In this document: piece after piece, positions 1-64,000 of the stretch
How the letters are laid out: each line of letters starts with the position of its first letter
How positions within the stretch are numbered: position 1 is the first letter of the stretch
Source of the DNA: an uncultured delta proteobacterium
GTDB lineage: Bacteria > Myxococcota_A > Polyangia > Fen-1088
NCBI GenBank assembly: GCA_963796685.1
Contig: CAWCMR010000011.1
Location: 263,236-327,235 of the forward strand
Direction: 5' to 3'
DNA length: 64,000 nucleotides
Notes under the pieces: model-generated
Databases searched by the model: none
The model's input: the letters and a program-made list of their open reading frames with translations, nothing else
Told to the model about the DNA's origin: nothing
Translations under genes and position numbers: made by a program

Positions 1-270
1 CGTCGGGGATGGCACCGTTGTTGCGACGAGCGCCGTCGTGGGTACCGGCCCAACGGTTGTCGTCGTGCCTGACGAGTGTTCGGTGGTGCTGGATGGATGT
101 TGCCTAACACTCGACGAGGCGACGACCCGTGGCGTGCCGTGACCGGCGAAGGCCCAAGCGTTGACACCCACCAACCCGAGCACAACGAACGCAAGCAACA
201 AGACGGCCACGAGCCGGCGGCGAGGGGGTTTGTGGGTCACCGCTCCGTCTCGGTCCCGGGCAGGGTCCAT
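1..270 (-). CDS. Membrane-anchored/secreted Ser/Thr-rich protein (partial, runs off window start)
   Basis: Manual translation from ATG 270: MDPARDRDGAVTHKPPRRRLVAVLLLAFVVLGLVGVNAWAFAG... followed by an S/T/P-rich linker. Absent from the ORF track because no stop lies in the window. Confidence 0.6.
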   Translation of the reverse strand, partial: MDPARDRDGAVTHKPPRRRLVAVLLLAFVVLGLVGVNAWAFAGHGTPRVVASSSVRQHPSSTTEHSSGTTTTVGPVPTTALVATTVPSPT

Positions 271-360
271 GTCGGGATAATCGGCTCACCCCACAAGATT
301 CTTGAACGGATGGGCTCGTCGGCCCCTCGCTCGACCTGGACCCCGGGATTCGGAGCTGCC

Positions 361-1116
361 TCAGGTGATGGCCAGAGCCCTGTCATGAGCCGCTGATATT
401 GCCCCCACCAAGCGGTATCCCAGCAAGGTCAGCATGGTCTCCAGTCCGATCTGAATCACCAAGAGCCCGATTCCCAGGCCGTGGGCCTCGGCGAGAAGCA
501 CGACGAGCGCCACGTTGACGATGCCCGTGAGAATCAGAAGCAGCCAGGTGTGCAGCACCATCGTCCTGTTGGGGTCTCCAGGGGGCAGGCAGTCTCGAAG
601 TGACTGATAGGGGAACCAAAACTGCACGATAGGAATGAGATACGAGCCCACACCGAGGGCAGGAGATCGCCTTGCGGGGTACCTGAGCCGCTGGGCCGTG
701 ATTGCGGCGCGGTACTGCCAGATGACAAACAGGATCTGCACAAGAAGGGAGAAGGGCACGAGGATCAAAGGCCACTCAGGGTTCCTCGGCTGTGGCAACT
801 GAGATCCGATACTTGGGTTGTCGATCAGAAGGCGAAGCTCATGGAAGTACCTGGCCCAACTGGATGAAGTGACGAGGTCGATGAGGGCGGTTGCGCCCCC
901 GAGGACCGGATAGGCGATCGTAGCTTTCTTGGCCCATGGCAGTATGTGTTGTTCCTCAACGTTGGCGCTCTGAGCCCAGGACCAGCCCATTGCATCGGAT
1001 GCTGCTGGCGCGGTGTGTGCGGTCCAAGCCACACCGTCCCACCAACGCAACAAGTACCCATCTGAGGGGTCGGGATACCAACCTGGAGGAGCACCTGGGA
1101 CGGTCACAAAGTTCAA
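361..1116 (-). CDS. DUF2510/DUF4328-type membrane protein
   Basis: N-terminal PPGWYPDP...LRWWDG.AWT motif; C-terminal SPALGVGSYLIPIVQFWFPYQSLRD plus TM helices. Confidence 0.8.
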   Translation of the reverse strand: MNFVTVPGAPPGWYPDPSDGYLLRWWDGVAWTAHTAPAASDAMGWSWAQSANVEEQHILPWAKKATIAYPVLGGATALIDLVTSSSWARYFHELRLLIDNPSIGSQLPQPRNPEWPLILVPFSLLVQILFVIWQYRAAITAQRLRYPARRSPALGVGSYLIPIVQFWFPYQSLRDCLPPGDPNRTMVLHTWLLLILTGIVNVALVVLLAEAHGLGIGLLVIQIGLETMLTLLGYRLVGAISAAHDRALAIT

Positions 1117-1194
1117 GGTTAGAGCTCTGACGGAATCCCGCCGACGATGAGGTGCCGCGCCTAAGGCATCGGCGCAACCAGTGCTGGGTGGTGG

Positions 1195-1392
1195 TCAGTG
1201 TGAGTTTGGATCAGGGATATCGATCCGATGCCGGTCTGTGATCCGTCTCGAGGTCCGTCGTCCGAGCATCAACGAGCCTGCGACGAGAGACGCCACTCCG
1301 AGAACGGCGGATAGCTCGCCGAAGATCGTAAAGGCCAGAAGGAAGGTGAGCACCAGAAGCACTGCACCGAGAACAATCAGGACGACGGCCAT
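1195..1392 (-). CDS. Small two-TM membrane protein
   Basis: MAVVLIVLGAVLLVLTFLLAFTIFGELSAVLGVASLVAGSLMLGRR within ORF 1195..1533; start uncertain. Confidence 0.4.
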   Translation of the reverse strand: MAVVLIVLGAVLLVLTFLLAFTIFGELSAVLGVASLVAGSLMLGRRTSRRITDRHRIDIPDPNSH

Positions 1393-1716
1393 GAGGCGAG
1401 GTAGATCGTTGGGGGATGTGCCGCGCAAAGGTCGGAGCCTTCCGGTTGTCTTGTTGAAATTCTCGGTCGGTCGATGAGCCAGACCGTGGTCGTTCCCAAC
1501 GAAGCGGGTCTGCTTGTGCCCATGTCGATGCATCGTGCGCCGGGACGCGTTTGCGCCGGGGTTTGGAGACTAGGGCGCTGTAACCATCGTATCGGGGCAT
1601 CTCGTCCACCCAGCGGCGATGACCGGTCCGACACAATCGGCGGACGAGCACGAGTCGTCGAGCTATCCTGCGCTGGGGTAGCAGGGCACACCCCATGACC
1701 CACGAGGAGCGTCCCA

Positions 1717-2016
1717 ATGCCAATCGGAGTGCGCATCGATCTCCCCGGTACCACATTGGAGTGGTACGACGAGGTCATCGAGGCTGCCGGTTTCCTTCCC
1801 GGCGGACCGATCGTGACCGACGCGTTATCTCACTGGGTCACTACCACGGAGGATGGCATTTGCATCGTTGAGGTGTGGGAATCCCGGGAGGCGTTCAGAA
1901 GTAACGCCCAGCACAGGACGGGTCAGATCAAGGACGAAGTTGGTTTTCCCGTTGCTACCACGATCGAGTTCTTCGACATTCACAACTACCTGCCTGGCAG
2001 GCCACGAAGGGCGTGA
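1717..2016 (+). CDS. ABM-like (dimeric alpha+beta barrel) hypothetical protein
   Basis: GAGGAG upstream; pattern LSHW...GICIVEVWESREAF...IEFFDIHN typical of small actinobacterial ABM-like proteins. Confidence 0.7.
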   Translation: MPIGVRIDLPGTTLEWYDEVIEAAGFLPGGPIVTDALSHWVTTTEDGICIVEVWESREAFRSNAQHRTGQIKDEVGFPVATTIEFFDIHNYLPGRPRRA

Positions 2017-2935
2017 CCGAGGGCGGGAATCTGTTCTGCGCCCAGATCGGCTGCGTTCGCTCGGGCCAGGATGCTCACGTACCCACCCGGCATCATCTCA
2101 AGTCGACAACTTGGCGGCCCGGAGAGCGATCGTCGTGACAAAGGTTGAGTCTGCAGGCTCCCACCTCCCGTGAAGGTGGCGCAGATTGCTTTGGCAGTGT
2201 CGTTGCCTGCTGGCCTCATCGGTTTGGTCTCGCTGATCATGACAAGGGTCGACTCCCGAAGAGGGTCACCAACCGATCCGACATCTCCTGAGGGTGCTCA
2301 AAGCCCGAGGATCGGTTTCCCAATCAGGGGAGTCGGCTTCTTCCTTTCTCAAGGCAACGAGATCGGCAGACTGGGGTGACGGTCAATACGAACTGGCCGG
2401 TACCGCACCAGAGTTCGATGACGACCGACGACTCGCCGAGCCCAAACGAGCGCAAGAGTTCGACCTCGACGTCTGCGCGGCTGTCCATCTTCCCGTCATA
2501 TCGCTCGACATGGGCGATATCGAGATTCTCCCGACCGGCGCCGGCCAGTTCATCAAGCAGCCCTCCGGGGCGTTGAGCGCTGGTCGTTCACCCGGTAAAT
2601 GAGTGTCATAGTGCCAGCCGTTGGATCGTCGTGCTGGAGAGGATGGCTCGATTTGAGGCGGCTAGCCCGAGGGTGCCAGCCCGACCGCTGCGTTGGTCCC
2701 ACCGGCGAGGGCGGTAAGGCGACCGGTACACGGTGATCCCGAAAGAGGATCAAAGGGTCCCCAGTGCCGCTGAGGTGGCATCATCGGGGCCGTGAGAAAC
2801 ACGCCGTCCGGGCAGCGCGTTGGAGTCCTGGATCTGATCGCCCGGCCTTCCCGTCACGGCAGAGTGGTCTTGTCTGTTGTGAAAGGACACGTAGGCTTGT
2901 TCCCGTAGTTCGCCCCAAGTTGACGGAGGCGTGAA

Positions 2936-3156
2936 ATGAACAAGACAGAAGATCGAATCCGAAGCGAGAGCGCAGAGCTTCGTCGTCTCCTTGAGAAACA
3001 CCAGTGGGGCGGACTGACGCCAGCAGGTTCCAACGGTGTTGCCCCGAATGTGCAGGAGCGGCGCCCCCTTTCGGTGGTGGCCATCGTTCGGGCTGTGCCA
3101 TCGCGAAAGCGTTGGACGTAGAAGCAGACGCAGGAGAAGGAACCGAGCAAGGCTGA
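2936..3156 (+). CDS. Small putative zinc-finger protein (one frameshift)
   Basis: GGAGG RBS; MNKTEDRIRSESAELRRLLEKHQWGG..., then in the shifted frame CCPECAGAAPPFGGGHRSGCAIAKALD...TGA 3154-3156. Confidence 0.5.
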
Positions 3157-3299
3157 CCGGCTAGCCGACCGGGTCAGCTCACGTCCTGCCAGCTCCTCCC
3201 AGCGTGGCGCCCGGGCCGTCCTGGACGCGGATACGGTGCAGAGCTGGATCAGAGATGCAACTGGCAATGCCGTCGAACAAAGCATGAGGTGGGGTTAGG

Positions 3300-4380
3300 G
3301 TGAGCTTCACGCCGTACGACCGGCCCGTTCGAGCCGCTTTCGTGGGCCTGGGCCGCATCTACGACCTAAATATCCGCGCCTATGTCGGCAATCCCGACGT
3401 CGAGGTGGTGGCCCTGGTCGACCCCAGCGAGGAGCGTCGAACGCACCGCCAGCGCGGACTGGCGCGGTGTAAACGCGCCTGGTGGGCGAGCTGGCCACAA
3501 GTGATGTCGAGGTTGACGCAGTCGAGCCGTTGTTACCCATTCCGCTGCACACAGAAGGCGTGATCGAGCTTCTGCACCATGGGTGGCACGTCAACTTGCA
3601 AAGCCAATGTGCAACAACCTAGCTGATGCAGGGGAATGCTGGCCGCCGCCAGTGCCAATGACCGACTGTTGAGGGTCATGGAGAACTACATCTTCTACGA
3701 GCCGCTGGTCAGGCTGAAGGAAATCGTGGCCTCTGGCGAGCTGGGCGAGGTTACCGGGTACCACATGAAGACGGTGGGTAGCGGGCCGGGGGTCGGGACG
3801 TCCCACGAGCAGTTACGAGTGGCAATTTCAGCAGATGCGTTGGGCCGCGGCATCCTCGTATTTGACGACGGGTGGCACAAGCTGGCGACGGCCATCTGGC
3901 TCTTCGGCTCCATCGTGAGGTGCGGGCATGGGTGGGGGCCACTGAGATTGTGCGTGGCGTGGAGACGATGCTCCAGCACCATTGTGTGGGAGCACGACAA
4001 CGGGGTGCGCGGGGTTTGGGACATCGTACTGGCGATCGACATGTACCTACGGTCGACTACTACACCAACAAGGCGCAGGTTGGGAAGTCGACGGGCGGCG
4101 CGGCTACGCTCGTTCGAACCGGTGCACGGGTCGAGGCATCCAACAACCGAGCCTCGAGGTGTACGCCGATGGGGAGATGCGCTCCTCCATGCCCTCGATG
4201 ACGACTGGGCCGCAGCTTCCGCGTTCCGGCCGCCACTGGCTCCGCTGGCTCCACACCGGCGATGGACCGTTGCTGTGGAGCCGGTACTGAAGCTGTCGAT
4301 GTACTGCGATTCGCCCTGGCTGCCTACGCGAGTTGAGTGCCAGTGGTGGTGTTGGCGTGGACCCGGCGTCGCTCTTGTAG
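3300..4380 (+). CDS. Gfo/Idh/MocA family oxidoreductase (frameshifted)
   Basis: VRAAFVGLGRI Rossmann start, xKPMC, VMENYIFY and DDGWHK motifs distributed across frames. Confidence 0.8.
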
Positions 4381-4906
4381 CTACCCATCGATCGCGGCCC
4401 ACATGGAGCGGAGAACAGCTCCTGGGAGCGTTTCAAGGTGTCGCGAGTTCGTGTCAACACGTGCTGGCGTGTCACGTGTGGGAGTTCCTCGACGCAATAT
4501 CATGGGCTCGTCGTGACTGCGGCATGGCTGTGTTCGCGCGCCGGAACTGGCGATCGTCTGCTCCACGCCAAATCGCCGGTCCGAAAGTGGACGGTTTCCG
4601 TGTTTCAAGGGTGGCGGGAGCCAAAAGACTCCGTCGCTACCCCCAACAATCGGATCCTGAACACTCCGAGCTTCAATTCGATGAACACCCACTCGTCCGT
4701 TTGTTCGTGGAGCGGGCGCAAATGCTTTGAACCCGCCTCCAGCCGGCCTCGGGCAGTCGGAGGACTGAGAACCATCTTCGCCCCCAGCAACAGCGCGGCG
4801 GCGGCTTCGGTGTTGAGGACGTTCAAACCCGGATGACGTCTCATTGTGCGACAACGTGAACGTTGTCGATTTCGTCGGTCTTTCTTGGCTAGGGGAGTCG
4901 GACTCT

Positions 4907-5121
4907 TCAGCCCGGCGATTTGCTTCGGCGTAGCCACCGCTTGGGTGGCGGATAGACGAACCTGGCAATCGTCGCCAACACCCAGGAGAGGGCAGCCCAC
5001 GAACACGAGCAGAATGTTGTGGAGCCTTCCGTTCTTCGCCTTCACAGCGGCGAGTGCAAGGAGATCCCCGCGCCAGGAAACAGCCGATGCTGTAGACCCA
5101 ATAGTTCTGCTGCTTCAACAT
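4907..5121 (-). CDS. Small two-TM membrane protein (frameshifted)
   Basis: Stitched translation MLKQQNYWVYSIGCFLA..LLALAAVKAKNGRLHNILLVFVG..LSWVLATIARFVYPPPKRWLRRSKSPG*. Confidence 0.5.
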
Positions 5122-5612
5122 GTGTCGCGACTCCTCTCGTCAGTCAACAGGCCAAGCGTCTTCCCAGGAAGCGATCATTCTCGACACGATCATCGTCCTA
5201 TGAGGAGGCTGTACCCCGTTGCCGATCGGGGATGCTCGCGGCCGAACGCACGACGAGCGGATCTGAAATCGCTGGTCGTGAACGGAACCATAAACGTGCC
5301 GGTCCCGATTGGGGTCGGGTCCGGAGCCGACCGAGGCGCGGGAATCCTGATTCGGGGATGCGCCGGTGATTGAGGCAATATCTCCAGCATATGCCGGTAA
5401 TCGGTGATCCCGACGCCGGTCCTCCATCAACGCCGACCAGGGGTCGGCATTGATGGGAGGGTGAACCGCTCGCGAGCGGCAAGCGGTCAGCTGTCCCGGC
5501 CAGGAGCGGTGTACACGTGACCCGGCTGATTAGGGGTCTGGAGAAGATCGGCATTCGGTCCGAACGTCGGCGACTGGTTTTCGGCGTGAGGCTCAAGGGG
5601 CATGCTGTATTG

Positions 5613-6289
5613 GTGGCTTCCCACAGAGCGATTCGGACAAGAGTTCAACCGGTAGGAGCCGGGGAGACCTGCCGCCGGATTCTGGTTGCCCTCCCGAAGT
5701 GGTTCGGCATCCCAGCTTCAGTTGAGGATTACGTCGCCACCGCCAATCGGTCTCCAACTGTCATTGGTTCACTCGGAGATGCCGATGTGGGGCTTCTCAC
5801 GCTCGTGAGACATAGCCACTACGCCGCCGAGATCTATGTGATGGCCGTGCTGCCGGAGGTGCATCGCCAGGGCATCGGGCGGGCGCTGCTCAGGCACGCC
5901 GAATCCATATTGGCTGCCGACGACGTGGAGTTTCTTCAGGTCAAGACTCTTCCTCGAGCAAGGCCGACGACGGGTACGACAAGACACGTGCCTTCTACCT
6001 CGCTTGCGGCTTCCGGGCACTAGAGGAGTTCCCAGACCTGTGGGGACCTGAGAACCCGGCTCTGCAGATGATCAAGGCGGTCCCTCCACCGGCAGGCGTC
6101 GATGGTGCCGAACCGACACGTGCTCAAATCGGCCGCCCCAAGACGGGTGAACTCGAACAACCAGTCCACGGGTTTAACGGTCGTGAGGCCAGCGGTTTAG
6201 GCGGCCTCGAACCAGTCCCGACTCGGCCCGTCGGGGGCCGAGCACGGCGGACGGATTCAGCGCATCGATGGGACCATCGACGGTCATAG
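5613..6289 (+). CDS. GNAT family N-acetyltransferase (frameshifted; 3' end uncertain)
   Basis: LPKWFGI, EIYVMAVLPEVHRQGIGRAL (motif A), LQVKTL / YDKTRAFYLACGFRALEEFPDLWGPENPALQMIK. Confidence 0.85.
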
Positions 6290-6305
6290 GTCGTTTGAGC
6301 TCGGG

Positions 6306-6812
6306 CTAAATGCTGGACGAGCGCCGCAGATACGCTCTCAGACGGAACCTTCCCCCGCGTCCAACGTATCGAGCAACACCCTCAGTGCCGAGAACGCCGC
6401 CTCCCCGAGTTCAACACGCAGACGCGTTCTCGATCGCCCGGGCTGCGGCGCGCTGGCGCGCCAGATAATCGATCCCTCGGGGGGTCAAGGTTACCGACCT
6501 CTCCCTCTTGCTGGTCGTCGAATCGGCCACCGCGACGTAGCCGCCATCAAGAAGACTTGCAACGACCTTGCTAGCACCCTGCCGAGTGATGCCGAGTTCG
6601 CGTCCGATGGCGGAGATGGTTGATCCCGCCTCACCCGAGCACACGCGCAACACACGACCGTCGGGAAACCTGCGCTCGCCGAACCCCGCTTCGGCCATGG
6701 CATGGTCGAGGCGAAGCTGATAGCCGAGCCAGGCCCGCCGGAGTGCCCCTCCCAGGCCGGGTGATGCCGACGGACCGTTCGATGCGTCGGCGTCGGGTGC
6801 CACGAGAGACAT
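6306..6812 (-). CDS. MarR family transcriptional regulator (C-terminal frameshift)
   Basis: TISAIGRELGITRQGASKVVASLLDGGYV...SKRERSVTLTPRG winged HTH. Confidence 0.85.
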
Positions 6813-6820
6813 GTTAGCAA

Positions 6821-6841
6821 ACTGTGAACTTAGTTGACAGT
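6821..6841. promoter_or_regulatory. Putative MarR operator
   Basis: ACTGTGAAC-TTA-GTTGACAGT (8/9 inverted repeat) just upstream of the MarR start, in the divergent intergenic region. Confidence 0.55.
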
Positions 6842-6883
6842 GTGTCCATGGCGCCCGATACTTCGAGTATGCGGCGGGAGGGG

Positions 6884-8442
6884 ATGCACGATTCACCGAA
6901 GATCAGCACGACGAGGCGCCACGGCCGCCGTCGTCTCGAGCGGCGTCGCTGTCATGGCGCTGGCACTCAGCGCCTGTAGCGGCTCGCCCTCGGAACCGGT
7001 CGCCTCCTCCGAGCGGGTGACCGGCGGTCCGACGGGGCACTACGTGGTGCCGGCGGGGATCCACAAGATCAAGCACATCATCGTCATCGAGCAGGAGAAC
7101 CGCTCCTTCGACAGCTACTTCGGCACCTATCCGGGCGCCGACGGGCATCCCGATGCGAGAACGGCGTGCCGACCGTCTGCGTGCCGGTGCCGACCGGAGG
7201 CTGCCAGGCGCCCTACCACGACACCGCCGATGTGAACGGCGGCGGTCCGCACAACGTGCGCGGCCGCCCGGATCGACGTCGACGGCGGCAAGATGGACGG
7301 CTTCGTCTACGCCGCCTCGGGGGTGAAGAAGGGGTGCGGGGCGAACGTCAACGACCCGGCCTGCTCGAACTCGGCGGCACCCGACGTCATGGGGTACCAC
7401 ACGGCGGCCGAGATCCCGAACTACTGGACCTACGCCAAGGACTTCGTGCTCGACGACCACATGTTCGAGCCGGTGAAGTCGTGGTCGCTCCCCGACCACC
7501 TCTACCTCGTCTCGGGCTGGTCGGCCAAGTGCTCGAGCCCGGCGCCGTCGAGCTGCAGCAACCAGATCAAGGGTCCCTACACGCCGCTGCAGATGCAGGA
7601 GTACGTGGACCAGGCCATGGCGACCGGGACGGCCGACGGTCACCAACGCCTGGACCGACATCACCTGGCTGCTCTACAACAAGCACGTCCCCTGGGCCTA
7701 CTACGTCCAGACCGGGGACCAGCCCGACTGCGAGAACGACGGAGCGGTCGCGTGCGCCCCGGTCGCCCAGAGCTATCAGACCCCCGGGATCTGGAACCCG
7801 CTCCCCCTCTTCGAGGACGTCCAGAAGGACCACCAGCTCCGCAACATCCAGCCGCTCGACAACTACTTCACCGCCGCCAGGAAGGGAACGCTGCCCTCGG
7901 TCATGTGGATCGCACCCTCCCAGGCCGACAGCGAGCACCCTCCGGCGAGCGTCCACCAGGGGCAGGCCTACGTCACCGCGCTGATCAACGCCGCCATGAA
8001 GAGCCCCGACTGGGACTCGACGGCCATCTTCTTGCAGTGGGACGACTGGGGGGGCTTCTACGACAGCGCGGTGCCCGCCGGCGGTGGACCAGAACGGCTA
8101 CGGCCTGCGGGTCCCGGCACTCGTCATCTCGCCCTATGCCAAGCGGGGCTACATCGACTCCCAGACGCTCAGCAGCGACGCCTACCTCAAGTTCATCGAG
8201 GACGACTTCCTGGGCGGCTCCCGGCTCAACCCCAAGACCGACGGACGCCCGAACCCAGGGCCGACGTCCGCGAGGACGAGAAGGTCCTCGGCAACATGCT
8301 GCAGGACTTCGATTTCAACCAGAGGCCCCGGGCACCGGTCCTGCTGGCGACCAACCCCGCGACGGACTCCCCCACCATCCCGGCGTACTTCAGCGGAAAA
8401 GGGCCCTGCGTCGGCTGCACGGCGACGCCGCCGAGCACCTAA
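6884..8442 (+). CDS. Phospholipase C / phosphoesterase family lipoprotein (frameshifted)
   Basis: Lipobox LSAC; IKHIIVIEQENRSFDSYFGTYPG, YAKDFVLDDHMF, SEHPP, WDDWGGFYD and GLRVPALVISPYAK motifs. Confidence 0.9.
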
Positions 8443-8509
8443 GGGGCCCGGGGCGGTCCGATGGTTGCGCCCCGCCCGAGATCGGGCCCTCCGATGCGAG
8501 AGTGGCGTT

Positions 8510-8965
8510 ATGACTCCAGAGACGGAAGAAACGCCGAGCCAGGACTTTGACGTCTTGGTGATGCGCTTCGTTGGGATCGGCCACTTTGCAGTTGACTTCA
8601 ATCTCTACGGAAGCGTCGGCAGGTACGCAACCCTCACCTTGAGACCAACCGACTTTCGGATACAGAAGACCAATCGTCACGGCATGCCCAAAGAAGGCAG
8701 TGCCGCCTTCCCAACGTTATGGACTTGGAGGTTGACGGAGATTCGCTCTGCACGGGTCTTCAAAAGTCCGTGGTGGATACGGATGGCCGGGATCAACGCA
8801 AGCTACCCGTCTGGAATGGTGTTGGACATGGGAGCTTCGGGTTGGAATCTACTGCTCTTCAGTCGGCAGTTGGACTCCCTGCTCCAAGCCTTCGGCGATC
8901 AAGGCGTGGGCATTGCAAAGAACCCAAGAACGCTCACACCGCTGGTATTTCGCCGCGAGATTTAG
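8510..8965 (+). CDS. Hypothetical protein (beta-rich, possibly PH-like)
   Basis: Open frame MTPETEETPSQDFDVLVMRF... with protein-like composition. Confidence 0.55.
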   Translation: MTPETEETPSQDFDVLVMRFVGIGHFAVDFNLYGSVGRYATLTLRPTDFRIQKTNRHGMPKEGSAAFPTLWTWRLTEIRSARVFKSPWWIRMAGINASYPSGMVLDMGASGWNLLLFSRQLDSLLQAFGDQGVGIAKNPRTLTPLVFRREI

Positions 8966-9290
8966 CTATCGCTGGTTTCTTCACGTCCTTTCTGATCGAC
9001 TCCGAAGGTGCCTCTCGGGACTGCCACATATCAAAGCAAGCCAGAGTCACGCCGGTGGGGGTCAACGGCATACTCCTTCGCGGAGCACCCCGGCGAAATG
9101 GGTCCGTGATTTCCCGGGAACGTCGCGGAACGCCCTCGATCTCGCAGCTCAGTTGCTCGTGATGTTCCCCGGGAACGCTGGGGACACGTTCGGGCAATGT
9201 CCCCCGTTTCCCCCCACCGTAGGTGGGGAACCCGGAGCGGGACAGAAGCGCAGGACGCCATGGATCGCCTCTGCCAGTAGCGCTAGCCTT

Positions 9291-9614
9291 GTGACGGTGC
9301 TTGCCAGGGTTCTCACCTTTTACTCCGAGAGCGCAAAGATGCCGGACCTTGTCGAGTCATTGCGCTCCGAACTCCCGGCGGCATACTCCTCACTCCCGAG
9401 CTTTCGTGGGGCGCTTGTCTTGGAGAAGACGGGTGGTAACCACATCATCGCCCTGACGTTGTGGGAGAGCGAAGACGGATTGAACGACAGCGAGTCCACC
9501 GCCGACGCCTTCGCCGATCGAATCGGAGAGGAAATCGGGCACTCGGTGACGCGCAACGTCTACAACGTCATTGGATCGATTGGCTTTGGTCCCGACACGA
9601 ATACGGGTGAGTAG
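9291..9614 (+). CDS. Antibiotic biosynthesis monooxygenase-like protein
   Basis: LPSFRGALVLEK...IIALTLWESED pattern. Confidence 0.7.
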   Translation: MTVLARVLTFYSESAKMPDLVESLRSELPAAYSSLPSFRGALVLEKTGGNHIIALTLWESEDGLNDSESTADAFADRIGEEIGHSVTRNVYNVIGSIGFGPDTNTGE

Positions 9615-9693
9615 CTTGCAGCCACTGCCAAGCAGCTCGCCGAGCCTGTCAAGACAGTGGCCGACACGCCGGACGGGCTGCTCTAAGAGGTGA

Positions 9694-10104
9694 ATGATGC
9701 CGGTCATCGTCGTTACTCGGCTCCGACTGAAGGACTCAGCATTCTCGGAAGAGTTCTTCGCGAGCGCACTTGTGGTCGTCGAGCAGGCGAGCATCTCGGA
9801 GGGCAATCTCGCCGCCGATGTTCTCGCCGACGCCAATGACACGTATTGGACACGCACGGCCTGGCGAGGGCGTGATTCGATGAACGCCTTCGTAGGGGCG
9901 GAGCCCCACCTGGGGACGATGGGTCACATCGCAGAGTGGTGCGATGAGGCGACCTTCGTCGACTGGGACCAGGCAGGTTCGGAGCTACCTGATTGGGAGG
10001 CGGGTTATGAGCGCCTTGTCACCGAGGGCCAGGGAGCTAGCCTCACCCATCCCTCCGATGCTCACATGACCCGCGCTTTCCCGGCCCCAGTCGTGCCCTC
10101 GTAA
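9694..10104 (+). CDS. DUF3291-like / ABM-fold protein
   Basis: VVTRLRL, GNL...YWTRTAW...MNAFV..EPH..TM...AEWCDEATFVDW; GAGGTGA RBS. Confidence 0.75.
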   Translation: MMPVIVVTRLRLKDSAFSEEFFASALVVVEQASISEGNLAADVLADANDTYWTRTAWRGRDSMNAFVGAEPHLGTMGHIAEWCDEATFVDWDQAGSELPDWEAGYERLVTEGQGASLTHPSDAHMTRAFPAPVVPS

Positions 10105-10158
10105 TCATGGCGCACTGAGGACGATGTTCGCCGAACCCCGACTCCAGGAGGAAACCCC

Positions 10159-10582
10159 ATGACCCCCGAGGACTTCCCCGTCGTGTTCGCCGAAGGTTGG
10201 GCTCTGGACAAACCCGGACCGTTCCTCGACTACTTCCGGCCCCTCATCCACGACAACGCCACGTTCGTTCAGCCGATGTTTCCTGACGCTCACGGGCCAG
10301 CTGAGGTGGAACACATGTTTCGCAAACTGTTCTCGCTCTTTCCCGATCTCCCGCGCCGAAACTCGGCGCTTTGCGGTTCATGGGGATACCGTGTTCATCG
10401 AATCGGAGTGCACCAACAACGTACGAAAGAGAGCCATTCGGTTCACGGTACGCGATCGGTTCGTAATTAGCGATGGCAAACTCTTGGAACGCCAGTCTTA
10501 CTCCGATCCGTTGCCAGTCATCGTTTCTGTTCTCCGACGCCCGACAATGTGGCGTGGTGCCCTTCGCAGCCGGACGCTCTGA
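10159..10582 (+). CDS. SnoaL/NTF2-like protein (frameshifted)
   Basis: AGGAGG RBS; FAEGW...ATFVQP...LFPDL / VFIES...DRFVISDGKLLERQSY.DP. Confidence 0.75.
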
Positions 10583-11102
10583 AGCGGCACATATTCGGTG
10601 CGGGCTCCCGTGCGCCATTCCGGTTCCGACCGGCGCCTTGCACCAGGCAGGTCCGACCGGGTGAGCGTACAATGAACCCCGGTGGGCCTTCTACGATCGG
10701 CGGCAAGTGAAACTGAGTCCTGGAAGACAACCATCGCCAAGGACATCGGTTTCGTAGCCCTGATCTCTTGGCCTCTGGCCTTGACATGGGGCTTCCCATT
10801 TGAATCTGGACCTGGCGTACTGGTGTGGTTGTCGGCGCTGTCGCTGAGGTTTTGTGGCTAGCAGTCCTTGCTGTCGTTTACAGCTGGCACCACGGACGCC
10901 ATTCCGCTCATCAATAACTGGTTCTACGCGAGCCTCGACAACGTCGAGTGCGGAGCGCAGATTCGGGACTCCCGTGCGCCATTCCGGGGCCGTCCGGCAC
11001 CGGAACCAGGATGATCCCGGACACCATCAGGGCCGTAGGCTGCGCCGTCAACACGGTGATGCCACGGCGATCCTCACATCGGCACATCGCCTGGCCAAGT
11101 AG

Positions 11103-11782
11103 TTGACTGGTGGCGTGCCCAGGGTCATCGGAGTGGTACTTGGCGGGTTGTTGGCCACGCTACTTCTGGCAGCCTGTGGTGCTCCAAGTTCAACCGCTGG
11201 CATTGCCACCACCTCGCCATCCACCACCTTGCAACCCACAACGTCGTACACAACCACGACCGTGACCACCGCGTCGGCGAACCCTACGCTCACCTGCGAT
11301 TCGCCTTCCAGTCGGGCGATCTACGACGGCAACGGTCTGCGTTTCGACTACCCGGCTTGCTGGACGCCGACCCACAACGACGAGGTGTCGACGTTCTCGA
11401 CCTCGCTCATCGACCTGAGCAACGAAGCGATGCACGATCCCTGCACGACCACAGGGTCCTCAACCGCCTGCGGCTGGCCGCTGACCAAGCTCGCTGCCGA
11501 CGGGGTGTTGGTTCGCTGGAGTTCAAACGGCGGACCAGGATGGAGCCTCCAACAGCACCCGGCACGTCGCTGACCGTCGGTGGCCTGCCTGCTCGTGAAC
11601 AGGTCAGCCAGCCGGGGACTGCGGCTCGATCGGTGCCGACGAGACAATCGCAGTCGAGGCGGCTCGTACCGTTCCGTGACAACTACTACGCCATGACGGC
11701 CTGTCTGCGTGGACCCGACCTAACCCAAGCAGCCTCGCTGGTGCAGCAGATGCTGACGTCGACAACCTTTACCTACCCGTAG
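11103..11782 (+). CDS. Secreted lipoprotein, Thr-rich linker plus Cys-containing domain (frameshifted)
   Basis: Lipobox LLLAACG, T-rich stretch, FDYPACW...MTACLRGP. Confidence 0.65.
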
Positions 11783-11940
11783 CCGGTTAGCGCCAGTGGA
11801 GAAACGGGTACTCGGGAACCGTGCGCCATGCCGGCTCGGACCCGGCGCCGCCTGCACGCTGATCCCGACCTACGTTGCGCGCCTGTACCGGTGCAATCCC
11901 GAATGGTCATGGGTGCTCATGGGGTACAGAATGATGTCCA

Positions 11941-12429
11941 GTGGCGCGGGAGGAAGCTAACCCGGGCCGTCAGCGGAACGCCGAGATGCTCTCGACCGAG
12001 GACATCGAGCAGCTTCACGCAAGGGTGAATCCCCCTAGGCCCGAACCCAAATCGGTTGTCAACTCGGTCTTCCAGATGGGAATGGCCATCGGAGGGATTT
12101 TGCGGCCCTTACGGGACAGGCCAACCAGAACACCCGGCGAGGAAGCCAACGCTCAACAGGCGCTGCGCTTACCCGGCATCGCACACCTAGTGCTGCTAAC
12201 AGCCGGTCTCCTTGGCGGCATTCTCTGGCACATCTTCTCGGGCGGGGAGTTGGCGATCGACCTCGCCGCTGGGGTGGGGTTCAGCATGGTCGGGGCACTG
12301 ACGCTCATGATGTTGGGCCTCGTCATGGGCGCCTTTGTAAAGGTGATGGCGAGCATGATGCGGACGGAGCGGCCAACCGATACGCCTGCTGGTGCTTACT
12401 CGTCGGGCTCAACGGCAAGGGCTACTTGA
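11941..12429 (+). CDS. Membrane protein (2-3 TM)
   Basis: Hydrophobic segments LVLLTAGLLGGILWHIF and LAAGVGFSMVGALTLMMLGLV. Confidence 0.55.
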   Translation: MAREEANPGRQRNAEMLSTEDIEQLHARVNPPRPEPKSVVNSVFQMGMAIGGILRPLRDRPTRTPGEEANAQQALRLPGIAHLVLLTAGLLGGILWHIFSGGELAIDLAAGVGFSMVGALTLMMLGLVMGAFVKVMASMMRTERPTDTPAGAYSSGSTARAT

Positions 12430-12456
12430 CCCCGGCGATACCCGTAACCTGGTGGC

Positions 12457-13116
12457 GTGACCGACTGGGCTTCGGCGGCGACGGCAGGGGGAACGTTGGT
12501 CCTGGCGGTGGCAACCTTCGCCTCGGTTCGATCTGCCAATCGTGCGGGACGCAATGCCGAGCAGGCGCTCCAGGTTGGACTGCGTCCCGTACTTTCGCCT
12601 CCCGTCCTCACGAGACGGTCCAAAGATCCGGTGGGGAGACGACCACTGGGCCCCTTTGTCGAATGGCCGCGCCGTTCTCGAGGAAGAAGGCGGCGTCATC
12701 TACATGGCCATGTCCCTTCAAAACGTAGGGGCTGGTATCGCAGTCCTGCACGGTTGGAGGATTGACGTTTCGGAAATCCTCAATCCGAACGCCTCTCTCG
12801 ATGAGATGCAAAGCGCGGTACAAGTTCGTCCCGATCCAACCTCCTTCCGTCCGCAGACCCGCGACCTGTATTCGCCCCCCGGCGAAGTCAGCTTCTGGCA
12901 GGCGGCCATCAGAACCCTCGACGACCCGGACCGGGCTTGCGTGGAAGCGGCAATGGGCGGGCACACCCCCTGATCGTCGACTTGCTCTACGGCGACCATG
13001 AGGGTGGCCAGCGCACGATCAGCCGTTTCTCGATCACTCGGTATCCCGGTAACGACGATGAATGGTTTCCCACCGTCGTACGGCACTGGTACCTGGATCG
13101 AGACGACCCTCGGTAG
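12457..13116 (+). CDS. Hypothetical membrane-anchored protein (frameshifted)
   Basis: Stitched: TAGGTLVLAVATFASVRSANR...LQNVGAGIAVLHGW...VDLLYGDHEGGQRTISRF...RHWYLDRDDPR*. Confidence 0.7.
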
Positions 13117-13623
13117 GAACCAAGCAGTCTGTCTGGACTAAGCCTTCTTGTGACGTCACCTCTTGGGAGCTACACAAACGACGCCCCGCTTGGGATGCCG
13201 TCGATACGCAGGCATGCCGAACTCACGGCGCTGGCGCATATTCTGTGCGGTCTAAACCGGTCGGGCACCCGCTCGACCTGTCCGGCGCCGGATCCCGACG
13301 GGGGCCGGGTCGACCTGTCAGTGATGACGGTGGCATGCTGTTCCCACCAGATGTGCTGCCGCCGTCTTCAACAGGGTACGGAAGCCAAGGCTTTCGTCCA
13401 ATACTCACCGAGGAAAATTTCGGGGCGATCCGACCTGGTCTGTAAACGCAACATCTCCTCCTGAGCCGCCAGTGGGCGAGTGCGCTGGTGGATAGGTGTG
13501 AGCCATGGCGGCTCCGATCGGCGCCCGAGTCAGGTGATACAGACCTAAGGTTGGCGGGGCTGATCCCCGGGTTGAGGTTCGCTGCCCATTGCGACAGTCG
13601 CTAGCTTCTGTGAACCTTCTTCC

Positions 13624-13845
13624 ATGTCGATGTATCCCGGTGGTACCGGGGGAATTGCGGTACTCAATGGCGGTCCGATGGACGGACGGGAGCACGCAAT
13701 CGATGGTGATACGGACGAACTCTGTGTTGTCATGACCGATGGTCAGCAGCATCGCTACCGGCGTACCATCGACGTTCAAACTCTGCCAGACGGTCTCTCG
13801 GCGCCCGTGTTTGCTTGGACAGGTCGCTACTACGGTCCGAAATGA
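13624..13845 (+). CDS. Small hypothetical protein (GGPxDG motif)
   Basis: AVLNGGPMDG...HRYRRT...FAWTGR, protein-like composition. Confidence 0.55.
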   Translation: MSMYPGGTGGIAVLNGGPMDGREHAIDGDTDELCVVMTDGQQHRYRRTIDVQTLPDGLSAPVFAWTGRYYGPK

Positions 13846-13966
13846 CCAACGCGACGCTGGCCTACCCTGTAGCCCGCAGGTGGGGGGTGGGGGCGGACCT
13901 GCCTAGGTTCGGAGACACCGTGATGGTTGATCTGGCATCCGACGCTATAACTCGGGCCGATCTTGC

Positions 13967-14512
13967 TCAGAGGCAGCGTTCGGCGACGATGGGGGCCACG
14001 TACCTTGCTGCCGGAGCGTCCTCTGACCCCTCTCCCGGCAACGGGCCCAGGGCGAACTCCACCGCATCGAGAAGCGCTCGATTCGTCACGGGCATCCGCG
14101 TGGCCCCCCACTCACCTTCAAACAGGGGTGCAAACAGTGTTAGCACCTCGGCTGGAGCTTCGATGATGAACGGGGTCTCGGGGTGCAGGTACCGGTGTGC
14201 GGCGACAACGTCCCACGAGCACTTGCTGTCAAGAGCGAGCGAAGTAACCACCACGTCGGCATTCAAAACCAGATCACACTGCCCGGAGGTAACGAGCGGA
14301 CAAAGCCGACCTCGTGAGCCTGCAGGACCGGGGCACCACGCGACCTCGTACCCGTTTTCTTCAAGATGGCGCCAGGACGCGTAGGCCTCGACTACGTCCG
14401 GCTCTTGGATAAGTACGCGGGGTCGGGTGTGTCCAGTTCCGACGGCGCCACCTCGGGGCTGCCAATGCCGGGCGAAATCCCTTCCGAGCCACCTGTGGTT
14501 CCACATTGCCAC
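13967..14512 (-). CDS. Receiver-like domain protein with CPGP...CPL....C motif
   Basis: AAAGGAGG RBS; PRVLIQEPD...LEENGYEVAWCPGP...CPLVTSGQC...ADVVVTSL...HPETPFII follows receiver secondary-structure order. Confidence 0.65.
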   Translation of the reverse strand: MAMWNHRWLGRDFARHWQPRGGAVGTGHTRPRVLIQEPDVVEAYASWRHLEENGYEVAWCPGPAGSRGRLCPLVTSGQCDLVLNADVVVTSLALDSKCSWDVVAAHRYLHPETPFIIEAPAEVLTLFAPLFEGEWGATRMPVTNRALLDAVEFALGPLPGEGSEDAPAARYVAPIVAERCL

Positions 14513-14996
14513 CCTCCTTTGCCAAAACCAGTCCGGGCCCCCTCTGGCAGCATCAACCCGGACCTTGACGGGCAGTAGAGGCTTTCGTCCCTGACTTCGG
14601 ATCGACTCCTAATGAGCCTGTGACCTACCCACACGTCCCAGCGACTCGGGCCAAGCGGCGCAGGGGCATGTGGGCCTATGTCGTCGACGCCCGGTCCCAG
14701 GGGCCTCCCGGCAAATCGAGTCGCCCGACATTGTGACCGGGTCCGACCGTTTGCGTTTCGGGGGTGGCAGGCGAGCACTTCAGCCGGGCGCTCGAACCAT
14801 AACGGGCGAGCAGGCCGAGGCCTTCCCCCTGAGTCCGAAACGGGTGATGCGCTCCCTTAGGAACGGAGCCGCGCGAACCGGCTTGAGCATCCTGCTCCCG
14901 GGCGATCGCGAGATCGCTGTGGGATCATGGCGCGGGCGAAATGCCGCGCCCGGTGGATTGTCAACGGAAGCGTGCAGCTAGGAGGTGATCTCACCT

Positions 14997-15077
14997 ATGA
15001 CCGCGGAGTCAGCTTCGGATCGTCAACAGCAGTGGGCACTGGTCGTGCGACCACGTCGGGATACCGGACCTCGCTAG
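14997..15077 (+). CDS. Candidate 26-aa small ORF
   Basis: AGGAGGTGATC Shine-Dalgarno at 14980-14990; MTAESASDRQQQWALVVRPRRDTGPR*. Confidence 0.3.
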   Translation: MTAESASDRQQQWALVVRPRRDTGPR

Positions 15078-15491
15078 CAATGAGGACGCTCGGGAAGCGC
15101 TGATCGGGGCACTCCAGGGCCAGCTTCAGGAGAATGGATGGCAGAGCCTCACACGGGGTACTGCTGAGCCGATTGTTGACGCTCTAATGGCGTTGGGGGC
15201 AAGCGGACATCAAGGCTACCCCTCGCTCCCTCCAGATGTGGCCTATCGACTCATCGACAAGGGACTCTCGGTGGTTGACCCCGAGCACCTTGTCTTTGAC
15301 ATGATGTTTGAATACCCCCCAGAGGTTGTCGAGGCAGTTGAGCAAATGCTGGTCCGGGTTAGCCAACATCCGCGCGCGAACAACCGCTCGGCGAATGATT
15401 CGACCTCACCGCAGCCTGGCTGTCCCTCTCGAAATTCACCGTCACCAGCCCGCTTCGCTCGGCTCTATCCGATCTCCCAAGGAGTGAAGAC

Positions 15492-16451
15492 ATGACGACG
15501 ACGCTCCCTTCCCAAATGGCTGCGCTCCTCGCCCGGGAGGAAGACCAAGCTCCTGACCGCATGAGTGTTGAAGAACGCTCACGGCCGGAACCTCGGATCG
15601 GCGACGTCTTGATTCAGGTTGGCGCGGCGAGCTTTACTCCGACCGAGTTGCAGTGGCCGTCGACGTGGGTGGACCGCTCCGGCAGGGACCGTCGGCCGGT
15701 GATACCCGGTCACGAAGTTTCAGGGACCGTAGTCGGCCTCGGATATGGCACCACGGGATTTGGCGTCGGTGACGAAGTGTTTGGCCTGACCGACTGGTAC
15801 CGAGACGGTTCCCTTGCTGAGTTCGTGGCAGTGGAGGCCAGGAACCTCGCCACCAAGCCCGATTCCTTATCCCACGTTGACGCAGCAGCGTTCCCTATGG
15901 CCGCGCTCACGGCGTGGCAGGCACTTTTTGTTCACGCCGACCTCAAAGCTGGACAGAAGGTGGTTATCCACGGTGCGGGCGGGGGCGTGGGGGCATTGGC
16001 CGTGCAGCTCGCAGTCAGCGCGGGTGCCCGAGTGATCGGGACTGGCAGGGCCGAAGCGCGCGACCTGGTGCTGCACCTGGGGGCAGAGCAGTTTCTCGAC
16101 CTTGCTCACGACGCGTTGGACGAAGTGAAAGGCGTGGACGTCGTGTTCGACCTAATCGGCGGAGATGTCGTCCACCGCTCATGGCCAATGCTTCGACCCG
16201 GCGGCTCGATTGTCTCTATTGTCGAGGCACCCAATGCCGAGCGAGCCGACGTGAACAGCCTGCTCTTCGTCGTCGAACCGAACCGTAAACAACTGACAGA
16301 GCTGGCTCGACGAATCGACACCGAATCCCTCCGTCCAGTTGTGGGCAACGTCGGTACTCTGCACGATGGACCTCGTCTTTGGGCGGAAAAAATCGCGGGT
16401 GGCATACCTGGCAAGGTCGTGCTCACTTCATCGAGCCCTGCCGTGGGGTAA
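15492..16451 (+). CDS. NADP-dependent quinone oxidoreductase (MDR superfamily)
   Basis: IPGHEVSG, ALTAWQAL, IHGAGGGVG and GKVVL motifs; AAGGAG RBS; intact ORF. Confidence 0.92.
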   Translation: MTTTLPSQMAALLAREEDQAPDRMSVEERSRPEPRIGDVLIQVGAASFTPTELQWPSTWVDRSGRDRRPVIPGHEVSGTVVGLGYGTTGFGVGDEVFGLTDWYRDGSLAEFVAVEARNLATKPDSLSHVDAAAFPMAALTAWQALFVHADLKAGQKVVIHGAGGGVGALAVQLAVSAGARVIGTGRAEARDLVLHLGAEQFLDLAHDALDEVKGVDVVFDLIGGDVVHRSWPMLRPGGSIVSIVEAPNAERADVNSLLFVVEPNRKQLTELARRIDTESLRPVVGNVGTLHDGPRLWAEKIAGGIPGKVVLTSSSPAVG

Positions 16452-16758
16452 AGGAGATGTTGGTGGTGGACGAGGAGCGCACACGAGTGCCAGGGCAGGT
16501 GGGCGGTTGCTGTGCGCTCCCCGTGTCCTCGGCTGCGTCCGACAAGTTGCACCGGAGTTGGGAACCGGGCCGATTGGCGACCCGCGCAGTACGCGTCCGT
16601 GACACGATAGCGGATAGGTCAGATCGGAGATGCGTCCGTGACCTTGGGACTAACTCGGCCTTGGCAGACGGAGCACCCCGCCCGAGTCTGGGTCAACTCG
16701 GTCCCCCGAAACGCTAGGTACCATTCCCGAAGAGGCTGAGGGCAGCGGGAGGGCGGCG

Positions 16759-17195
16759 ATGGCGGTCGACGTGACAACCGAGATCATGATTGAACGACCA
16801 GTCGAGGTCGTGGCTTTGTATGCCGGTGACCCGTCCAAGGCACCTTCCTGGTACGAGAACATCAAGTCCATCGAGTGGAAGACCGACCCCCCTCTGAGGG
16901 TGGGATCAAAGGTGGCATTCGTCGCTCATTTCTTGGGCGGGAACTCAACTACACGTACGAAATAGTCGATCTTGTCCCCGCTAAGCGCCTCGTCATGCGT
17001 ACCGCTGAGGGGCCATTCCCCATGGAGACCACCTACGCCTGGTCCGCCGTCGAGGGATCGACCCGAATGACGCTGCGAAACCGAGGAGAGCCGTCGGGAT
17101 TCTCCAAGCTGTCTGCACCCATCATGGCTATGGCGATGAAGCGAGCCAACCGCAAGGATCTCGACCACCTGCGGATTCTCCTCGAATCACAGTAG
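16759..17195 (+). CDS. SRPBCC family protein (frameshifted)
   Basis: IERP...[12 protein letters not shown] / [11 protein letters not shown]...[11 protein letters not shown]...KRANRKDL. Confidence 0.85.
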
Positions 17196-17317
17196 TCCCT
17201 CGGCTCATTTCGGGGCCATCCGCGCAACTTGCAAGGCCGGATGGATCGATTCCGCGGATAATCGGGAATATGCCTGTTGCCTGTTCCACGCCACCGGAGC
17301 CACCGTCGCGCAGACCG

Positions 17318-17824
17318 CTACGGTGTCGTGGAGCTGACCTGTAGCTCGGGCGATCGAGTCAGGGTCTGGAGAACGACGCAGTACCGTTCCGTCGTTTCGA
17401 TGAGGGCATTGAGCTCATCCTCCGAGGCAGAACTCTTGAGGTCGAACGACAACCGGATCGAGGTAAACCCGACGGCGGCATTTCGATCGACCCCCAGCGT
17501 TCCACGGAAATCAAGATCGCCTTCCGCCCGGACGATGCCCTCGACTTCAAGACCCCGGTTCGTGGCGACGGACCGAAGTGTCACACCAGCACACGCCACC
17601 AACGCCTGAAGCAACATGTCTCCAGAGCAGGCGAAGCTGCCATCGCCCCCAGTCGCCGGGTGAAGGCCGGCCTCAACCATTGCTCGACCGGTCGCCACGG
17701 AGCAGGTCACTGCTTCGCTCCCGAGACGGCCCTCAGCCTGCAAGGTGATCATGGCGGTCACCGGGTCCTCTCGATACCGAGCCTTCAAGGGAGCCTGGAC
17801 TTCCTTCAGATCCTCAGCTTTCAT
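17318..17824 (-). CDS. OsmC family protein
   Basis: AGLHPATGGDG..ACSGDMLLQALVACAG...GDLDFRGTLG...TERYCVVLQTL; AGGAGG RBS. Confidence 0.9.
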   Translation of the reverse strand: MKAEDLKEVQAPLKARYREDPVTAMITLQAEGRLGSEAVTCSVATGRAMVEAGLHPATGGDGSFACSGDMLLQALVACAGVTLRSVATNRGLEVEGIVRAEGDLDFRGTLGVDRNAAVGFTSIRLSFDLKSSASEDELNALIETTERYCVVLQTLTRSPELQVSSTTP

Positions 17825-17932
17825 GTGAGCCTCCTGGACTCCCCCGGCCTTTCCTTGACCCGGTGGGGGTGACCGGAATGTGTAGTTCTCCGTCGGGTCC
17901 AGTGCAACGGTGAGAGTCCGGCCAGGTAGCGC

Positions 17933-17949
17933 ATACTGGGGGGGGGTAT
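17933..17949. promoter_or_regulatory. CsoR/RcnR-family-like operator
   Basis: ATACTGGGGGGGGGTAT = TAC-N9(G tract)-GTA, about 110 bp upstream of the OsmC gene. Confidence 0.45.
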
Positions 17950-18013
17950 ATCTAGTGATCCCGGGCGCATGATGTATCGCCGTGGTTGGGCGGAACGTGC
18001 CGTTCGCAGCGCG

Positions 18014-18351
18014 TGTGGAGGCTGTAGAACCGAAGTCGGCGATGCCAATGGGAATTGGAAGGGGGGCGAACGCGACACAAGGCCGGCTCCGTGATGGTGC
18101 GAGTCCCCGGGCGCCCGCGGGCCGGAAAGAGCCCTTACGTATTCGAACACATCCTGGTGGCGGAAGGACTGCTCCGGACGCATCTCGTGGAGGGCCTACC
18201 GGAGATCCTCGAGCTGTGGACGCGTCCACAGCCCTCAGGCATCCGAGTGAGCGACGCCGTAACGTGGGCGCGGTCGATCTACGACCGTTACGTGGATGTC
18301 GGTGCACCTCCAACTGTGCTCACGGTCTCCCCTGAGCATCCTTGGGGCTAA
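18014..18351 (+). pseudogene. HNH endonuclease remnant, copy 1 (5'-truncated, catalytic HHIN segment deleted)
   Basis: Near-identical to 20510-20881; YVFEHILVAEGLL..HLVEG / LELWTRPQPSG; lacks the ETVHHINAIRD segment present in copy 2. Confidence 0.8.
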
Positions 18352-18371
18352 CGGGAATGCTTTCGAACCCC
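18343..18371 (+). repeat. att-like degenerate copy of tmRNA/tRNA 3' end (site A)
   Basis: TGGGGCTAACGGGAATGCTTTCGAACCCC; 25/29 identical to 20207-20235; resembles TGGAGGTGGCGGGAATCGAACCC at 23304. Confidence 0.6.
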
Positions 18372-18612
18372 GACGCCGCCCTCCTCATCCTCCTTGGTCT
18401 GGAGAAATAGCAAGGGCTGCCATCCGGGGCCGATGAAGTCGGGGATCCCGAGCGTGCCCGACCAGCGGTGGCTCATGCGTCCCTGGTCGAGCGGCCGGGT
18501 GACCTCGATCAGTTCTGAGGGGCTCGCCTGGGCTCACAAGGCCTCTGACCGGGATAGCTGGCGGTTGGTCAGGAATCACCACCGGAGGTCCCGGCGAGCC
18601 AAACTGAAGCCC

Positions 18613-19950
18613 GTGGATCGACCCGAGACCCGGTACGCCGCGGTTGATGACGCTGACATCGCATACCAGGCCACCGGTGACGGTCCTCTCGACTTGCTGT
18701 TCTGCTACGGCTTCGGCAGCGCCATCGACCTTGGCTGGGACGAGGCCACCACGTACCCCGAGTTCTATCGCCGCCTGGCCTCGTTCAGCCGACTCATCCT
18801 CTTCGATCGGCGAGGAACGGGAGCCTCCGACCCCATTTCCGCCGGCGTCTTCCCCACCTGGGAGTCGTGGGCCGAGGATGCCGGCGCTGTCCTCGACGCC
18901 GTCGACGCCGAGCGGGCGGTTCTTTTCGGCGCCCTCGACGCCGGGGCGCTGGCAGTCCTCTACGCCGCCATGCACCCCGAGCGGGTGCAAGCCTTGATCC
19001 TGCTCAACAGCAGCGCCCGATTCTGCCGAGACGAGGACTACCCCATCGGCGTAGCACCCGAGGCGCTCGAGACATTGATTGGCATTGTGGAGCAGGCGTG
19101 GGGAACCCGCCAGCTCGTCACTGCCGTCAATCCAGCCATGGCCGACGATGATGCCTTCCTGGAGGCCGTAGCTCGTGTCATGCGGGCGGCGGCGACCCCG
19201 CGTCGAGCGGCGACCCAGTTTCGCTACCTCTTGAGCAACGTCGACGTCCGTCCGGCACTCGACCTGGTGCAGGTGCCAACCCTCGTCCTAAGCGTGGCAG
19301 AGAGTGTCTTCGTGCCCGTCGAGCAGGGGCGCTACTTGGCCGAGCACATTGTCGGTGCCCGATTCGTCGAGCTTCCTGGGGCTGAGGTCGGCCTCTCTCC
19401 TCCGCTGCTTGGTATCGTCGACGAGATCGAGGAGTTCGTCACGGGCGAGCGTGGCACGGCCGATGTCGACCGAGTCCTGGCCACGGTGCTGTTCACCGAC
19501 ATCGTCCGGTCGACTGAACGAGCCGCCCAGTTGGGTGACCGGCGCTGGCGATCGCTACTTGATGCCCACGATCGCGCCGTGCGGGAGCAGTTCCGACGCT
19601 TCCGGGGTCGGGAGGTGAAGACCACCGGGGACGGTTTCCTGGCGTCATTTGACGGGCCGGCACGCTCTATCCGCTGCGCCCAGGCCATCGTCGAAGCCAC
19701 CCGCTCGCTCGGCGTCGATGTCCGGCTCGGCCTGCACACAGGGGAGTGCGAGGCTCGCGGCGACGATCTCGGAGGGCTCGCCGTCCATATCGCGGCGCGC
19801 GCGGGCGCGTTGGCCGACCCGGGTCAGGTCCTCGTATCGGGTACCGTCAAGGACCTGGTCGTGGGATCGGGCATCGAGTTCAACGACCGCGGCGAGGAGG
19901 AGCTGAAGGGCGTACCTGGGTCGTGGAGGTTGTTCGCCGTGAGACAGTGA
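18613..19950 (+). CDS. Alpha/beta hydrolase-class III adenylate/guanylate cyclase fusion (LipJ/Rv1900c-like)
   Basis: FDRRGTGASD hydrolase motif; VLFTDIV.ST, VKTTGDG, GLHTGE, AVHIAAR, ELKGVPG cyclase motifs; intact ORF. Confidence 0.92.
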   Translation: MDRPETRYAAVDDADIAYQATGDGPLDLLFCYGFGSAIDLGWDEATTYPEFYRRLASFSRLILFDRRGTGASDPISAGVFPTWESWAEDAGAVLDAVDAERAVLFGALDAGALAVLYAAMHPERVQALILLNSSARFCRDEDYPIGVAPEALETLIGIVEQAWGTRQLVTAVNPAMADDDAFLEAVARVMRAAATPRRAATQFRYLLSNVDVRPALDLVQVPTLVLSVAESVFVPVEQGRYLAEHIVGARFVELPGAEVGLSPPLLGIVDEIEEFVTGERGTADVDRVLATVLFTDIVRSTERAAQLGDRRWRSLLDAHDRAVREQFRRFRGREVKTTGDGFLASFDGPARSIRCAQAIVEATRSLGVDVRLGLHTGECEARGDDLGGLAVHIAARAGALADPGQVLVSGTVKDLVVGSGIEFNDRGEEELKGVPGSWRLFAVRQ

Positions 19951-20206
19951 CCGACTGGATATCCGCGGTGACATCCAAGTAGGCGGGCATCCTGTACGTG
20001 CCGGTCCCAGTCGGACCTTGCCTGCTGGCCGGCACAACCGTCGGGTAGCGCATACTCGGGGATCCCGGTGGGGTCGCGGATCTTCAGGTCGCGAGCAAGA
20101 TCACCGGTTTGTAACCGAGTCAGCGTCCGGTCCACCTCCCCGGTATGCCATCACGAAGATTTTGCGTCGCAGGGATTCGAAAGAGCGCGGTTACCTCTGG
20201 GACGCG

Positions 20207-20235
20207 TGGTACTAGCGAGAATGCTTTCGAACCCC
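20207..20235 (+). repeat. att-like degenerate copy of tmRNA/tRNA 3' end (site B)
   Basis: TGGTACTAGCGAGAATGCTTTCGAACCCC; shares an exact 17-mer GAATGCTTTCGAACCCC with site A. Confidence 0.6.
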
Positions 20236-20380
20236 AGCGACCTCTTCTTCGCACTGAAGGATCTGACTGGCAACAAGAGGCCCGATAGCGGTATTCGCCT
20301 CCGTCAAGTTGCCCTCGACCCAAGTCTTTGCACCGACAGCACCAAGTTCTCGTCGATACACCCCCGAGCTACCGTCGGTC

Positions 20381-20881
20381 ATGCGTGAGAGGCAGTGCAA
20401 GGAATGCGAGAGGATCTTCCAGCCATCCAGTAGGCATCTCCGGTGTCCTGCCTGCAGGGCCAAGGATCTGTGTGCTTGTGGGAAGGCAAAGCAGACAGAA
20501 TCAGAGACATGTGCAGGCTGTAGAACCGAAGTCGGCGATGCCAACGGGAATTGGAAGGGGGAGAGAAGGCGACACAAGGCCGGCTCCGTGATGGTGCGAG
20601 TCCCCGGCAACCCGCGGGCGGGAAGGAGCCCTTACGTATTCGAACACATCCTGGTGGCGGAAGGGTTGCTCCGGAGGCATCTCGTGGAGGGCGAAACGGT
20701 CCATCACATCAACGCCATCCGAGACGAACCCGTCCTGAGAAGGTCGAACTCTGAACGCGGCCACAGCTCTCAGGTATCCGCGTGAGCGACGCTGCAAATT
20801 TGGACGCGGTCGACCTACGACCGGTACGTGGATGTCGGTGCACCTCCAACGGTGCTCACGGTCTCCCCTGAGCATCCTTGG
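20381..20881 (+). pseudogene. Zn-finger + HNH endonuclease, copy 2 (frameshift and in-frame TGA)
   Basis: CKEC, CPAC, CACG and CAGC pairs, then GNWKG...YVFEHILVAE...ETVHHINAIRD.; the Trp codon of LELW in copy 1 is TGA here. Confidence 0.8.
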
Positions 20882-21189
20882 AGCAGGTTCAACGTTTCTT
20901 GAACCCTCTTTCCGATCCTGACACAAGGCTGGATCTCGAACGCCTTCACAGAGTCTTCGCAGGTCACGGGTCATCTTGGCTCGACAGTGGCCCTCGTCTA
21001 CCGACCCCGAGGCAGCGGCAGGTTCACCTCAGCGAGGGGGATCGCGGCAGGCTTGTGGCTGCCTATCTGGCTGGCGACACCGTCAGGAACCTGGCTAACA
21101 CTTTCCAGCTCCATCGTGGAACGGTAAGCGAGATTCTGTCCCGCCATGGTGTGATTGATCGGCCGCATGGGCCTCGCCCAAAACGGTAG
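20878..21189 (+). CDS. Small helix-turn-helix DNA-binding protein
   Basis: LVAAYLAGDTVRNLANTFQLHRGTVSEILSRHGV; starts within a third att-like site (TTGGAGCAGGTTCAACGTTTCTTGAACCC). Confidence 0.7.
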   Translation: MEQVQRFLNPLSDPDTRLDLERLHRVFAGHGSSWLDSGPRLPTPRQRQVHLSEGDRGRLVAAYLAGDTVRNLANTFQLHRGTVSEILSRHGVIDRPHGPRPKR

Positions 21190-21297
21190 CCGGGGGTTAG
21201 ATCGAACGTCGCTACGGTGTCAGTGGCTGAGATCGTCAAGCGGTGAAGGCCTCTAGTCACTGTTCTCTCCACCGCTTGCAAAAGCCGATTCCCTGAC

Positions 21298-21615
21298 TCA
21301 GTTGCCAGGAAGTGCGCCAGGTTCGGCGCCGCCGAAGACAGCTGCAATCCGGTCAAGGTGACGCGCCCAGAGTTGGTGATGGAAGGCGGCATCCTCCGCG
21401 CTCAGGCCGGAGAACTGGACCCTCACAGTTGTGCTGTCACCCGTCGGGATGAGGGTGATCTCAATGAGTGCAGGTGTCGTCGTCTCGTTGTCGGTTCCGT
21501 GACGGTCCCATTCCATGACCAGGCGGTGCGGGCGATCGACTTCGATGTAGCGGCCAGTGATCGCAGTCCCGCCAAGGTCAAGGTGGAACATGTTCCCCGG
21601 CCGAGGAGTCGTCAT
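21298..21615 (-). CDS. SRPBCC/AHA1-like protein (probably N-terminally truncated)
   Basis: GRYIEVDRPHRLVMEW...IEITL...TTVRVQFSGL...HHQLW..HLDRI; lacks the usual first strand and helix. Confidence 0.7.
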   Translation of the reverse strand: MTTPRPGNMFHLDLGGTAITGRYIEVDRPHRLVMEWDRHGTDNETTTPALIEITLIPTGDSTTVRVQFSGLSAEDAAFHHQLWARHLDRIAAVFGGAEPGALPGN

Positions 21616-22541
21616 GAAATGAAGCGGTGGATGGCCTCATTGGCGTGGTCCTGAAAGGACGGGTTGGCCAGATCGGGGAAGATATCCGCTTGGTCGACCA
21701 AGGGACCCGTCAATTTGTTGGCCGCGCTGGCGTAGAACACACCACTCAACAGAGTCGGATCGATGACGCCGTCGACGAGTCGCTTCGAGCCCACTTCAAG
21801 GTCGTGGGAAATGCCGAGATGGGGCATGATGTGTTTGGCCGCAAAGCGCAGCGGTAGCGCTGCGCCGCCGGCGGCTTCGGTGCCCGTGGTGTTGCCGGGG
21901 CTCACAGTGATAAAGCGTAGGTCGGGGTATTGGCGCGCCAGGTGGGCCATCCATAAGGCCCCGATGTACTTGACCTGACCGAAGGCGAGATTCCGATCAA
22001 ATTTTCTGTCAGCGAAGTAGCTGCCGTCGATGACGGTAGTGAGTTCGTCGGTAGAGGTTGAAGCAAAGGTGGGCCGTTTGAACCCCAACTTCGGTATTCC
22101 CCTGGCTGCTTCACTCGCGGCGAACACCGCTACCTCGCGAAGTCGGTTCTGGGTCAGGAGCCCTTCGAGGAGAACGGCGTGACCGAGAGCGTTCGTTGCG
22201 AACAGTTTGGTAGTCCCGTCAGCGGTCAATTCCATCAAGGTCTTGCTGCCGATTACACCAGCGTTCATGACCAGGGCGTCGAGGGTTCCGTCGATGGCCG
22301 CTAGGCCGGCGCGGACCGAACCAAGATCGGCGACGTCCATCAGAATGATGTCGAAGATGTGTCGGCCGGTCATGGCTTCGAGATCGGCCTTTGCCATTGT
22401 CGCTCGATTCTTGTTCCGGCACGCCAGATAGATGCGGCCCATCTCAGGACGTAACGCCAGTTGCCGGGCCACATCCTTGCCGATCCCGACGTTGGCGCCC
22501 GTGATCAGTACCGTCTTTCCTGGGCCGTTGAGGTCAGTCAT
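21612..22541 (-). CDS. Short-chain dehydrogenase/reductase
   Basis: TVLITGANVGIG, LVMNAG, ITVSPG; the catalytic YxxxK position reads FGQVK. Confidence 0.9.
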   Translation of the reverse strand: MTDLNGPGKTVLITGANVGIGKDVARQLALRPEMGRIYLACRNKNRATMAKADLEAMTGRHIFDIILMDVADLGSVRAGLAAIDGTLDALVMNAGVIGSKTLMELTADGTTKLFATNALGHAVLLEGLLTQNRLREVAVFAASEAARGIPKLGFKRPTFASTSTDELTTVIDGSYFADRKFDRNLAFGQVKYIGALWMAHLARQYPDLRFITVSPGNTTGTEAAGGAALPLRFAAKHIMPHLGISHDLEVGSKRLVDGVIDPTLLSGVFYASAANKLTGPLVDQADIFPDLANPSFQDHANEAIHRFIS

Positions 22542-22568
22542 ACGTTGCTCTATCCCCTCGCTGCAAAT

Positions 22569-22618
22569 TGGGTGGCGCAACCCATTCTGACCTTTCGACA
22601 CTGGGTTGTCAAACCCAG
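22569..22618. promoter_or_regulatory. Two TetR operator palindromes
   Basis: TGGGTG-GCGC-AACCCA (22569-22584) and C-TGGGTT-GTCA-AACCCA-G (22601-22618) between the divergent SDR and TetR genes. Confidence 0.7.
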
Positions 22619-22639
22619 AATTTCAGCTAACATCGGAGC

Positions 22640-23245
22640 ATGGTCAACGAGACGAGTGACCGGCCGAGGCTCACCCCCAAGGGAGCACGCACCCGGGCAC
22701 GAATAGTGGAGGAGGCCGCCGCCCTTATCCATGAGCGCGGGGTTGCGGCCACCACCTTGGAAGACGTCAGGGTGGCGGCGGAAGTCAGTGGCTCTCAGAT
22801 GTCCCACTACTTCCCCGGCAAGAACGATCTCGTGCAGGCGGTCATCGACTACCACGCCGACGCCATCGTCAATCGCAATCGGCAGGCGCTCAGCAGAGCG
22901 AACGGCGTCGAAGCCTGGCGGAACATGGTGATCACGGCAGCGAAGCGCACCAAAGCAAAGGGGGGATGCCAACTTGGCTCGCTCGTTAGCCAACTCGCCG
23001 AGAGTGACCCCGAGGCCCGAGCGCTCATCGGGGCAGGGTTCGCTGAGTGGGCAGCCGCTATCGGCGATGGACTCAGATCCCTTCATGCCGACGGCAAACT
23101 CCGGTCCGACATCGATCCGGACGACCTTGCCACTACTCTGCTCGCCGCGCTCGAAGGAGGGCTTCTACTCGGTCAGGTACTTCGGAGTTCCCGCCCGATC
23201 GAAACTGCGGTCGATACCCTCCTCGCCCTCGCCATTGGCAGATGA
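22640..23245 (+). CDS. TetR/AcrR family regulator (NemR/LmrA-like C-terminus)
   Basis: TRARIVEEAA...TTLEDV..AAEVSGSQMSHYFPGK; GGCQLGSL. Confidence 0.92.
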   Translation: MVNETSDRPRLTPKGARTRARIVEEAAALIHERGVAATTLEDVRVAAEVSGSQMSHYFPGKNDLVQAVIDYHADAIVNRNRQALSRANGVEAWRNMVITAAKRTKAKGGCQLGSLVSQLAESDPEARALIGAGFAEWAAAIGDGLRSLHADGKLRSDIDPDDLATTLLAALEGGLLLGQVLRSSRPIETAVDTLLALAIGR

Positions 23246-23303
23246 GGCCAAGCGGCGCAAACAGGTGTTCGCGATCGCCGAACTACACCAATGTAGTTAC
23301 CCG

Positions 23304-23653
23304 TGGAGGTGGCGGGAATCGAACCCGCGTCCTTCGGCTTCTCATCGGGCCTTCTCCGAGCGCAGCCGGCAGCTAGAGTCTCGGGACCCCCGCCGCCGCC
23401 GGCGAATTCGAGGGTCCCCAACCGACTTTTGGTGTCCCCGGCGGCCAATCGGTGGAACCGCTCGGGTAAGCCCCGCTAGATGACGCCCGCTACCGGCCTG
23501 CAGGGCTGAGACCGGACGGACGGGCTACTTATTAAGCAGCCAGCGCGAGCTGAGGCTCGGCATTTGTTTTTTGTTCCGGCTCTTTAACGTGGCTCCGGAG
23601 ACCACGGCTCGCTTCTCCCGAATTGACGACCAAAGTCGAAACCGATCACCCCC
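23304..23653 (-). ncRNA. ssrA: tmRNA
   Basis: 5' GGGGGTGATCGGTTTCGAC; 3' GGACGCGGGTTCGATTCCCGCCACCTCCA; acceptor stem with G3-U70; tag (A)AEPQLALAA-TAA-TAA at 23561-23529; adjacent to smpB. Confidence 0.97.
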
Positions 23654-23720
23654 TGTGTCTGTGTCGGGTCCCATCCTACCGGCGGGTGCAGGGCGCTGAG
23701 CCCGACGGGGGACGTAGGAT

Positions 23721-24277
23721 TCAGTCGTATTCCTTGCGGGCCCCCCGGCCCACGCTCTTGCCCGGCCGCGAAGCGGGCCTCGCGCGCCGCGTCACGCTCG
23801 GCGTCGCGTGTGGCGATGGCGTGGCGCTTGTCGTAGAGGCGCCGGCCCTTGGCCAGGGCCAGCTCCACCTTGGCCCGGCCGTCTTTGAAGTAGATCGAGA
23901 GGGGCACGAGCGTGAGGGCCTTCTGCTGGGTCTGGCCCATGAGCTCGTCGATCTCGTCGCGGTGCAGGAGGAGCTTGCGCCGGCGCTCGGGATCATGGGC
24001 GCCGAAACCCGCGGCGTGCTCGTAGGGGGGGATGTGCACCCCGAGCAGCCAGGCTTCGCCTCCCTCGACCCGCGGCGTAGGCGTCGGCCAGGGTGACCCG
24101 CCCGGCCCGCAGGGACTTCACCTCGCTTCCCTGCAGGGCGAGGCCACATTCGTAGGTCTCGAGGATGTCGTAGTCGTGGCGGGCGCGACGGTTCCGGGCG
24201 ACCGTCTTGATCCGGTCGGTGCCGTCGTCGGGGACGCGGCGCGACGCCCGACGTCCCGGTCCTTTCGCTGCGGCCAC
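23721..24277 (-). CDS. smpB: SsrA-binding protein (frameshifted)
   Basis: [29 protein letters not shown] / HIPPYE...RKLLLH...[11 protein letters not shown]. Confidence 0.95.
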
Positions 24278-24345
24278 CCGCGGAACGGTACCCGGCGTCA
24301 CGCCTGCCGGGTCCGTGCCGGGGGCGAAGGCCCCCGGTACCCTCG

Positions 24346-24755
24346 ATGGGCATGCTCCGCCTGCCCGCCCACGTCTACGCCGAGATCGTCGGCCACTGCC
24401 TGGGCGGGCTCCCCGACGAGGCGTGCGGGCTGCTCGGGGGCGACCCCGCCACGGGCGACGTGGCCGGTGCTACCCGACCCGCAACCTCGCCGCCTCGGCC
24501 AAGCTCTACACCGTCGACCCCGCGAGCACCTCCGGGCCGACCGTGACGCCGAGTCCCGCGGCATCGAGATCATCGGCGTCTTCCACTCCCACACCCACAC
24601 CGACGCCTACCCGTCGCCCACCGACATCGCCCAGGCTCCGATCCCGGCTGGCACTACGTGCTCGTGTCGCTGCGCGACAGCCATCCGATGGTGCGGTCGT
24701 ACCGCATCCGCGGCGAGGTGGTCGAGGAGGAGCCGGTGGTGGTCGAGCCCGGTGA
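24346..24755 (+). CDS. mec: JAB/Mov34 (M67) CysO-cysteine peptidase (frameshifted)
   Basis: PDEACGLL and [19 protein letters not shown] motif; upstream of cysO-cysM. Confidence 0.85.
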
Positions 24756-24855
24756 GCCCGCCGTGCCCGGTAGAATGCTGACCGGAGTCGTCGACATTCG
24801 TCGGGCCGTCGCGGTGTCCCTCGGGGCGAGGCGGCCTCGGACCCGGGAGGGCATC

Positions 24856-25132
24856 GTGGCCGTCGAAGTGAGGCTTCCCACGGTCCTGCGCCAGCACGCC
24901 GGGGGGCAGGTCGGCGGTGATCGCCGAGGGCGCCACCATCGGCGAGGTGCTCGCCGATCTCGTGCGGAGCTATCCCGGCATGAAGGGCCAGGTGCTCACC
25001 GAGGACGGGTCGCTGCACCGGTTCGTGAACGTCTACGTCGACGACGACGACGTCCGGTACCTCGACCAGCTCGACACCAAGGTGGCCGACGGCGTCACCG
25101 TGTCGATCCTGCCCGCCGTGGCCGGCGGCTGA
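24856..25132 (+). CDS. cysO: MoaD/ThiS-like sulfur carrier
   Basis: VRLPTVLR...LHRFVNVYVDDDDVR...ILPAVAGG* with C-terminal Gly-Gly. Confidence 0.88.
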
Positions 25133-25173
25133 GGTCGCCGTCCCCCCACGGCGCACGCCGCGGACGCCATCAC

Positions 25174-26129
<956 letters not shown>

Positions 26130-26143
26130 TGACGTCCTGGCCG

Positions 26144-26971
26144 CTACGCTGGCTCGCCCTTCTTCGCCTTGCTGCGCAGCGCCACGGCGGCGTCGGGCTC
26201 GAGGACGCGGAAGCTGAAGCTCTCTTCGAGGTAGAGCGGCACGTGTCTGGCGTCGTGCGACGTGTAGCCGATGGAGATGTCCTGGCCCGACTCGAAGACG
26301 AAGTCCCCGCCCCGCAGGCTGAGGACGATGCCGCATTCGACGCCCGGCGCCCACACCAGGGGGCCGCCCAGGATCTGGCGGAGGTGGTCGAGGAGCAGAT
26401 GCCCACCGTGCTCGGCGGTGTGGACGATCTCGGTGTAGATCCCCGGCGACAGGGCCAGGCCGTAGGGGCCACCGATCCCCGCGCCGCGCAGCACGTCGAC
26501 GGCCTCGGCCACGGCGGTGGGGTAGTGCTCGGCGTCGGCGGACAAGCGTGAGCGCGGCGTGCGAGGTGCTCTCGGTGATCCCCTTGATCTGGCCCGCCCG
26601 GTAGCCGTGGAAGACGGCGGTGTTCTCGGCCAGGGCGATGTGGCGTCCCGCCTCTTCGAGCCCGGGGAGGTCGAGGTCGTCGGCGCCGCGCTCGGCGTCG
26701 TCGACCTCGCCGCGCGCCACGGTGAAGTCGGCGCGCAGCTCCACCAGGGCGAGGACCTGTCGCTGGCGAGCCCGTCACCGTCGGCCGAGGGGCCTGCGAT
26801 CGACGTGGTGCGGCCCAGGGCGGTGGCCGAGTGGGCCCAGCCCACGGGCCCCTCGAAGTCGACGAGCTTGCGGGCCGCCAGATAGGTCTCGAGGCGGGGC
26901 TTGATCTCCTCCTCGATGGCCTTCCAGCCCGCGTCGCCGATGGGGGCGAGGTCGCGGTGGAGATGGTTCAT
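26144..26971 (-). CDS. Family 1 encapsulin shell protein (linocin M18 type; frameshifted)
   Basis: MNHLHRDLAPI..AGWKAIEEE...AARKLVDFEGPVGW; ENTAVFHG; RGGDF...GQDISIGY..HD...LYLEESFSFRVLEPDAAV. Confidence 0.95.
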   Translation of the reverse strand: MNHLHRDLAPIGDAGWKAIEEEIKPRLETYLAARKLVDFEGPVGWAHSATALGRTTSIAGPSADGDGLASDRSSPWWSCAPTSPWRAARSTTPSAAPTTSTSPGSKRRDATSPWPRTPPSSTATGRARSRGSPRAPRTPRSRLSADAEHYPTAVAEAVDVLRGAGIGGPYGLALSPGIYTEIVHTAEHGGHLLLDHLRQILGGPLVWAPGVECGIVLSLRGGDFVFESGQDISIGYTSHDARHVPLYLEESFSFRVLEPDAAVALRSKAKKGEPA

Positions 26972-27364
26972 GATTCGCGTCCCTTCAGGCTTCCGATCCC
27001 GAGCGATCCCGATCCCGCAGCTCGCGCCGGCCGGCGGGGTCGGCTCGCGGATCCGGGCCCGGCTCGGCTTCGGTCTCGATCTCGAGGACGGACCCGGTGC
27101 GTGAAGAGGTAGGTGCGGAGGTGCCGGTCGAGGGCGGGGTCGCGGCGTCGGAGCCACTCGAGGGTCATCGAGGCGTGCTCCTTCTCCTCGTCGCGGTTGT
27201 GGGCGAGGACCTCGGCCAGGGCTGGGGTCCGAGGTGGCCTTGACCCGCTGGTCGTACCAGTCGACGGCCTCGAGCTCCTCGCACAGCGAGGTCATGGCCC
27301 GGTGGTGGTCGATGGTCTCCTCGTCGAGGAGATCGGCCGCTTCGTGCAGCCCTTCGCTCGCCAT
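26968..27364 (-). CDS. Encapsulin-associated ferritin-like protein (frameshifted)
   Basis: HRAMTSLCEELEAVDWYDQR...HNRDEEKEHA.MTLEWLRRRD..LDRHLRTYLF; C-terminal targeting peptide GSLGIGSLKG; stop overlaps the encapsulin ATG. Confidence 0.92.
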
Positions 27365-27459
27365 TTCGTGCTCCTGTCGCCCCTGTCGCCCGCTCGACCG
27401 CGGGCCCTACCCGGCGCTGCCGGGTCGGCCCGGTCCGTGACACGGTATAGGTTTCGGGC

Positions 27460-27814
27460 ATGGCCGACGTCCGCTCCCGGGTCACCGGCCCGGCGCGTGG
27501 CGACGTCCCCGGCGCGACGAGGCCAAGGAGAAGGTGCAGGCCCGTCCCGAGCACCTGCACCGCAGCGAGGAGTGGAACGGGCTGCGCCGCGGGGACCCCG
27601 TCGAGATCGAGGGCCCGGTGCTGCGGGGCGCGGCGTGGCGGTTCCTCGGCTTCGTGCGCAACGAGCGCAACGGCGCCGAGTCGGTCGAGGTGATCGGGGG
27701 CGGCCCGGGGAGGACCGGGTGCGGTCGTTCCTCCCCGAGCAGGTCTTCCCCGTGGGCGGGCGCAAGACCGGCCGGGCCTCGCTCGCCGACGCGCCCCAGC
27801 TGCCCCTCGGCTGA
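27460..27814 (+). CDS. Small hypothetical protein, possibly SH3-like (frameshifted)
   Basis: Stitched: [15 protein letters not shown]...[38 protein letters not shown]...[11 protein letters not shown]. Confidence 0.6.
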
Positions 27815-27888
27815 CCTCGCTGCGCCCGGCCTGGGCGGAGGGCCGCTCGTGGCCGCGGTGCACGCAGCGGTGCCGTAGCCTCGGGCGG

Positions 27889-28783
27889 ATGGACGGCCGT
27901 CCCATCGGCATGTTCGACAGCGGGTTCGGGGGGCTGACCGTGGCCCGGGCGCTGATCGACCTCGCCCCCCACGAGGACCTCGTCTACGTGGGCGACACCG
28001 GGCCGCTACCCCTACGGGCCGCGCGACCTCGACGAGGTGCGGTCCTTCGCCGTGCAGATCGCGCGCTGGCTGGTCGACGAGGTCGACGTGAAGCTCATCG
28101 TCGTCGCCTGCAACACCGCGTCGGCGGCCGCGCTCGACACCCTGCGCGCCTTGTTGCCGGTGCCCGGTGGTCGGTGTCATCGACCCCGGGGTGCGGGCCG
28201 CTGGCCAAGGCCACCCGCAACCGGCGGGTCGGGCGTGGTGGGCACGGTGGGGACGATCCGCTCCGGCGCCTACCAGCGCGCCATCGGGGCCCTGGCCGGT
28301 GCCGCTCGAGCTCGTGCCCGCGTCGTGCCCGGGGTTCGTCGAGTTCGTCGAACGGGGCGAGACGCGCTCGGACCAGGTGGCGGTGCTGGCCGAGCGGCTG
28401 CTGGCGCCGGTGCGCGACGCCGGGGTCGACACCTTGTTGCTCGGGTGCACCCACTACCCGTTCCTGGCCCGGACCATCGCCGACGTCATGGGTCGCGACG
28501 TGGTGCTCGTGTCCTCGGCCGACGAGACCGCCTTCGAGGTCCGGGCCATCCTGGGCGACGCCGATCCGGGCCGATCGGCGTGGCGCCCGGCGCCGACGAG
28601 CCCGGCTCGCTCCGGGTGTACTCGTCGGGCGACGTGGAGTGGTTCCGGACCGTGGGCAGCCGGCTCTTCGGCGAGGAGCTGGGCGAGGTGCGGCGGCTCG
28701 TCGTGGCCCGACCCGGCCCCCGGTCGCCGACGCGGCCGGCGGCCCGAGCCCCGACGGCCGGCCCCGGCGCGGCGTCGGGCTGA
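27889..28783 (+). CDS. murI: Glutamate racemase (frameshifted)
   Basis: [19 protein letters not shown] and LGCTHYP catalytic motifs. Confidence 0.95.
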
Positions 28784-28788
28784 GGCGG

Positions 28789-29526
28789 GTGCTCACCCTC
28801 ACCGTCCTCGGCTGCGACGGCAGCCACCAGGCACGCCGGCGGGGCCGCCAGCGGGTACCTGGTGCGGTCGTGGGCGTCGGGGACCTCGGTGTGGATGGAC
28901 GCCGGGCCCGGGACCTTCGCCAACCTGCAGCGCTTCACCGACCCGCTCGGCGCTGACCGGCGATCGTGCTCACCCACGAGCACCACGACCACTTCAGCGA
29001 CATCGAGGGTTCATCACCGCGGCGCGCTGGGTGTACGGGTTTCACCGCGACCCCGTCCCCGTCTACGCCGCGCCCGGGCGTGCGGGAGCATCTGACCCAG
29101 GACGTCGATGGGATCCTCGACTGGCACGAGGTGGGCGACGGTGATGGGGTCGACGTCGGTGATCTGCGAGCTGAGCTTTCAGCCGGACCGATCATCCGCC
29201 GGTCACCTTGGCCACGCGCCTCGAGGGACCGTCGGGCGCGCTGGGGTACTCTGCCGACTCCGGGCCGGAATGGTCGCTGTCGGCGCTCGGCCCCGGCCTC
29301 GACCTCGCCCTGTGCGAGGCCACCTACACCTCCGACCACGAAAGGCCCGCCCATCCACATGAGCGGCACCGAAGCAGGTTCCAACGCCCGGCTGGCCGGG
29401 GCCCGGCGACTCGTGATCACCCACCGGTGGCCCACCGCCGACGCGGCCGAGGTCCTGGCCGAGGCCACCGAGGCCTTCGGGGGCACCGTGGCGCAGGCCG
29501 CCGTGGGCCGGGGCTATTCGCTGTGA
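28789..29526 (+). CDS. MBL-fold metallo-hydrolase (Rv1339-like phosphodiesterase; frameshifted)
   Basis: [33 protein letters not shown] and LVITH; position between murI and rph. Confidence 0.88.
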
Positions 29527-30277
29527 CCGATCCCCGGGCCCCGGCGCGCCGACGGCCGCGACGTGGCGCGACCTCGCGGCCCGTGTCGTTCCGTACGGGA
29601 CTTCACCGAGTTCGCCAACGGGTCGGTCCTGGTGTCGATGGGCAAGACCAAGGTGCTGTGCACGGCGTCGGTCGAGGACCGGGTGCCGCCGTGGCTGCGG
29701 GGCGGCGGCAAGGGCTGGGTCACCGCCGAGTACTCGTTGCTGCCGGGGTCCTCGGCCGAGCGGGTCGGGCGGGAGGCGGCCAAGGGCAAGCAGTCGGGCC
29801 GGACCCATGAGATCCAGCGGCTCATCGGCCGGTCCCTGCGGGCCGTGACCGATCTCGTCGCCATGGGGGAGCTGTCGGTGACCGTGGACTGCGACGCCCT
29901 GCAGGCCGACGGGGGGACCCGGACGGCGTCGATCTGCGGCGCCTACGTCGCCCTCCACGACTGCTTCACCCGGTTGGTGCAGAAGCGGGTCATCTCGTCA
30001 CACCCCCTCACCGACGCCTGTGCGGCGGTCTCGGTGGGCGTCGTCGACGGGGCGTGTCTGTTGGACCTCGACTACTCCGAGGACTCGCGCGCCGAGGTCG
30101 ACATGAACGTCGTGATGACGGGATCGGGGCGGTTCGTCGAGGTCCAGGGCACCGCCGAGGGCATGGCCTTCACCCGCGGCGAGCTCGATGAGCTGCGTGG
30201 GCCTGGCCGAGCAGGGCATCGGTGTGCTGCTCGACGCCCAGCGCGCCGTCGTCGACGAGCCCCCCGCCCCTCGGTGA
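29523..30277 (+). CDS. rph: Ribonuclease PH
   Basis: [47 protein letters not shown] and EVQGTAEG. Confidence 0.95.
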
Positions 30278-30940
30278 CGACTCCGGGCGACGGCGACGGG
30301 AACGGCGCCGGACGGCCGGCACCGGCGGGCGGTCTGCGGATGGTGCTGGCCACGGCCAACCCCGACAAGGCGGCCGAGATCGTGGCCCTCGTGTCCGAGA
30401 CCGTGGGCGACCGGGTCGAGCTCGTCGGCCGCGGCCCGCCGTCGGTGGGCGAGGTGGAGGAGACCGGGACCACCCTCGAGGACAACGCCCGGCTCAAGGC
30501 CGTGGCACTGGTCGAGGCCACCGGGTTGCCCGCCATCGCCGACGACACCGGGCTGGAGGTCGACGCGCTCGGCGGGGCGCCGGGCGTGTTCTCGTCGCGC
30601 TACTCCGGCGACCACGCCTCCTACGAGGACAACGTGACCAAGCTCCTCGCCGAGCTCGACGCCGCCGGCGCGCCGCGGCCCGAGGCGCGCCGGGCCCGGT
30701 TCCGGACCGTGGCCATGGCCTGTTTCCCCGGCGGGCGCGAGGTCGTCGCCCACGGGGTGGTCGAAGGGACCATCGCGTCGACAGCGGCGTGGCCGGGGCG
30801 GGTTCGGCTACGACCCGGTGTTCATCCCCGACGGCGGCGACGGCCGGACCTACGCCGAGATGGCCATCGCCGAGAAGAACACCCGGTCCCATCGGGCCCG
30901 GGCCTTCCGGGCCCTGGCCATCGGGCTGCTGTCGGGCTGA
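30274..30940 (+). CDS. rdgB: RdgB/HAM1 non-canonical purine NTP pyrophosphatase
   Basis: [40 protein letters not shown] and KN..SHR.RA. Confidence 0.93.
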
Positions 30941-30975
30941 CCCGGGCGAGCTGCCCGTGGTGACGGCGCGACCGC

Positions 30976-31842
30976 TCAGCGCAGGCGCCACTCCACCCGT
31001 TCGCCCGAGGCGAAGCGGGCCTGGCCCTCGGCCAGGGCCTCGGGGTCGTTGCCGAGGCCCGACGAAGGCCCATCCGAGGCCGAGGGCCTGGCTCCGGGAG
31101 AGCTCGCGTCCGGCCCACAGGGCCCGGAGGGTTCCCTGGACGGCCACGGGGTGGGCCTTGGCGATGACCTCGGCGGCCCACTGGGCGCGTGGCCGGAGCT
31201 CGGCGGCCGGCACGACCTCGGTGACGAGCCCGATCTGCAGGGCCCGCTGCGCGCTCATGCGCTCCTCGCTCCCGAGGAGGGTCAGCCGGACGAGGTCGCC
31301 GAAGGGCATGCGATCGGTCATCTGGAGCGGCTCGAAGGCGGCCGCCATGTTGAAGGTCAGGTGGGGGTCGAAGAACGTGGCGTGCTCGGCCGCGATCATG
31401 AAGTCGACCTCGCCCAGCATGTAGAAGGCCCCGCCGCAGGCGATGCCGTTCACCGCCGCGATGACCGGCTTCCACAGGTCGTTGGCCTTGGGGCCGAGGT
31501 TCTCGCCGGGGTCGTCGAACATGAACGGGGTCGTGCCCGACCCGATGTGGACGGCGTCGTCGTCGGTGTCCGGCGCAGGGCCGGGCCGCGGCGCCCGACC
31601 GACCGGGTCGGGGCCCCTCGGCCAACGCCTCGGAGCGGTCGATGCCCGGTGCAGAACGCCTTGTCCCCGGCGCCGGTGAGGACCACGACGCGGACGTCGT
31701 CGTGACGCCGGAGCCAGCGCCAGACGCTGCGCAGCTCGCGCTGCATCGTGGTGTTGAAGGCGTTCATGACGTCGGGCCGGTTCAAGGTGACCCAGGCCAC
31801 GCCCCCCGACTCCTCGTAGCCGAGCGTCTCGAACTCGGGCAT
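30976..31842 (-). CDS. Enoyl-CoA hydratase/isomerase family protein (frameshifted)
   Basis: VTLNRPDVMNAF, LTGAGDKAFCTG and KPVIAAVNGIACGG. Confidence 0.9.
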
Positions 31843-32107
31843 CGCCTTCCTCGCCGTGGTCGTCGGGGCCGCCCGAGTGTCTCGTGGCGCGGCCGCGGGC
31901 ACGGTAGCAGGGGCGGTCGGCGGCGGGCACGCCGGAGCCCGCCCGATCACGCTGGGGGCTGCTGGATCAGGCGGGGCCCGGCGGTCCGTGCAGCTCCGGG
32001 TGATGGCCGGGGGCATTTTCGGCACCGTCCCGGTGCTCGCCACCGACCGGGAAGAGCAGCGGGCGACGAAGCTCCGGACATCTTGGGCTATGGCCGGAGC
32101 CGTATCA

Positions 32108-32127
32108 CTAGGGACTAAGGTCCCTAG
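32108..32127. promoter_or_regulatory. DosR/DevR-box-like palindrome
   Basis: CTAGGGAC-TAAG-GTCCCTAG, matching the GGGAC-N4-GTCCC core of the mycobacterial DosR box. Confidence 0.6.
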
Positions 32128-32244
32128 ATACCCGCTTCGCCACCCCACGGGGCACACCACGTGGGCGGGGGGCGACCCCATTGGAGTCCTGAGGCCCTGG
32201 TGGAGGGCTCACGAGGGGGCGCCATTGGCGGGGCGCCTCGCATT

Positions 32245-32304
32245 GGCGGCACAGTGTCACGCCACCTCTTGGCGGCACCGTGACACGCCGCCGAGAGGCG
32301 GCAC
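32245..32304 (+). repeat. 26-bp period tandem hairpin repeat (about 2.3 units)
   Basis: GGCGGCAC at 32245, 32271 and 32297; each full unit is GGCGGC...GCC(A/G)CC. Confidence 0.6.
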
Positions 32305-32360
32305 CGAGGAGCTGCGCAGCTCGGTGCAGGAGATCCGGGGCGCATGAGGGGAGGAGTTCG

Positions 32361-32857
32361 ATGTCCGACGACGAGCTGAGCAAGATCATCGGCAAGCCCA
32401 TGAGCAAGTCCACGGTGGTCGTCGAGCGGGGCCCGTCGCCAACTTCGCCACCGCGGTGTGTGACTCCAACCGCGTCTACCGCGATCCCCGGGCCGCGGCC
32501 GAAGCGGGGCTGCGGGCCATCCCCGTGCCTCCCACGTACCCCTTCGTCATGCAGACGTGGGGCGAGTTCGCCGAGGCGCAGCCCGCGGACAAACCCAAGG
32601 GCAATCCCATGGGCGAGGTCATCGGCCCGCTCATGGCCAAGGGCGGCATCATCCTCCACGGTGAGCAGGAGTTCATCTACCACCGTCCGGTGTTCGTGGG
32701 TGATGTGCTGGTCGGGGAGGGCCACGTCGTCGACGCCTACGCCAAGGAGTCCAAGGGCAAGACCATGACCTTCCTCGTGACCGAGACGGTGTGGCGCGAC
32801 GAGGCGACGGCGGAGCCCGTGGTGACGTCGCGCTTCAACCTCATCCACCGCGGCTGA
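32361..32857 (+). CDS. MaoC/FAS1-like dehydratase N-terminal-type subunit (frameshifted)
   Basis: VVERG.V.NFA.AVCD.N.VY.D, PPTYPF and LHGEQEFIYHRPVFVGD. Confidence 0.85.
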
Positions 32858-32873
32858 CCTCCGGAGCGCGGCC

Positions 32874-33324
32874 GTGAAGACCTCCCTGCTCACCGGGCCC
32901 CAGTGGGCCGCGGTCCTGCGCATCGGGCTCGGGCTGTGGTGGCTCGAGAGCTTCCGGCACAAGAACCTCACCGCCTGGATCAAGAGACAAGCGGGGATCA
33001 ACTGGGCCGGCCGACATCGCCTCGAAGCACCGGTGGAAGGTCGTCGGCAAGGGCTTCGATGCCGTCGTGAAGCCGCATCCGAAGGCCATGACGTGGGTCA
33101 TCTTGATGAGCGAGCTCTCGCTCGGGCTCGGGCTCAGCCTCGGGTTCCTCACCCCGGTCGCCGCCTTCGCCAGCCTCGCCCTCAACCTCTTGTACTTCGT
33201 CCTCATGATCCATGACTGGGCGGAGCAGGGTCAGAACCTCATGATGGTCCTCGCCGCGGCGGTGATCCTGGGGACCCACGGCTGGCAGGTGTGGTCGATC
33301 GACCACCTCATCGGCTGGTTCTGA
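32874..33324 (+). CDS. DoxX family membrane protein (frameshifted)
   Basis: LRIGLGLWWLES, ELSLGLGL.LGFLTP and WSIDH. Confidence 0.75.
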
Positions 33325-33383
33325 CCCAGACTGGTCCTGGCCCCAACAGGTCCGTGACACGAGAGAAGACAGGGAGTCCGAGC

Positions 33384-35601
33384 ATGCCCATCGGCATCGG
33401 GGAGGATCACGAGGAGCTGCGTCGGACCGTGCGGCGGTGGCTCGAGGCGCGCTGCCCGCCCGAGGTGCCCCGTGCCCTGCTCGACGCCGAGGTCGAGACC
33501 ATGCCGCCGTTCTGGGACGAGCTCGCCGCGCAGGGGTGGTTGGGCATCCACGTGCGCCGAGGAGTACGGCGGCCAGGGCTTCGGCATGCTCGAGCTGGCG
33601 GTGGTGGTCGAGGAGATGGCCCGGGCCGTGGCGCCCGGGCCGGCGGTCCCCACCATGCTCGCCGCCGCGGTGGTGGCGGCCGGGGCCGACGATCCCCAGC
33701 GCAAGGTCCTGCTCGGCCCCATGGTGGACGGGACCGTCCCCACCGCCGTGGTCCTGCCCGGAGCCGGGGACCCTGGTGGGCACCCGGGCCGGCGACGGGT
33801 CGCTCGACGTCCGGGGCGAGGTGGGCCCCGTCCTCGGCGCCACCTTGGCCAGCCGTCTCCTGGCGCCGGTGGGCGTGGACGGCACAGAGACGGTGTGGTG
33901 CGTGCTCGACGTCGGCACCGGGGTCACGGCCGCGCCGCTCGCCAGTCTGGACCCCACCCGGCGGGTGGGATCGGTACGCGTCGAGCGCACCGTCGTGGTG
34001 CCCGAGCGCCAGCTTCCCGCCGTGTCGAGCACCACGGTGCGCGACCTGGCGCTCGTCCTCGCCGCCGCGGAGTGCGCGGGCGGGGGGCGGTGGTGTCTCG
34101 AGGTGGGGACCGCCTACGCCATCGAGCGCCGACAGTTCGGGCGCCCCATCGGCCAGTTCCAGGCCATCAAGCACCGGCTCGCCGACATGCTGGTGGCGGT
34201 GGAGCAGGTCACGGCGTTGGCGTGGGACACCGCCCAGGCCGCCGACGCCGGCGACGCCGTCCAGGCCCAGCTCTCGGCGGTGCTCGCCGGAGCCTTCGGC
34301 CTCGACGCCTACGTCGAATGCGCCAAGGGCTGCATCCAGATCCTGGGGGGCATGGGCTTCACCTGGGAGCACGACGCCCATCTGCAGCTGCGGCGGGCCC
34401 TGAGCCTGCGCCAGCTCGTCGGGCCCGAGCCGCGCGCTGCGGGCCGAGGCCACCCGGGCCGCGCTGGCGGGCAGTCGGCGTCGACTGGCGCTCGATCTCC
34501 CCGAGGAAGCCGAGCGCGTCCGGGAGCGGGTCCGCGCCGCGGTGGCCGAGGTGGCCGCCGCCCCGGACTCGCACGAGCGTCGTCGGCGACTGGTCGAGAT
34601 CGGGCTGCTCACGCCGCATTGGCCGGTGCCATGGGGCCTCGGCGCCGGCCCCGTCGAACAGCTCGTGATCGACGAGGAGCTGGCCGCCGCCCACGTGCAC
34701 CGGCCCCATCTGGCCGTCGGGGCATGGGCGCTGCCCACGATCATCGCCCACGGGACCGGCCGAGCAGCAGGAACGTTGGGTCGGGCCCACCATGCGGGGC
34801 GAGCTCGTGTGGTGTCAGCTCTTCAGCGAGCCCGGGGCGGGGAGCGATCTCGCCGCGCTCTCGATGCGGGCCACCCGTCACGACGGTGGCTGGGTCCTCA
34901 ACGGGCAGAAGGTATGGACCTCGATCGCCATGCGGGCCGACTGGGGCATCTGTCTGGCCCGGAGCGACCCCGACGCCTCCAAGCACGAGGGCATCACCTA
35001 TTTCATCGTCGACATGCACACCGAGGGCATCGAGGTGCGGCCCCTGCGCGAGATCACCGGCGCGGCCATGTTCAACGAGGTGTTCTTCACCGACGTCTTC
35101 GTGCCCGACGACTGTGTGGTGGGGCCGGTCAACGGCGGCTGGCGACTGGCCCGGACGACCCTGGCCAACGAGCGGGTGTCGATGGCGGGCGGCGCCACCT
35201 GGGGATTCGGGATCGAGGGGATCCTCAAGGGCATCGAGGACCGGCGGGCGTCGGAGGACGCCGTGGTCCTCGACGGGGTGGGGGAGCTGCTGGCCGAGGC
35301 CCAGTCCTTGGCCCTGCTCGGCGCCCGGACCACGCTGCGGTCGGTGTCGGGTGTCGAGCCCGGGCCCGAGGCGAGTGTCCGCAAGCTCCTCGGGGCCGAG
35401 CACGAGCAACGGCTCCAGGAGTTCGGGCTCATGCAGCTCGGCGCCGCGGGCGCCACCACCGAGGACGACGCGGGCCGATGGAGCCAGGGCTTTCTCTCCG
35501 CTCGGTGTCTGACCATCGCCGGAGGCACGAGCGAGGTGCAGCGCAACGTCATCGGCGAGCGCATCCTCGGGCTGCCCCGTGATCCCGAGCCCGGCGCCTG
35601 A
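33384..35601 (+). CDS. Two-domain acyl-CoA dehydrogenase (FadE34/FadE22-like; frameshifted)
   Basis: First domain RRQFGRPIGQFQAIKH and GGMGFTWEHD; second domain WCQLFSEPGAGSDLA, NGQKVWTS and TIAGGTSEVQRNVIGERILGLP. Confidence 0.9.
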
Positions 35602-35685
35602 ACACACGAGGTTCGATGGAGCACCACGACGGTGTTGACAGGAAAACGACACGACGCCCAAGCTGCGAGAACCGGGCGAGAAGGG

Positions 35686-36123
35686 ATGGACATGGGCGAG
35701 GCCACGCGGTACTACGAGGACGTCAACGAGGGCGACGAGGCACCGGCCTCGAGCCACACCCTGACCCGGACCGACCTCGTGCGCTACGCCGGCGCGTCGG
35801 GGGACTACAACCCCATGCACCACGACGAGGTCCTGGCCACCGCGGCCGGCCAGCCCAGCGTCTTCGGCCACGGGATGTTCTCCATGGGCCTGCTCGGCAC
35901 GGCCCTCACCGACTACGTCGGGCCGGGGAACCTGACCCACTACAAGGTGCGGTTCTCCCGCCAGACCTGGCCCGGTGAGGAGCTCACCACCAAGATCGTG
36001 GTGACGGGCAAGCGGGTGGAGGAGGGCCGCAACCTCGTGGACCTCGAGTGCTGCCTGGCCAACGGCGACGGCGAGGTCAAGGTCGTGGGCGAGGCGACGG
36101 CGGTGCTCCCCAGCAAGTCCTGA
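35686..36123 (+). CDS. MaoC family (R)-hydratase/dehydratase, catalytic-type subunit
   Basis: YAGASGDYNPMHHD and FGHGM motifs. Confidence 0.9.
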   Translation: MDMGEATRYYEDVNEGDEAPASSHTLTRTDLVRYAGASGDYNPMHHDEVLATAAGQPSVFGHGMFSMGLLGTALTDYVGPGNLTHYKVRFSRQTWPGEELTTKIVVTGKRVEEGRNLVDLECCLANGDGEVKVVGEATAVLPSKS

Positions 36124-36196
36124 GCTCGCCCCCCGGAGGGCGCTCGCTCAGGCGTCGACGGTTGGGCCGCTCGGATCGGGCCAGAGCCACCGGGCC

Positions 36197-36793
36197 TCAG
36201 CAGCCCGGAGGGCGTGCCGGTCTTGCCCTCGGCGGTGTAGAAGAGGCCGAGCAGGGTGCAGATCGTCACCTTGGCCACCAGCCATTGGCCGTTGGAGAAC
36301 ACGGCGTAGCCGTTGTTGTTGGGCAGGATGGCCGTTCCCCCCGTGCCGAGGATGTCGTAGACGACGTGCGCGCACTGCGGCGGCAGGGACTGCTTGGCGC
36401 ATTGCGCGCGCGGTGAGGATGTTGATGCTGTCGATCTTCGATCCCTGCGACGCGCTCGCCTCGGACGACGACAGCGCTTGCTGCAGCGCCGTGGTGATCG
36501 ACTGCCCGTTCTGGATGACCGCCAGCTTGCCGGCCAGGCTCGGGTTGGCCAGGTTGAACAGCGTGTTGTAGGCGGTGGCGATATCGGCCTGGGCCGTGGT
36601 GGGGTCGATGGCGACGTCGTGGTGGTCGTCTTGGCCGTGGTGGCGGTGCACTGCCGCCTGGGGCTGCTGCTGCACGCCGCCGCGCCCAGGATCAGCCCCG
36701 CCATGGCGGCCGACGGCGGGGACACGGGGTGTCCTGCGTCGTCCCGAGATGCCGTGTCCCGGTGACCGTGTTGGTTCTGTGCAGTCCGAGCAT
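36197..36793 (-). CDS. Lipoprotein with MTB12-like C-terminal domain (frameshifted)
   Basis: GGGGAGG RBS; lipobox AAACSS; T-rich linker; KLAVIQNG...AHVVYDI...GYAV..NGQWLVAKVTICTLL. Confidence 0.65.
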
Positions 36794-36870
36794 CTGTGTG
36801 GGCCTCCCCTTGCATCGGTGCGCCGCTCCCCGTCGGGCTGCCCGAGGATATCCGGATCCCCGGCGCCGTA

Positions 36871-36888
36871 CCTGACATTCTTGTCAGG
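36871..36888. promoter_or_regulatory. Palindromic operator candidate
   Basis: CCTGACA-TTCT-TGTCAGG, a perfect 7-bp inverted repeat upstream of the lipoprotein gene. Confidence 0.5.
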
Positions 36889-37095
36889 GACCGGGGAGGC
36901 CGCTCAGAGGCCGATGCAACTGCCCGGGCGAGTCGGCGTCGGGCGCATCCCGGCGTGGCGAGCCGGGCGCGGCCGTTGCGGGCCAATCGACGCTCGACCG
37001 GGGCGTGGCCCCCGGTACGCGCCGCTCCCCTGCACGGGGCGACCCGGATCAGGGGCCGCGTCAAGAAGGCCCGGGCGACGGGCCGAGACGGCCGG

Positions 37096-37997
<902 letters not shown>

Positions 37998-38197
37998 CAG
38001 GTGTCCTCCTGCTTCTGCTTCACAGCCTCGTGCCCGACGCCCGCCGCCGGGTTCCCGCGCCACGTTGACGTCGGATCTGGAACCCGGGCAGCATGGCCGA
38101 TGGTGCGAGCCAGGGTCAACACGGCGGCGTGCCACGCTCGGGCCCGCACCGGTCCCGACGACGACGACATTCCTGCGCGTGAACGAGGCTGACGACC

Positions 38198-38610
38198 ATG
38201 GCGACGACCCGGTTCGATCTCCCCACCCCCGACGACTTCACCCAGCCGTGGTGGGACGCGGTGGGCGAGGGACGTCTCCTGCTCATGCGCTGCTCGACCT
38301 GCGGCGAGGCGCATTACTACCCCCGGCCCTTCTGTCCCCGGTGCGGGGCCGACACCGTGTCGTGGGAGGAGGCGAGCGGCGACGCCACCCTCTACACGTG
38401 GTCGGTCGTGCACCAGAACGACCTGCCGCCCTTCAACGAGCGGGTGCCCTATGTGGCCGCCGTCGTCGACCTGGCCGAAGGACCGCGGATGATGACCAAC
38501 GTCGTCGGGTGCGAGCTCGACGACCTGGCGGTGGGCATGGCGCTGCGGGTGGAGTTCGCCGACATCGGCGACGGGTACCACGTCCCGATGTTCCGTCCCG
38601 CGGCCGTAAG
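38198..38610 (+). CDS. Zn-ribbon/OB-fold (DUF35, ChsH2-C-like) protein
   Basis: CSTC...YPRPFCPRC, LYTWSVV, PYVAAVVDLAEGPRMMTNVV and PMFRP. Confidence 0.9.
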
Positions 38611-38620
38611 ACGCCGTCTC

Positions 38621-39381
38621 GTGGACCGATCCACAGGGAGGGTCGCGCTCGTCACCGGAGGGAGCCGGGGGATCGGCCGGGCCTGCGCGCTGGCGCTGGC
38701 CGGCGACGGCTTCGACGTGGCGGTCAACTACCGCCGCGACGACCGAGGCCGCGCGCCGACACGGTGGCCGCCATCGAGGCGCTCGGTCGCAGGGCCAAGA
38801 GCTACCGGGCCTCGGTCGAGTCCGCCGCCGACGACGAGGCCATGGTGGCGGCGGTGCTCGAGCGACTTCGGGGCCATCGACACACTGGTGCACTCGGCCG
38901 GGATCGCCAGTCGCGGCCACACCGTGGCCGACACCGACCCGGCTGAGCTCGAGCGGGTCATCGCCATCCACGCCTTCGGTGCGTCATCACCTGTGCCGGC
39001 TCGTCTTGCCGTCGATGCGGACCCGGCCCCGAGGGGACGTGGTGTTCGTATCCAGCGTCGCGGCCCGCATCCTGGCGCCCAACAGCGCGCCCTACAACAT
39101 GGCCAAGGCCGCGCTCGAGGCCTTGGCCATGACCCTGGCCAAGGAGGAGCGTCGCCACGGCATCCACGTGAACGTGGTCGCTCCCGGGCTGGTCGTCACA
39201 GAGATGGGTCGGCGGCTGGTGCGGGCCATGGGGGTCGACGACATCGCCACCATGGACGCCAACGCCGCCTTCGGGCGGGTGTGTCGACCCGAGGACGTGG
39301 CCGGCGTGGTGCGCTTCCTGTGTTCGGAGCGAGGCGGGCTACCTGACCGGGCAGGTCATCGCCGTCGACGGCGGGGGCTGA
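38621..39381 (+). CDS. SDR family oxidoreductase (frameshifted)
   Basis: ALVTGGSRGIG, YNMAK, VNVVAPG and YLTGQVIAVDGG. Confidence 0.9.
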
Positions 39382-39392
39382 AGCGCACGACG

Positions 39393-41616
39393 TCACCGAC
39401 GGGGGCCTGAGCCGTGGCCGCGGTCGGTCTCGGACTCGACAGGTCGTAGACCGTGACGCCGTTGAGCGTCTCGGCGGTGAAGTGGCTCTCGACCCACTGC
39501 GTGATCTGCCCGGCGGTGGTGCCCGAGGTCCCGGTACCGGGCCCGCGTCCGCCGCCGGCGATGAAGTAGTGGATCTTCGTCTCGGCGACGTCGCGCTCGA
39601 ACTGCGCGAGGGTCGGGGCCGGGATCGGTGCCGTTGAACCCGCCGATCGCCATGACCGGGTCGTCGGTGGCGAGTTGGTAGCCGGCGGCCGAGTTCGAGT
39701 TCACGGTGGCGGCGACCCACTTGTAGTCGCCGGCGTCGGCCTCGAGGGCCTTCACCAGCTTGCTCCCGGCGTGCTGATCGAGAGGAACCCTCCCGCGCCT
39801 CCGCCGCCACCGGCCCGACCGCGCGCCGGCCGTTCCACCGTCTGTGCCCGCCGCCGGCCACTGAAGCCAGCGCCGGGAGCGCGCCGCGTGGTGCGGCGCC
39901 TCCGGTGGCCGGTGCGCCGGCTCCGGACCCGGCCGAGAGCCGGGAGCCCGCCCGGGGAAGCCGCGCCCGGCGCCGCCCGGGCGCCGGTCCCGGCCGCTCC
40001 GGGCGGCGCCGCCGACCGCGCGCGAGCCTCCGGCCGCCGCCCGGCCCACCGCCGGGTCCCGTGCTCGAGGACGGGCCCGGCCGAGGGGATGGCGCCGGCG
40101 TGCGGCGGTGGCGGCGGTGTCGACGGCGTAGGCCGCAGGCCCCGCCAGCGCGCGCGCCGACGGCGACCGCGCCGAGCGCGAGCGCGCCCTGCCCCGCAGC
40201 CGGGGCCCGAGCACGAGGAGCAGGGCGGCGCCGAGTGCCAACGCCGAGCACGGCGACGCGCAGCCACGGCATCCACGCGGGGCGCGGTCGAGCAGCGACA
40301 TAGGACCACACCGCCGTGGCCGCCAATGCGGCCGCCAAGGCGAGCGCGGGCGACGAGCGTCGATCGCGTCTCCCACAGCGCCGACGCACCGATGCCCGAC
40401 CATGGCGCCGATGGCCGGGGCTGCCGCGACCGAGTAGTAGGGGTGGATGATCCCCTTGGCAAGGCTGATGACGAGCACGGTCACGATGAGCCAGCCGCCC
40501 CACAGCATCAGGGCGCCGCGCGCCGCGTCGGTGCGGGGCTCGTCGGCGCCACAGCCACAACGACGCCACCGCCAGGATCAGCGCGGCGGGGATGAGCCAC
40601 GAGATCTGGTCCCGAATTCGGACGCTGAAGAAGCGGAGCAGCCCGGTGGGCCCCCAGCGCGAGCCGGCCGCGCCCGCGCCGCCGACGCTGCCCGCTCTCG
40701 CTGCCCGAGATGCCGGCCCGAACCCGTTGTAGCCGAAGATCAGGTTGAGGATGCTGTTGTCCTGCGAGCCCGCCGATGTACGGCCGATCCGCGGCCGGGG
40801 TGAGCTCGACGATCGCCACCCACCATCCCGACGAGACCACCAGCGCCACCGCGCCGATGGCGAGCTGGGCGATGCGCCGGCGCAGGGGAGTGGGCGCGGC
40901 GATCAGGTACACGAGCGCGATGGCGGGGACGACCAGGAAGGCCTGCAGCATCTTGGTGATGAATCCGGTGCCGACCGCGCTCATGGCGAGCACCAGCCAC
41001 CACGTGTTGGCTCGTTCGAGGGCCCGGACCGTGGCGTAGGCCGCCACGGTGAGCAGCAGCACCAGCAGCGCGTCGGGGTTGTTGTACCGGAACATGAGCG
41101 CGGCGACCGGTGTGGTGGCGAGCACGAGCCCGGCCAGCAGGGCTGCGCCGGGGCGGAACGAGCGCCGGACCGCCGCGTAGAGCACGGCCACCGAGGCGAC
41201 GCCCTCGAGCGCCTGGGGGACGAGGATGCTCCACGAGTTGACGCCGAAGATCCGGGCCGAGATCTCCATGACCCACAACGAGGCCGGCGGTTTGTCGACG
41301 GTGATGAAGTTCGGCGGCGTCCGAGGAGCCGAAGAAGAAGGCCTTCCAGCTCTTGGTCCCGGCCTGCACCGCGGCGGAGTAGAAGGAGTTGGCCCATCCC
41401 GACGACGCCGAGGCCCCACAGGTAGAGCACGGCCGTGCCGACCAGCAGCGCCAGCAGCGCGGGCCGCACCCACGGTGCGTCCTCGGGACGGCCTCGCCAC
41501 AGTCGGTGAACCATGCCGCCCCGCTGAGCCGGCGGCCCGGTCGGCGGACCAGCCAGGGCGCGAGGTGTCGGGGGGGATCCCGACGCCGGGTCGACGGGAA
41601 GGACGTCGGTCGTCAT
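39393..41616 (-). CDS. GT39/ArnT-like membrane glycosyltransferase (YkcB/YycA-like; frameshifted)
   Basis: WANSFYSAAVQAG..SWKAFFFGS.D..NFITVDKPP, FRYNNPDAL, IHPYY and PVMAIGGFNGTDP; Gly-rich insert. Confidence 0.9.
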
Positions 41617-42974
41617 CGTGCGCTCCTCGACAATGAGCAGGGTCGTGGTGTAACGGTGTCGGCGGTTCGGTGTCGGCGGGTTCGTCGGCGGGTGGTCGAC
41701 GGCCGGTGCCGGGGAACACCCAGGAACGGAACAACACGAACCGCACGGCGGTGGCGACCACGCCGGTGGTCACGAGAACGCCGATCTCGAGGCCTCGACC
41801 CGCTCGGGGCGCGACGGCGTGGAGTACCGCCAGCGCACCACTGGTGAGGGCGAGTCCCACCGCGAACACCACGATGCCCTGGAGCTGGTGCCGGAGACGG
41901 GCCCGACGATCGCGAACCCCGAAGGTGACGCGGCGGTTGGCGGCGGTGTTGGCGATGGCGGTCACCAGGAGTGCCAGCGCGTTGGCTCCCAGTGCCGGCA
42001 TGACGCTGCGCAGCAACAGGTACAGCACCACGTACGCCGCCGTGCTCACTACACCGACGGCGGAGAAGCGCGCCAGCTGCGCGAACGAGCCCGGGGCGTG
42101 CCTGCAGCGCTACTTCGGCGGCGGTGGACTCGCGCAGAGCGTCGCGAGGGGCAGGCTCCCGGTGGCGAGTCCTCGAACGAGACGGGCCACGCCTTTGAGG
42201 TCGTCGCGAGCCGTGGCGACGAGGTCGACGCGCGAGTCCGGGTCGTCCACCCAGTCGACCGGGACCTCGTGGATCCGCATCCCGGCCTGCTCCGCCAGGA
42301 ACAGGAGCTCGGTGTCGAAGAACCACCCCGTGTCTTTCACGAGGGGTAACAGGGTGCGGGCCCGATCGGCGCGGATCGCCTTGAACCCGCACTGGGCATC
42401 GGAGAATCCCGCCGCCAAGGTGGTACGGAGCAAGAAGTTGTAGCAACGCGAGATGACCTCGCGCTTGGTGCCGCGCACGACCCGCGGAACCGCGGGCGAG
42501 GCGCGTGCCGATGGCCATGTCGCTGTGGCCCGACACCATCGGCGCCACGAGCGGAAGCACCGCGGCGAGGTCCGTCGACAGATCGACGTCCATGTAGGCG
42601 AGAACGGCCGCGTCGCTGCGCGACCACACGTGGCGCAGAGCACGGCCCCTGCCTTTCTCGTCGAGGTGCACCGCGACGACGCCGGGGAGGTCGCGCTCGA
42701 GGGTTTGGGCGATGGCCCAGGTTCGATCGGTACTGGCGTTGTCCGCCACGGTGATCCGGAAGCTGAAGGGGAGCTCCGCACTCAGGTAGCGGTGGAGCCG
42801 TGTCACGCTCGGCTCGAGGTCGGCCTCCTCGTTGTAGACGGGGATGACGATGTCGACCTGCGGTCGCGTCGAGTGCAACAGAGTCAGCGCGACTTCGCCC
42901 GGGCCAGCGGCAAGATCGCTTGAGGACGAGCCGGTCGCGTGCGGCGGTTGTCCGAGCGTGGCCTGTTGCACCAT
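41613..42974 (-). CDS. GT2 polyprenol-phosphate glycosyltransferase fused to GtrA flippase domain (frameshifted)
   Basis: IVIPVYNEE, ADNASTD, YMDVDLSTD, DAQCGFKA; C-terminal ANTAANRRVTF. Confidence 0.9.
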   Translation of the reverse strand: MVQQATLGQPPHATGSSSSDLAAGPGEVALTLLHSTRPQVDIVIPVYNEEADLEPSVTRLHRYLSAELPFSFRITVADNASTDRTWAIAQTLERDLPGVVAVHLDEKGRGRALRHVWSRSDAAVLAYMDVDLSTDLAAVLPLVAPMVSGHSDMAIGTRLARGSAGRARHQARGHLALLQLLAPYHLGGGILRCPVRVQGDPRRSGPHPVTPRERHGVVLRHRAPVPGGAGRDADPRGPGRLGGRPGLARRPRRHGSRRPQRRGPSRSRTRHREPAPRDALRESTAAEVALQARPGLVRAAGALLRRRCSEHGGVRGAVPVAAQRHAGTGSQRAGTPGDRHRQHRRQPPRHLRGSRSSGPSPAPAPGHRGVRGGTRPHQWCAGGTPRRRAPSGSRPRDRRSRDHRRGRHRRAVRVVPFLGVPRHRPSTTRRRTRRHRTADTVTPRPCSLSRSAR

Positions 42975-43080
42975 GGCCCCAGTGTCACGATCGAGGCATT
43001 AGGCCCCGTCAACGCCACCTGTGGGTTTCCTGACAATCCGGGGACCGCCCGAGGACGGGCCCTCGGCCGGGCGAATGCCC

Positions 43081-43616
43081 TCAGCCCGCCATGTCGGCCA
43101 GGGTCGTGACGGTCTTCCAAGTGCGCGTCGTGGCGGTGACTCGCAGGGCGCGTTCGAAGAACGTGTTGTTGAGCTTGGTCCGGCCGTATCCCTCGGGGCA
43201 GTACAGATAGACCTCTTGGCCCGTCACGCGGAACTCATCGGGGAGGAAGGCGTCCGGAATCGAGCGCAGAAGGACGTGACAGGGCCGGTTTGGCGCCCAG
43301 GAACGTCACGTGCAGCTTCGTCCGATCCCGTTTCCCGGTCGCGAGGGGATTGCCGTCGATGATGCGGCGGAGCTGCGCCTGGGAGCGCACCACGACCTTG
43401 ATGCCGAGGCCCAACCGCGCCTCGAGCCCGCGTTCGAGGGTCGGCTTGCAGCGTCGCGGCAGAGGCCGAAGCGTCGAACAAGACGTTGCCACTTTGGATG
43501 TAGGTGCGGACTTCGCCGTATCCCATGTCGGAGAACGCGGTCCGAAGATCGACCATGGACACCTTGCCGTGGCCGCCGACGTTGATGCCCCGCAGCATGG
43601 CGACGTACGCCGTCAT
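43081..43616 (-). CDS. DUF1697 family protein (frameshifted)
   Basis: YVAMLRGINVGG, TYIQSGNV and ATTRTWKTV. Confidence 0.9.
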
Positions 43617-43630
43617 CGACGATGGCGCGC

Positions 43631-44200
43631 TTAGGGCCTTCGTCCGGTGAGGTCGAGGAGACGCACTTGGAGCGGTGCGTCTTCACCTACCGTGCCACTC
43701 GGGCCGCTGCCGAAGACGCCGATGTCCCCGATGAACGGGGCCATGGGTTGCAGCCCATCCCACACGGTGACGACAAGACCGTCGTGCAGGCTTTCGTCAC
43801 CGGCGGTGGCTCGGGCCACGTCCCAACTGTGCAGCAGATAGTCGCCCGTCCGGAACTGATACAGCGTGATCCCCGGAACGTCTCCGGCCGCGGGGTGATG
43901 CACGATCCGGTCGAAGGATCCCGGTTCCCCGAACGCGGTCAATTCATCGGCCATGGCCACATCCAGCTCGGCCGGGAGGTCCGGACCGTGGGCCACGCCG
44001 AACGCCCTTCGGCTCTCCTGCGCCGATGCGCCGTGGAGCAGGGCGAGGGACATGCGGCTTCCTTCGATCATGTGAACGACGAGGTCCCTCACATTCCAAT
44101 TCGAACAGGGCGTGGGAAGGTCCCACTGCTGTGCGCCGATGGCGGCAACCCGCCGACGGATCTCACTCTGGGACGTGGTGAGGTCGGTCACGTCGGTCAT
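43631..44200 (-). CDS. TIGR03086 / MDMPI-family metal-binding protein
   Basis: QWDLPTPCSNWNVRDLVVH, LLHSWDVARATA and LL.LTGR. Confidence 0.88.
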   Translation of the reverse strand: MTDVTDLTTSQSEIRRRVAAIGAQQWDLPTPCSNWNVRDLVVHMIEGSRMSLALLHGASAQESRRAFGVAHGPDLPAELDVAMADELTAFGEPGSFDRIVHHPAAGDVPGITLYQFRTGDYLLHSWDVARATAGDESLHDGLVVTVWDGLQPMAPFIGDIGVFGSGPSGTVGEDAPLQVRLLDLTGRRP

Positions 44201-44242
44201 GGTGGTCCTCCTGGGGTGTGCGGATCGAGCTGCGGACGCGCC

Positions 44243-45841
44243 CTACCGCATCTCCACGTCCTCGAGGTACTCCTCGCGCCAGAATTCATAGCGCTCCTCG
44301 GGCAGGTGAAGGGCATGGGTCGGGCGTAGTGCGTCGACGAAGGGGCGATCGTGGCTCACCGCCACGACGGTGCCGGGCCAAGTGCTCAGCATCTCTCCCA
44401 CGGCCTCGACCGAAGCAGGGTCGAGGTTGTTCGTGGGCTCGTCGAGCACGAGGAGATTGGCGCGACCGGCCGACAGCATCGCCAGGCTGAGTTTGGCCCG
44501 TTCCCCTCCGGACAGAGATCCCGGCAACTGCTCCGCTGTGGCCCCGCTCAGCCCGAAGGAGCCCAGCAAGGCTCGACGCTCCGACACCGTCCGCAAGACG
44601 CTGTCGTCGATCTGTTCCAGGGCACAGCGCTGCGGATCGAGTTGCTCGTGCTCCTGGGCGAAGTACCCCAAGGCCACGTTGTGGCCGACCTCGACGGTGC
44701 CTTCGGTGGGCTCCTGGACGGCGGCGACGCACCGCAACAGGCTGCTCTTGCCCGCCCCGTTGCGCCCGATGACAACCACCCGATCACCGCGTCCTACGAC
44801 GAAATCGATGTTGAGGAGGACCTTCTTCGCTCCATAGGAGACCTGCACCCCGCGTACGGTGAGGGGGATTGCCCCCGATCGCGCCGGGACGGGGAGACGA
44901 AAGCGCGTCTTGCGCTCGCGTTCGACCAATTCCGTCCGATTGTCCTTCATGCGCTCGACCCTGCGATCGAGCACCTTCGCCTTGCGGGCCCGGTCCTCGG
45001 TGCTGGCCCGCATGGAATCGGCCAGGGTGCTGAGCTTGCGGATTTGGCGGTCCTCGAGGCTGCGTTTCTTCTCCCGCTGCTCGATGTCGGCGGTGAGCTG
45101 GGAGCGAAAGGAGCTGTAGTTGCCCTTGAACTCCCGCAATCCTCCTTCGGCCAGGCTCAGGACCTTGGTGATGACCCTGTCGAGCAGCTTGAGGTCGTGG
45201 CTGATGACGAGCATCGCCCCCGGAAAACGCGACAGCTCGGCACTGAGCCAGCGCTTGGCCGCGAGGTCGAGATGGTTGGTGGGCTCGTCGAGGACCAAGG
45301 TGTCGGGCTGTCCGAACAGGACGCGCACGATGTCGACGCGCCGGCGCTGACCGCCCGAGAGCGAGTCGATGTCGTCGAACAACGTGTCCTGGCGGAGCCC
45401 GATGCCCTCGGCCAGCCGGGCGATCTCGGCCTCGAGGTTGTAGCCGCCGACGGCGCCGTAGCGCTCCTCGAGGTCAGAGAAGGTCGCGATGGCCTCGGTC
45501 GTCGGGTCGGCTGCCACTGCGGCGCGGGCCTTGTGCAGCTCCTCGTCGAGGACGTCGAGGCCACGGGCGGAGAGCACGTGCGAGAACCCGGTCGGCTCGA
45601 GGCCGAGCCCCCCGGGGGTCGGGACCTGCGGGAGGAAGCCGATCGTCCCCTGGATGTCCACGTCGCCCGAGACCCGCAGGTGGGGGGGAACCTGCTTGCA
45701 GATGACCGAGACCAGAGACGACTTCCCCGTACCGTTGCGACCGACCAGCCCCACCTTGTCGTCGGGCCCGACCATGAACGAGCCGTCGCGAAGCAGCGTC
45801 CTGCCACCTATCTCGATGGTGAGGTCGCGTCCGGTGATCAC
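44243..45841 (-). CDS. ABC-F family ATPase
   Basis: Two NBDs (GRNGTGKS/LSGGQ/LDEPTNHLD and GRNGAGKS/LSGGE/LDEPTNNLD), no TM segments; intact ORF. Confidence 0.93.
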   Translation of the reverse strand: MITGRDLTIEIGGRTLLRDGSFMVGPDDKVGLVGRNGTGKSSLVSVICKQVPPHLRVSGDVDIQGTIGFLPQVPTPGGLGLEPTGFSHVLSARGLDVLDEELHKARAAVAADPTTEAIATFSDLEERYGAVGGYNLEAEIARLAEGIGLRQDTLFDDIDSLSGGQRRRVDIVRVLFGQPDTLVLDEPTNHLDLAAKRWLSAELSRFPGAMLVISHDLKLLDRVITKVLSLAEGGLREFKGNYSSFRSQLTADIEQREKKRSLEDRQIRKLSTLADSMRASTEDRARKAKVLDRRVERMKDNRTELVERERKTRFRLPVPARSGAIPLTVRGVQVSYGAKKVLLNIDFVVGRGDRVVVIGRNGAGKSSLLRCVAAVQEPTEGTVEVGHNVALGYFAQEHEQLDPQRCALEQIDDSVLRTVSERRALLGSFGLSGATAEQLPGSLSGGERAKLSLAMLSAGRANLLVLDEPTNNLDPASVEAVGEMLSTWPGTVVAVSHDRPFVDALRPTHALHLPEERYEFWREEYLEDVEMR

Positions 45842-45911
45842 ACCTCCATTGCACCAGGTTGGTGGAGGGGCGGACCACACAGTCGATCGGTCGCGGCCAC
45901 GGGTGACAGAG

Positions 45912-45992
45912 TGCGGGCGAGAGGAGTCGAACCTCCACCCCCGAAGGGACGGGGACCTAAACCCCGCGCGTCTACCGTTCCGCCACGCCCGC
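45912..45992 (-). tRNA. tRNA-Leu(TAG)
   Basis: GCGGGCGTGGCGGAACGGTAGACGCG-CGGGG-TTTAGGT-CCCCG, long variable arm, GGTTCGACTCC T-arm, acceptor CGCCCGC-A; CCA not encoded. Confidence 0.95.
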
Positions 45993-46100
45993 AGCGCCCC
46001 ACCATCGGCATCGCGCCGCCTACCGGGACACGCCGATCCTACTGGCCTCCTCTGGCGCACCCTGCCCGACCCGAGCCGACATCCCAGGTAGCCTCGTACC

Positions 46101-46739
46101 ATGGCATCACACACCACACACGCATCTCCCCTGGTCGCAGACCTGTCCCCCTCGATGCGGAACGGCAACCTGCCCGATCTGGCCTCGGCGGACGTCTTCC
46201 AGCGGCTCCTCAAGGAGCGCATCATCTTCCTGGGCAGCGCCATCGACGAGACAGTGGCGAATCAGGTCTGCGCGCAGCTCCTGCTCCTCGCGGCCGAGGA
46301 CCACGAACGCGACATCGCTCTCTACGTCAACTCTCCGGGGGGCTCGGTCACCGACGGGCTCGCCATCTACGACACGATGCAGTACGTGAGCTGCGACGTG
46401 AGCACGATCTGCGTGGGTCTCGCCGCGTCGATGGGGCAGTTCCTCCTGTGCGCGGGAGCACCGGGCAAGCGCTTCGCCCTGCCCCATAGCCGGATCCTCA
46501 TGCATCAGCCCTCGGGGCAGATGCAGGGCCAGGCCACCGACATCGCCATCCAGGCCGAGCAGATCGTCTACCTCAAGCGGATGATGGCGGAGCGCATCGC
46601 GTTCCACACCGGCCAGCCCATCGAGCGCATCGAAGCCGACTCGGACCGTGACCGGTGGTTCACCGCCGAGGAGGCGAAGGACTACGGGTTCATCGACCGC
46701 GTGATCGAGCACTCCTCCCCGCAGGCGGCCAACCGCTGA
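46101..46739 (+). CDS. clpP: ATP-dependent Clp protease proteolytic subunit
   Basis: [38 protein letters not shown] and [14 protein letters not shown]. Confidence 0.95.
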
Positions 46740-46774
46740 GCACGGGGCCCGGGGGTCTCGAACGGAGCGATCCG

Positions 46775-47850
46775 ATGACCGACGTCCAGTCAGACACCGA
46801 GGCCGCGCCGGCGGCCGTCGATCCGACGGTTGCGGGCCCCGGTGCCGGGCCGGGTCTCGCTGGCGAGGAGGAGCGCCAGATAGCGGAGCGCGCCGCCCGC
46901 ATCGCGTCTCGGTCCAAGCCGACCCGGGTGGTTGCCGCCCGAGTGAGCCTCTGGCTGCGCCTCGGGGAGCTGTGGCGGGCCCGGGAGCTGTTCTTCTTCC
47001 TGGTCCGCAAGGAGATCAAGGTCAAGTACAAGAACTCGGCCCTGGGGTTCTTGTGGTCCATGCTCAACCCGGCGCTGACCCTGGCCGTCTTCTACGTGCT
47101 GTTCACCTTCTTCCTGCCCAACGGCATCCCCAACTTCGTCATCTACATGTTCTCGGCCATGCTGGTCTGGAACCTCTTCCAGACCGCTGTGCTCACGGGG
47201 ACCAGCACGATCGTGTCCAACGCCGGCCATCGTGAAGAAGGTGGCCTTCCCCCGCGAGATCCTGTCCCTCGCCGCGGTCGGATCGGCCTTCATGTTCTTC
47301 CTGTTCCAGTCCATCGTCCTGCTGGTCTTCATGATCGCCTTCTGGCATCGGCCCGACTGGAGCGAGCTGTGGCTCGTCATCCCGGCTTTGGCGGCCATCG
47401 TTGTGTTCTTCGTCCGCACTGGCGGTCTTCCTGTCGGCGGTGAACGTCTACCTGCGAGACACCCAGCACCTGGTCGAGGTGATCCTGATGGCGTGGTTCT
47501 GGGCCATCCCGGGCATTTACCCGTACTCCGGCCGGGTGCAGCACGGGCTCGTGAAGCACACCATCTTCGGCATCCCCGGCACCCATCTCATCTGGCTGTA
47601 CTTCGCCAACCCCGTGAGCCCGGTCGTGATGTCGTTCCAGCGGGTCTTCTACAACGTCGATCCATCCCCGATCGACATTGGCCTCACGAGCACCACACGC
47701 CTTCATCACGAACGGCGTCCTGGCCAGGTACGGACTCCACTGGTACGTGGCTGTCGGATCTCACCGTCCTTGGGGTGTCGCCTCGTGCTCCTGCTCGGCG
47801 CCATGGTCGTGTTCGGGCGCCTCGAGGGCAACTTCGCCGAGGAGCTCTGA
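46775..47850 (+). CDS. ABC-2 polysaccharide exporter permease (Wzm-like; frameshifted)
   Basis: [34 protein letters not shown] and FAEEL. Confidence 0.9.
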
Positions 47851-47857
47851 GATCGGC

Positions 47858-49083
47858 GTGGCCGCGAACATCGCGGTCGACGTTGTCGACGTGACCAAGC
47901 GGTTCCGGCTCTACACCGAGAAGTACCAGTCGCTCAAGGAGCGTGTCCTGCACGCGGGGCGCAACCCCTACGAGGACTTCTGGGCCCTGCGCGACGTCAG
48001 CTTCGAGATCCCCGAGGGCCAGACCGTCGGCATCCTGGGTCGCAACGGCTCGGGGAAGTCCACCCTGCTCAAGTGCGTCTCGGGGATCCTGCAGCCCACC
48101 AAGGGCAAGGTCGTCGTGCGCGGCAGCCTGGCCGCCCTGCTTGGAGCTCGGGGCCGGGTTCCAGCCCGAGCTGTCGGGACGGGAGAACATCTACCTGAAC
48201 GCGTCGCTGCTCGGCCTGTCGACCAAGGAGGTCGACAGGCGCTTCGACGAGATCGTCGCCTTCGCCGAGCTCGAGCAGTTCATCGACAACCAGGTGAAGT
48301 ACTACTCGTCGGGGATGTACGTCCGGCTCGGGCTTCGCCGTGGCGGTCAACGTCGACCCCGACATCCTGGTGGTGGACGAGGTGCTGGCCGTCGGGCGAC
48401 GAGGCGTTCTCGCGCAAGTGCATGGCGCAGGATCAAGGAGTTCCAGGACGACGGCCGGACGATCCTCTTCGTGACCCACTCCTCGGATCTCGTCCGCCAG
48501 ATCTGTGACTTCGCGGTCGTGCTGAGCTCGGGCGACATGATCGGCTCGGGCCCGGCCGCCGACGCGGTGCGCATCTACCACGAGCACCTCAACACGATCG
48601 GCCCCGGGCATCGGCGCGGCGCCGCTCGAGCCGGAAGCGTCCCGCCGCAGGCGGTGCTGCACCGTTCCATCGAGATCTCGTCGGTCGAGGTCGAGCACCC
48701 CGGGATGGGCTCGCGTCCGTACCTGCTCCCCGGGGAGCCGCTGACCGTGCATGTCGCCTTCGACGCGACCGAGCCGGTGAAGGCGTGGTGTTCGCGCTGG
48801 AGCTCTTCGACCAGGAGGGCCGGTTGATCTTCGGGTCCGACACCGAGATCCTCGACCGGCCCTTCGACGCGCCCGTCGGCGCCGGGCGTGCCGACCTGAG
48901 CTTCGAGCGTGTGCCGTTGCTCGACGGGGCCTACAGCGTGAAGGTCGAGAGTCAAGGACCGGTCTGGGGATCCTCTACGACAGCCAGGAGCAGCAGGGCT
49001 TCGAGGTGATGAACCCGGACCGGTCGCGAGGCACGGTCGCGTTGGAGCTGCATGCCGACATCCGAGCCGCCAGCCTGAGCTGA
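47858..49083 (+). CDS. ABC polysaccharide exporter ATPase with C-terminal Wzt domain (frameshifted)
   Basis: [38 protein letters not shown] and FVTHS; beta-rich C-terminal extension. Confidence 0.9.
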
Positions 49084-49130
49084 ACGCCTGTCGCCCGGTG
49101 TCTTGGTCTGCGTCGTCCTCGTTCCGGGTC

Positions 49131-51391
49131 ATGCCCGGTGCGGCCCGCAGCGGTGGTACCGAGGTGTCGTCCTCGTGGCGGGCTCGTGGCCTCGGCTGGC
49201 AGCATCGTGCGCTCGCCCGGCGCGACGGAACGCGGTGCCCGCGGCGTTGGGCAGCCCCACGTGTCGCCGACCTTCACCTTCACATGGTCGACCGGCGCTC
49301 TCGCCGACCAGGGGCAGTCCGATCGCCGAGTCCTCACCCGGACGTGGCGACACTCGACAACCTCGGTCCCGCTGTCGTCGTCGGTGACCGAAGCGGTTCG
49401 GTGTACGCCTACCACCTTGCCGACGGATCGCCAGTGCCGGGTTGGCCCGTCGACGACGGCGGCGTCCCCATCGACTCGTCGCCATCGGTGTGCGCCGCGC
49501 CCAGGCGGGCTGGACTCGGTGTTCGTGGGCGCCGGCAACGCCGCCGATCCCGGCCAGGGCGGCTACGAGGCCTTCGCCGCGTCGGGCGCGCCCCTGTGGT
49601 TCACACCGGTCGATCGACCCAGCCAGCGACAGCCGAGCCCGCCGCGGGAGTCCAGGCGTCGATGACCGTGGCCGATCTCCAGGGCGCCGCCGAGCGTCGT
49701 CGCCGGTTCGCTCGACCAGGAGCAGTACGCGCTCGACGCGTCGACGGGGGCCACGCTGCGCGGGTTGGCCCTTGTTCACCGTCCGACAGCGTGTTCTCCA
49801 CCGCGGCGGTGGGCGGATCTCTACGGCACGGGCACCGACGACATCGTCGAGGGCGGTGACCAGACCGCCGGTTTCGCCGTCGGTCGCCACTACCAGCAAG
49901 GTGGCCACCTCCGCATCCTCAACCAGCACGGGGGGTCGATCTGCGACGCGCCGACCACCCAGACCGTGGACTCCTCACCTGCGGTGGGCCCGTTCCTGGC
50001 CGGCGGGGCGACCGGCATCGCCGTGGGCACCGGGCGCGTTCTTCTCCGGTGCCTCCGACACCGACGCCGTGAAGGCCTTCGACACCGACTGCAACCCGGT
50101 GTGGTCCCGAACCCTCGACGGGGTCACGACCGAGCAGTCCCGCCCTGGCCGACGTCACCGGGAGCGGGCAGACTCGCAGGTGGTCGAGGGCACCGACACC
50201 GGCACGGGGGGATCGGTGTGGGTCCTCGACGGCGACGACTGGGGCCACGATCTGGCAGGAGCCGGTGGTGGGCCGCGTCATCGGGTCGGTGGTGGTCGCC
50301 GACCTGGCCGGGCGGGGCAGCCAGGACGTCCTCGTCCCCACCACGGCAGGGGTGGAGGTGCTCGACGGCGCCACGGGGGACCGAGTTGACCGTGCTCAGC
50401 CCCGACCTGGGGTTCCAGAACTCGCCGATGGTCACCGACGATCCCAACGGTGACGTCGGGATCACGGTGGCGGGATACGACGGCACGAACCAGGGGGAGA
50501 TCCGGCACTACGAGATCCTCGGCTCCGACGGTGCATCGCGCCGTCGGCCCGACGTCGTGGCCGATGTTCCACCACGACCCGCAGCGCACCGGCGTCACCG
50601 GGACCCCGCCCGCGGCCGCCGTGCTCGGTGCCCTCGGGGGCGTTCCCGGGGTACACGCTGGCGGCGTCCGACGGCGGGGTCTTCGCCTTCGGGACGCCCG
50701 TTCTGCGGTTCCGCCGGGGACCTGAAGCTTGCCGCGCCGGTGGTGGGCATGGCCAAGGCTCCCGACAGCGGGGGCTACTGGCTCGTGGGCGCGGACGGCG
50801 GGGTCTTCGCCTACGGCGGGGCCGGGTACTACGGGTCGATGGGCGGCGTCGCGCTCGGCGCAACCGGTCGTCGGCATGGCCGCCACACGCGACGGTCATG
50901 GCTACTGGCTCGTCGGCGCCGACGGCGGGGTGTTCGCCTTCGGTGACGCCGGGTACTTCGGTTCGGTGTCAGACCTGCACCTGGCCGCGCCCGTGGTGGG
51001 CATCGCCGCCGTCGATCGACGGCGAGGGCTACTGGCTGGTCGGGGCCGACGGCGGGGTGTTCGCCTTCGGCGACGCCCAGTACTTCGGCTCGATGGCCAA
51101 GCACCGACTCCGCGGCGCCGGTCGTGGGCATCGCCGTCGACGTCACCACGGCGGGCTACTGGCTCGTCGGCGCCGACGGCGGGGTGTTCGCGCTTCGGCG
51201 CGACGTTCTTCGGTTCGTTGGGCGCGCTCACCCTGGCGCGGCCCGGTGGTGGGTATGGCGGCGACGACGACGGGTACGGCTACTGGCTGGTCGGGTCTGA
51301 CGGCGGGGTGTTCGCCTTCGGCGATGCCCCTTCGACGGGTCGATGGCGCAGACCCACTCTCGCCGCCCCGGTACGCGCCGTCGCGCCCTGA
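49131..51391 (+). CDS. Secreted FG-GAP/beta-propeller-like protein with C-terminal GYWLV repeats (frameshifted)
   Basis: DSSPAV/ADL.G repeats and WPMFHHDP, followed by six GYWLVxxDGGVFAFG units. Confidence 0.75.
50649..51390 (+). repeat. Six coding tandem repeats, about 126-bp period
   Basis: Unit starts at 50649, 50773, 50900, 51027, 51154 and 51278. Confidence 0.9.
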
Positions 51392-51412
51392 GCGGACGGC
51401 GCGCAGGTGTCG

Positions 51413-52519
51413 ATGAGTACAATGCCGCCGGTGCGAGTCGACCAGGTGATCCCTTCGCTCGCCAGTCGCGACGCGATCGGTGTGCACACCGTGGCCATCA
51501 CCGAGGCGCTGCGCCAGCGTCGGGCATCGAGTCGGACATCTTCTACGGGGAGTGCACGCCGCGACCTCGCCGACCGGGCGCGGCCCATGAGCAGCCTGGG
51601 CCGACCGACCAAGGGCCGCTGGTTGCTGTACCAGGCGTCGATCGGCAGCCCGGTCTTCGACATCTTCGCCAGTCAGATCGGAACCCAAGCTCCTCAACTA
51701 CCACAACATCACGCCCGGCCGCGCTCCTCGACGGGTGGGAGCCCGCCGTGGGCCACGAGGTGAGCCTCGGCCGCTCGCAGGTCACACGGGTGGCCGCGGA
51801 GTGCCGTCTCGCCATCGCCGACTCGGCCTTCAACGAGGAGGAGCTCATCGACGTCGGCTTCGCGCACACCGCCGTGGCGCCGTTGCTCATCGACATGACC
51901 GCGGCCGCGCCGACCCCGATCCGGTGTTGTCGCGCCGGCTGGCCGCGGCCAAGGCCGACGGCGGCCCCGACTTCCTGTTCGTCGGCAAGGTGTCGCCGCA
52001 CAAGGCCCAGCACGACCTCGTCAAGATGCTGGCGGTGTACCGCCGCCTCTACAACGACCGCGCCCGGCTCCATCTCGTCGGCACCCCGCTCGGCAAGACC
52101 TACGGGCCGGCCGCTGTCGGCGTTCATCGCGGAGCTGGGCCTGAGCGAGGCCGTCTCGATCACGGGCTCGGTGTCCCCGCAGGAGCTCGAGTCCTACTAC
52201 CGGGCAGCCGACGTGTTCGTGTGCGCGTCGGAGCACGAGGGATTCTGCGTTCCCCTCGTCGAGGCCATGGGCCACGGGCTCCCCGTCGTCGCCTACTCGA
52301 CCTCGGCGGTCCCCGAGACCGTCGCCGATGCCGGGCTGCTGCTGTCGTCGAAGGAGCCCCTGCTGTTCGCGGCGTCGGTGCACAGGGTGGTCGAGGACGA
52401 CCGCCTGCGCCGGCAGTTCGTGGAGGCGGGCACGCGGCGGGCCGAGGACGTTCTCGCTCTCGAATTCCCGCCGGCGCTTCGTCGACCTCGTCGTCGACGC
52501 GCTGGCATCGACGCCGTGA
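51413..52519 (+). CDS. GT4 glycosyltransferase (frameshifted)
   Basis: DAIG, YHNITP, LFVGKVSPHK and SEHEGFCVPLVEAM. Confidence 0.88.
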
Positions 52520-52532
52520 CCGAGGCGGGCCG

Positions 52533-53776
52533 TCAGTCGTAGCGCCGAGGGTCGGGCGCCGGTCCGATCACCGGTCGGTTCTGCGGACCGGGGCCGTGTC
52601 CCACACCTTGTCGGCACCCGCCCAGCGCTCCCACACGGCGCGCGGCGTCGTGGTCCAGAGCCGCCGCATGCGCATCCGCGACAGCCAGTGCCCAGGGAAG
52701 CTTGGTGAGCACCGCCTGTCGGAGCTCGGGGCCGGGGTCCTCGTGCATGCGCCGCCACAGGGCGTTCCCGGCCACGTCGAGCGGTGCGTTGCGCACCAGG
52801 CACAACAGGGCGTTGCGCTGGGCCAGGAACCGGACCATGGGGGAGCCAGGTCCCTCGCTCGTCGCCGACAGGCGGTGGCGCACCGACGCGGAGGGGTCGT
52901 AGACGATCCGCAGCCCGGCCAGGCGGGCCCGCAGGCACCAGTCGGTGTCCTCGTTGTAGGCGAAGAACTGCGGGGCCAGGCCGCCCAGTCGGCGCAGGGT
53001 CTCGGCCCGGAACACCGGCGCCGTCCCGCTGAACCCGAAGCGCTCGGCGGCGTGGTCGAATCGTCCGTCGTCGGGCGCACCCAAGCCGTACTCGCCCGCC
53101 ACGCCGTGACGTTCGAGGTAGGAGCCGGCGTGATTGACGAGACGACACGTGGTACGCACCGGGACCTGTTCACCGTTGACGGTGACGGCGCCGAGCTGGG
53201 CGGGGTCGGCGACGGGGACGTAGAAGGGGCGACGCCCCGACGTCCATCGCCACCGGGTCGGCTCGCCGTCGACCACGGCACGCTCGGTGTCGTGGACCCC
53301 GGCACCCTGACGGCGTCGAGGACGTCGACGTCGCCGACCGTCACGGACCGGAGCTGTCGGCCCAACGGTCGGGCGTCGCCGCCGGCGTACCACGGCTCGT
53401 CGTCGAGGAGGATCTCGGCGAAGAGCCCGTCGAGGACGACCTTCGGCGTGACGGCGGCCACGGTGGGATCGGCCAGCACGCCGCGCGCCGCCTCGATCCA
53501 GCCCGGTCCGGCGACGGCGTCGTCGTTGAGCAGGGCGACGAGCTCACCCCGGGCGTGGCGCAGGCCCAGCTCGACGCCTCCCGCGAACCCGAGGTTGACG
53601 GAGGATCGCACCACCTGGGCGCCCATCGGGGCGGCGACGGCCGAGGCCTGTGCTCCCGCCGACCCGTTGTCGACGACGACCACCTGGTCGGCCTGGGCCC
53701 GGGCCGAAGCCAGGCACGGGGCCAGCCAGTCCCCGGGGCGATACGAGACGACGACCACCGAAGCGTCCGGTGGCAT
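52533..53776 (-). CDS. GT2 glycosyltransferase (frameshifted)
   Basis: VVVVSY, VVDNGS, NLGFAGG, LLNDDA and FFAYNEDTDWCLR. Confidence 0.88.
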
Positions 53777-54696
53777 CAGCGGGTGGCGACGACGTTCCCG
53801 TAGGGCAGGTCGAGGAGCCTGGCGCGCTCGATGGAGGCGAGGTCGTCCTCGAGGAGGCGAAAGTGCAGTCCGTGGCCTTCGAGGAGGTCCACGAGCGCCT
53901 CGGCCTTGTCGCCCACCCCTTCCATGAGGGCGGGGGCCCACTCGAACATGACGGCGATCTGGGGCTCGCTGGTCGAGCGTTCGGGACGAGCCCGGTGAAG
54001 GCCTGGAGCTCCGCACCTTCGATGTCCATCTTGAGCACGTCGACGGGAGGGAGTCCGACGAGGAGGTCGTCGACGGGGACGGCTTGGACCTCGACCATCT
54101 CCTCGGTGTCTCCCAGCCGGTCGAGCGCGTCCGGCCCGATGGCGCCGACGCTGGAGGCGCCCGGAGAAGTTGAGGCGTTGGTGCAGCTGCAGGCTGGTCG
54201 AGCTCGACCATGCCGCCCGATGCCAGGTGGTGACGTAGCCGTAGAGCCCGTTCATGACCACGTTGCGACGCAGCAGATTCCGCCAGGCCGGGATGGGCTT
54301 CGACCGCCACCACCTTGCCCCGTCGGGCCGACGAGTTGGCCACCGAGGAGGGTGAAGTAGCCGATGTTGGCGCCCACGTCGACGAACGATCTGTCCGGGC
54401 CGGAGCGTCTCCTGCAGCCACCCGGTGACATGGGTCTCCCACAGTCCGTCGAGCACGATCCAGGCGGAGATCGCCGCGTCGCGAGTGTCGACCAACATCT
54501 TGGCGCCCCACCGGGTGGCGACCAGCGCGGTGTGGTCACCGAAGTACAGCGGCCCATTGGGGTAGCGCTGCGCCCGGAGGGTGGCCAGGCCGGCCTCGAT
54601 GGCATCGAGCCGGTGCGTGACCTCCTCCATGCCGAGCGAACGGCGGGCGCGGGCCGCAACTCGGGACAACAGGGGATGACGACCCACGCCGGTCAT
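53776..54696 (-). CDS. FkbM family methyltransferase with N-terminal coiled coil (frameshifted)
   Basis: RLDAIEAGLATL; G.WE; FVDVGANIGYFT; VLKMDIEGAE. Confidence 0.88.
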   Translation of the reverse strand: MTGVGRHPLLSRVAARARRSLGMEEVTHRLDAIEAGLATLRAQRYPNGPLYFGDHTALVATRWGAKMLVDTRDAAISAWIVLDGLWETHVTGWLQETLRPGQIVRRRGRQHRLLHPPRWPTRRPDGARWWRSKPIPAWRNLLRRNVVMNGLYGYVTTWHRAAWSSSTSLQLHQRLNFSGRLQRRRHRAGRARPAGRHRGDGRGPSRPRRRPPRRTPSRRRAQDGHRRCGAPGLHRARPERSTSEPQIAVMFEWAPALMEGVGDKAEALVDLLEGHGLHFRLLEDDLASIERARLLDLPYGNVVATR

Positions 54697-54713
54697 CCTA
54701 ACGGTCCGCTCGA

Positions 54714-55940
54714 TCAGCCCGGCGGGACGGTGGCGGGCGCCGTCACCCTCGTCAGGATGCGGTCGGCCAGGGTGTCGTAGCGATCGACGATGGCCGGCCA
54801 GTTGAAGACGCGCCGGGTGTAGGCCCGACCGTTGGTGCACGAGGCGATCCCGCAGTGCACGGTCGCCGAGCAGCCGGTCGGCCACGGTCTCGAAGTCTGC
54901 GTAGTCGTGAGAACCACAAGCCCCCCTCCGCTGCGACGGCAGTGTTCGACCGTCGCCGCGCAGCGGCTGGTTCACGACGACGGGAGCATCCCGCCAACCA
55001 CGCCTCGAGGACGACGAGGCTGAAGGACTCCCACGCCGAAGGGCGTCACGACGAACTCGCACCGCCTGCAACGCCCCCCATTTGACGTCTTCGGTCTGGC
55101 GGCCCGGCGACGACGACGTCGTCGTCGGCCTGGAGTGCCTCGTGGACCGGCCCGAGGAGGACCAGGCGGGGGGCGTCGGGACGCCGCGGGCGGTACAGCC
55201 GCCACAGCTCGGCCAGTACGTGGGAGCCCTTGGCCCGCTCGACCCGACCGACGCACAGCACGAACGCGTTCGCCGGGAGCAAGACCGAGCGCGGCGCGCG
55301 CCGCGGCGGGGTCGCCCGAACCCTTCGACGACGGTGGCGCCGATCGACGCTGGCCGGGAGATGGGCGACGGGGAAGGTGCGCTCGACCAACGCCTGTTCG
55401 GAGTAGGAGTTGTAGGCGAACCCGCCGGCGGCCTCGGAACACGGTGCGCATGATCGGGAGATGGAGCTCGGGCTCGTCGTGGGCGGCGCTGTGGAAGATC
55501 ACCCGCCGGCCCAGGCGCGGCACCGCCATGGACCGCCGGCCAGAACAGATACGGCGTCACCGCGATCGAGATCGCAGTCCGACTCGGCCGCGTCGTCGAG
55601 CACGTCGGGACACACCGGTCCCACCAGCTCGACGAACCGGTGGGCCAGCGTCGTCGGGAACGACAGCGGGACTGTGTCTGGATCAAGACGCTCAGCTCGC
55701 CCGAGCGGGGGTCGCGTCCCGAGACCGAGCGATGGCGGTGCACGGTGACGCCGTTCGAGCTCACTGTCGCCGGGGGGCAGCTCGTCGGCCCAGGTGGCGG
55801 CGGAGACCGCACAGGTGGTGAAGACCTCGACGTCCCAGCCCTTCAGTGCGACGAGGTGTTCGCACAGCAGGCGCAGCCAGTGTTCGATGCCTCCCACCAC
55901 GTCCGTCGCCGTAACGGGGGACCACCAGACCCAGCTTCAT
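54714..55940 (-). CDS. GT4 glycosyltransferase (frameshifted)
   Basis: VVPRYG...GGIE, PYLFWP, AAHDEP, VGRVERAKG and ESFSLVVLEAW. Confidence 0.85.
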
Positions 55941-56909
55941 CCCCGGGCCTGCATCTCCACTCGGTAGCTCCGGCCACTCGGGTCGTACTCGCGAGCCGCG
56001 ACCACGGCCCACCCGGTGAAAGGCGTGCAGCCACGTGTCGGGATCAAGCGGTCGGTCCGAGGCCAGATCCGCCTCCACCGCGCCGACGCGGAGTCCGCCA
56101 GAACCACGGTGCTTCGGAGATGATCACGGCCCGCTTCGCGGCCGCGGCCCAGCTCGGCGACCAACGGACCGACGGCGGCCGGGCGCAGCGGCTCGGGCCC
56201 TCCGGCCAGGACCACCGCCCCGAGCGCCTGGTCCGGCACGGCGTGCAGGTGGGTGAGGATCTCCCGAGCGGACGTCGGGCCCCGGATGATGGCGAGACCC
56301 GGCATCGGTGACGCGCGTAGGCATCGATGCCGGCGGGTCGCAGCTCCGCCACGACCCCGTCGGCGTCGCCTTGCGCGTAGAGCACCCGCTCTCCTCGTGG
56401 CAGGGTGTCCGCCACCTGGTCGCTGCCACTGCGCCAGCGCGTCGCCCCGCGGTCCGACTGTCGGCGTGACCTCGCGGCCTCGTCGACGTCGCGCTCGAGA
56501 AGGCGCACACGCTGCTCGAGCTGCTCGAGTCGTCGCGCCACGGCGTGGAGCGCGCCGGCGCTGTCGCCAACCCGAGTGACTTTCGCCCGAGCGTCGAGCC
56601 GTTGTAGCTGTCGCGAGCTCGGTGGCCCGAGCCCGACGCCGTGACCGGTGGCGCCGGGGGCGGAGTGGCGCGCCCACGGTCGAGCGAGGCCACCTCTTCC
56701 ACCCGGGCGATGATCTCGCTCGATCGGCGGCGGAGCCGGCAGGGTGCGGGGCCCGTCGGGCGAGCTCGAAATGCAGGCGGGCGTCGGCGTCATGGGGGAA
56801 GCCGGGTGCCGCGCGTCGTCGGGCCGCCTCGGTTTCGAGCTCGCCGATCAGACGGTCGAGATCCAAAGGGCCCGGGGAGTCCGAGATGCCATTCGTCGTT
56901 GTTCGCCAT
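55937..56909 (-). CDS. Coiled-coil plus degenerate methyltransferase-like protein (frameshifted)
   Basis: LEQLEQRVRLLE coiled coil; HLHAVPDQALGAVVL and RPLDPDTW resemble MTase-like proteins of glycan clusters. Confidence 0.5.
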
Positions 56910-59343
56910 GGCGTTGCGCGGCTCCGGGGGTGGCTCGAGGGCGGTGTGGATGCGGTGGAGCGACGGAGCGACCGGTGGACGGTCAGCTGGTCACGAGCGA
57001 CATTAGCGTGCGGGCCAAGTCATGGAACTGGTGGGCGAAGCGGCAAAGTGCATGCCGGCATCGGCCAGTGCCCGTCGATCCTGGGGTCGTGCCAGGAGCT
57101 CGCCGAGGCGCGCCGCGATGGCATCGGGATCGGCACTGGGTAGGTGTGAGACGGTCCCTTCGGGGTATTCGGCCGCCGTGGCCGGGTTGGTGAGGACACG
57201 GGCACCCCGGCCGAGCCAGGGCCTCGAGGATCGCAGCCGAGGACTCCCCACTCGTCCCCTCGCGCAGCTGCACGGCGATCGTGGCCCGGGCCAGCCAACG
57301 CCGCCAGTCCGACTCGTCGACCGCTCCGGTGACCTCGACGCGATCGAGCGTGCCGCGGACCCGGGCGCGGTCATCGATGACCTGGGCGAGAAACGGCGGG
57401 CACGGCCCGACGAACGCCAGTCGGCAACCGGCCATCGCCGCCGCGTCCACCAGGAGGTCGGGTCGCTTCGCCATCGAGACGATCCCGAACGCCACGACAA
57501 CGGGATCCCCTCGGGCGCTCCGGACCGGCCCGTCGTCGGCCACCGGGGGACATGCGGGAGGCAGCACGTGGACGGGGGGGTGGTGCGCGAGCGGGGCGAG
57601 GTCGAGCAAGACCAAGTTGCCGCGCCACGTCGGAGTTGACGAGCAGGCCGCGGCATCGTTCGGCCAGCAGGGGGAGCAGGCCCACTCCCGCCGTCACGAG
57701 GTCGCGCACCGATCGGCCCGCACGCAGCGCGCCGCGGTCGGGGCCCGGCCCGGGTAGGAGCGGTCGAGCAGCCACGCGAGAGAGGCGGAGAAGCTCGACA
57801 TCGTCGAGACCGTCGAGTGCGGTGACCGCGAGGCGGGAAGACGGACTTCGTGCAACCAGATCCAGCCGGGGTACCTGAGCGCGGTCTCCACGGTCGACAG
57901 GTGCCCGTCGGAATTCCCCACGGTGTAGACGACGGCGTCGTACGACGCCGGGCGGGTATCGACGCCGAAGGCGTCGATGGGGAAGTGCCCCGTGCCGGTC
58001 GGTAGTGGCGGTGGCACGTGCATGGGCGTCGACCGCGTCGACGCGCACATCACCGGCGATGGCAGTGCAGGAGCCGCTCGTTGTAGACGGCGATGCCACC
58101 GGGGAGAGGTGGCAGCGGGCCCACCAACGCGAGCGCGCGTCGGAGGTGTCGGCGGCGTCCAGGCCGAGGGGGCAAGCCGTCTCCCCCATGTGGTCGACGG
58201 CCTCCGACTGCCCTGCCTGCGACGGCCTCCCAGGTCGAGCTGGCCGCGAGCTCGCCCTGGGCTCGAGGACCTCGGCCCGGCGCTGCTCGTCGGAGAGCAG
58301 GTCCGCGATGGCTCGGGCACACCGCCGCGGTGTCGGTGGGGTCAAAGGTGGCGAGGGGCGTGGCTGCCGCCTCGGCCAGCGCGGTCGTCGCCGAGGCCAG
58401 CGCCGGCGGTGCCACACGCAGCGGATTCGAGCACGGGGAGCCCGAAGCCTTCGGCGAGCGACGGCATCACCGTCACCGCGGCCCGGCGGTAGCACGCCCG
58501 CAGGAGCTCGTCGCCGACGGCACCGGCGAGCACGACCGTCCGGACATGCCTGCGACAGAAGCAGCATCGGTGAGTCGCGCCTGCCAGTTCGGGCGTCAGC
58601 TCGCCGATCACGAGGAGCCGAAGGTCGAAGCCGGCCTTCACCAGTTGGCCTATGGCCGAGATCAGTCGCTCTGTCCCCTTGCGAACATCGCTTCCTCCGA
58701 CGGTCAGGACGAAGGCCTGGTCTTCGAGCTCGCCCAGGTACCACCGAAAATGCTCACCGTCGGTGCCGTCGTTCGGCGTGAAGAACCGCGACACTCCACA
58801 ACCGATGTTGACGATCCTCTCGGGGTCGCAGTCGAGTAATTCGATCGCCTCCGTTCGGGTGTACTCGGAGTCCGACAGCACGAGATCCGCCGTGGCCACC
58901 CATGCGGCGCGTGCCCGGTACCGGTCGACGTGCGCCGGGGTGGGGAGGTACCGGTGCGGGGCGCGCAACGGGATCAGGTCGTGCAGGGTCACGACGCGGG
59001 GGAGACCCAGGCTCTCCCAATGCGGCCCGAGCAGAAGGTCGGAAGGGTCGAGCGGCCCACTTTGGAGAAAGGGCGCGGGGATATGGTGCGCGACCTGCCC
59101 ACCGTGCGCCAGAAGCGCCCGCATGGCCGACGCACCGTCCCAGTGCACCAGCCCGCTCATGGCCAGCTCGGGTGGGAGGCCGAGCGGCGGGGGAAGCTCA
59201 GGTGCGAGCAGGCCGGCGGCCAATCGCCGTTGGCGGTGGAGTGCCGCGCTCAGAGCAGCGACGTAGCGGCCGATCCCGCGGTCGGCGATCCCGTCGGTCT
59301 GCAACGCCTGCAGGTCGACGGCGAGGCGGATCGGCGACGTCAA
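56906..59343 (-). CDS. Two-domain GT4 glycosyltransferase (frameshifted; 3' end approximate)
   Basis: Domain 1 RGIGRY, TLHDLIP, PSLAEGFGLPVLE; domain 2 GPLPP.PGGIAVY, YTVGNSDGH, LHEVRL, VQLR...GESSAA. Confidence 0.85.
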
Positions 59344-59633
59344 GCGTCGCTCTGTGTCTTCGCCCCGAGCAAGTGCTCGATCGCCTCGACCCGCCTGGTC
59401 AGCCGCGCCTCGGATTCCGCCGCGCCCTGCGAGTACTCGATCGACGCAGCTGCCCGGGCGGCGGTGGTCTCCACCGTGGCCTGGACCTCCCCGAGACGAC
59501 GTTCGAGCGTCACCAGCGTCGCCAGTCGTGCGTCGATGGCATCGAGGCGAGCGTGGAGCTGCGCGAAGGCCCGGCGTTCGATCCAACCCTGCGCTCGCCG
59601 TAAGAAGCGTTTCACGGTCCGTAGGATTGCCAT
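59340..59633 (-). CDS. Small coiled-coil protein
   Basis: LHARLDAIDARLATLVTLERRLGEV...LTRRVEAIEHLL heptads; stop overlaps the next gene start. Confidence 0.65.
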   Translation of the reverse strand: MAILRTVKRFLRRAQGWIERRAFAQLHARLDAIDARLATLVTLERRLGEVQATVETTAARAAASIEYSQGAAESEARLTRRVEAIEHLLGAKTQSDA

Positions 59634-59694
59634 TGGGCCCGCGAGCGTCAAACGCGCCGACGCACCGTGACCGGACATTGAACCATGTCCGGAG

Positions 59695-60903
59695 TCAACG
59701 GAGCTCCAGGGCCGGCATATCGGGGGCACGGCGTGCCCGCTCCATCCAGCGCACCAGGGGCGCACCGACCGCGGGCCACTGGAACTCCTCGAGGGTCGGC
59801 CCGAAGTCGGCGGCAGGCGGAGGGTCACCCAGGAGCTGGAGCAGTGCCTCGACGATGGCGTCACGTCGCCGGGCTCGACGGTGATCCCAGGCCGCGGGCC
59901 GCGACGAGATCACCGACGCGTCGCCGCCGGTGAGGATCATCGGCCGGCGGGCCCACAGGTAGTCGAGGATGCGGGTCCGGAACGAGAACCGGGTTTCGAG
60001 GTTGTCGAGGTGGATGCTCACGGCAATGTCGGCATCCAGGAGGTAACTGCCCCAGGCGCTGTACGGCACCCACTGGTCGTTGAAGAAGACCGTCGTACCG
60101 GTGAGGCCAACTCGTCGCTGACGGCCCGCAGCTCGAAGGCCCGGGCCATCTCGACGATGTCGGGGTTCGGATTGCTCATCCCGAGGAAGACGAGGCGAAT
60201 GTTGGGGATCGGCTGCGGACCCGATCGACGGCACGCACCAGGGAGACGGGATCGAACCAGTCGTAGACACCCCCACCCCACACGACGACGGGGTCGTGGT
60301 CCGCGATGGCCGGGAAATGGCGACGAAGCACCGGTCCGGCCGCGACGGGTGGATCTGACGGCAGGCCGAAGGGCACCACGTCGATCAACCGACGCAGCGT
60401 CGGGTCATCGGTGTAGGTGGCCGGGTTCACCCGCCCGACATGGGAGAGGGCACCGAGCCAGAAGTCGCGTTGCCGGTCGCTGGCACAGAGGAAGTAGTCG
60501 CCCCGGGCGAGATCATCGTTGATAACCGACACCTGATGAGCGACAGCCTGGTCGTACTCCTCGTCGGCGCGCCCCCCGCGTCGAGGTTCTCGAGGTGCGT
60601 GGGGATGTACATGTCGATGACGACGGGGACCGTGGCCGACGCGATCTCGGGATGTCGACGCACCGCACTCGTCGGTGCGAACACGACATCGCACGCTGCC
60701 ACCAGTGCCGCCATGTCGTTTGGCCCGGGTGCGACCGAGCACACCCGCATCGCATCGTGGCTTCTCGTCGCGCCCACGGTGCTGGCGAGGGTCACGTCGA
60801 ACGATGGGGCCAAGACCTGGGCCAGGTGCCATGCCCGGATGGCCGGGCCCGCCATGGCGTCGGTGAGCGGGTCGAAGGTGAGAACGAGAACGCGCGTTCG
60901 CAT
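59695..60903 (-). CDS. GT4-like glycosyltransferase (frameshifted)
   Basis: MAGPAIRAWH, DYFLCASDRQRDFWLG, WGGGVYDWFDP and ETRFSFRTRILDYLWA. Confidence 0.88.
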
Positions 60904-61022
60904 CAGGGACAGTGCCGGTGCGCCGTCTTCGCGGCGCCGTCGATGGCGAGGCCCGCGATGCGCTCAGTAGGCTCGCACCATGAGGACCGGCACGCGCGCG
61001 TCACCGGGCGATCATCGAGGCG

Positions 61023-61688
61023 ATGATAGTCGGCTCCTCTCCGGCGAGGTCGACAGATGGGCGTGACGAGCACGTCCTGGTCGTCACCGACGACGTGCTG
61101 ACGACCAAGATGGCCGGGCCGGCCATCCGGGCCTGGCACATCGCCGAGGCGCGGCCATCGAACAGGACGTGGTCCTGGCCACGACCTCGGCGCTTTGCGA
61201 CGTCACCGCTCGGGACTTCGCGGTGGAGTCCGCCGACCGGTCGCGCCTGTCGGACCTCGAGCGATGGTGTGATGTCGCTGTCGTGCAGGGTTATCTCCTC
61301 CACAACGTCCCCGAGTTCCGCGGGTCTCGGCAAGGTGATGGTCTTCGATCTCTACGACCCTCTGCATCTCGAGGCCCTCGAGCTCACGCGTCGGGGACCG
61401 GGAACCGGAGCGCTGCGTTCAATGTCGCCAACACCGTGCGGACGCTCGAGGAGCAACTGGTGCGCCGGCGACTTCTTCATCTGTGCCAGCGACAAGCAGC
61501 GGGACCTGTGGCTCGGGTTCCTGGCTGCGCTGGGCCGGATCAATCCCAGCACCTACGAGGACGGACCCCACCCTTCGCCGACTGGATCGACGTGGTGCCC
61601 TTCGGTCTCCCCGATGACCCGCGAGTGCACACGCCGGGCGGCCCTCCGAGGGGTGCGGTGGCGGGAATCGGGCCCGATGACGACGTCG
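61023..61688 (+). CDS. Paralogous glycosyltransferase, truncated at junction
   Basis: Same motifs (MAGPAIRAWH, DFFICASDKQRDLWLG, IDVVPFGLP) but ends at GIGPDDDV, just before the expected WGGG motif. Confidence 0.8.
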
Positions 61689-61689
61689 C

Positions 61690-62361
61690 GGCCGCCGCGC
61701 TGAGATGAGGGACGCGAATACGACAGTGGCGCTGAGGTAATGGCCGGTGCGCCGTCGAAGGCGCCCCCGCACGTGATCAGGTGCAGCGCGGCATAACCGG
61801 CCGCGCCGTAAATGACTTTCGCCGGGAAACTGGATTTAAGGTAGCGTCGCACGCCGGTGACCCGGAAAACAGCGGTGATACCGTCGGCGAGCCGCACGTC
61901 GATCCGGTCGCCGGGCACGAGCGCGCCCAGGCGGTAGAAAACCGCCGAACCGTGATAGGTGTCGACGTGACCCTCGATGACCGACGCCCCGATCTGGCCC
62001 GGCGTCACGGAGTACTTGTACCAGGCGGCCAGGCCGGCCTGCGTGTAAAGCGACGGGACCTGGAGCGTGCCGTCGGGCTTGACGCCCAGGTGGAGCAGCC
62101 CCGACTGCACGCCGATAGCCGGGATGGCCACCGACACCGGCAGCGAGCGCCGCAGCGATGGCCCCCGGCCGGCGGACCGCCCGGTGAAGCCCGCGGCCGC
62201 CAGGGAGGCCTGCGGCGCGTGGTCCTGGGCGCCGACGGCGACGCCGATCGCGGCGGCACCGCCCGCGATGAGCAGGGCGCCCGCCACCCCGGCGACGCGG
62301 GAGCGGGGGCTTCCCGGCGCCCGGCGGCCGGCGGGACGAACCCGCTCTGCGGCCAGGACAT
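61690..62361 (-). CDS. Class F sortase (no stop before junction)
   Basis: IPAIGV, AAWY...TPG..GASVIEGHVD, VFYRL and LHLITCGG.FD. Confidence 0.88.
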
Positions 62362-62650
62362 AACCACGCGAAACCCGGCTATCCGCCCCTGCTCGCCTCG
62401 CCTGATACTGCCGCCTCCGTCCGCCTTCCCCGGGCCGCCCTAATCGCGTAGCCTTTATTCCAGTGATGAACAGGCCATTGCATGTCTGCGCCGCATGTGC
62501 TTTGCCTTTATGGCTGCCGGCGCTTTGGGGGAGCTGCCTTCAGCCGGCCCCGGCAGCGAGCAGCCGAGCTGTGCGTTTTGCTACCGATGCCGGATTTCGG
62601 GCAGGGACCGGAACGGGGCCGCCAGCCGCAGGCCGCCTCGAGGAGGTCTC

Positions 62651-63116
62651 ATGGAGCTGAGCACAGCCCTCACGGCGATAGGGCGTGACGCGCGGCTGGC
62701 CGCCATCGGCGGTGTCGCCGCCATCCTCGTTTCCGTGTCGGTATCGGCCTGCTCGGGCGGCGGGTCGCCCTCCGGGTCGCCGACATTCTCCCCGGGCGGC
62801 ACCGCCTCGCCCACGGAAACCGTCACGCCGACCAGCACGGTCACGCCGACCAGCACGGTGGGTAGCCCGACCACCCCGGCGCCGGCGGAGACACACGCCG
62901 CCGGCCAGCTCGTCGCCTTCCCCGTCGCCATCGCTGGCGCCCAGCCCGACCCCGAGTTCGACGCCGAGCCCGATCCCCACGGTGGCCCCGGCCACCGGCG
63001 GCGGCGGCACGGCCGGATTCCAGGACGCGCTGCTGCTGGCCGTGGGCGCGGCGGCGATCCTGGCCGGCGCGGGCAGCCTCGCCTACCGCAGAAGGCTGAT
63101 CAGGAACCGTCAGTAG
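62651..63116 (+). CDS. Ser/Thr/Pro-rich surface protein with lipobox and sortase-type C-terminus (frameshifted)
   Basis: GAGGAGG RBS; VSVSACSG; T/P linker; APATGGGGTAG + hydrophobic helix + YRRRLIRNRQ*. Confidence 0.7.
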
Positions 63117-63185
63117 CACCCGGCAAGGCCGGGACGAAGCGGTGGCAGTGGCGGGTGCGGGCGTTAAGCATGCAAGACTGCACGG

Positions 63186-64000
63186 ATGGATGACGTCGCT
63201 GCCCGAACGCAGGGCCGGGTCGGGGCGAATGGAATCGAGCTGGCTTACGAGACGTTCGGCCGGGCCGCGGACCCAGCGGTCGTACTGGTGATGGGCTGGG
63301 CGACGCAGATGATCGCCTGGCCGGACGAGATGTGCGAGGCGCTGGCCAGCCAGGCCCATCCGTGGTCCGGTTCGACAACCGCGACACGGGCGCGTCAACC
63401 CACCTGGAGCACATCCCGCCGCCGCCGCTCAGCAAGGTGCTCACCCGGCGCTGCCCGCCGCCGTACACGATTGGCGACATGGCGGATGACGTGGCCGGGC
63501 TGCTGGACGGGCTGGGGCGCAGCAGCGTGCATCTGGTCGGCGCGTCGATGGGCGGGTTCATCGCGCAGACCGTCGCGCTGCGGCACCCGGGCCGGGTCCG
63601 CTCGCTGACCCTGATGATGACCTCGACCGGGTCGCGGCGGCGCGGGCTGGCCAAGCCGCGGGTGTACGGCCGGCTGCTGCGCCGCGAGGTGATCTCGGGA
63701 CGGGACGCCGCCGTCGCCGCGGCCGTCGAGACGTTCCGGCTCATCGGCTCGCGCGGCTACCCGTTCGACGAGGCACGGGTACGGGACGTGGCTGGCCGGA
63801 GCTGGGATCGCGGCTTCGACCCCGGCAGGGCTCGCTGCGCCAGCTCAAGGCGACCGTCACCCAGCCGAACCGGACCGCCGCGCTGCACCAGATCGCCGTG
63901 CCCACGCTCGTCATGCACGGGCTGGATGACCCGCTGGTCGGGCCGAGCGGCGGCCTGGCCATCGCCCGGGCCATCCCCGGCTGCCGCTTCGTCGGCTACC
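63186..64000 (+). CDS. Alpha/beta hydrolase (LipG/RdmC-like; partial, frameshifted)
   Basis: ANGIELAYETFG, VRFDNRDTG.S, HLVGASMGG (GxSxG) and PTLVMHG.DDPL. Confidence 0.9.

Follow-up and report, generated by a model that had tools for sequence, protein, structure and literature searches.

Degenerate HNH endonuclease genes and candidate tmRNA-end relics beside ssrA, and their intact relatives at the tmRNA end of other bacteria

The ssrA locus and its two HNH copies

The window, by which we mean the whole 64-kb stretch of contig C11 that was analysed, contains a tmRNA gene (ssrA) and smpB together with two copies of a Zn-finger/HNH endonuclease gene, three sites (A, B and C) that resemble the tmRNA 3' end, and several putative cargo genes. 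The features are as follows.

4708–4734, + strand: possible fourth tmRNA 3'-end relic, TGGAGCGGGCGCAAATGCTTTGAACCC, with a GCTT(T)-type insert (18/23 with a 4-nt insertion)
18014–18351, + strand: HNH copy 1, apparently a dead remnant, ending ...SPEHPWG-stop
18343–18371, + strand: site A, candidate relic of the antisense tmRNA 3' end, decayed and with 5 extra nt (GCTTT) where the T-loop would be (19/23)
18394–19950, + strand: alpha/beta-hydrolase fused to an adenylate/guanylate cyclase domain, putative cargo (PF00211, 7.7e-14; PF00561, 6.3e-10)
20166–20241, no strand: imperfect inverted repeat (pair I20) with 18-nt arms, 89% complementary, spaced by 40 nt, the right arm being the core of site B
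20207–20235, + strand: site B, candidate relic of the same type as A, with one mismatch in an 18-nt core (18/23)
20236–20380, + strand: leader of ~145 nt from site B to the start codon of HNH copy 2, also conserved in L045 and L077
20381–20881, + strand: HNH copy 2, full length with three CxxC pairs, broken, ending ...SPEHPW (86% identity to P0001)
20878–21189, + strand: ORF with a weak helix-turn-helix (HTH) signature, gene status uncertain
20879–20906, + strand: site C, with TGGAG (first 5 nt) as in the tmRNA end, then diverged and ending GAACCC (<18/23)
21298–21615, − strand: AHSA1/SRPBCC-type protein, putative cargo (PF08327, 1.6e-14)
21612–22601, − strand: short-chain dehydrogenase (SDR), putative cargo (PF00106, 7.4e-14)
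22640–23245, + strand: TetR-family regulator, putative cargo, ending 58 nt from the tmRNA 3' end (PF00440, PF16925)
23301/23303–23653, − strand: tmRNA gene, tag AEPQLALAA, proposed integration target (ARAGORN and Rfam, 150.4 bits)
23587–24301, − strand: smpB, in two split frames

By Rfam the tmRNA is uninterrupted and without an intron; its tag also occurs in several Acidimicrobiales loci, and the antisense tmRNA 23-mer at 23304–23326 is a single occurrence at up to 3 mismatches. For the ssrA-smpB flank, L045 and L077 are the nearest relatives, at 85% and 79% identity. The locus sits in a 110-kb Acidimicrobiales-like tail that was probably mis-joined to another organism's contig: C11 is very probably a chimera with its join near 216,887, 46 kb beyond the window, and this suspected chimerism leaves in doubt that the host is the genome with which the window was binned. 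Other genes of the window are split as well, and some of the frame changes in HNH copy 2 could thus be assembly errors; most of the loci used for comparison likewise come from error-prone MAGs.

HNH copy 1 lacks the Zn-ribbon N-terminus, and a 38-nt deletion takes out its HH..N catalytic motif; its closest relative is the gene in L077 (93% across 282 columns). HNH copy 2 with its leader is 87–90% identical to L045 and L077, and its defects are a change from NG to NA, at least two frame changes and a TGA that replaces the Trp of ELW, the catalytic region reading HHINAIRDE before the frame is lost. An intact His-His..Asn..Asn motif is absent from both copies; the relatives keep H108, H109, N111 and D115. 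With the motif deleted in one copy and the frame lost in the other, both are evidently pseudogenes, barring assembly errors. Neither broken copy is matched by Pfam at 1e-3, and we assign them to PF13392 because copy 2 is 86% identical to P0001, a member of that family. These are the only HNH copies in the 7.3-Mb genome. The first-pass annotation of this DNA had described them as a duplication, and this is real, since 18014–18202 matches 20510–20699 at 91.6% and 18199–18348 matches 20734–20884 at 86%, with different indels. It had also placed the ends of the HNH copies at the tmRNA-like sites, which is true of sites A and C, where both copies read ...SPEHPW, but site B is unfused and lies 174 nt upstream of the ATG of HNH copy 2.

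All three sites read as described, at 18343 (A), 20207 (B) and 20879 (C), but their likeness to the tmRNA end is at chance level genome-wide. With the tmRNA 23-mer, scored with one insertion allowed over 14.6 Mb (both strands), 81 positions reached at least 19/23 and 543 at least 18/23. This corresponds to ~0.7 and ~4.8 positions per 64-kb window, so that the likeness of A, B and C to the tmRNA end is not significant alone, when scored in this way. The relic at 4708–4734 is likewise at chance level by itself and is listed solely for its insert, which resembles that of A and B. The exact 17-mer GAATGCTTTCGAACCCC is common to A and B, which gives 2 matches at up to 3 mismatches against 0.12 expected; genome-wide it finds 21 positions at up to 3 mismatches and is exact only at A and B, which are 75% alike across 44 nt. 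The local repeat formed by sites A and B is real, and site C is weak, being alignable to A and B only with indels. The search for a canonical direct repeat of the tmRNA end in the window's genome found none, the last 120 nt giving only chance-level 14–17-mers.

Related genomes add to this picture. Site A begins at the Trp codon that closes HNH copy 1, and some 60 nt past it still align weakly with the leader after site B. Site B is the left edge of a conserved unit bearing HNH copy 2, and homology to L045 begins exactly there, at 20206. The L045 orthologue of site B (7825–7851) has the same GCTTT insert that had been noticed in A and B, matches the tmRNA at 21/23 (counted by eye) and bounds a 674-nt site-leader-HNH-tmRNA unit on the left. 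The window's homology to L045 and L077 extends to 20883, inside site C, which keeps only 5 nt of the tmRNA end compared with the 21–23-nt scars of other loci. As candidate att relics, A, B and C would be decayed likenesses of the tmRNA end, not significant alone but supported by related genomes.

Genes similar to the putative cargo are found beside HNH genes in other loci. The hydrolase-cyclase architecture also occurs 5' of an HNH gene elsewhere (for example L091:1213-2610), the short-chain dehydrogenase is 81% identical to L060:8933-9835, which lies directly past an HNH gene with a scar, and the TetR regulator shows 86% identity to L060 and L085, with homology extending to ~23253 and weakly on to ~23291. 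Site C had been taken to supply the start of an HTH gene; ORF 20878–21189 does begin there, but its HTH matches are sub-threshold (E 0.011–0.076, with none at 1e-4). The suggested search for an upstream integrase found none: PF00589 and PF00239 are absent from C11:216,888–327,235, including the 70-kb flank of the window, no integrase was found by Pfam among the 71 ORFs of window positions 1–25000, and no Resolvase-family (DsiB-like) serine recombinase was found in the foreign tail of C11, to which the serine-recombinase search was confined. Collectively, the window appears to hold a fossil stack made up of two dead HNH copies, three decayed tmRNA-end relics and cargo genes, with integrase absent.

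HNH relatives at the tmRNA end of other genomes

For comparison we used 80 HNH copies in 74 loci of other genomes, picked by protein pattern alone. A complete convergent tmRNA gene adjoins 48 of the 80 on the opposite strand at a distance of up to 125 nt, and another 17 have only the last ~22 nt of a tmRNA as their 3' neighbor (match of at least 18/22). Among the 73 copies whose 3' end is present, 65 adjoin a tmRNA or a scar, in several orders and in one Chloroflexia locus. The central prediction of the first-pass annotation, that relatives of the HNH gene recurrently sit at the ssrA 3' end, therefore holds.

The ~22-nt tmRNA remnant behind HNH genes has the appearance of a classic T-loop att scar. 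The block of identity from the T-loop to the 3' end measures 21–23 nt, and in many loci the scars stop at one common point, ...CGAACC. Williams has reportedly distinguished sublocation classes of integration into tRNA and tmRNA genes. Of 19 abutting copies of full length, 14 have an ORF that extends 42–235 nt into the tmRNA gene. Past ...EHPW, WR follows in 8 of 12 proteins, 7 of which read WRWR(E/K)SN..., the translated antisense of the tmRNA, as in the window's ORF 22974–23483.

Some genomes contain stacks of 4–6 copy-plus-scar units. Genome G024 has five exact 21-mers on one strand across ~78 kb, with HNH matches amounting to ~5 copies over ~95 kb of the same contig and strand and three integrase genes within the array. 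Genome G025 has four repeats on contig C21, where the HNH matches represent at least 4 copies within 29 kb and PF00589 is absent. A minimal repeat-leader-HNH-tmRNA unit of ~650–675 nt occurs in L045 and L066, and the window has one between B and C; a left-hand repeat that bounds the HNH unit is recognisable in only 2 of the 48 abutting loci, as well as in the window and, decayed, in L077. Recombinases among neighboring genes were sought in sets of 82 and 85 selected ORFs within 8 kb. In L101 a tyrosine integrase gene lies next to the tmRNA, and in L108 an integrase accompanies a pSAM2-type RepSA as in AICEs, with an HNH-plus-scar behind in each case. Of the hallmarks of tDNA islands, an integrase next to the target gene is thus seen in L101 and L108 and not in the window, and the far-end direct repeat is present in 17 related copies (at least 18/22) and absent from the window's genome. 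Because HNH genes recur at the ssrA end, stacks exist elsewhere and L045 has an orthologue of site B, serial accumulation at ssrA is supported as a reading of these sequences. The serial addition of modules proposed earlier finds support in these stacks and the L045 unit, but in the window itself A, B and C are decayed and a canonical repeat is absent; overall, the earlier observation is confirmed in part and its interpretation partly supported.

The HNH gene is patchily distributed: of 151 genomes of the order, 11 have it and the other 140 gave no match. In the family of 57 genomes, most tmRNA matches start precisely at the end of the tmRNA. The tmRNA junction of G192, the closest relative, is free of HNH, and a fragment of the gene with a scar lies 13.7 kb off. 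Pairwise identities of HNH and tmRNA genes correlate at r = 0.35 (276 pairs) with strong outliers in both directions, and hosts with 97% identical tmRNAs have HNH genes that are only 64–74% identical. Copies from the same genome do not cluster in the HNH tree, in which few branches are well supported (6 starred of 56). In the window's own clade, HNH identity (87–90%) is close to that of the core flank (79–85%), and this apparent co-divergence fits long vertical residence. Median dN/dS is 0.12 (97 usable of 179 pairs, displaced copies included), a value indicative of purifying selection on the HNH gene.

PF13392 (HNH_3) matched P0003, P0001 and P0013 at 40.7, 34.7 and 34.2 bits (cut-off 24.8), and it is precomputed for most of 120 listed relatives. 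P0003 matched phrog_20891, annotated as "HNH endonuclease", at 1.9e-38, with 11 further phage HNH families matched; matches occur in 177 phage records, and P0003 is 46–55% identical to HNH genes of Streptomyces, Mycobacterium and Gordonia phages. P0013 also has a weak match, below cut-off, to the I-TevI zinc finger (I-TevI_ZnF). By these similarities the gene appears akin to the free-standing homing endonucleases of actinophages. Two attributes of homing endonucleases are seen, namely a nuclease of a family known from homing endonucleases and presence or absence at one precise site among close relatives.

Comparison with known systems

In the parts of McMurdie et al. 2011 (PMC3146451) available to us, the ssrA islands of Dehalococcoides are described as lying in tandem within ~100 kb downstream of a single tmRNA gene. 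They resemble the present arrays in having a conserved module at the tmRNA-side repeat, on the reverse strand, and in that some units are without it. That module comprises helper genes and a serine recombinase, DsiB/DsiA, whereas here the same position is held by a Zn-ribbon/HNH_3 endonuclease of ~170 aa, with an ORF that adjoins the tmRNA end or overlaps it. As in the Islander/TIGER integrase islands, so far as the available part of PMC4383910 describes them, the element restores its target gene, and the far end is recognisable by a 3' fragment that has been displaced; the 21–23-nt block and the real integrase examples within the same arrays (L101, L108) extend this likeness. In contrast to such islands, most units here are without an integrase among the ORFs scanned, HNH rather than int adjoins the repeat, and the repeats of the window have decayed and contain 5 inserted nt.

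Mobile free-standing HNH homing endonucleases are carried by Cluster J mycobacteriophages (PMC3706429, in part), one of which is among our phage matches, and T4 SegB lies beside tRNA genes, as cited in the part of PMC6582537 at hand. Like such phage genes, the present family is small and shows precise intergenic insertion next to a conserved gene, presence or absence among close relatives, and multiple copies. Unlike them, it is chromosomal and has a single cellular target (the ssrA 3' end), duplicated target ends, cargo and arrays; the available part of PMC3706429 reports no comparable fixed target for the phage genes. Group I introns, some with LAGLIDADG homing endonuclease genes, occupy the tmRNA T-loop (Nawrocki, Petrov & Williams 2025, PMC11915505, in part), and the likeness is that in both cases a homing-type element takes advantage of the conserved T-loop and 3' end. 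Here the intron is absent, and the nuclease is of the HNH_3 type, outside the gene and on the opposite strand.

Possible origins of the array

We lean, tentatively and somewhat short of thinking it probable, to a reading in which islands would have accumulated as an array at ssrA of an Acidimicrobiales-type genome, the region being the end of this array nearest the tmRNA; copies of a small selfish homing-type HNH gene (Zn ribbons plus an HNH_3 nuclease), a fossil in the window, would punctuate it. The home position of this gene would be directly 3' of ssrA and convergent with it, the frame usually entering the antisense of the tmRNA end. DNA would enter at the tmRNA T-loop as HNH-capped units or as ordinary integrase islands, each entry displacing the resident HNH gene with the old last ~22 nt of the tmRNA, and repeated entry would build stacks of HNH-scar-cargo units; in the window, the cyclase and the SRPBCC-SDR-TetR cargo would now lie between HNH copies and ssrA. 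Behind this reading stand the positional link, the scars, the stacks, the patchy distribution and purifying selection, all evident from the compared loci. The HNH enzyme itself may cut at or near the ssrA 3' end, after which host repair would insert or copy the HNH unit with its attached cargo, using the short tmRNA-end repeat as homology. Since tyrosine-integrase or AICE islands lie between the HNH-plus-scar and the tmRNA in L101 and L108, and integrases within the G024 array, integrases could have made every scar, and with integrase-bearing islands at the same hotspot HNH-driven insertion is a step that we infer.

It is unlikely, though worth serious consideration, that conventional site-specific recombinases made the arrays wholly, with tyrosine integrases of islands and AICEs crossing over in the T-loop and the HNH gene a passenger or an old resident of the ssrA flank, displaced with each scar and sometimes co-excised in tandem islands (accretion, cis-mobilisable elements). 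The integrases at the hotspot in L101 (at the tmRNA) and L108 (with RepSA), each with HNH-plus-scar behind, and the trio within the G024 array speak for it, as do a scar extent expected of T-loop integrases and the Dehalococcoides ssrA islands, which have the same tandem 20-bp repeats and module-less units read as cis-mobilisable (PMC3146451, in part). It gives no account, however, of one HNH family lying at a tmRNA or scar in 65 of 73 copies, of the base-precise junction, of purifying selection on displaced copies or of an HNH-only unit flanked by tmRNA-end repeats, and PF00589 is absent from the G025 array contig and from C11:216,888–327,235. We consider it improbable that HNH-capped islands without an integrase are integrated by the HNH protein itself, which would cut the 22-nt tmRNA end in chromosome and incoming element so that host end-joining or annealing crosswise would leave att-like direct repeats. 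Like the integration modules of known ssrA islands (PMC3146451, in part), the HNH gene does lie proximal to attL. Most HNH-capped units are without integrases among the ORFs scanned in their 8-kb flanks, the minimal unit has HNH as its only gene, and same-genome copies are of different lineages, as if each came with its own unit; integrases could nevertheless act in trans. HNH nucleases are also not known to act as integrases, which speaks against this idea.

Strong purifying selection, and an ORF that overlaps the tmRNA gene on the antisense strand, would suit a gene that serves the host at ssrA, either guarding the hotspot against elements or exerting an antisense effect on tmRNA expression, with A, B and C as ordinary, decayed borders of a segment that was duplicated locally, A and B perhaps being the two ends of a duplication around the cyclase gene. 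We regard this as very doubtful, given the 140 of 151 genomes of the order that have no HNH match, the multiple copies with pseudogenes among them, the kinship to phage homing endonucleases, the correlation of only r = 0.35 between HNH and tmRNA identities (276 pairs) with few starred branches in the HNH tree (6 of 56), and an orthologue of site B in the same place of its unit elsewhere, which argues against a by-product of local duplication. Least credible is a metagenome mis-assembly that created the duplication or the tmRNA adjacency. The probable chimerism of C11 near 216,887, the many genes split by frame shifts and the interval 23253–23304, which no public run bridges, do point that way, but the suspected join is 46 kb outside the window, the HNH copies differ by 6–19% with different indels, which a collapsed or duplicated pile of reads would not show, both sides of the tmRNA junction share L045 and L077 as nearest relatives, and in these relatives HNH beside tmRNA is the rule.

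A link of HNH genes to ssrA arrays was not found described in the literature searched. That intact HNH genes are fused to the tmRNA end in dozens of related bacteria suggests mobile DNA of a little-known kind, which would be piling up there.

HNH genes at the tmRNA 3' end

The tmRNA gene (ssrA) of the window is encoded on the minus strand, and the antisense of its 3' end reads TGGAGGTGGCGGGAATCGAACCC on the plus strand at 23304. Two copies of a small Zn-ribbon/HNH_3 endonuclease gene (hereafter the HNH gene) lie to its left, in the following layout.

Genes at the window ssrA locus
18014-18351: HNH copy 1
18394-19950: hydrolase-cyclase gene
20381-20881: HNH copy 2
20878-21189: doubtful HTH-like ORF
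21298-21615, minus strand: AHSA1/SRPBCC gene
21612-22601, minus strand: SDR gene
22640-23245: TetR gene, left of the tmRNA
23301-23653, minus strand: tmRNA gene, tag AEPQLALAA

These are the only HNH copies in the 7.3-Mb genome, and they are 86-92% identical to each other in two blocks. Copy 1 is missing the zinc-ribbon N-terminus, and a deletion of 38 nt takes out its catalytic HH..N stretch; copy 2 requires at least two frame changes and carries a TGA at a position where its relatives have Trp; both copies are dead. Some of the HNH frame shifts may be assembly errors, since other window genes are also split, with smpB (23587-24301), a phosphoesterase gene (6834-8962) and a polyketide-cyclase-like gene (16654-17192) each occupying two or three frames. 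Together with a nine-G run at ~17937, these split genes suggest an indel-prone assembly in which single frame shifts are not to be taken for pseudogenisation. Copy 1 also contains a perfect 20-nt palindrome at 18213-18232 (CTGTGGACGCGTCCACAG with flanks), where copy 2 has diverged. NCBIfam holds no family for the HNH gene or the HTH-like ORF, and a PDB sequence search at E values up to 1 gave no match.

At E values up to 1e-3, the copy 2 ORF retrieves 151 relatives, most of them with PF13392 (HNH_3). Past the motif ...EHPW, 8 of 12 fetched relatives run on with WR, and in 7 of these 8 the extension is WRWR(E/K)SN..., which is the translated tmRNA antisense exactly as it appears in window ORF 22974-23483. 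An ORF ending ...EHPWRWRESNP should be annotated as an HNH gene read into the tmRNA antisense. A protein-pattern scan with one genome per species yielded 74 loci, mostly from Acidimicrobiales or Acidimicrobiaceae MAGs, with a few from Streptosporangiaceae, Mycobacteriales or Frankiales, one from Chloroflexia and two distant hits in Bacillus. ARAGORN placed a tmRNA in 52 of the 74, on the strand opposite the HNH gene in every case. Among the 80 HNH copies at these loci, 48 abut a full tmRNA (within 125 nt; in ~20 the HNH match ends one base short of the tmRNA end) and 17 more are followed by only a tmRNA 3'-end fragment (at least 18 of 22 positions matching), so that HNH relatives do recurrently end at the ssrA 3' end, the positional link that the first-pass annotation had proposed to test. 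Eight copies have nothing tmRNA-like behind them, and in seven the HNH match is missing its 3' end. Where the HNH gene is full-length and abuts the tmRNA, its ORF, stop included, extends 42-235 nt into the tmRNA gene in 14 of 19 copies.

The tmRNA fragments share a common stop point, TGGAGGTGGCGGGAATCGAACC, after which unrelated sequence follows; this shared end-point is a signature of T-loop insertion with gene regeneration. At nine loci without an adjacent tmRNA, Rfam found just one distant, cut tmRNA (locus L063). A second class of HNH 3' flank was observed in loci L043 (8514-8700), L063, L065 and L091 and with the proteins P0001 and P0006. Here a conserved TGGGGTGTTCATGAAACTCC..TGACCAGGGGAAAC followed by two occurrences of GTCTCCACA takes the place of the tmRNA sequence. 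Rfam found nothing in this flank, which may mark where some other mobile element, inserted at the same junction, ends.

Possible mobility and purifying selection of the HNH gene

Of 151 genomes sampled from the order to which the Acidimicrobiales contig L045 belongs, just 11 yielded the HNH gene, a patchy distribution. A survey of 57 genomes in the family of genome G021 gave a match in 53, with the tmRNA match starting exactly at the tmRNA end in most. Four of these genomes have at least 250 nt of HNH beside the tmRNA, several carry displaced HNH fragments 14-24 kb away, and the closest relative (G192) has a junction without HNH. In several relatives (G188, G208, G225 and G218) the last 38-60 nt of HNH stand alone beside the tmRNA; these stubs either mark a point at which deletions repeatedly end or are short stretches kept for their own sake.

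Pairwise identity of the HNH gene follows that of the tmRNA poorly (r = 0.35, 276 pairs). Hosts with 97%-identical tmRNAs can have HNH genes that are just 64-74% identical, cross-class pairs reach 72-74%, and copies from the same genome do not cluster in the HNH tree. The median dN/dS is 0.12 (range 0.06-0.23; 97 usable of 179 pairs, with displaced copies counted), values that place the gene under purifying selection. The HNH gene matches phrog_20891 ('HNH endonuclease') at 1.9e-38 and shares 46-55% identity with HNH genes from phages of Streptomyces, Mycobacterium and Gordonia, among them the Cluster J phage Thibault. For Cluster J, the phage HNH genes have been described as homing endonucleases that are free-standing and mobile (PMC3706429).

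Sites A, B and C and the origin of the contig

The first-pass annotation had marked three plus-strand sites, A (18343), B (20207) and C (about 20879, more diverged), as resembling the antisense tmRNA 3' end. The sequences it quoted are present in the window, but their resemblance to the tmRNA end is not significant when taken alone. With one insertion allowed, A fits the tmRNA 23-mer at 19/23, B at 18/23 and C at fewer than 18, and 81 genome positions reach the score of A and 543 that of B. A genome-wide search for a canonical direct repeat of the tmRNA end found none. A and B are 75% alike across 44 nt and share an exact 17-mer (2 matches against 0.12 expected). These two exact copies are the only ones, which rules out a genome-wide repeat or REP element. 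Minus-strand coding, in which both sites would read ...GVRKHSR*, has no homologue in the genome, and frame conservation on the plus strand is equally good; this reading was abandoned and DNA-level homology with L045 is preferred. A tentative resemblance of 20913-20935 to part of the HNH interior (repeat family D5) was put down to chance.

Homology between the window and L045 begins exactly at B (20206) and stops at C (20883). The L045 orthologue of B, TGGAGCTAGCGGGAATGCTTTCGAACCCC, lies 175 nt upstream of an HNH gene that abuts a tmRNA; it matches the tmRNA end at 21/23, counted by eye, and carries the same GCTTT insert. In locus L066 a near-canonical repeat precedes the HNH gene by 149 nt, and L077 shows a decayed one. 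These upstream sites define a conserved unit of ~650-675 nt, in which a tmRNA-end relic is followed by a leader, then the HNH gene and finally the tmRNA end. Site A is a relic of the same type located after copy 1 and is followed by ~60 nt of leader-like sequence and then the cyclase gene. Site C retains only TGGAG, and its alignment to A and B needs indels; further variants at this kind of junction occur in the relatives G194 and L046. We take A and B to be old tmRNA ends, displaced and passed down along with the HNH unit, and C to be a junction that is more decayed or differently formed. By our own count the window sites match the L045 site at 29/33, which is not above the identity of the flanking DNA and so implies no present function.

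The contig (C11) that carries the window is very probably a join of two lineages. Its first ~217 kb match same-genus genomes (80-96% at 195-215 kb), this match is absent at 225-245 kb, and the last 110 kb, the whole window included, resemble Acidimicrobiales MAGs. Positions 1-3870 of contig C7 equal C11:213014-216887, which lies 46 kb left of the window start, at 99%, after which both diverge. The right flank of the window shares 85% identity across 8 kb with the Acidimicrobiales contigs L045 and L090. We conclude from these comparisons that the last 110 kb are very probably a mis-joined Acidimicrobiales fragment, 46 kb inside which sits the HNH/tmRNA locus. The binned genome also holds a second, intact smpB and a second tmRNA (G000:C21:69365-69722, equal to L002 1501-1858; 141 bits, missed by ARAGORN). 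Nine same-genus genomes carry tmRNAs 84-99% identical to this second, genus-typical one; the window tmRNA has no match beyond 30 nt in any of them. Directly at the 3' end of the second tmRNA we observed a 385-aa tyrosine integrase and a small excisionase-like HTH ORF (L002 1864-3305), a neighbourhood that looks like a classic ssrA island of the main organism.

GC content steps from 0.61-0.66 to 0.70-0.75 exactly at the window tmRNA, and apart from the right-hand 40 kb no long stretch of the genome exceeds 0.70 GC. Because the nearest relatives are the same on both sides, we read this step as separating island from core within one organism. Public reads covered at most 17% of sampled words per run; contigs from four runs were short, came from relatives and left both the TetR-tmRNA junction and the HNH copies unbridged, and loose contig ends at 23253 and 23299-23302 vary between runs.

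Stacked arrays and how they may arise

Stacks of the kind expected from serial addition at ssrA, as proposed in the first-pass annotation, are common in the relatives. Locus L072 has three repeats and L074 four HNH copies. Genome G024 has five exact 21-mers on one strand across ~78 kb, and the HNH matches that share this contig and strand amount to ~five copies over ~95 kb. A G025 contig (C21) has four repeats, and its HNH matches cluster into at least four copies within 29 kb. Ordinary accessory genes make up the cargo. Two other Acidimicrobiaceae genomes have the window SDR-TetR pair (21612-23253) in their ssrA arrays at 81-86% identity (L060:8933-11440 and L085:1-1858); in L060 the pair follows a scar and has an extra SDR gene between its members. 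Metagenome contigs extending beyond 23253 run on like L060 and L085 and do not enter the tmRNA. Inside the 95-kb G024 array, three adjacent tyrosine-recombinase genes on one strand (C4:571,714-574,085) look like a recombinase-trio element carried as cargo.

We tentatively favor a reading in which the HNH gene is a selfish, homing-type gene. It would reside at the ssrA 3' end and move together with a copied stretch, the final ~22 nt of the tmRNA, often with cargo, and integrase islands would enter at the same hotspot. Conventional integrase elements do use this hotspot: a tyrosine integrase adjoins the tmRNA in L101, as do an integrase and a pSAM2-type RepSA in L108, and in both loci an HNH-plus-scar unit lies behind the element. 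The main rival, which we consider less likely, is that integrases made every junction and the HNH gene is a passenger. Most HNH-capped units have no recombinase among the scanned ORFs (82 representatives taken from 326 selected clusters upstream and, beyond the scars, 85 downstream ORFs), and PF00589 has no match on the G025 array contig. The first-pass annotation had proposed looking upstream of the window for a serine or tyrosine integrase; there is no recombinase of either type in the window or the 46 kb upstream of it.

A bolder variant of the homing-type reading, which we regard as improbable, would make HNH the only enzyme needed and the sole mobility gene of integrase-free elements aimed at the tmRNA 3' end. 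The nuclease would break the T-loop-to-CCA segment, the element would bring its own copy of the 22-nt segment and host repair would insert the element, thereby regenerating the tmRNA and leaving att-like repeats; repeated rounds would then build cassette arrays of accessory genes. Such accumulation would resemble that of an integron, with a homing nuclease in place of the recombinase.

Few landing sites of mobile DNA are as well known as the tmRNA, where traffic is attributed to site-specific recombinases, and tDNA islands in general are already known. Tandem ssrA islands with 20-bp repeats, described in Dehalococcoides (PMC3146451), are comparable to the arrays found here. Homing endonucleases in tmRNA introns are likewise known (PMC11915505). 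The nearest case that the literature search returned, HNH genes inside mycobacterial tRNA clusters (PMC6582537), differs from an HNH gene at the tmRNA 3' end. Our full-text literature search returned no report linking an HNH endonuclease to the tmRNA 3' end.

One HNH family sits with base precision at the tmRNA 3' end, or at displaced relics of it, in dozens of Actinomycetota genomes, where it is maintained by selection, is patchy and is stacked with accessory genes. Even read conservatively, the finding adds to ssrA island biology a selfish gene whose homing site in the cell is defined. If the HNH nuclease drives or biases ssrA insertion, it would represent a natural nuclease with a conserved, essential-gene-linked target and a new route by which soil Actinomycetota may gather metabolic and regulatory genes.
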